Positions 1-7,815 of a stretch of DNA of 7,815 nucleotides are shown piece by piece; within the stretch, counting starts at the first letter, position 1; the number at the start of each line of letters is the position of its first letter. The position numbers and the translations under genes are program-made. This stretch comes from a virus (taxonomy: Duplodnaviria > Heunggongvirae > Uroviricota > Caudoviricetes). The stretch lies in the IMG/VR virus record IMGVR_UViG_2690316227_000004; one strand, 5' to 3'. The notes under the pieces were generated by a model. The model made no database searches and was not told the DNA's origin. It was given only the letters and a program-made list of their open reading frames with translations.

Positions 1-608
1 ACACCGGCCTGCGCCAGATGACCGGCATAGCTGACATGGCTCATCATCACGCCAATGGAGCCGATACGGGATGTCTGGGTAACCAGCCGTCGGGAGCAGG
101 CCGACGCCAGCAGCATGGCTGCAGAACAGGCCGTGTCATTGCACAGTGCCCAGACCGGCTTCTGCTGACGGAGGCGGTAAATCATGTCAGCGCAGTCAAA
201 CGCGCCGGCGGCCTGCCCGCCCGGACTGTCAATGTCCAGCAGTACGCCCCGCACCTGGCTATCCGCCATTGCCTGCTGAAGACAGGCGACAATGCCGTCA
301 TAGCCTGTCATTCCGGAAAATGGCCGCATACCCCCCAGCCGGTGCACCAGCGTGCCGGTCACCGGCAGTACAGCAATACCGTTCACCACCCGGTAAACAC
401 GGGCCGGTCGTTTACCTCCGGCCATGTACTCGTCCGTTTCAGCCAGCATTCCGGGAGCATCAAGCTGTACCTGCTGCTGTGGTACCGAAAGACTTGCTGC
501 CCCCATCTCGCGCCCGAGCGCGCAAAAGAAAACCCGCGCATAGGCGGGCTCCAGAAGCAGCGGTTCATTGAATGCTGCGGCAATAATGTGTGAAAGATTA
601 CGTCTCAC
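1..608 (-). CDS. C: Head maturation protease / scaffold precursor, lambda gpC-like (S49/ClpP-type peptidase). Only the N-terminal ~202 codons are present; the gene is truncated by the left window edge.
   Basis: My own minus-strand translation from GTG at 608-606 gives VRRNLSHIIAAAFNEPLLLEPAYARVFFCALGREMG...RVYRVVNGIAVLPVTGTLVHR...FSGMTGYDGIVACLQQAMADSQVRGVLLDIDSPGGQAAGAFDCADMIYRLRQQKPVWALCNDTACSAAMLLASACSRRLVTQTSRIGSIGVMMSH. This is collinear with lambda gpC as I recall it (MTAELRNLPHIASMAFNEPLMLEPAYARVFFCAL...LLDMDTPGGMVAGAFDCADII...). It includes the S49-type DSPGG motif. A GAGGAG Shine-Dalgarno lies about 10 nt upstream of the GTG. The frame has no ATG start, which is why the ORF track lacks it. 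It overlaps the portal stop by 11 nt, much as B and C overlap in lambda. Confidence 0.9.
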   Translation of the reverse strand, partial: MRRNLSHIIAAAFNEPLLLEPAYARVFFCALGREMGAASLSVPQQQVQLDAPGMLAETDEYMAGGKRPARVYRVVNGIAVLPVTGTLVHRLGGMRPFSGMTGYDGIVACLQQAMADSQVRGVLLDIDSPGGQAAGAFDCADMIYRLRQQKPVWALCNDTACSAAMLLASACSRRLVTQTSRIGSIGVMMSHVSYAGHLAQAG

Positions 609-2190
609 GGGGTGTTGTCTCCTCTTCCGGCCTGCGACTCTCCGCTATCTGCTGCTGATACGCCTGCGCTATCCACACCGGACGTGAGAGTCCGGCTTTT
701 TGCCGCTCTGCAGATTCCCTGACCTGCTGGCGGAAAATGTCCTGATAATCCTCGCCCATCAGCGCCAGCTCTTTCTCATACGTGCTCAGTCCGGCCTCAA
801 TGCGCATCACCGATTCCTGAACCTCCTTGAGCCCGTCAATGGCCATTCTTCCGGCACCAATCCACTCTGCCCGTGACCAGGCTGATCGCGCCTGATAAAA
901 ATCAAAACGCGCCCGTGGCGGACGGATAATCCCCCGAAGAAGTGCCTCTTCCAGCCAGCAGGAAAACATCTGCGTGGCCAGCCGGGCCGCAATAAATTTT
1001 CGCCGCCCCATAAAATAGCGCCACGACTCATTGGCAGAGGCCCTGGCACTTGAATAACTGACCTTCGAGTAATCACGGGACAACTGTTCGTAGGAAACGC
1101 CAAGACCGGCGGCGATATACCGCAGCAGCGCCTGTTCAAGCGCCGAAAATCCATTGTCTGAATCCTGCGCAGTCTGTAGTTTCAGATCATCCCCGGGGAA
1201 AAGGTGCGGAATTTTGACACCACCCAGCGTCACGTTATTCGTGTCATACCAGCTGGAGAACTTCTCCAGAATATTAATAAGCGGATTATCCTTCTGCCCC
1301 TGCGGCGCACCGGCGATATATTCAAAGGCCTTTTCGGTATCAAGGTCACTTTCAATCGTCGCTGCATACATGGCTTTCACAATGGCCGACTGAAGCTGTG
1401 TTGCCTGCAGGGAATCGAGCATCTTCAGCCGTTCCATGACGCTGTAAAACTGGTTGGCCCCACGGGTCTGCCCGTCCTCCACCGGCTCGAAAATATGCAG
1501 CATGGCCGGACGCCCGGTGGGAAGTTCACGCGGGATCCGTTCCCATCGTCCACTCCCGGAGAACGGAAAATCATCCTCACAGATATGGTACGCAACGGCA
1601 CGGCCATATCGATCGACCTCCACCCCGGCCCGCAGAAAACGGTTCCCCATACCGTGTCCTGGCGTGTCCACCCGTTTCGGACTCACGGCTTTAAAACGCG
1701 TACGGAATAACTGCGTGGTTTCCGTATCCCAGACCGGCTGCACAAAGATTTCGCCGTTAAACGCATGAACGCCAACACCTTCACGGATAAACTCCGTAAA
1801 TGTGCGTTTTCCTTCCACGTCGATCTCGCCAGACATCCCTTCTGCGTATTCCGACCAGGCCGCCTCCACCTCATCGACAAAGCTTTTTGCTGCGGTCTCC
1901 CGCATCCCCAGCCAGCGCCAGTTCGGACGGTAGCTGATCAGAAACATATGCCCGACAATGTGATCCTTATGCAGTGCCACCGCATTGGCCGCTATTCCGT
2001 TATTGCGCACCAGATCATCTGCCCGGGCATTCCCCAGACGCAACGCGGGCAGCAGGGCCGCATCGACACTCTGCGCCGGTGGCAACCACTCCGCCATTTG
2101 CCCGCCAAATCCTGCGCCGCCCCCGTTGTAGCTGAGACTCTCACGAAGCGGAACGCCGTTCACATCAATCAGGACAGGCGTTCGTTTCAT
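598..2190 (-). CDS. B: Portal protein, lambda gpB-like (530 aa)
   Basis: A 530-aa ORF in the position and at about the length of lambda gpB (533 aa), between the W-like and C-like genes. Its ATG overlaps the W stop as ATGA (2187-2190). The N-terminal sequence MKRTPVLIDVNGVPLRESLSYNGGGAGFGGQMAEW and the rest of the protein resemble lambda-family portals. Confidence 0.95.
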   Translation of the reverse strand: MKRTPVLIDVNGVPLRESLSYNGGGAGFGGQMAEWLPPAQSVDAALLPALRLGNARADDLVRNNGIAANAVALHKDHIVGHMFLISYRPNWRWLGMRETAAKSFVDEVEAAWSEYAEGMSGEIDVEGKRTFTEFIREGVGVHAFNGEIFVQPVWDTETTQLFRTRFKAVSPKRVDTPGHGMGNRFLRAGVEVDRYGRAVAYHICEDDFPFSGSGRWERIPRELPTGRPAMLHIFEPVEDGQTRGANQFYSVMERLKMLDSLQATQLQSAIVKAMYAATIESDLDTEKAFEYIAGAPQGQKDNPLINILEKFSSWYDTNNVTLGGVKIPHLFPGDDLKLQTAQDSDNGFSALEQALLRYIAAGLGVSYEQLSRDYSKVSYSSARASANESWRYFMGRRKFIAARLATQMFSCWLEEALLRGIIRPPRARFDFYQARSAWSRAEWIGAGRMAIDGLKEVQESVMRIEAGLSTYEKELALMGEDYQDIFRQQVRESAERQKAGLSRPVWIAQAYQQQIAESRRPEEETTPRET

Positions 2191-2393
2191 AACCTCACTC
2201 CCAGCGGACGACGGCGACGTCGGGTTGTCCCCAGTACCGACTCCGCATCATTGATCGCCCGGTTAAGCTCATCCAGAGAAGCCGCCGTATATTCAATTCT
2301 GCGACCATCTTTCTGGACAGACACCACCCGTTTACCGGTTAATAAATCAAGGCGCGCCTGACGCAGCGCCTGCAGTTCAGCGACTGTAACCAT
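2187..2393 (-). CDS. W: Head-tail joining / head completion protein, lambda gpW-like (68 aa)
   Basis: The 68-aa product MVTVAELQALRQARLDLLTGKRVVSVQKDGRRIEYTAASLDELNRAI... matches my recollection of lambda gpW (…[34 protein letters not shown]…, also 68 aa). GGAGGA lies 5 nt upstream of the ATG. It sits between terminase A and the portal, as in lambda. Confidence 0.9.
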   Translation of the reverse strand: MVTVAELQALRQARLDLLTGKRVVSVQKDGRRIEYTAASLDELNRAINDAESVLGTTRRRRRPLGVRL

Positions 2394-4305
2394 TCACTCC
2401 TCCGGACAGCTTCGCTGCCAGTTCTTTCAGGGTTGGCCGGGTCGTCTCTTCTTCCCGGGATTTTGCCAGTACAGCCAGATCAAGCTGCCAGCGTTGCACG
2501 GACACACGTAATGCCGCGTAGGCATACACCAGGCAGTCCAGCGCTTCGTTACGCCGCTTTTTGTTATCCCACAGCAGACGCATCTTTCCTTTTTCCCACT
2601 TCTCCACCAGCTCTTCCGCCACCAGTTGCTGCGCCTCTGTCTGCGAAAAAATCTCCGGATCATCAGGAAAACGGATGGCATACGACGTGGCTTCATCCGC
2701 AGGCGAGGGATCGGCTTTCATACGGGCATAGAGAATTTCTTTTGCGGTGTCCGTTCCCACTTCACACAGATACACGCCCCGCTGATTGCGGGTTTTTGGC
2801 ATGGTGATCACCGGCTTGCCATAGACAGATGCGCCTTTTACCGGCAGCACCCGGAAAACACCGTGTTTTTTTGATCTCTGATAAACAATTTCACCATCGA
2901 TCCCCCCGGTGTCCCAGCAGACACGGGAAATAGTCATTTCGGTGCCATCCGCATGGCGGTATTTTTTGTTGATCGCCGCATCCACACGTAACAGCGTCTC
3001 TTCCTCATCAGGACGCCCCATAATGATGATTTTATCCACCAGAAAGGCTTCCTCTCCCGGAGCCCATCCCCAGACATACATCTCAAAACGGTTTCGCTGC
3101 GAGTCAATGCCCGCCGTCAGATAAACCACCCGGGCAGGCACCGCCGCCGTGTAACGCACCACCTTATCCATCAGTACCTGGTGATCGAGTTTTTCGCCCA
3201 CGGCCTCTTCCCAGGTCTCGCCCAGCGTGGTGTTCACAAAGGTTTTCAGGCCGTTGGGATCTTTCAGTGCATCCAGCCAGTCATAGACAATCTGTACCCA
3301 GGTGGTGAACGGACTGTACGCCGTCCAGATATGGAACGTGATGGAGCGCGGCGGCGGAATTTCATCACCCCGGGCGCTGAAAAACGTCAGACCGTCACGG
3401 GTCCACATGCCCGTGTTTTCACAGATCCACCGCCCGTTGCTCTGGTCCAGTTCAGACTGATGGATCACGCAGCCATGATGTTCACAGAGGTAGAAAACAC
3501 TTTCAGGGCTGTCCTTCTCCCATTTAAGCCCAAAAGGCGTGGACTCATCGCCAAATTTCAGATACTGCTCCTCCCCACAGTGCGGGCAGGGCACATAAAA
3601 ACGCATAAAATGCGCCGACTCGTTAGCGGCTTTTTCGATCTGGCAGGTGCCTTTGATTTTAGGCGTCGAGCCGCGAATGGATTTTGGCCACACCGACCCC
3701 TCAATACGCTTATCCCCCAGCAGGGTTGGCGAGCCCTCTTTTTCGACATCCGGCTCGAACGAGGAAAGTTCGTCATAGCAGACCACGTCCACGGATTTTT
3801 CACGGTAGTTTTTGGCGGCAGCGCCGCCCAGGCACCAGAAACCGACGCCCGATGAAAAGCGTTTCAGCGTGAGAGTATTGTCACGATGTTTACGACCCAG
3901 CCATGGGGAAAGGTCTTTCAGGCATGGCACGTTCCGAATCGTCGCCTCCACGTGAGACTTCATAAAATCTTCAGCGGCAGAATCCGTGGGCTGAAAAAGC
4001 AGACTGTTTCGGGATTTATGCTCAATAAAATACCCGACCACCCCCAGCAACATCTTTGTATAGCCAACACGGGCAGATTTAATCAGATTAACAGTGCGGA
4101 TCTGATCATTCCCCATGCTGTTCATGATGGCGATCTGGAATGGCAGCGTTTTCCATTCGCCCTCACCATATGAAGATTCTTTAGGCAGATAATAATTTTG
4201 ATCAGCCCATTCAACTGGCGTCACCGGCAATGCCCTTATCAGGGGCTGTAATGCAGTTGTGACAGCGCTCATCATATTATTCAGTTGTTGCTCTGATATA
4301 TTCAT
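2377..4305 (-). CDS. A: Terminase large subunit, lambda gpA-like (642 aa)
   Basis: The ORF is collinear with lambda gpA (641 aa). Shared features are the MNIS start, VEWADQNYYLPKES, the Walker-A-like KSARVGYTK, the CPHCGEEQYLKFGD...YLCEHHGC Cys/His cluster, TAYSPFTTWVQIV, LTAGIDSQ, and KKRRNEALDC near the C-terminus. I place the start at ATG 4305-4303 (MNISEQQ...), not the track's 4362, by alignment to lambda gpA and because this gives the lambda-like short overlap with the Nu1 gene. Confidence 0.97.
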   Translation of the reverse strand: MNISEQQLNNMMSAVTTALQPLIRALPVTPVEWADQNYYLPKESSYGEGEWKTLPFQIAIMNSMGNDQIRTVNLIKSARVGYTKMLLGVVGYFIEHKSRNSLLFQPTDSAAEDFMKSHVEATIRNVPCLKDLSPWLGRKHRDNTLTLKRFSSGVGFWCLGGAAAKNYREKSVDVVCYDELSSFEPDVEKEGSPTLLGDKRIEGSVWPKSIRGSTPKIKGTCQIEKAANESAHFMRFYVPCPHCGEEQYLKFGDESTPFGLKWEKDSPESVFYLCEHHGCVIHQSELDQSNGRWICENTGMWTRDGLTFFSARGDEIPPPRSITFHIWTAYSPFTTWVQIVYDWLDALKDPNGLKTFVNTTLGETWEEAVGEKLDHQVLMDKVVRYTAAVPARVVYLTAGIDSQRNRFEMYVWGWAPGEEAFLVDKIIIMGRPDEEETLLRVDAAINKKYRHADGTEMTISRVCWDTGGIDGEIVYQRSKKHGVFRVLPVKGASVYGKPVITMPKTRNQRGVYLCEVGTDTAKEILYARMKADPSPADEATSYAIRFPDDPEIFSQTEAQQLVAEELVEKWEKGKMRLLWDNKKRRNEALDCLVYAYAALRVSVQRWQLDLAVLAKSREEETTRPTLKELAAKLSGGVNGYSR

Positions 4306-4783
4306 CAAGTAAATCCGGTAATTTATCCCCTGCCCGCGCACACTGATTTGCCCCCTTAGCAATAAGGGTTTTCAGATGGTCAAGATGGCGCGGTGTTAAA
4401 TCAGGAAACTGTCGCTGCATGGATAAAGGGATGGAATCAAGCGTACTGGATAACGCCATTGCCAGCTTACTGAGGGCAAAAATACAGAATCCGGTGTCAA
4501 TAAGCTTACCTTCGGTTACCTGATTTTTAAGTTTTTGAGCTACGGCCTGTTCTTCTGTCAGTTCAGCTCTGGCCCGAAGCAGCCTTTCCTCCAGATCGCC
4601 CTCGTCATCAGGTATTCTCTGATTGTGTTGTCGCCGCTCGCGATCTATCTCCAGTACAGTTTTAACGTCATAAAAAACTTCCCTCCCCCGACGCTCAACA
4701 GGAGGAACGCCCCATTTATCAAATGCCTGAACAGATATACCGATGGAGGAGGCCATATCACTTTTATTCAATAAAAAGGCCAT
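4277..4783 (-). CDS. nu1: Terminase small subunit, lambda Nu1-like (168 aa), with a divergent N-terminal DNA-binding region
   Basis: The C-terminal two-thirds aligns with lambda Nu1 from memory (…TGFCIFALSKLAMALSSTLDSIPLSMQRQFPDLTPRHLDHLKTLIAKG… versus …TAFCTFVLSRIAGEIASILDGLPLSVQRRFPELENRHVDFLKRDIIKA…). The N-terminal LNKSDMASSIGISVQAFDKWGVPP fits a winged-HTH region but differs from lambda. I chose the start at ATG 4783-4781 because GGAGAGGAG lies directly upstream. The longer track ORF (to 4888) would run through the cosB repeats. Confidence 0.85.
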   Translation of the reverse strand: MAFLLNKSDMASSIGISVQAFDKWGVPPVERRGREVFYDVKTVLEIDRERRQHNQRIPDDEGDLEERLLRARAELTEEQAVAQKLKNQVTEGKLIDTGFCIFALSKLAMALSSTLDSIPLSMQRQFPDLTPRHLDHLKTLIAKGANQCARAGDKLPDLLDEYIRATTE

Positions 4784-4813
4784 CTCCTCTCCATAAGCCA
4801 TCGATAAAAAGCG

Positions 4814-4960
4814 ATACAACAACCATGTGTTTTTACAAAACCATTTGATATCATTTACATTTTTCGCATTGACGACATCAAAACACATCGTAAGGTTGTT
4901 GTATTTATTTTATTTTCACCTTACTTATCAATTAGATATACCAAACAATTAAACAACAAC
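4814..4960 (-). promoter_or_regulatory. cosB-like terminase small-subunit binding region with three GTTGTTGT-core repeats in a lambda-like R3 / R2(inverted) / R1 layout
   Basis: In the Nu1 sense, AGTTGTTGTTT lies at 4960-4953 (core). GGTTGTTGTAT reads on the plus strand at 4894-4904, so it is inverted. GGTTGTTGTAT lies at 4824-4814. The last two are perfect 11-mers. Distances from the cohesive end (about 51, 107 and 187 nt) and orientations (direct, inverted, direct) parallel lambda R3, R2 and R1. The repeat sequence differs from the lambda CGTTTCC-type R sites. An A/T-rich tract with TATCAA (about 4925-4935) between the first two repeats is a possible IHF (I1-like) site. It matches the WATCAANNNNTTR consensus only partially. 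Confidence 0.55.
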
Positions 4961-4998
4961 TCCCCCTCAAAAAATCTCATAAATAGCGAAAACCCGCG

Positions 4999-5010
4999 AG
5001 GTCGCCGCCC
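4999..5010 (-). other. cosN cohesive-end sequence (12-nt GGGCGGCGACCT on the minus strand)
   Basis: The minus strand reads GTTACG|GGGCGGCGACCT|CGCGGGTTTTCGCTATTTATGA. From GGGCGGCGACCT through TTTATGA it is identical to the first ~35 nt of the lambda left end as I remember it. Lambda-like right-end sequence (…TCCTTTCCGG.GATCCG…GTTACG) precedes it. It lies about 215 nt upstream of the Nu1-like start, as in lambda. Confidence 0.9.
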
Positions 5011-5033
5011 CGTAACGGCCCGGATCGCCGGAA

Positions 5034-5040
5034 AGGACCC
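5034..5040 (-). other. cosQ-like element (GGGTCCT on the minus strand)
   Basis: AGGACCC on the plus strand is GGGTCCT on the minus strand. It sits within CCGGAAAGGACCCG, which matches the lambda right-end segment containing the 7-bp cosQ, about 25-30 bp from the cosN nick region. Confidence 0.7.
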
Positions 5041-5284
5041 GCTAAAATGATAATGGTTATCAGTTGCAGCAAATCCAGTTTCTTCCACCATCGCACCGGA
5101 CCAGCGACCATGAGGGGACAACGCCGCGCTCCGTTTACGCGGTAAACCCCGGTGTGTATCGTTTTTGATTATCCCCGCACACTCGCGCAGAGGAGTCTCC
5201 CTGTCGGGCTGCGGTCTCTGTTAATGAGGGAATACAGCGACGATACAGCGCATGATGTGTCAGGCTTGAATACCTTTATCCGTT

Positions 5285-5310
5285 AAAAGGGATATCAGTT
5301 AAGTTATCCC
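5285..5310 (-). terminator. Weak intrinsic-terminator-like hairpin downstream of the accessory operon
   Basis: The minus strand reads GGGATA-acttaactga-TATCCC followed by TTTTAACGG. That is a 6-bp stem, a 10-nt loop and a 4-U tract. Confidence 0.35.
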
Positions 5311-5332
5311 GTGTAGGGTATAAGCCATTATC

Positions 5333-5354
5333 AAGCCCACCAGTAGATGGGCTT
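5333..5354. other. Perfect 7-bp hairpin immediately after the 85-aa gene stop (3' stabiliser or weak terminator)
   Basis: AAGCCCA-ccagtaga-TGGGCTT lies 9 nt beyond the stop at 5363-5365. Neither strand has a convincing U-tract (TTTGT on plus, GATAAT on minus). Confidence 0.3.
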
Positions 5355-5362
5355 TGTAATGG

Positions 5363-5620
5363 CTACTTCGCTTTTGCTTCCGCTCGCTTACGCCGGCGCT
5401 CTTCTTTCCTCTCGGCTTTTGCCATGTCCATGAATGCCTGCATGATCGAGTTCCGCATCATGTAGCTAACAAAGTGATGATTGACACAGCCGTTGAGGCG
5501 CAGCTGCTCGCCAAACTCATCCACCGAGGCCAATGCTTCCATCATACCCTTCTCGCCTTTCATGAACTCTGAGAAGTCGCGCCCCGCTCTGGAGGCGCAT
5601 TCAATGACACGATCACTCAT
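5363..5620 (-). CDS. Hypothetical 85-aa protein with a strongly basic Lys/Arg/Glu-rich C-terminal tail; partner of the KilA-N gene
   Basis: The ATG overlaps the upstream stop as ATGA (5617-5620), which suggests translational coupling. The product is MSDRVIECASRAGRDFSEFMKGEKGMMEALASVDEFGEQLRLNGCVNHHFVSYMM...AKAERKEERRRKRAEAKAK. I do not recognise a family for it. Hairpins follow the stop. Confidence 0.6.
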   Translation of the reverse strand: MSDRVIECASRAGRDFSEFMKGEKGMMEALASVDEFGEQLRLNGCVNHHFVSYMMRNSIMQAFMDMAKAERKEERRRKRAEAKAK

Positions 5621-6114
5621 CCCGGAAGCCCGGGGATCGAAATCTGCAACTGGTTAGCCAGGGAGTTAATTTCAGCGATCAAACCAGGTTTCGTGTAGCG
5701 CCATGCCGCGAGGCCTTGTCCACAGAAGCTCGCCATGTCTTTTTTCTGATCAAACTCATGACATTTCATGTTGAGCTGCGCACTTAAGCTGTTCCGATGA
5801 TGAAGCTCTCCGGTGAAGTAATCATCGAGGACTTTATAGGCTGCATATTTAAATCCGGGGTTTAGCCATGCTGCGTAATCATAAGCAACGAACTTTCCGC
5901 CATAAGTTCCACCGTGCGCACCGCGTTCCGTAAAAACCACAGATTCGTGGTTTTTCTCCAGCTCAGCCAAGAACTCTTTGGTCTGCTTGTTTCGCAGGTA
6001 GTGGTACGGAGATTCAGATTCACTTTTACCACTGGCTTTCCACATATCAGTGAGGCAGATCATGCCATCTTCACCGATACGGATTGGTTGATTGAAGAGG
6101 GTTAATGATTTCAT
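5617..6114 (-). CDS. KilA-N domain DNA-binding protein (165 aa) with an uncharacterised ~60-aa C-terminal extension
   Basis: The N-terminal ~105 aa shows the KilA-N pattern: PIRIGEDGMICLTDMWKASGK...YLRNKQTKEFLAELEK...GGTYGGKFVAYDYAAWLNPGFKYAAYKVL. This compares with the family pattern of dG-y-n-T-mckaaGk ... tkeF ... GTWvH..lA..fA.WisPeF. I do not recognise the C-terminal 60 aa. Confidence 0.7.
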   Translation of the reverse strand: MKSLTLFNQPIRIGEDGMICLTDMWKASGKSESESPYHYLRNKQTKEFLAELEKNHESVVFTERGAHGGTYGGKFVAYDYAAWLNPGFKYAAYKVLDDYFTGELHHRNSLSAQLNMKCHEFDQKKDMASFCGQGLAAWRYTKPGLIAEINSLANQLQISIPGLPG

Positions 6115-6229
6115 AGCGTGTACCTACTCTTTGAAATGAACCTTTGCCGCACAGGAAACCAGCCCACCGAGGCTCGCCAGCACTAACTGGTATCCTCAAA
6201 GGCCCATTCCAAAGGGGCAGGTTCGGTGT

Positions 6230-6254
6230 AAAAAACATGCGTTGCGGTACGCAT
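6230..6254 (-). terminator. Intrinsic terminator (second of a tandem pair) downstream of Rz
   Basis: The minus strand reads ATGCGT-accgca-ACGCAT-G-TTTTTT-AC. That is a perfect 6-bp stem followed by a T6 run. The run is on the minus strand only. Confidence 0.5.
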
Positions 6255-6260
6255 TTATTG

Positions 6261-6284
6261 CAAAAAGCCCCGCATCGCGAGGCT
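6261..6284 (-). terminator. Intrinsic terminator (first of a tandem pair) downstream of Rz
   Basis: The minus strand reads AGCCTCGC-gat-GCGGGGCT-TTTT-G. That is an 8-bp GC-rich stem with one G-U wobble, followed by a T run. It lies about 35 nt after the Rz stop codon at 6317-6319. Confidence 0.6.
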
Positions 6285-6316
6285 CATTAAATGGACTTTG
6301 TGATTTGCAAAAAAAA

Positions 6317-6754
6317 TTATTTCAGGCATTGCGTCCTGATGTACTCCTGCAGGTAGTTAACCTGCGCGGTTATCTTGTCGATTCCACCTCGGAGACGGTA
6401 ATAATTGAGTTCAGCATCTGCTGTAAGTCCTGGGCTTTCTCCATCGCCCATGCTGCTGGCTCCGGTCGTTGACTTTGCACAGGTGGCGGAGACTTGCAGG
6501 CGCTTACGCCCAGCAGAAACATCAGCACGGAGACTTTCGATAGTCGCATTAGCATCAGCAAGCTCCTTTGTGTATCTGGCGTCAAGTTCTGCTACATCAC
6601 GTTGCCGCTTCTGCATATCAGCGATGATGGATGTGGCTTTATCGCGCTGCTCTTTGTAGGCGATGGCGTTATCACGGTAATGATTAACAGCCCATGAAAG
6701 GCAGACGATGAGGCAGATGACCAGAACGTAGATAATCGCGGTTACTCTGCTCAT
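6317..6754 (-). CDS. Rz: i-spanin (inner-membrane spanin subunit), lambda Rz-like (145 aa)
   Basis: [39 protein letters not shown]...[19 protein letters not shown]... closely parallels lambda Rz ([39 protein letters not shown]...). I place the start at ATG 6754-6752, which overlaps the endolysin TGA as ATGA. The track's earlier ATG at 6766 would add MGAT. Confidence 0.9.
6370..6555 (-). CDS. Rz1: o-spanin (outer-membrane lipoprotein subunit), Rz1-like (61 aa), fully embedded in Rz in a different frame
   Basis: The product [20 protein letters not shown]|[16 protein letters not shown]... has a signal peptide ending in the lipobox V-S-A-C and a Pro-rich mature part, as lambda Rz1 does. AAGGAG lies 7 nt upstream of ATG 6555. 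The gene is wholly inside Rz. Confidence 0.8.
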
Positions 6755-7248
6755 TGTTGCCCCCACAAACAGACTTCACGCTCAATCTCACGGCGAGTCA
6801 TCAGCCCTTTCCATTGCTTACCGCCAGCGTATGTCCAGCGCCGTAGCTGATCACATGCGCCTTTGATATCGCCCTGGTTTATTTTGCGAAGAAGCGTCGA
6901 TGTTCTGAAATTGCCAGCGCCCACGTTGTAAACGAACGAGTAAAGAGCGCCGCGCGTTGTTTCCGGTATATCGACTTTGATGTACGGGTTTATTTGTCTG
7001 GCGACCGTGGCAAGGTCTTTATTCAGGAGGGCTTTGCATTCTGCTTCGGTATACGTTTTACCGGGCATGATGTCTTTTCCGGTGTGTCCATGACATACAG
7101 TCCATACGCCAACGATATCTTCGTATGGTATGTAGCTGACACCTTCCAGGCCATCGTCACCACTCGGACCAGTGATGAGCACAGACGCTATGGCAACAGC
7201 CCCACCACCAATAGCAGCAGCAACGGCTTTTCGTAATGATGGAGGCAT
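6751..7248 (-). CDS. R: SAR (signal-anchor-release) endolysin, phage 21 R-like, T4-lysozyme/GH24 type (165 aa)
   Basis: The N-terminal weakly hydrophobic Gly/Ala-rich segment [21 protein letters not shown] is typical of SAR domains. The catalytic spacing E-x8-D-x5-T is present in [30 protein letters not shown] and the length match phage 21 R as I recall it. The ATG overlaps the holin stop as TAATG. Confidence 0.93.
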
Positions 7249-7454
7249 TATTCACCTCTCGCAGCCTTGCGCTTATCTTCTTTAATCTTGAAATAAAGGT
7301 TTGTCAGATACGTCAGCAGGCCAAACAGCAGACTCCCCAGCACACCTATTGCCACCCACTGGGACGGAGAGACTTTGTCCAGCAGCTGCAGTAACCAGTA
7401 TCCCGTCCCCACCGCTGACGTGGTGTATGACACACCCGTTGTGATTTTTTCCAT
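7248..7454 (-). CDS. S: Class II holin / pinholin, phage 21 S(68)-like (68 aa)
   Basis: [68 protein letters not shown] is collinear with S21-68 ([42 protein letters not shown]...[20 protein letters not shown] from memory). It has two TMDs and a basic C-terminus, and it lies directly upstream of the SAR endolysin. Confidence 0.9.
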
Positions 7455-7499
7455 CTGATGTATGTCTCCGTCACCGCCGACAGAAAATGAAAGTAAAGG

Positions 7500-7534
7500 A
7501 AAACAAAAAGCCGCCAGTGTCGCCCACTGACGGC
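7500..7534 (-). terminator. Strong intrinsic terminator about 45 nt upstream of the holin start (tR'-like)
   Basis: The minus strand reads GCCGTCAGTG-ggcga-CACTGGCGGC-TTTTTGTTTT. That is a 10-bp stem. The single imperfect position is a G-U wobble in the minus-strand RNA but a C-A mismatch in the plus-strand RNA, so the structure is optimised for the minus strand. Confidence 0.75.
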
Positions 7535-7541
7535 CAACGCC

Positions 7542-7601
7542 GGGAGCCGTGATTATGGCATTCAGGCTCTGCTAAAAATGCCAGATAACATTCCGGCTCC
7601 C
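7542..7601 (-). other. Extended leader hairpin immediately upstream of the tR'-like terminator
   Basis: An outer 8-bp stem pairs GGGAGCCG (7542-7549) with CGGCTCCC (7594-7601). It encloses an inner 7-bp stem pairing TGGCATT (7556-7562) with AATGCCA (7577-7583). Both are perfect complements that I read directly from the sequence. Confidence 0.5.
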
Positions 7602-7612
7602 CCCTGATTCAG

Positions 7613-7639
7613 GTTATAAATGACACAATATCTTGACAA
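7613..7639 (-). promoter_or_regulatory. Candidate sigma70 promoter (PR'-like) reading toward the lysis genes
   Basis: The minus strand has TTGTCA (7639-7634), a 15-nt spacer, and TATAAC (7618-7613). Both hexamers match consensus at 5 of 6 positions, but the spacer is short. The predicted start near 7605 coincides with the 5' base of the leader hairpin. Confidence 0.3.
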
Positions 7640-7687
7640 CACCCATCACTGTCTGTCAGAAAATGTACTGCCAGATATAAGTATCAT

Positions 7688-7752
7688 GTGAAACCCAACT
7701 ATCCTTCTTAGCCAGTACTTCTCCGAGGAAAGTCAGTACTGGCTGTTTTTTT
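7688..7752 (+). ncRNA. Candidate short plus-strand sRNA (about 65-85 nt) ending at the plus-strand terminator
   Basis: There are two alternative upstream promoter candidates on the plus strand. One is CTGTCA (7653-7658), 17 nt, TATAAG (7676-7681). The other is a perfect TTGACA (7633-7638), 18 nt, and an extended -10-like TGtCAGAAA (7654-7662). No plus-strand ORF of meaningful length precedes the terminator. The predicted RNA is a single-stranded 5' region (…GAAACCCAACUAUCCUUCUU) plus a terminator hairpin and U-tail, which is the usual Hfq-type sRNA layout. Confidence 0.35.
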
Positions 7753-7815
7753 CCTTAATAAAGCATCTGTAACTGAAACAATCCGCATATTGATAATATA
7801 TTGACAGGCATCATT
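7708..7815 (-). CDS. Possible 3' end of an upstream minus-strand gene; the frame is open to the right window edge. It could be the late antiterminator Q or another late-region gene.
   Basis: One minus-strand frame runs uninterrupted from the edge to TAA at 7710-7708: ...NDACQYIINMRIVSVTDALLRKKTASTDFPRRSTG*. The other two minus frames stop within 20 codons. I do not recognise the 35 codons as any family. They overlap the plus-strand terminator hairpin, so this may not be coding at all. Confidence 0.25.
   Translation of the reverse strand, partial: NDACQYIINMRIVSVTDALLRKKTASTDFPRRSTG
7710..7752 (+). terminator. Strong intrinsic terminator on the plus strand, opposite to every gene in the window
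   Basis: AGCCAGTACT (7710-7719), a 15-nt loop, AGTACTGGCT (7735-7744), then G and TTTTTTT (7746-7752). That is a perfect 10-bp stem and a T7 run. The minus-strand reading has an A7 run before the stem and AAGAAGG after it, so the terminator works in the plus direction only. Confidence 0.7.

What the first reader, a model, noticed from the sequence alone, without database searches (positions are those of the whole stretch)
5363..6114. Translationally coupled KilA-N + 85-aa basic-tail gene pair in the Rz-cos moron slot
- **Position.** Two minus-strand genes share an ATGA stop/start overlap at 5617-5620. They sit between the spanin genes and cos. Lambda carries bor and other non-essential cargo in this slot, and lambdoid phages commonly swap accessory genes there.
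- **First gene.** It has a recognisable KilA-N DNA-binding fold in about the first 105 residues, followed by an unrecognised ~60-aa tail.
- **Second gene.** It has no family I can name. Notable residues are Cys8, Cys55, His58 and His59, and it ends in an extremely charged helix-like tail (AKAERKEERRRKRAEAKAK).
- **Context.** The pair is insulated upstream by two tandem intrinsic terminators and followed by two hairpins. It is visibly less GC-rich than the adjacent head genes. As far as I recall it has no equivalent in lambda or phage 21.
- **Expression.** I found no convincing sigma70 promoter in 6115-6229. Expression may therefore depend on Q-antiterminated late transcription. That would point to a lytic-cycle role, such as host takeover, anti-defence or a packaging/cos accessory, rather than a lysogen-expressed defence. 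A weak or non-sigma70 promoter cannot be excluded.

This is the best candidate in the window for an uncharacterised two-component system.
Basis: partly seen in the sequence, partly recalled or inferred. Interest (0 to 1): 0.6.

Follow-up and report, generated by a model that had tools for sequence, protein, structure and literature searches.

The report
Late-operon KilA-N gene pair with leader
The two overlapping genes are real and travel together between enterobacterial temperate phages, but their function is untested; the new points are a conserved folded RNA leader upstream that hides the first gene's ribosome-binding site, and a link between the small protein and nuclease genes found at the same genome position.

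Summary
**Observation.** It holds. Two minus-strand genes (5617-6114 and 5363-5620) share an ATGA overlap and lie between Rz and cosN (4999-5010).

**Gene 1.** It is KilA-N plus ORF11CD3. The "unrecognised tail" is therefore a named Pfam domain.

**Gene 2 (p85).**
- It belongs to phrog_875, a small Enterobacterales-only family of unknown function.
- It is predicted to form three helices.
- The cited residues are really Cys45, His48 and His49, not 55, 58 and 59.

**Distribution.**
- The pair equals HK620 hkbK/hkbL and also occurs in Stx phages 1717 and 2851.
- It covers at least 80% of the query in 388 of 5426 complete E. coli genomes.
- In Klebsiella phages it sits among tail genes.

**Linkage.**
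- p85 follows only two KilA-N protein types: +ORF11CD3, and +P63C as in HK97.
- KilA-N+ORF11CD3 genes also occur without p85.
- The p85 N-domain is fused to a T5orf172 (GIY-YIG-type) nuclease domain in epsilon34 gp68 and HK106 gp64, in the same slot.

**Leader (new).**
- A terminator, a hairpin and a ~110-nt covarying structure pair an anti-SD with the SD.
- The same leader precedes many unrelated cargo genes.
- It matches the P22 RNA "P22F".
- It has no Rfam family.

**Verdict.** This is a late-transcribed, translationally throttled accessory DNA-targeting module. Its biochemical role is unproven.

The parts
5617..6114 (-). Gene 1: 165-aa KilA-N (residues 9-101) + ORF11CD3 (residues 109-161) protein of the Bro network. 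It is the HK620 hkbK homologue.
   Evidence: ORF. Pfam KilA-N 58.4 bits (cut-off 23.8) and ORF11CD3 47.5 bits (cut-off 25). phrog_129 'transcriptional regulator' at 1e-60. 100% identical protein in Stx phages 2851 and WGPS8.
5363..5620 (-). Gene 2 (p85): 85-aa predicted three-helix protein of phrog_875, ending in a basic C-terminal helix. Its start overlaps the gene 1 stop (ATGA at 5617-5620). It is the HK620 hkbL homologue.
   Evidence: phrog_875 at 3e-54. AlphaFold2 pLDDT 94.6 with helices 2-19, 25-41 and 47-83. Invariant ECASRAGRDFSEF..GEK and GCVNHHF motifs. Third-codon-position excess.
6262..6283 (-). T1: intrinsic-terminator hairpin GCCUCGC-GAU-GCGGGGC followed by a U run. It lies ~33 nt after the Rz stop codon (6317-6319). 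It is the 5' element of the conserved leader.
   Evidence: Fold. Invariant in 31 aligned leader variants. Annotated as a rho-independent terminator in mEp235, epsilon34 and HK106.
6230..6254 (-). H2: second hairpin (AUGCGU-ACCGCA-ACGCAU). In this window type it is followed by U6, so it looks like a second terminator.
   Evidence: The hairpin is conserved (A6 columns 46-61, 100% paired). The U run is absent in most other variants.
6112..6229 (-). Structured leader core.
- Anti-SD CCCCUUUGG (6209-6217) pairs with the SD region CAAAGAGUAGG (~6123-6133).
- Long helices P2 and P3 extend this stem.
- A covarying extra helix joins CACCGA (6223-6228) and UCGGUG (6165-6170).
- Positions 6120-6208 correspond to the P22 small RNA 'P22F'.
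   Evidence: MFE -74.4 kcal/mol, z = -3.07. Consensus fold and covariation. A covariance model built without this leader type finds 6112-6235(-) at E = 0.0015. The P22F sequence from PMC13397905 is identical over its first 81 nt (my count). No Rfam hit.
5323..5364 (-). Strong stem-loop overlapping the p85 stop codon, with no U tract. It is conserved with the cassette in HK620, HK97 and mEp235.
   Evidence: Fold. Alignment.
5074..5362 (-). Non-coding DNA downstream of p85. It is shared at 96% with Stx phages 1717 and 2851, which carry a different packaging module. This marks the downstream mosaic boundary of the cassette.
   Evidence: query 375-701 corresponds to window 5074-5400. One search shows the different terminase and HNH context.
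4999..5010 (-). cosN-like 12-mer GGGCGGCGACCT, the context landmark that fixes 'upstream of cos'.
   Evidence: Sequence. Identity to the lambda cohesive end is from my own knowledge.

Best explanation
**What it is.** This is one allele of a polymorphic accessory cassette carried in the late operons of temperate enterobacterial phages. The unit runs in this order:
1. Terminator T1.
2. Hairpin H2.
3. A ~110-nt structured leader.
4. A Bro-network DNA-binding gene (here KilA-N + ORF11CD3).
5. p85.
6. A stem-loop.

**How it is probably expressed.**
- Transcription (inferred): there is no promoter of its own, so the pair is reached only by antiterminated late transcription that reads through T1 and H2. 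It is therefore silent in the lysogen.
- Translation of gene 1 (shown by structure and covariation; effect inferred): the leader pairs a conserved anti-SD with the SD, so gene 1 is translated weakly or only briefly. A second covarying helix is either a pseudoknot or a transient co-transcriptional fold.
- Translation of p85 (inferred): ribosomes terminating on gene 1 re-initiate at the ATGA overlap.

**What it probably does (inferred).**
- Gene 1 binds DNA through its KilA-N domain.
- p85 is a second small targeting module. Its N-domain is homologous to the non-nuclease end of T5orf172 (GIY-YIG-type) proteins found in the same slot. In such nucleases that end is the DNA-binding domain.
- Together they form a dispensable DNA-directed regulator that acts during lytic growth. 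It would be antirepressor-like or aimed at competitors or the host.
- It is not a defence system expressed from the prophage.
For: **Genes and domains**

**Mobility as a unit**
- The same pair occurs in four unrelated contexts:
  - behind Rz in a lambda-type packaging context (this window);
  - in the HK97/HNH-type Stx phage 2851;
  - in the P22-like phage HK620;
  - between tail genes in Klebsiella phage RAH1.
- T1 and the leader accompany the pair in each case.

**Linkage of p85 to the KilA-N gene**
- All 80 closest IMG/VR loci keep the pair. 79 of them keep the ATGA overlap.
- In the divergent branch, 66 loci have KilA-N+P63C followed by p85 with a 1-2 nt gap, and one has KilA-N+ORF11CD3 with the overlap.
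- In the cargo census, p85 follows:
  - KilA-N+ORF11CD3 in 14 of 16 loci;
  - KilA-N+P63C in 6 of 6;
  - pRha cargo in 0 of 8;
  - other cargo in 0 of 15.
- In six loci the KilA-N gene was deleted to a stub. In four of them p85 carries lesions (C8Y, A9T, a truncation, loss of the N-terminus).

**Leader**
- 94.2% of cells are paired against 85.1% in shuffles (0 of 500 shuffles reach this).
- 19 pairs change on both sides against 11.1 expected.
- The covariation score is 0.283 against 0.120, and slid controls reach at most 0.111.
- The extra helix has 15 sequence variants, all complementary.
- One variant shows a compensatory SD/anti-SD change, CCUAUAGA with UCUAUAGG.
- The SD is paired in the MFE fold of most representatives.
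- The independent covariance model hits the window leader.

**Expression**
- No promoter was found.
- An 89-nt RNA corresponding to the leader accumulates during P22 infection (PMC13397905).

**p85 domain link**
- P0132 and P0134 combine the p85 N-domain with T5orf172/MUG113.
- epsilon34 gp68 and HK106 gp64 lie right after Rz + T1 + leader.
- T5orf172 genes carry a DNA-binding domain at one end and the nuclease at the other (PMC10448857).
Against: - No experiment bears on the function of either protein.
- No physical interaction was tested.
- The same p85 (95-100% identity) follows two KilA-N proteins that are only 24% identical. This argues against a tightly co-evolved complex.
- KilA-N+ORF11CD3 genes work without p85 in phiEt88, D3 and L177.
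- The p85 fold is a generic helical bundle with no DNA-binding match.
- DNA binding by the p85 N-domain is inferred only from its position in fusion proteins.
- A weak or non-sigma70 promoter inside the leader is not excluded.
- Q-dependence is inferred, not shown.
- The extra helix cannot coexist sterically with the full long hairpin. As a nested alternative it is 5-22 kcal/mol less stable. Its role is therefore unclear.
Confidence: 0.5

Rival explanations
1. The two genes are functionally independent. p85 is a free-standing, possibly domesticated, DNA-targeting domain of homing-endonuclease origin. It merely rides in the same transcription and translation unit as whatever KilA-N gene lies upstream.
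For: - Near-identical p85 sits behind KilA-N+ORF11CD3 and behind KilA-N+P63C, whose KilA-N domains share 24% identity.
- The p85 N-domain is fused to T5orf172 without any KilA-N gene nearby in epsilon34 and HK106.
- Two of the six loci that lost the KilA-N gene keep an intact p85.
- Domesticated T5orf172-type DNA-binding domains have a precedent in CapR (PMC10448857).
Against: - p85 was never seen behind a non-KilA-N cargo: 0 of 23 loci.
- The start codon always overlaps or abuts the upstream stop.
- Four of six partner-less copies are damaged.
Confidence: 0.25
2. The pair is an antirepressor-type cross-talk module. The KilA-N protein, modulated by p85, inactivates repressors of co-resident prophages or satellites, or of the phage itself, during lytic growth.
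For: - PHROG and GenBank annotators label relatives 'anti-repressor' or 'transcriptional regulator'.
- The slot alternates with Rha-family genes behind the same leader.
- The Gifsy-1 IsrK locus shows an RNA-gated, translationally silent antirepressor-like gene (PMC4825925).
Against: - No ANT/KilA-C or P22_AR domain was detected.
- The labels are homology transfers, not tests.
- No LexA box is visible in 6115-6316 (my reading).
Confidence: 0.12
3. The pair is a defence or superinfection-exclusion system expressed in the lysogen, of the BstA abortive-infection type, with its own promoter.
For: - BstA is a prophage defence protein with a KilA-N-like N-domain (PMC8585504).
- There is a weak partial hit of the KilA-N region to the PADLOC candidate PDC-S22.
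Against: - There is no BstA model hit, and the PDC-S22 match covers only ~30 residues.
- The position is inside the late operon behind a conserved terminator, with no promoter-like site.
- BstA genes lie next to the repressor.
Confidence: 0.07
4. The pair is a toxin/antidote couple. The KilA-N protein is toxic, as P1 KilA is, and the translationally coupled p85 neutralises it.
For: - Tight coupling of the two genes, terminator insulation and SD sequestration suggest that the first product is harmful.
- P1 kilA kills the host when expressed (my own knowledge). The P1 record notes only that it is non-essential.
Against: - Close KilA-N+ORF11CD3 homologues exist without p85.
- Rha and other cargo genes use the same leader without p85.
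- No known antitoxin family matches p85.
Confidence: 0.06

Closest known systems
HK620 hkbK/hkbL and the same pair in Stx phages 1717 and 2851; HK97 p60/p61 and mEp235 gp59/gp60 as the KilA-N+P63C variant
   Same: - Orthologous genes in the same order with the same overlap or near-abutment, behind Rz with the same terminator and leader.
- The gene 1 protein is 93-100% identical in HK620-type and Stx phages.
- p85 is 95-100% identical.
   Different: - None of these genes has been characterised.
- HK97-type partners carry P63C instead of ORF11CD3.
- HK97 p61 is frameshifted after about residue 54.
- The packaging module next to the cassette differs in every case.
Bro / KilA-N domain-shuffling network (Iyer, Koonin & Aravind 2002), including Pseudomonas phage D3 orf11, which named ORF11CD3, and P22 Rha
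   Same: - Gene 1 has the D3 orf11 architecture, KilA-N + ORF11CD3.
- P22-type Rha proteins carry pRha + ORF11CD3 behind the same leader.
- ORF11CD3, P63C, T5orf172 and KilA-N all belong to that network (PMC10111431; the Pfam provenance is from my own knowledge).
   Different: - The network description covers domain architectures only.
- To my knowledge it does not describe the p85 family, its fusion to T5orf172, or the shared RNA leader.
T5orf172 (GIY-YIG subfamily) homing-endonuclease-like genes and their domesticated DNA-binding derivatives such as PLE CapR
   Same: - The p85 N-domain is homologous (28% identity, E = 3e-11 pairwise; phrog_4284) to the non-nuclease end of epsilon34 gp68 and HK106 gp64.
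- Those proteins have a C-terminal T5orf172/MUG113 domain and sit at a mosaic boundary.
   Different: - p85 has no nuclease domain.
- Its N-domain is helical, not the CapR/DUF723 zinc-finger type.
- Cys8 and the His pair are not conserved in the fusion proteins.
Gifsy-1 IsrK-orf45-anrP locus
   Same: It works alike. A terminator-containing leader RNA lies in front of an antirepressor-like gene whose mRNA is translationally inactive through intramolecular pairing (PMC4825925).
   Different: - There is no sequence or Rfam relationship.
- IsrK has its own promoter and lies next to antQ, not behind Rz.
- Activation in trans by the short RNA has not been shown here.
P22 sncRNA 'P22F'
   Same: Window 6128-6208(-) is identical to the first 81 of its 89 nt. 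P22F ends 6 nt before the rha start codon (PMC13397905).
   Different: - That paper assigns P22F no function and no structure.
- Here it precedes a KilA-N gene instead of rha.

Membership tests
KilA-N domain proteins (PF04383) | Match to the family profile above the curated threshold | tested here: met
   58.4 bits against a cut-off of 23.8, residues 9-101, profile positions 8-106 of 107.
KilA-N domain proteins (PF04383) | KilA-N/APSES-like DNA-binding fold and actual DNA binding | not tested
   Gene 1 was not modelled. A profile of nine KilA-N cargo proteins finds no solved relative by sequence. DNA binding needs an experiment.
ORF11CD3 domain (PF10549) | Match to the family profile above the curated threshold at the C-terminus | tested here: met
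   47.5 bits against a cut-off of 25, residues 109-161, profile positions 1-54 of 54. The same ...IPGLP(G/K) C-terminal ending occurs in pRha+ORF11CD3 cargo proteins.
Phage antirepressors of the Ant / KilA-C type | ANT (PF03374), P22_AR_N/C or AntA domain | tested here: not met
   Pfam finds only KilA-N and ORF11CD3 at E <= 0.1.
Phage antirepressors of the Ant / KilA-C type | Binds and inactivates a phage repressor | not testable with these tools
   Needs biochemistry or genetics.
BstA abortive-infection defence | BstA profile match (KilA-N-like N-domain plus the BstA C-domain) and a position next to the prophage repressor | tested here: not met
   PADLOC gives only a ~30-residue hit to candidate PDC-S22. 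The gene lies in the late operon behind Rz.
Moron in the sense of Juhala and Hendrix (autonomous transcription unit) | Own sigma70 promoter upstream and a factor-independent terminator downstream | tested here: not met
   No promoter-like site lies on the minus strand in 4800-6800. A terminator lies upstream instead. The downstream hairpin has no U tract. The scan is a simple consensus search, so weak promoters are not excluded.
Moron in the sense of Juhala and Hendrix (autonomous transcription unit) | Inserted 'extra' DNA found at different genome positions in related phages | tested here: met
   The cassette lies behind Rz in E. coli and Salmonella phages and between tail genes in Klebsiella phages.
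T5orf172 / GIY-YIG homing-endonuclease-like genes | T5orf172 or MUG113 nuclease domain | tested here: not met
   p85 has no Pfam domain. Only its N-domain is shared with the T5orf172 proteins P0132, P0134 and epsilon34 gp68.
phrog_875 (p85 family) | Full-length profile match | tested here: met
   E = 3.2e-54, residues 1-85 on profile positions 1-85 of 85. There are 138 clusters at 90% identity, and every source-named cluster among the 120 listed is Enterobacterales. Only 22 representatives at 50% identity exist among 1.84 billion proteins.
Leader RNA family defined here (model R1); P22F | Full-length match to a covariance model built without this sequence type | tested here: met
   Window 6112-6235(-), 25.2 bits, E = 0.0015, model positions 1-115 of 115. 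These were the only hits in 23.8 kb. E-values from the shortened calibration are rough.
Leader RNA family defined here (model R1); P22F | Conserved helices supported by compensatory changes, including anti-SD with SD | tested here: met
   19 of 34 pairs change on both sides, and 0 of 500 shuffles reach the observed values.
IsrK (Rfam RF01394) or any other Rfam family | Covariance-model match | tested here: not met
   No hit to the leader at E <= 1 in the window or in six other variants.
Type II toxin-antitoxin pair | Recognisable toxin or antitoxin family, and obligate co-occurrence | tested here: not met
   No such family appears in Pfam, NCBIfam or PADLOC. Gene 1 homologues occur without p85.

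The most novel reading that the evidence does not exclude
**Leader as an undescribed RNA switch.**
- The conserved leader would be a new class of cis-regulatory RNA switch.
- It combines a terminator, a hairpin and a covarying long stem that sequesters the SD, plus an extra helix that forms a pseudoknot or a kinetic trap.
- It would gate translation of potentially harmful DNA-targeting cargo in the late operons of temperate enterobacterial phages: KilA-N, Rha and T5orf172 genes.
- It would define a portable expression platform that recombination reloads with new cargo.

**p85 as a new targeting domain.**
- p85 would be a new DNA-targeting domain shared with homing-endonuclease-like nucleases.
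- That would make the post-Rz slot a locus of inter-phage competition or homing rather than a passive 'moron' site.
Probability: 0.3. Interest if true: 0.7.

Novelty: new variant of a known kind. Interest (0 to 1): 0.5.

Why it matters
- **Prevalence.** The pair is common. It covers at least 80% of the query in 388 of 5426 complete E. coli genomes, and it occurs in Shiga-toxin phages and in the model phages HK620 and HK97. It is still annotated only as "KilA-N domain-containing protein | hypothetical protein".
- **Testable regulatory logic.** The pair belongs to a family of cassettes driven by one conserved structured leader. Mutating the anti-SD, the SD or the extra helix should change expression. 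The model also explains why a stable RNA (P22F) appears in P22 infection.
- **Handle on p85.** Linking p85 to the targeting end of GIY-YIG-type nucleases gives a first experimental approach to a protein family with no other clue.
- **Wider relevance.** If the cargo acts on other phages, satellites or the host genome late in infection, it bears on prophage cross-talk and on Stx-phage biology.

Tried and rejected
**Searches that gave nothing useful**
- Fold searches of the high-confidence p85 model returned only generic helical bundles:
  - Foldseek against PDB: best E = 1.6.
  - BFVD: best E = 0.27.
- The AlphaFold-database library (afdb50) was not available.
- Sequence searches of PDB found no relative for p85, gene 1 or a KilA-N profile.
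- NCBIfam gave nothing.
- PADLOC gave only a ~30-residue KilA-N hit to candidate PDC-S22 and a chance QatB hit.
- Rfam had no family for the leader.
- The literature search on hkbK/hkbL returned only unrelated papers.
- Henthorn & Friedman 1995 (rha) and Iyer et al. 2002 are not in the held library. What I say about them rests on my own knowledge.
- The genome-contig scan returned only six loci. The family is narrow, so it added little.

**Ideas considered and dropped**
- *Zinc site at Cys8/Cys45/His48/His49.* These residues are conserved within p85. They are not conserved in the T5orf172-fused homologues, so they are not needed for the fold.
- *LexA-controlled antirepressor.* I saw no CTGT-N8-ACAG box in 6115-6316 (reading).
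- *The extra helix as a stable nested alternative fold.* It is 5-22 kcal/mol worse than the SD-sequestered fold.

**Not done**
- I did not model gene 1 or the complex.
Full report
**1. What is in the window**

All genes below are on the minus strand:

| Feature | Coordinates |
|---|---|
| P21-type holin | 7248-7454 |
| Lysozyme | 6751-7248 |
| Rz, with Rz1 embedded | 6317-6766 |
| Gene 1 (flagged) | 5617-6114 |
| p85 (flagged) | 5363-5620 |
| cosN-like GGGCGGCGACCT | 4999-5010 |
| Nu1 (ORF as listed) | 4277-4888 |
| Large terminase | 2377-4362 |
| Head-tail joining gene (my assignment from lambda gene order; no domain search run) | 2187-2393 |
| Portal (same basis) | 598-2190 |

The ATGA stop/start overlap is at 5617-5620.

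**2. The two proteins**

Gene 1 (165 aa):
- It has a KilA-N domain (residues 9-101, 58.4 bits) and an ORF11CD3 domain (residues 109-161, 47.5 bits). Both are well above Pfam's thresholds.
- The "unrecognised tail" is therefore a named domain.
- The architecture is that of Pseudomonas phage D3 orf11. It belongs to the Bro/KilA-N/Rha domain-shuffling network (PMC10111431).

p85 (85 aa):
- It has no Pfam, NCBIfam or PADLOC family.
- It is a full-length member of phrog_875, "unknown function".
- The family is small:
  - 138 clusters at 90% identity, and every source-named cluster among those listed is Enterobacterales.
  - 22 representatives at 50% identity among 1.84 billion proteins.
- The invariant motifs are ECASRAGRDFSEF..GEK and GCVNHHF.
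- AlphaFold2 with a 26-sequence alignment gives a confident model (pLDDT 94.6) of three helices. The last helix is long and ends in the basic tail.
- Differences from relatives concentrate at third codon positions (7/1/19 and 6/1/21). The frame is therefore under purifying selection.

**3. Is the pair co-conserved?**

Largely yes.
- The same pair, with the same overlap, occurs in:
  - Stx phages 1717 and 2851 and several Stx2a phages, at 99.5% DNA identity;
  - HK620, as hkbK/hkbL;
  - all 80 closest IMG/VR loci, 79 of them with the ATGA overlap.
- These phages carry unrelated packaging modules: lambda-type Nu1/A here, HK97-type TerS/TerL plus HNH in 2851, and P22-type in HK620.
- In Klebsiella phage RAH1 the pair lies between tail genes. 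It therefore moves as a unit.
- At least 80% of the query is covered in 388 of 5426 complete E. coli genomes, where PGAP calls it "KilA-N domain-containing protein | hypothetical protein".
- In HK97, HK022, mEp235, Klebsiella, Scandinavium, Raoultella and Trabulsiella prophages, p85 follows a different partner. This partner is a 242-251-aa KilA-N + P63C protein, with a 1-2 nt gap before p85.
- The KilA-N domains of the two partner types are only 24% identical. p85 is 95-100% identical between them.

Exceptions:
- Six related loci lost the KilA-N gene down to a C-terminal stub. Four of their p85 copies are damaged.
- Five loci keep KilA-N+P63C but replace p85 after 16 codons with other cargo.
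- More distant KilA-N+ORF11CD3 genes stand alone: phiEt88 at 50% identity, D3 orf11 and L177.

Census of what follows the shared leader:

| Cargo behind the leader | Loci with p85 downstream |
|---|---|
| KilA-N+ORF11CD3 | 14 of 16 |
| KilA-N+P63C | 6 of 6 |
| pRha cargo | 0 of 8 |
| Other KilA-N cargo | 0 of 6 |
| p85N+T5orf172 | 0 of 2 |
| Unrelated cargo | 0 of 7 |

Linkage is strong and specific to two KilA-N proteins, but it is not obligate.

**4. A clue to p85**

- The profile search found distant relatives in which the p85 N-domain is fused to a C-terminal T5orf172/MUG113 domain. These are P0132 and P0134, which belong to phrog_4284.
- Phage examples are epsilon34 gp68 and HK106 gp64. 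Each is a single gene placed exactly in this slot, after Rz, the terminator and the leader. The pairwise comparison gives E = 3e-11.
- T5orf172 is a GIY-YIG subfamily nuclease found in homing-endonuclease-like genes. These genes carry a DNA-binding domain at one terminus and the nuclease at the other. They tend to sit at boundaries of genetic exchange (PMC10448857).
- By position, the p85 N-domain is the targeting end. p85 would then be a free-standing targeting domain with a basic helix. This is inference, not demonstration.

**5. The upstream "terminators" are part of a conserved structured leader**

Conservation:
- Intergenic regions from the window, HK97, mEp235, HK620, Klebsiella RAH1, epsilon34, HK106, phiEt88, ST64B and P22 align along their whole length. 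The genes behind them are unrelated.
- A pattern scan for the T1 hairpin, together with loci fetched earlier, gave 39 distinct leader variants in addition to those of the window and P22.

Cargo behind these leaders:
- KilA-N+ORF11CD3
- KilA-N+P63C
- KilA-N alone
- pRha+ORF11CD3
- pRha with another C-terminus
- p85N+T5orf172
- A GT2-like protein, sub-threshold (21.4 bits against a Pfam cut-off of 23.3)
- Three small or unknown proteins

Structure (RNAalifold on 31 variants):
- T1.
- H2.
- A long stem in which a conserved anti-SD (CCUUU) pairs with the SD (AAAGG).
- Helices P2 and P3.

Support for the structure:
- On the named structure, 94.2% of cells are paired against 85.1% in shuffles.
- 19 of 34 pairs change on both sides, against 11.1 expected.
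- The covariation score is 0.283 against 0.120. No shuffle out of 500 reaches any of these values. Slid controls reach at most 0.111.
- One variant changed the SD to UAUAGG and the anti-SD to CCUAUA in step.
- An additional helix joins the bases just 5' of the anti-SD to the apical region. It has 15 different, always complementary, sequence versions.

The extra helix:
- It crosses the long stem.
- As a nested alternative it is 5-22 kcal/mol less stable than the SD-sequestered fold.
- It is therefore either a pseudoknot contact or a transient co-transcriptional fold that briefly leaves the SD free.

Membership of the window leader:
- A covariance model built without the window-type leader finds window 6112-6235(-) full length, at E = 0.0015.
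- It also finds the P22 copy, and nothing else in 23.8 kb.
- No Rfam family matches.

Link to a detected RNA:
- Window 6128-6208(-) is identical to the first 81 nt of "P22F".
- P22F is an 89-nt RNA detected in P22-infected Salmonella. It ends 6 nt before rha and has no assigned function (PMC13397905).

**6. Expression model**

- No sigma70-like site lies on the coding strand.
- A conserved intrinsic terminator follows the upstream gene closely.
- The cassette is always co-oriented with late genes, including at its tail-region position.
- The simplest reading is as follows:
  - Only antiterminated late transcription reaches the genes.
  - The leader then limits or times translation of gene 1.
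  - p85 is made by re-initiation at ATGA.
- It remains an inference. A weak promoter is not excluded.
- The Gifsy-1 IsrK locus is a functional analogue, not a homologue. There, a terminator-bearing leader holds an antirepressor-like gene translationally silent (PMC4825925).

**7. Function**

- Nothing tested here or found in the literature assigns a biochemical role.
- The best-supported reading is a dispensable DNA-directed regulator, made of KilA-N plus a small targeting partner, that acts late in infection.
- Rivals are listed separately:
  - independent genes;
  - antirepressor cross-talk;
  - lysogen-expressed defence;
  - toxin/antidote.
- BstA-type defence is unlikely. There is no model hit, the position is wrong, and no promoter was found.

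**8. Novelty and score**

- Gene 1 is an ordinary member of a known network.
- The pair has been in databases since HK620.
- The following are not described, as far as I could find:
  - the specific p85/KilA-N linkage;
  - the p85 N-domain/T5orf172 relationship;
  - the shared covarying leader.
- I rate the finding as a new variant of a known kind, with interest 0.5.

Noticed in passing
window 6112-6283 (-); L002-L006, L093, L095, L174-L176 and many IMG/VR loci: A conserved, covarying ~170-nt leader (terminator T1, hairpin H2, SD-sequestering long stem, extra crossing helix) precedes unrelated cargo genes in many temperate enterobacterial phages. It equals P22 sncRNA P22F and has no Rfam family.
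   Followed up: yes
L174 2501-2986 (epsilon34 gp68); L175 2429-2917 (HK106 gp64); P0132, P0134: The p85 N-domain is fused to a T5orf172/MUG113 (GIY-YIG-type) nuclease domain. This single gene occupies the same post-Rz slot behind the same leader.
   Followed up: partly
L155, L157, L158, L160, L161, L164 (about 2849-3252): In six related Klebsiella-type loci the KilA-N+P63C gene is deleted down to a 16-aa C-terminal stub while p85 remains. Four of the six p85 copies carry lesions: C8Y, A9T, a truncation and loss of the N-terminus.
   Followed up: partly
L169-L173 (about 3001-3888): KilA-N+P63C is retained, but p85 is replaced after 16 codons by a 58-aa ORF and a 192-aa protein with an HEAGH (metalloprotease-like) motif. 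This may be alternative cargo.
   Followed up: no
L281 2747-2908 and 3245-3383 (-): Two complete leader copies lie about 340 nt apart on the same strand of one contig. One precedes a 75-aa ORF and the other a 173-aa KilA-N gene, so the cassettes are stacked.
   Followed up: no
L176 2076-2681 (P22 rha, NC_002371): The annotated rha/ORF201 start lies inside the conserved leader (the P22F region). An ATG with a Shine-Dalgarno sequence sits at L176 2146, about 70 nt downstream. The deposited start is probably too far upstream.
   Followed up: partly
window about 5325-5335 compared with L002, L003, L006 and P22: HK620, HK97, mEp235 and P22 carry an extra ~230-bp segment downstream of the first gene(s) of the slot. 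It corresponds to P22 sncRNA 'P22G' and the orf25 region. The window and Stx phages 1717 and 2851 lack it, leaving an 8-codon mini-ORF (ATGGCTTATACCCTACACGGGATAA).
   Followed up: partly
L003 2001-2234 (HK97 p61): The HK97 copy of p85 matches only residues 1-54 and is 77 aa long. Its differences are spread evenly over codon positions, which fits a frameshifted C-terminus. HK022 has an intact copy that is not annotated in NC_002166.
   Followed up: partly
L087 (contig binned as Candidatus Nanosynbacter MAG); Actinobacillus phage vB_Apl-pPE4 (H82, H120): Near-identical copies of the E. coli-type pair appear in records assigned to very distant organisms: 99% p85 on a 4-kb MAG contig, and 93% gene 1 in an Actinobacillus phage record. 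Misbinning or contamination is more likely than real host range.
   Followed up: no
window 4781-4888: The listed Nu1 ORF starts at ATG 4888. The Pfam Nu1 match and the Trabulsiella homologue begin at Met36 (MAFLLNKSD...), that is ATG 4783-4781. The real start is probably there.
   Followed up: no
window 6110-6229 compared with E. coli genomes (H200-H202): The leader core alone is 95% identical to sequences in front of 'Rha family transcriptional regulator' genes in other E. coli prophages. Recombination therefore swaps cargo at the leader/ORF junction.
   Followed up: partly

Follow-up and report, generated by a model that had tools for sequence, protein, structure and literature searches.

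A predicted terminator and a conserved, predicted pseudoknotted leader RNA between the lysis and cargo genes of lambdoid phages

The short interval at 6230–6284 of the window (the whole 7,815-nucleotide stretch of Caudoviricetes DNA analyzed here) probably contains two elements of different kinds. These are an intrinsic terminator, T1, and the first helix, H2, of a conserved and pseudoknotted leader RNA, which together would gate or damp the expression of the accessory cargo genes that follow. A first-pass annotation had described the same interval as two independent tandem terminators, T1 and T2. Both hairpins are indeed present on the minus strand where that annotation placed them. T1, proposed as the terminator after the lysis cassette, carries all the sequence features of an intrinsic terminator, and its position is kept across relatives. 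T2 is a different case. As an independent terminator it fails the score used here, most of its homologs lack a U-tract, and its loop covaries with an internal loop ∼95 nt downstream, which indicates that it is part of the leader; it is therefore referred to as H2 where its structure is discussed.

Genomic setting and the terminator after Rz

The window matches Stx-converting lambdoid phages, to judge from its sequence: it is a 100% match to the Stx1a phage Stx1_121427 and a 99.3% match to phages 2851 and 1717. Every relevant gene is carried on the minus strand, in the order lysis, cargo, cos, and Nu1. The endolysin gene (6751-7248) is followed by the gene for the Rz spanin (6317..6766; Pfam Phage_lysis, E = 1e-34), the final gene of the lysis cassette, whose stop codon lies at 6319-6317. 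Between this stop and T1 is a conserved A/U-rich spacer (6285..6316, minus strand; UUUUUUUUGCAAAUCACAAAGUCCAUUUAAUG) that is 96%–100% common to phi80, HK106, mEp235, and others, and that forms one mosaic block with the end of Rz and T1. On the other side of the hairpins, the first cargo gene (5617..6114, with its ATG at 6114) encodes a 165-aa protein with KilA-N (Pfam, E = 7e-16) and ORF11CD3 (E = 2e-12) domains. Its end is overlapped by a second cargo gene from the list of open reading frames, an 85-aa ORF (5363..5620) for which a Pfam search returned no match; the counterpart of this ORF in HK620 is named hkbL, and that in phage 2851 carries the label hypothetical protein. A lambda-type cos (GGGCGGCGACCT, 5010-4999) and Nu1 (4277-4888) lie further downstream.

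T1 occupies 6262..6284 of the minus strand, and its stem begins 32 nt past the Rz stop codon. In the RNA, the stem AGCCUCGC/GCGGGGCU closes the loop GAU and is followed by U5 at 6266-6262. The corresponding DNA reads AGCCTCGC (6284-6277), the loop GAT, and GCGGGGCT (6273-6266), with the T5 run at 6266-6262. The folding energy is -12.4 kcal/mol when 8 bp are counted and -10.7 kcal/mol with 7 bp. Candidate terminators were scored with a d'Aubenton-Carafa-type discriminant fed with ViennaRNA energies, for which a score >0 is a pass, and the chance level was estimated with 30 dinucleotide-shuffled versions of the window, in which both strands were counted. T1 passes with scores of +3.5 to +12.3. 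It is one of four sites in the window that score >0, where 0.03 are expected per shuffle. As a predicted terminator, T1 is thus far above chance and canonical in sequence. The gene strand has two more sites of terminator class (7534-7510 and 548-533). A terminator scan of the window reported T2 and omitted T1, because one of the five T's of T1 was taken as stem. Two other candidates in this region were rejected. A weak hairpin with a U8 run at the Rz stop (6339-6310) is not considered a terminator, with a score of -72 and the U-run 5 nt off the stem, and a bidirectional terminator is not supported, as the plus-strand forms are weaker and without usable U-tracts.

As an annotated prediction T1 is already known and is nothing new. 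Seven phage records, those of ES18, phi80, HK106, HK544, Emek, mEp235, and HK75, label its sequence a putative rho-independent terminator, and none of the seven has a second terminator or an RNA element marked downstream. In sequence, position, and orientation, the terminators of ES18, phi80, HK106, HK544, HK75, mEp235, and vB_SemP_Emek match T1 exactly or almost so, with no substantive difference; those annotations are likewise computational. Homology with phi80, HK106, and mEp235 ends right after the U-tract of T1 (query 148-206, equivalent to window 6262-6320), and an identical T1 precedes leaders of the P22 type (21 loci), the phi80 type (10 loci), and the phi191 type (6 loci). T1 therefore belongs to the mosaic block that forms the end of Rz. 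More widely, a canonical terminator is located upstream of the leader, within ∼25 nt of H2, in 85 of 92 unique regions. The stems of these upstream terminators have at least 15 different sequences, with compensatory changes among them.

That the position is kept while the stems take at least 15 forms is in line with the notion that polymerase must be modified by Q to pass this point. The proposal in the first-pass annotation that the accessory genes are insulated from polymerase lacking this modification is thus plausible for T1. It is not an original idea, since it has been published for the late operons of P22-like phages, where internal terminators were proposed to act by partial termination or by stopping non-antiterminated transcription (10.1101/2020.10.05.325894). 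In the analysis of the phage L genome, the roles of such terminators within the late operon are stated to be unknown (10.1101/2020.10.05.325894). The P22-like terminators resemble T1 in lying inside a late operon that is antiterminated and has a single promoter; they differ in that they occupy other positions in the operon.

The second hairpin and the leader RNA

H2 (6237..6254, minus strand) has the stem AUGCGU/ACGCAU and the loop ACCGCA (6248-6243). In the DNA, ATGCGT (6254-6249) and ACGCAT (6242-6237) flank the loop and are followed by a G and by T6 (6235-6230). The resulting U6 tract at 6230..6235, 3′ of H2, is lineage-specific and gives the hairpin the look of a weak terminator. The stem has 6 bp, three of them G-C, and folds with -6.9 kcal/mol in context and -5.8 kcal/mol as the bare hairpin. 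Its discriminant of -31 to -40 is a fail. Folding and scoring thus uphold only half of the tandem pair: T1 passes (-10.7 to -12.4 kcal/mol) and T2 is too weak by the discriminant. Sites of the same class as T2 (scores of -45 to 0) number 19 in the window, compared with 7.3 ± 2.8 expected from shuffling, and the chance that a given 200-nt spacer carries one on a given strand is roughly 9%. T2 alone is not beyond chance. Its significance lies in its conservation as an RNA helix.

Homologs of H2 are found at about 190 related loci among the matches listed. In the relatives the hairpin has the form GCGC-loop-GCGC, and in the lineage of the window it is GCGU/ACGC; the closing pair shows a compensatory change from C-G to U-A (CG:78, UA:7). 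The lineage of the window, made up of Stx phages, HK544, and Emek, has gained two A-U pairs as well, with A-rich sequence on the 5′ side and a tract of 6–8 U on the 3′ side. A U-tract after H2 is present in 21 of ∼160 loci among the matches listed, exclusively in the Stx/HK544/Emek lineage and always with 6–8 U. In other lineages, a C/A-rich linker takes its place, and ∼85%–90% of the homologous loci are without a U-tract. In the Stx/HK544/Emek lineage, H2 may serve as an additional, weak back-up terminator; the score of T2 argues against a strong effect on termination there.

When the spacers between Rz and the next gene were aligned for ten phages, three blocks were evident: T1, H2, and a long hairpin of ∼95 nt that ends at the Shine-Dalgarno sequence (SD) and ATG. 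The last two blocks are predicted to form a pseudoknotted leader RNA of ∼135 nt (window 6254-6122), composed of H2, the long hairpin P1-P4, and the SD. The long, imperfect hairpin (6129..6214, minus strand) consists of P1 (6214-6197 with 6146-6129; 18 bp, including three G-U pairs), P2 (6196-6193 with 6156-6153), P3 (6191-6185 with 6164-6158), and P4 (6181-6177 with 6170-6166). Its G-U pairs make the hairpin strand-specific, which indicates an RNA. The 5′ strand of the pseudoknot is the sequence CCGCA in the loop of H2 (6243..6247), and the 3′ strand is UGCGG (6147..6151), situated in a 6-nt internal loop between P2 and P1. UGCGG is unpaired both in the fold of the single sequence and in the RNAalifold fold. 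At the base of the long hairpin, the SD-like sequence GUAGGU of the KilA-N gene (6122..6127) is predicted to pair with ACCUGC (6222-6217), forming P0. In the leaders generally, the SD is situated within the base of this hairpin or beside it. The mean predicted pairing probability of the SD over 110 leaders is 0.79, moderately above the 0.55 of controls with shuffled upstream sequence.

The fold is supported by covariation. A degenerate pattern built from the long hairpin matched at least 120 IMG/VR loci; it also matched 29 species-representative genomes, 26 of them from Enterobacterales and three of them oddly labeled MAG contigs. When 86 distinct sequences were aligned, the full structure was paired in 90.2% of cells, versus 36%–48% in slid controls, and 19 pairs have changed on both sides. 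The observed covariation score was reached by 0 of 500 shuffles, a statistic that overstates the significance because the sequences share kinship. The pseudoknot helix is 98% paired in the 86 sequences, and three of its six pairs covary (UA:53/CG:32; GC:36/UA:30/AU:19; CG:56/UA:6). Many core positions were fixed by the collecting pattern, so that the "invariant" core columns are no evidence of conservation. The loop of H2 and positions 122 and 124 of the internal loop are free of the pattern. RNAalifold independently recovers H2 and P1-P3.

The partners in the pseudoknot fall into six matched loop classes, distributed over four backbones. The pair AUCUCAC/GUGAGA is found on the phi80 backbone at 50 loci and on the phi191 backbone at 6, and UUCACAC/GUGUGA on the phi191 backbone at 19 loci and on the phi80 backbone at 1. 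ACCGCA/(A,G)UGCGG is the class of the P22/window type, UUCGCAU/AUGCGA occurs at 5 loci, and ACCCCAC/GUGGGA belongs to a Pantoea prophage. The sixth class, UUCUC(G)/(C)GAGAA, is carried by the fourth backbone, of HK97/HK022 type. For each loop of the first five classes, the observed partner is the best or tied-best among the six internal-loop sequences. P1 is an uninterrupted helix of 18 bp in the P22/window type; in the phi80 and phi191 types, it contains mismatches or internal loops.

A search of Rfam 15 at E ≤ 1 with the window and four variant loci gave no relevant match to the leader. The sole match that overlapped it was a chance hit to a miRNA hairpin, with 24 bits against a gathering score of 86 bits. 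In sequence and structure, the leader is therefore outside the C4, IsrK, pistol, hammerhead, and riboswitch families. A description of the leader RNA was not found in the literature searched; the PreS/LPR sRNAs of lambda, the AgvB/AsxR anti-sRNAs, the Pas sRNAs, and the Minerva preprint concern other loci. The leader thus seems to be a cis-RNA family not described before, though of a familiar kind. A coding function for the same segment was rejected for three reasons. The 55-aa ORF of the window (6071-6238) uses an ATG unique to its lineage, the annotated GTG start of P22 within the leader meets a TAG stop in the window, and the backbones differ through indels of 1–2 nt.

Cargo, placement, and distribution

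The genes that follow the leader are exchangeable. They encode the KilA-N + ORF11CD3 protein of the window, other KilA-N proteins, or Rha (P22, phi80, and ES18), and further cargo proteins have the combinations P22_AR_N + ORF11CD3, KilA-N + P63C, T5orf172/MUG113, and HNH_3 + AP2. The gene upstream of the unit is mostly Rz; at some loci it belongs to one of three families of Q antiterminators. In one such relative, L128, the order is Q, PR′ (TTGACA-18-CATAAT), tR′, 85 nt, H2, the leader, an HNH gene, and holin. Here the unit is directly behind tR′, and its upstream terminator can therefore be tR′ itself. At three loci, among the matches listed, two units are present ∼2 kb apart, and each of the four copies that could be inspected has its own terminator. 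The 85 of 92 regions with an upstream terminator, the gene order of L128, and the double units indicate that the unit of terminator, H2, long hairpin, and cargo is consistently placed, with the leader right behind the predicted terminator, within an antiterminated late operon.

No sigma-70-like promoter was found by a scan of the minus strand from T1 to the KilA-N ATG, and no conserved -10/-35 elements were seen in this interval in the aligned relatives. The cargo would therefore depend on read-through from the late operon. The missing promoter also speaks against a moron or sRNA with transcription of its own. Downstream of the cargo, no terminator-class site was found on the minus strand from 5363 to cos. 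Morons are recognized by a promoter and a terminator of their own, and the cargo has neither of the two. The suggestion in the first-pass annotation that the interval marks the insertion of a moron, at least of the classical sort, was accordingly abandoned.

Comparison of the junction with relatives that carry different cargo bore out the expectation of mosaicism. Joints are located directly past the U-tract of T1 and at the SD/ATG, and T1, the type of leader, and the cargo assort independently. The related proposal that the terminators arrived with the neighboring module holds for T2, which travels with the downstream leader, and not for T1, which travels with the end of Rz. Among 5,426 complete E. 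coli genomes, 462 contain the entire intergenic arrangement and 1,239 contain parts of it. The leader itself occurs in P22, phi80, HK97, HK022, HK620, ES18, and Stx phages.

Proposed function and alternative readings

Antitermination by Q is well established in lambdoid phages. By analogy, unmodified polymerase would stop at T1, and the Q-modified polymerase of the late operon would read through it, so that the terminator would shut non-antiterminated transcription out of potentially harmful cargo. On the late transcript, the folded leader would then limit or time translation of the cargo by occluding its ribosome-binding site, and closure would be secured by the pseudoknot. For the Rha phenotype, a dependence on the host factor IHF is cited in PMC4936722. 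Opening of the leader by processing, by a trans factor, or through this connection to IHF is possible. The terminator beside the leader could also simply mark the places where late operons hold terminators and tolerate insertions. A more elaborate version, which we think unlikely, is that the terminator, H2, and the long hairpin are a dedicated riboregulator whose pseudoknotted leader is switched by a factor acting in trans or by the state of the complex that transcribes it. The agent of such a switch could be a processing enzyme, a host protein tied to the IHF-dependent Rha phenotype, or the Q-modified polymerase itself. The switch would set the time at which toxic or selfish cargo behind late-operon terminators is translated.

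The proposed arrangement is similar to systems described in other phages. In T4-like phages, hairpins that sequester the ribosome-binding site act with terminators to control the mobile endonuclease genes I-TevI, segB, and mobE (PMC2988022). Analogous to these, an accessory gene within a long phage transcript is here predicted to be restrained by a terminator and by a structure that hides the SD, and some of the cargo genes are endonuclease-like (HNH and T5orf172). In T4, in contrast, an internal late promoter yields a transcript without the 5′ arm of the hairpin, and the promoter scan found no such promoter here. The T4 hairpins are also simple and unrelated in sequence, whereas the present leader is pseudoknotted. 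Antirepressor-type genes are controlled by RNA loops complementary to a site in the downstream leader in P1 and P7 (c4 RNA and the ant leader) and in Gifsy-1 (IsrK and anrP). The likeness to the present case lies in the antirepressor-like domains of the cargo (KilA-N, Rha, and P22_AR_N). However, the complementary site in the leader is an internal loop rather than the ribosome-binding site, no Rfam match was obtained at E ≤ 1, and the pairing resembles an intramolecular pseudoknot rather than that of a processed antisense RNA. The late terminator tR′ of lambda, associated with 6S RNA, is also comparable, in that some relatives, such as L128, carry the leader unit directly after PR′ and tR′. 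The terminator of the window differs in position, being located after Rz, ∼1 kb or more into the late operon.

Other explanations of the interval were weighed against the reading as a terminator followed by a structured leader. It is rather doubtful that T1 and T2 are two functional tandem terminators that jointly shield the accessory genes from polymerase lacking the Q modification. Both hairpins do have U-tracts on the gene strand, and in the lineage of the window H2 is lengthened from 4 to 6 bp, is preceded by an A-rich flank, and is followed by 6–8 U kept lineage-wide; however, a score of -31 to -40 is that of a site expected ∼7 times per window by chance, and the homolog of T2 is without a U-tract at ∼85%–90% of loci. 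The covariation of the H2 loop with the downstream site indicates instead that the conserved role of H2 is structural. The same covariation bears on the possibility that H2 is not an RNA helix at all and that it serves a dimeric protein as a palindromic operator in the DNA. A GC-rich inverted repeat would suit such an operator, and symmetric changes also keep a palindrome, but the loop is not palindromic and covaries with a site ∼95 nt away in antiparallel Watson-Crick fashion. Such long-range covariation is what RNA pairing predicts and argues against the symmetry of an operator, which makes this reading extremely improbable. Very unlikely too, if somewhat less so, is a mere recombination joint in which the hairpins are conserved linker DNA that aids the exchange of modules and has no function at the RNA level. 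This reading draws on the breakpoints at the end of the T1 U-tract and at the SD/ATG and on the independent assortment of T1, leader, and cargo. However, H2, P1-P3, and the long-range pseudoknot stay paired through compensatory changes, and the G-U pairs are valid for the transcribed strand alone; a patch of DNA homology needs neither. The idea of a recombination scar in the first-pass annotation is thus correct with regard to the mosaic joints and does not account for the RNA structure, which appears to be under selection.

Two further readings accept the leader as an RNA and assign it another function. RNase III processes leaders in lambda and T7, and the 18–22 bp helix of P1/P2 could be such a processing site. 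Cleavage would split the lysis mRNA, with its 3′ end guarded by T1, from the packaging or cargo mRNA, and it might free the SD. The uninterrupted 18-bp P1 of the P22/window type, extended by P2, and the location of the unit between the lysis and packaging genes are in keeping with this proposal. We nevertheless judge it to be unlikely, as P1 is interrupted in the phi80 and phi191 types and the conserved pseudoknot has no obvious part in recognition by RNase III. The leader might alternatively be a sensor for a host or phage factor, either riboswitch-like or protein-binding, and possibly a ribozyme. A pseudoknotted fold that has U-G pairs in tandem and a conserved apical domain, and that is maintained on four backbones, would suit this reading, as would the IHF dependence of the Rha phenotype cited in PMC4936722. 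Rfam, its ribozyme and riboswitch families included, contains no match, however, and conservation of the core is partly imposed by the search pattern; a sensor seems quite improbable.

For the preferred reading, in which T1 is followed by a structured leader that restrains the cargo, the terminator and the idea of insulation are routine. The interest of the finding is moderate and rests on the leader. The new part is a widespread leader RNA, supported by covariation and without an Rfam family, in front of the exchangeable cargo that lambdoid phages carry after their lysis genes or after tR′. If this leader controls the KilA-N, Rha, antirepressor-like, and homing-endonuclease-like genes behind it, it would explain how potentially harmful cassettes are tolerated within essential late operons. 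It would also provide a handle on the old observation that the Rha phenotype is IHF-dependent, and would correct gene starts that annotation extends into the leader, such as that of P22 rha.

Flanking sequence between Rz and T1

The intrinsic terminator T1 (6284-6262, minus strand) lies 3′ of the Rz stop codon (6319-6317). A weak hairpin, UCAGG...CCUGA (6339-6310, minus strand; -6 kcal/mol), overlaps this stop codon and is conserved along with the Rz end. As a terminator it was rejected: its U8 tract begins 5 nt beyond the stem, and its score of -72 on the d'Aubenton-Carafa-type discriminant (pass > 0) is far under terminator level. The Rz stop and T1 are separated by an A/T-rich block, TTTTTTTTGCAAATCACAAAGTCCATTTAATG (6316-6285, minus strand), which is near-identical in phi80, HK97-like and Stx phages. 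The block bears only a loose likeness to an IHF consensus, yet in phi80 and P22 the Rha phenotype depends on IHF, according to work cited in PMC4936722.

Leader backbones and the arrangement of leader-cargo units

A fourth backbone of the pseudoknotted leader RNA that lies 5′ of the cargo genes, missed by the first collecting pattern, was found in HK97, HK022, mEp235, HK75 and others (L160-L163 and L165-L187). It is located 3′ of T1-type terminators, and its first helix, H2, is either GCGCAUUCUCGUGCGC or GCGCAUUCUCCGCGC, with a loop complementary to a downstream CGAGAA.

In some prophages, two leader-cargo units occur about 2 kb apart. The two copies map to 331-384 and 2349-2402 in L060, to 1109-1162 and 3820-3873 in L083, and to 2671-2724 and 4859-4912 in L086. 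Each copy in L083 has a separate upstream terminator and a separate matched pair of H2-loop and internal-loop sequences, and the pseudoknot class differs between the two copies. At other loci (L128, 3860-4190; L037, L055, L063 and L066), the gene for antiterminator Q is directly upstream of the leader-cargo unit. The order in L128 is PR′, tR′, H2, leader, HNH gene and holin, with PR′ matching the consensus at 11/12 positions.

Other terminator-like sites and the position of cos

The strongest terminator-like site of the window (7534-7510, minus strand; 10-11 bp stem, -18.4 kcal/mol, score +44.8) is immediately 5′ of the holin gene, within the late operon. Another site passing the discriminant, CCCGCCTATGCGCGGG (548-533, minus strand; -8.1 kcal/mol, score +10.4), is 50 nt downstream of a 530-aa ORF (598-2190). 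Predicted intra-operon terminators therefore recur in the late operon of the window. A hairpin, AAGCCCA...TGGGCTT (5354-5333, minus strand), directly 3′ of an 85-aa ORF, is without a U-tract. A cohesive end of the lambda type, with the sequence GGGCGGCGACCT (5010-4999, minus strand) and then CGCGGGTTTTCGCTATTTATGA, is found upstream of a Nu1-family small terminase gene (4277-4888), which places the terminator and leader about 1.2 kb upstream of cos.

Starts and domains of the cargo genes

The RefSeq start of P22 rha is a GTG within the structured leader (locus L003, from NC_002371.2, positions 1501-1556 of the locus; window equivalent 6183-6124), and many E. coli "Rha family" genes are likewise given an in-leader GTG start by PGAP. 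Since the same frame in the window meets a TAG stop, and in ES18 and other loci the cargo gene starts at an ATG 3′ of the leader, the in-leader starts probably make these genes about 19 codons too long.

Comparison of the cargo proteins of the window (5617-6114), P22 (L003), L022 and L031 revealed a common C-terminal ORF11CD3 domain fused to unrelated N-terminal DNA-binding domains: KilA-N, Rha and P22_AR_N. The cargo genes themselves are thus domain-shuffled.

Follow-up and report, generated by a model that had tools for sequence, protein, structure and literature searches.

A probable allele of the prophage sRNA gene pasA, convergent with the late operon, in the esterase-holin spacer of a lambdoid prophage

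The window analyzed here, a stretch of 7,815 nucleotides, most probably carries on its plus strand, at 7668 to 7752, an intact copy of pasA in a variant allele, a prophage sRNA gene of the PasA/PasC family (EcOnc51 in EHEC) that would be transcribed against the late operon; we put the probability of this reading at roughly 85%. The unit sits in the 447-bp spacer between the esterase and holin genes of a lambdoid prophage. A preliminary description of this DNA, made from its letters, had proposed at this place an orphan plus-strand unit, antisense to the late operon, that makes an Hfq-type prophage sRNA of about 65 to 85 nt. What we find there is a syntenic homologue of the 85-nt, Hfq-dependent PasA. 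The proposal thus stands as far as the identity of the site as an sRNA gene is concerned, by homology to PasA, but not as a new element: the window carries a variant of an sRNA that is already published and experimentally validated. Nor is the unit an orphan, being the first of two tandem units.

PasA was found by RIL-seq in EPEC strain E2348/69 (Pearl Mizrahi et al. 2021, PMC8550237). Its gene lies on the minus strand of NC_011601.1 and runs from 743499 to 743415 for the major form (85 nt) or to 743264 for a minor form (236 nt), within prophage PP2 and between E2348C_0688 and E2348C_0689, in the orientation "> < >" (PMC8550237). RefSeq gives these two neighbors as a SASA esterase and a class II holin. 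The RNA was confirmed by northern blotting and its stability is Hfq dependent; it took part in 41 RIL-seq interactions, which ranked it 12th by interaction number, and its homologues in EHEC are EcOnc51 and EcOnc52 (PMC8550237). EcOnc51 was described as an Hfq-CRAC peak in the spacer of Sakai prophage Sp12 (Tree et al. 2014, PMC4104026); by alignment, that spacer and the window spacer are the same locus. Most recently, Zhu, Shabalina and Storz (2026) located pasA and pasC between the gene for a sialic acid esterase and those for holin and lysozyme, with NC_011356 as the representative PasA phage. We find NC_011356 to be 93.9% identical to the window over 7440 to 7815.

The genomic setting of the window unit is the same. 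Positions 7455 to 7815 are 100% identical to E. coli NZ_CP062871, whose annotation puts all genes of the window on the minus strand, as the preliminary description had said: the terminase genes, genes for a KilA-N protein and a lysis protein, the lysozyme RrrD (6751 to 7248) and a class II holin (7248 to 7454). In the same record a 616-aa SASA-family carbohydrate (sialate O-acetyl) esterase of the NanS-p type of Stx phages, again on the minus strand, lies 87 nt past the end of the window. The 447-bp spacer of NZ_CP062871 aligns end to end with those of E2348/69 prophage PP2 and phage 434, and it is 94 to 95% identical in H-19B, YYZ-2008 (NC_011356), many Stx1a phages and phage 434. The location that marks the PasA/PasC family, between the esterase and the class II holin-lysozyme genes and on the opposite strand, is therefore shared by the window genome, E2348/69, phage 434 and Sakai Sp12.

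The ends of the 85-nt gene were transferred from E2348/69 PasA through the alignment, in which the 5′ end of PasA falls on 7668 and the major 3′ end (743415) on 7752, the last T of a run of seven. The two RNAs align without gaps and are identical at 69 of 85 positions; identity to the Sakai Sp12 copy is 88%. The reverse complement of the PasA northern probe (CTCTCCACCGAAAGTCAGTGCTGGC) matches 7718 to 7743 save for the allele differences. A covariance model of the family gave one match in the window, at 7668 to 7752 on the plus strand (104.6 bits, E = 8e-20, model positions 1 to 85); the model was built from 15 alleles including that of the window, so the score is partly circular and mainly shows that the window holds no second copy. 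Expression, size (about 85 nt), Hfq dependence and partners are known from the E2348/69 allele, and Sakai adds Hfq-CRAC peaks; from sequence we infer the expression, promoter use and targets of the window allele. Base pairing that depends on Hfq is well supported as the mode of action of the PasA family.

The PasA/PasC family is absent from Rfam, and it is for this reason that genome records annotate no sRNA here; in the annotations of the E. coli records that carry family alleles, nothing is marked at these sites. Likewise, a search of Rfam with Infernal, proposed as a check in the preliminary description, did not lead to a known family: a covariance scan of the whole window against Rfam 15, with E up to 1, returned no match in 7455 to 7815, STnc100 included. 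The sole match in the window was DicF at 3800 to 3829 on the plus strand, at 20 bits versus a gathering score of 48 (E = 0.89), and we rejected this as a chance GC-rich hairpin in the large terminase gene. A report on EcOnc27/STnc100 downstream of stx2 (PMC12711010) was also considered and is not pertinent to this locus.

The feature that first draws the eye is the terminator. The 5′ arm AGCCAGTACT (7710 to 7719) and the 3′ arm AGTACTGGCT (7735 to 7744) form a perfect 10-bp stem around a 15-nt loop (hairpin at 7710 to 7744), and after G7745 comes a T7 tract (7746 to 7752) that would be the terminator tail and likely the Hfq-binding 3′ end. RNAfold places this hairpin in both the minimum free energy and the centroid structures, whether 7640 to 7760 (z = -2.8) or the 85-nt RNA is folded. 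We scanned both strands of the window for perfect stems of 10 bp or more with a loop of 3 to 20 nt and six or more T within the next eight bases. The plus strand has a single such site, 7710 to 7752, and the minus strand has none; a site of this kind arose in 1 of 200 dinucleotide-preserving shuffles of the window. A standard terminator scan missed the hairpin because its loop limit is 8 nt. Read on the minus strand, the stem runs into AAGAAGGATAG (AAGAAGG) and has no U-tract, so the hairpin can terminate plus-strand transcription only. Direct reading, RNAfold and the scan thus agree with the earlier description of a plus-strand terminator, with a perfect 10-bp stem and T7, that is unusable on the minus strand. 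Its further epithet, "textbook," suits the stem and the T7 run but not the loop, which at 15 nt is long for the textbook form. The annotators of phage 434 had independently placed a terminator on the same strand at the equivalent of 7734 to 7752.

The stem is also backed by covariation, as befits the terminator of the PasA/PasC family, here 10 bp followed by U7. Two pattern scans of IMG/VR, together with fetched E. coli records, yielded 165 loci with 37 distinct sequences, among which we recognize three stem forms: GCCAGCAC/GUGCUGGC in the PasA and Sakai type, GCCAGUACU/AGUACUGGC in the window type and GCCAGCGUCC/GGGCGCUGGC in the PasC type. Across 15 distinct alleles, 94.7% of stem cells are paired; the outer six pairs are invariant, and all four inner pairs of the ten have changed on both sides, counts that stand for only a few events, the alleles being related and recombining. 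Of 500 column shuffles, not one attained the observed covariation score, a shift of the 3′ arm by one to three columns lowers pairing to 17 to 57%, and RNAalifold recovers the same helix as the stem at 7710 to 7744. The run of T after the stem is T6 or T7 among the homologues.

Some copies are interrupted within the terminator hairpin by foreign sequence (IMG/VR loci L065, L087 and L088; L050 and L104). One interrupted type begins TGAACCGCCCCGG and resembles the IS629 junction of Sakai Sp4; the other begins TGTAGTGG and fits the terminator-less "PasA-3" of the 2026 survey.

Variation among the homologues also bears on whether the hairpin could be incidental coding sequence, the tail of a small protein gene on the minus strand. 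The preliminary description had noted a minus-strand frame open at the window edge (7708 to 7815) and asked what would follow if it were a real gene; in the source genome it is a closed ORF of 26 codons, with an ATG at 7788 and a stop at 7708. Beyond the presence of this ATG-initiated frame, little speaks for a gene. The ORF is annotated in none of the records examined, and the frame is not kept: a change between T6 and T7 is tolerable for a terminator yet shifts the frame of the ORF, as do occasional 1-nt insertions in close homologues, and the C terminus varies in length and sequence between alleles. The earlier description had named stem-breaking synonymous changes in homologues as the sign of a hairpin that is merely coding; the homologues instead hold the stem through substitutions that compensate at the RNA level. 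We regard a protein gene as the reason for the hairpin as highly improbable.

A second small frame lies on the plus strand, where a 23-codon ORF at 7620 to 7691 (MTQYLDNTHHCLSENVLPDISIM) spans the promoter and 5′ end of the sRNA. All five alleles checked keep this frame open to the same stop, with several amino-acid differences among them and no clear ribosome-binding site. It probably reflects chance, and would be relevant only if there were a longer precursor transcript. Its stop, 19 nt before the hairpin, makes the earlier remark that no plus-strand ORF ends there true only approximately.

Upstream of the RNA, a -35 hexamer that matches the consensus at six of six positions, TTGACA at 7633 to 7638, lies 29 nt before 7668, the equivalent of the mapped PasA 5′ end, and is unchanged in 36 of the 37 distinct variants from the 165 loci. 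Eighteen nucleotides after it is a weak extended -10-like element, TGt-CAGAAA (7654 to 7662), in which TG occupies 7654 to 7655 and CAGAAA (7657 to 7662) matches TATAAT at three of six positions, its last base 6 nt before 7668. A consensus promoter scan made no call at the TTGACA/CAGAAA site, the -10 having no T at position 6. CTGTCTGTCAGAAAAT served as the search anchor, so the collected loci do not speak to conservation of the -10 element. The unit-1 motif, TTGACA-N11-CTGTCTGT, does recur before the second tandem unit in a closely related form, TTGACA-N11-CTGTCTGTGAAAAAT. It seems likely that a sigma-70 promoter made up of TTGACA and TGn-CAGAAA drives the sRNA of the window. This was the first of two promoter candidates in the preliminary description, and its spacing fits a start at 7668 and would predict an RNA of 85 nt. 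The second candidate, CTGTCA-17-TATAAG with its -10 at 7676 to 7681, falls inside the mapped RNA, and we rejected it; the TATAAG is not conserved, reading TATAGA in PasA and GCATAA in the Sakai allele.

Zhu et al. (2026), citing an earlier northern blot, state that the 5′ end of PasA is made by cleavage of a longer transcript. For the window, this would mean that the end near 7668 derives from a plus-strand transcript begun farther upstream and that TTGACA is not the promoter. The weakness of the -10 element agrees with such an origin, and the 23-codon ORF, open in all five alleles checked, would then sit on the precursor. Table S6 of PMC8550237, however, lists for PasA one 5′ end and two 3′ ends, so that the 236-nt species differs at its 3′ end; in our reading, one start with two ends is better explained by terminator readthrough than by 5′ processing. 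The arrangement of a perfect -35, an 18-nt spacer, TGn and 6 nt to the mapped end is also the geometry of a primary start, and the promoter motif is duplicated before unit 2, which in Sakai Sp4, where an IS element directly precedes the motif, still yields an RNA bound by Hfq. Cleavage as the source of the 5′ end is unlikely in our view, though we give it some weight, and we proceed with initiation near 7668.

The second unit begins at the very edge of the window. Alignment of the two units identifies 7790 to 7815, plus strand, as the promoter-like start of a diverged unit 2, with TTGACA at 7801 to 7806 and the body beyond the window. With 34 to 35 bits and E about 2e-5, the covariance model matches unit 2 in every two-unit locus; the match in NZ_CP062871 (L004 4367-4446) corresponds to window positions 7821 to 7900 and directly adjoins the stop codon of the esterase gene. 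The phage 434 annotation likewise has a second terminator next to this stop codon, 150 nt beyond the first, and the minor, 236-nt form of PasA has its 3′ end at the unit-2 terminator. In Sakai Sp4, where IS629 has removed or replaced unit 1, EcOnc52 is an Hfq-CRAC peak over unit 2; an Hfq-bound RNA at unit 2 in a locus that has no unit 1 implies that unit 2 is probably an independent RNA in its own right.

Other loci have one unit only, which then abuts the esterase stop. These are PasC (L005 2433-2510, in PP5 of E2348/69) and a window-like allele with the loop GAC found in 13 IMG/VR loci (e.g., L098, L022 and L039). From their sequences, the single-unit forms look like deletions of about 150 bp between the two tandem terminators. 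The hairpin of PasC is similar to that of unit 2. According to the 2026 survey, the copies of pasA did not arise by tandem duplication, and the diverged unit 2 was thus seemingly not counted there.

The spacer also has features on the other strand. Just upstream of the holin gene are two minus-strand terminator-like hairpins with U-rich tails, at 7509 to 7535 and 7580 to 7597; the first has 11 pairs, seven of them G-C, and is an annotated terminator in phage 434. They may bar transcripts that are not antiterminated from the lysis genes. These two hairpins (7535 to 7509 and 7597 to 7580 in the sense of the minus strand) make the spacer resemble a general insulation zone, and one could imagine the plus-strand hairpin and T-run as a mere insulator or relic that blocks stray antisense transcription into the esterase gene, with the RNA a functionless by-product. 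In keeping with this, none of the pas genes has a reported phenotype. Against it, the homologous RNA is abundant and Hfq stabilized, ranks 12th in RIL-seq interactions and has partners with a common target motif (PMC8550237). In addition, the promoter elements are conserved, and about 640 to 700 of the 5,426 complete E. coli genomes keep the family, the carriers having three to five copies at the median. We consider a pure insulator quite improbable.

Where the window allele departs from PasA is in its seed. The PasA seed reported in Fig. S5 of PMC8550237 is GCCAGCACCU; the aligned positions in the window, 7711 to 7720, read GCCAGUACUU, with C changed to U at 7716 and 7719. This difference bears on membership in PasA in the narrow sense, not on membership in the PasA/PasC family. 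Both changes fit the stem: the one at 7716 is compensated by G to A at 7738, and the one at 7719 adds a tenth pair, with A7735. The seed thus lies within the terminator stem, a location that the authors of the survey call unusual (Zhu et al. 2026). By the pairing rules, U7716 and U7719 could still form G-U pairs with the target motif CUGnUGCUGG. Given that two seed positions differ, the published list of PasA partners may not transfer to this allele. PasA-2 is described in the 2026 survey as retaining the PasA seed and therefore fits the Sakai Sp12 type and not the window allele.

In all, 16 of 85 positions differ from E2348/69 PasA, the loop positions 7725 to 7727 among them, and there is almost no difference in the flanks. 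A comparison of 43 distinct two-unit spacers has its peak of divergence over 7655 to 7734, and the promoter region, outer stem and flanks are nearly invariant. With variation so concentrated in the body of the sRNA, either mosaic exchange or diversification of the RNA itself is suggested. Few records carry the window allele: its exact 85-nt sequence is present in 2 of 20,395 E. coli records and a variant with one base changed in the loop in 78 more, including O103 and O145, which makes about 80 in all, and 562 of the 20,395 have only types that are 80 to 90% identical. In sequenced phages the window allele was absent at 90% identity or above, the only type found there being that of H-19B, at 88%.

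One can envision a further step, in which the window allele, with its GCCAGUACUU seed and AU-richer 10-bp stem, is a third branch of the PasA/PasC family that differs in function, its targets shifted or weakened, in a locus that is a two-gene array of a PasA-type unit 1 and an EcOnc52-type unit 2, from which PasC-like forms arise by deletion between the terminators. As a whole this is a tentative proposal, and we think it more apt to fail than to hold.

For the RNA itself, we imagine the following course of events. RNA polymerase with sigma-70 would initiate near 7668 from TTGACA (7633 to 7638) and the TGn-CAGAAA extended -10-like element, and would terminate at the hairpin and U7 (7710 to 7752) to give an RNA of about 85 nt; a minority of transcripts might read through to the unit-2 terminator beside the esterase stop codon, giving about 236 nt. 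Hfq would be bound through the U-tail and hairpin, and the RNA would pair in trans with mRNAs by way of GCCAG(U/C)AC(U/C)U, in the 5′ arm of the terminator stem.

The location of the gene invites a different idea, that the RNA acts mainly in cis, by pairing or transcriptional collision with the complementary late transcript, and so modulates the lysis genes or the esterase. By position and strand, the RNA is perfectly antisense to any late transcript that crosses 7668 to 7752, and Tree et al. (2014, PMC4104026) describe convergent sRNAs as regularly present in lambdoid prophages downstream of PR′. The RIL-seq partners of PasA in EPEC include neighboring esterase mRNAs and an opposite-strand fragment at the PasA 5′ end, an Hfq-bound minus-strand RNA named "pasA.E2348C_0689.IGR" at the equivalent of 7655 to 7673 (PMC8550237). 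Most partners, though, are mRNAs of the core genome or other accessory mRNAs, with a short motif in common (PMC8550237), and the late operon is silent in the lysogen, where PasA is abundant. The site in the esterase mRNA, moreover, lies within the coding region and outside the antisense overlap, and when we compared it with the seed alleles there was no covariation, the site reading CUG[G/A]UGCUGGA in every allele. The two modes are not mutually exclusive; a mainly cis-acting RNA seems to us improbable, and we favor trans pairing.

The closest known counterparts are PasA of E2348/69 (PMC8550237) and EcOnc51 of Sakai Sp12 (PMC4104026), which share with the window unit its position in the spacer, strand, 85-nt span, promoter motif, hairpin with U7 and nearly identical flanks; the stem is 10 bp in the window allele and 9 bp in E2348/69 PasA. 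PasC of E2348/69 PP5 has the same promoter and general architecture, and over its first 25 nt the window RNA is nearer to the PasC type than to PasA. PasC differs in its GC-richer stem (GCCAGCGUCC/GGGCGCUGGC), shorter loop and length of 78 nt, and in that it abuts the esterase stop and has no second unit; it resembles a unit 1 fused to a terminator of the unit-2 type. Among other EHEC sRNAs, AsxR and AgvB (EcOnc01 to EcOnc03; Tree et al. 2014, PMC4104026) are, like the product of the PasA locus, encoded by prophages in the moron region, bound by Hfq and convergent with the PR′ late transcript, and they combine a conserved 3′ terminator part with a variable 5′ part, to which the divergence profile of the window locus (peak at 7655 to 7734) is similar. 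The likeness is one of layout and divergence pattern. Unlike the PasA locus, AsxR and AgvB make RNAs of 51 to 60 nt, lie directly downstream of a moron CDS near PR′ and sponge the core sRNAs FnrS and GcvB, an activity that PasA is not known to have. The PasD/EcOnc13/STnc100-like sRNA belongs to the same prophage module, pasD2 and pasA flanking the esterase gene in E2348/69, but it is unrelated in sequence, is encoded on the late-gene strand and lies on the far side of the esterase, outside the window.

Our findings show that reading of the sequence alone found a real prophage sRNA gene, one with experimental support, which goes unmarked in Rfam and in genome annotation. To what is known of the family, the locus adds an uncommon allele whose seed changes would keep pairing through G-U wobble only, and a second tandem unit, which would account for the 236-nt form of PasA as well as for the origin of single-unit genes of the PasC type. 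The pas sRNAs adjoin lysis genes, and in toxin phages also the genes for Shiga toxin, and in EPEC virulence mRNAs are among their contacts; differences between alleles such as those seen here could contribute to strain-specific regulation.
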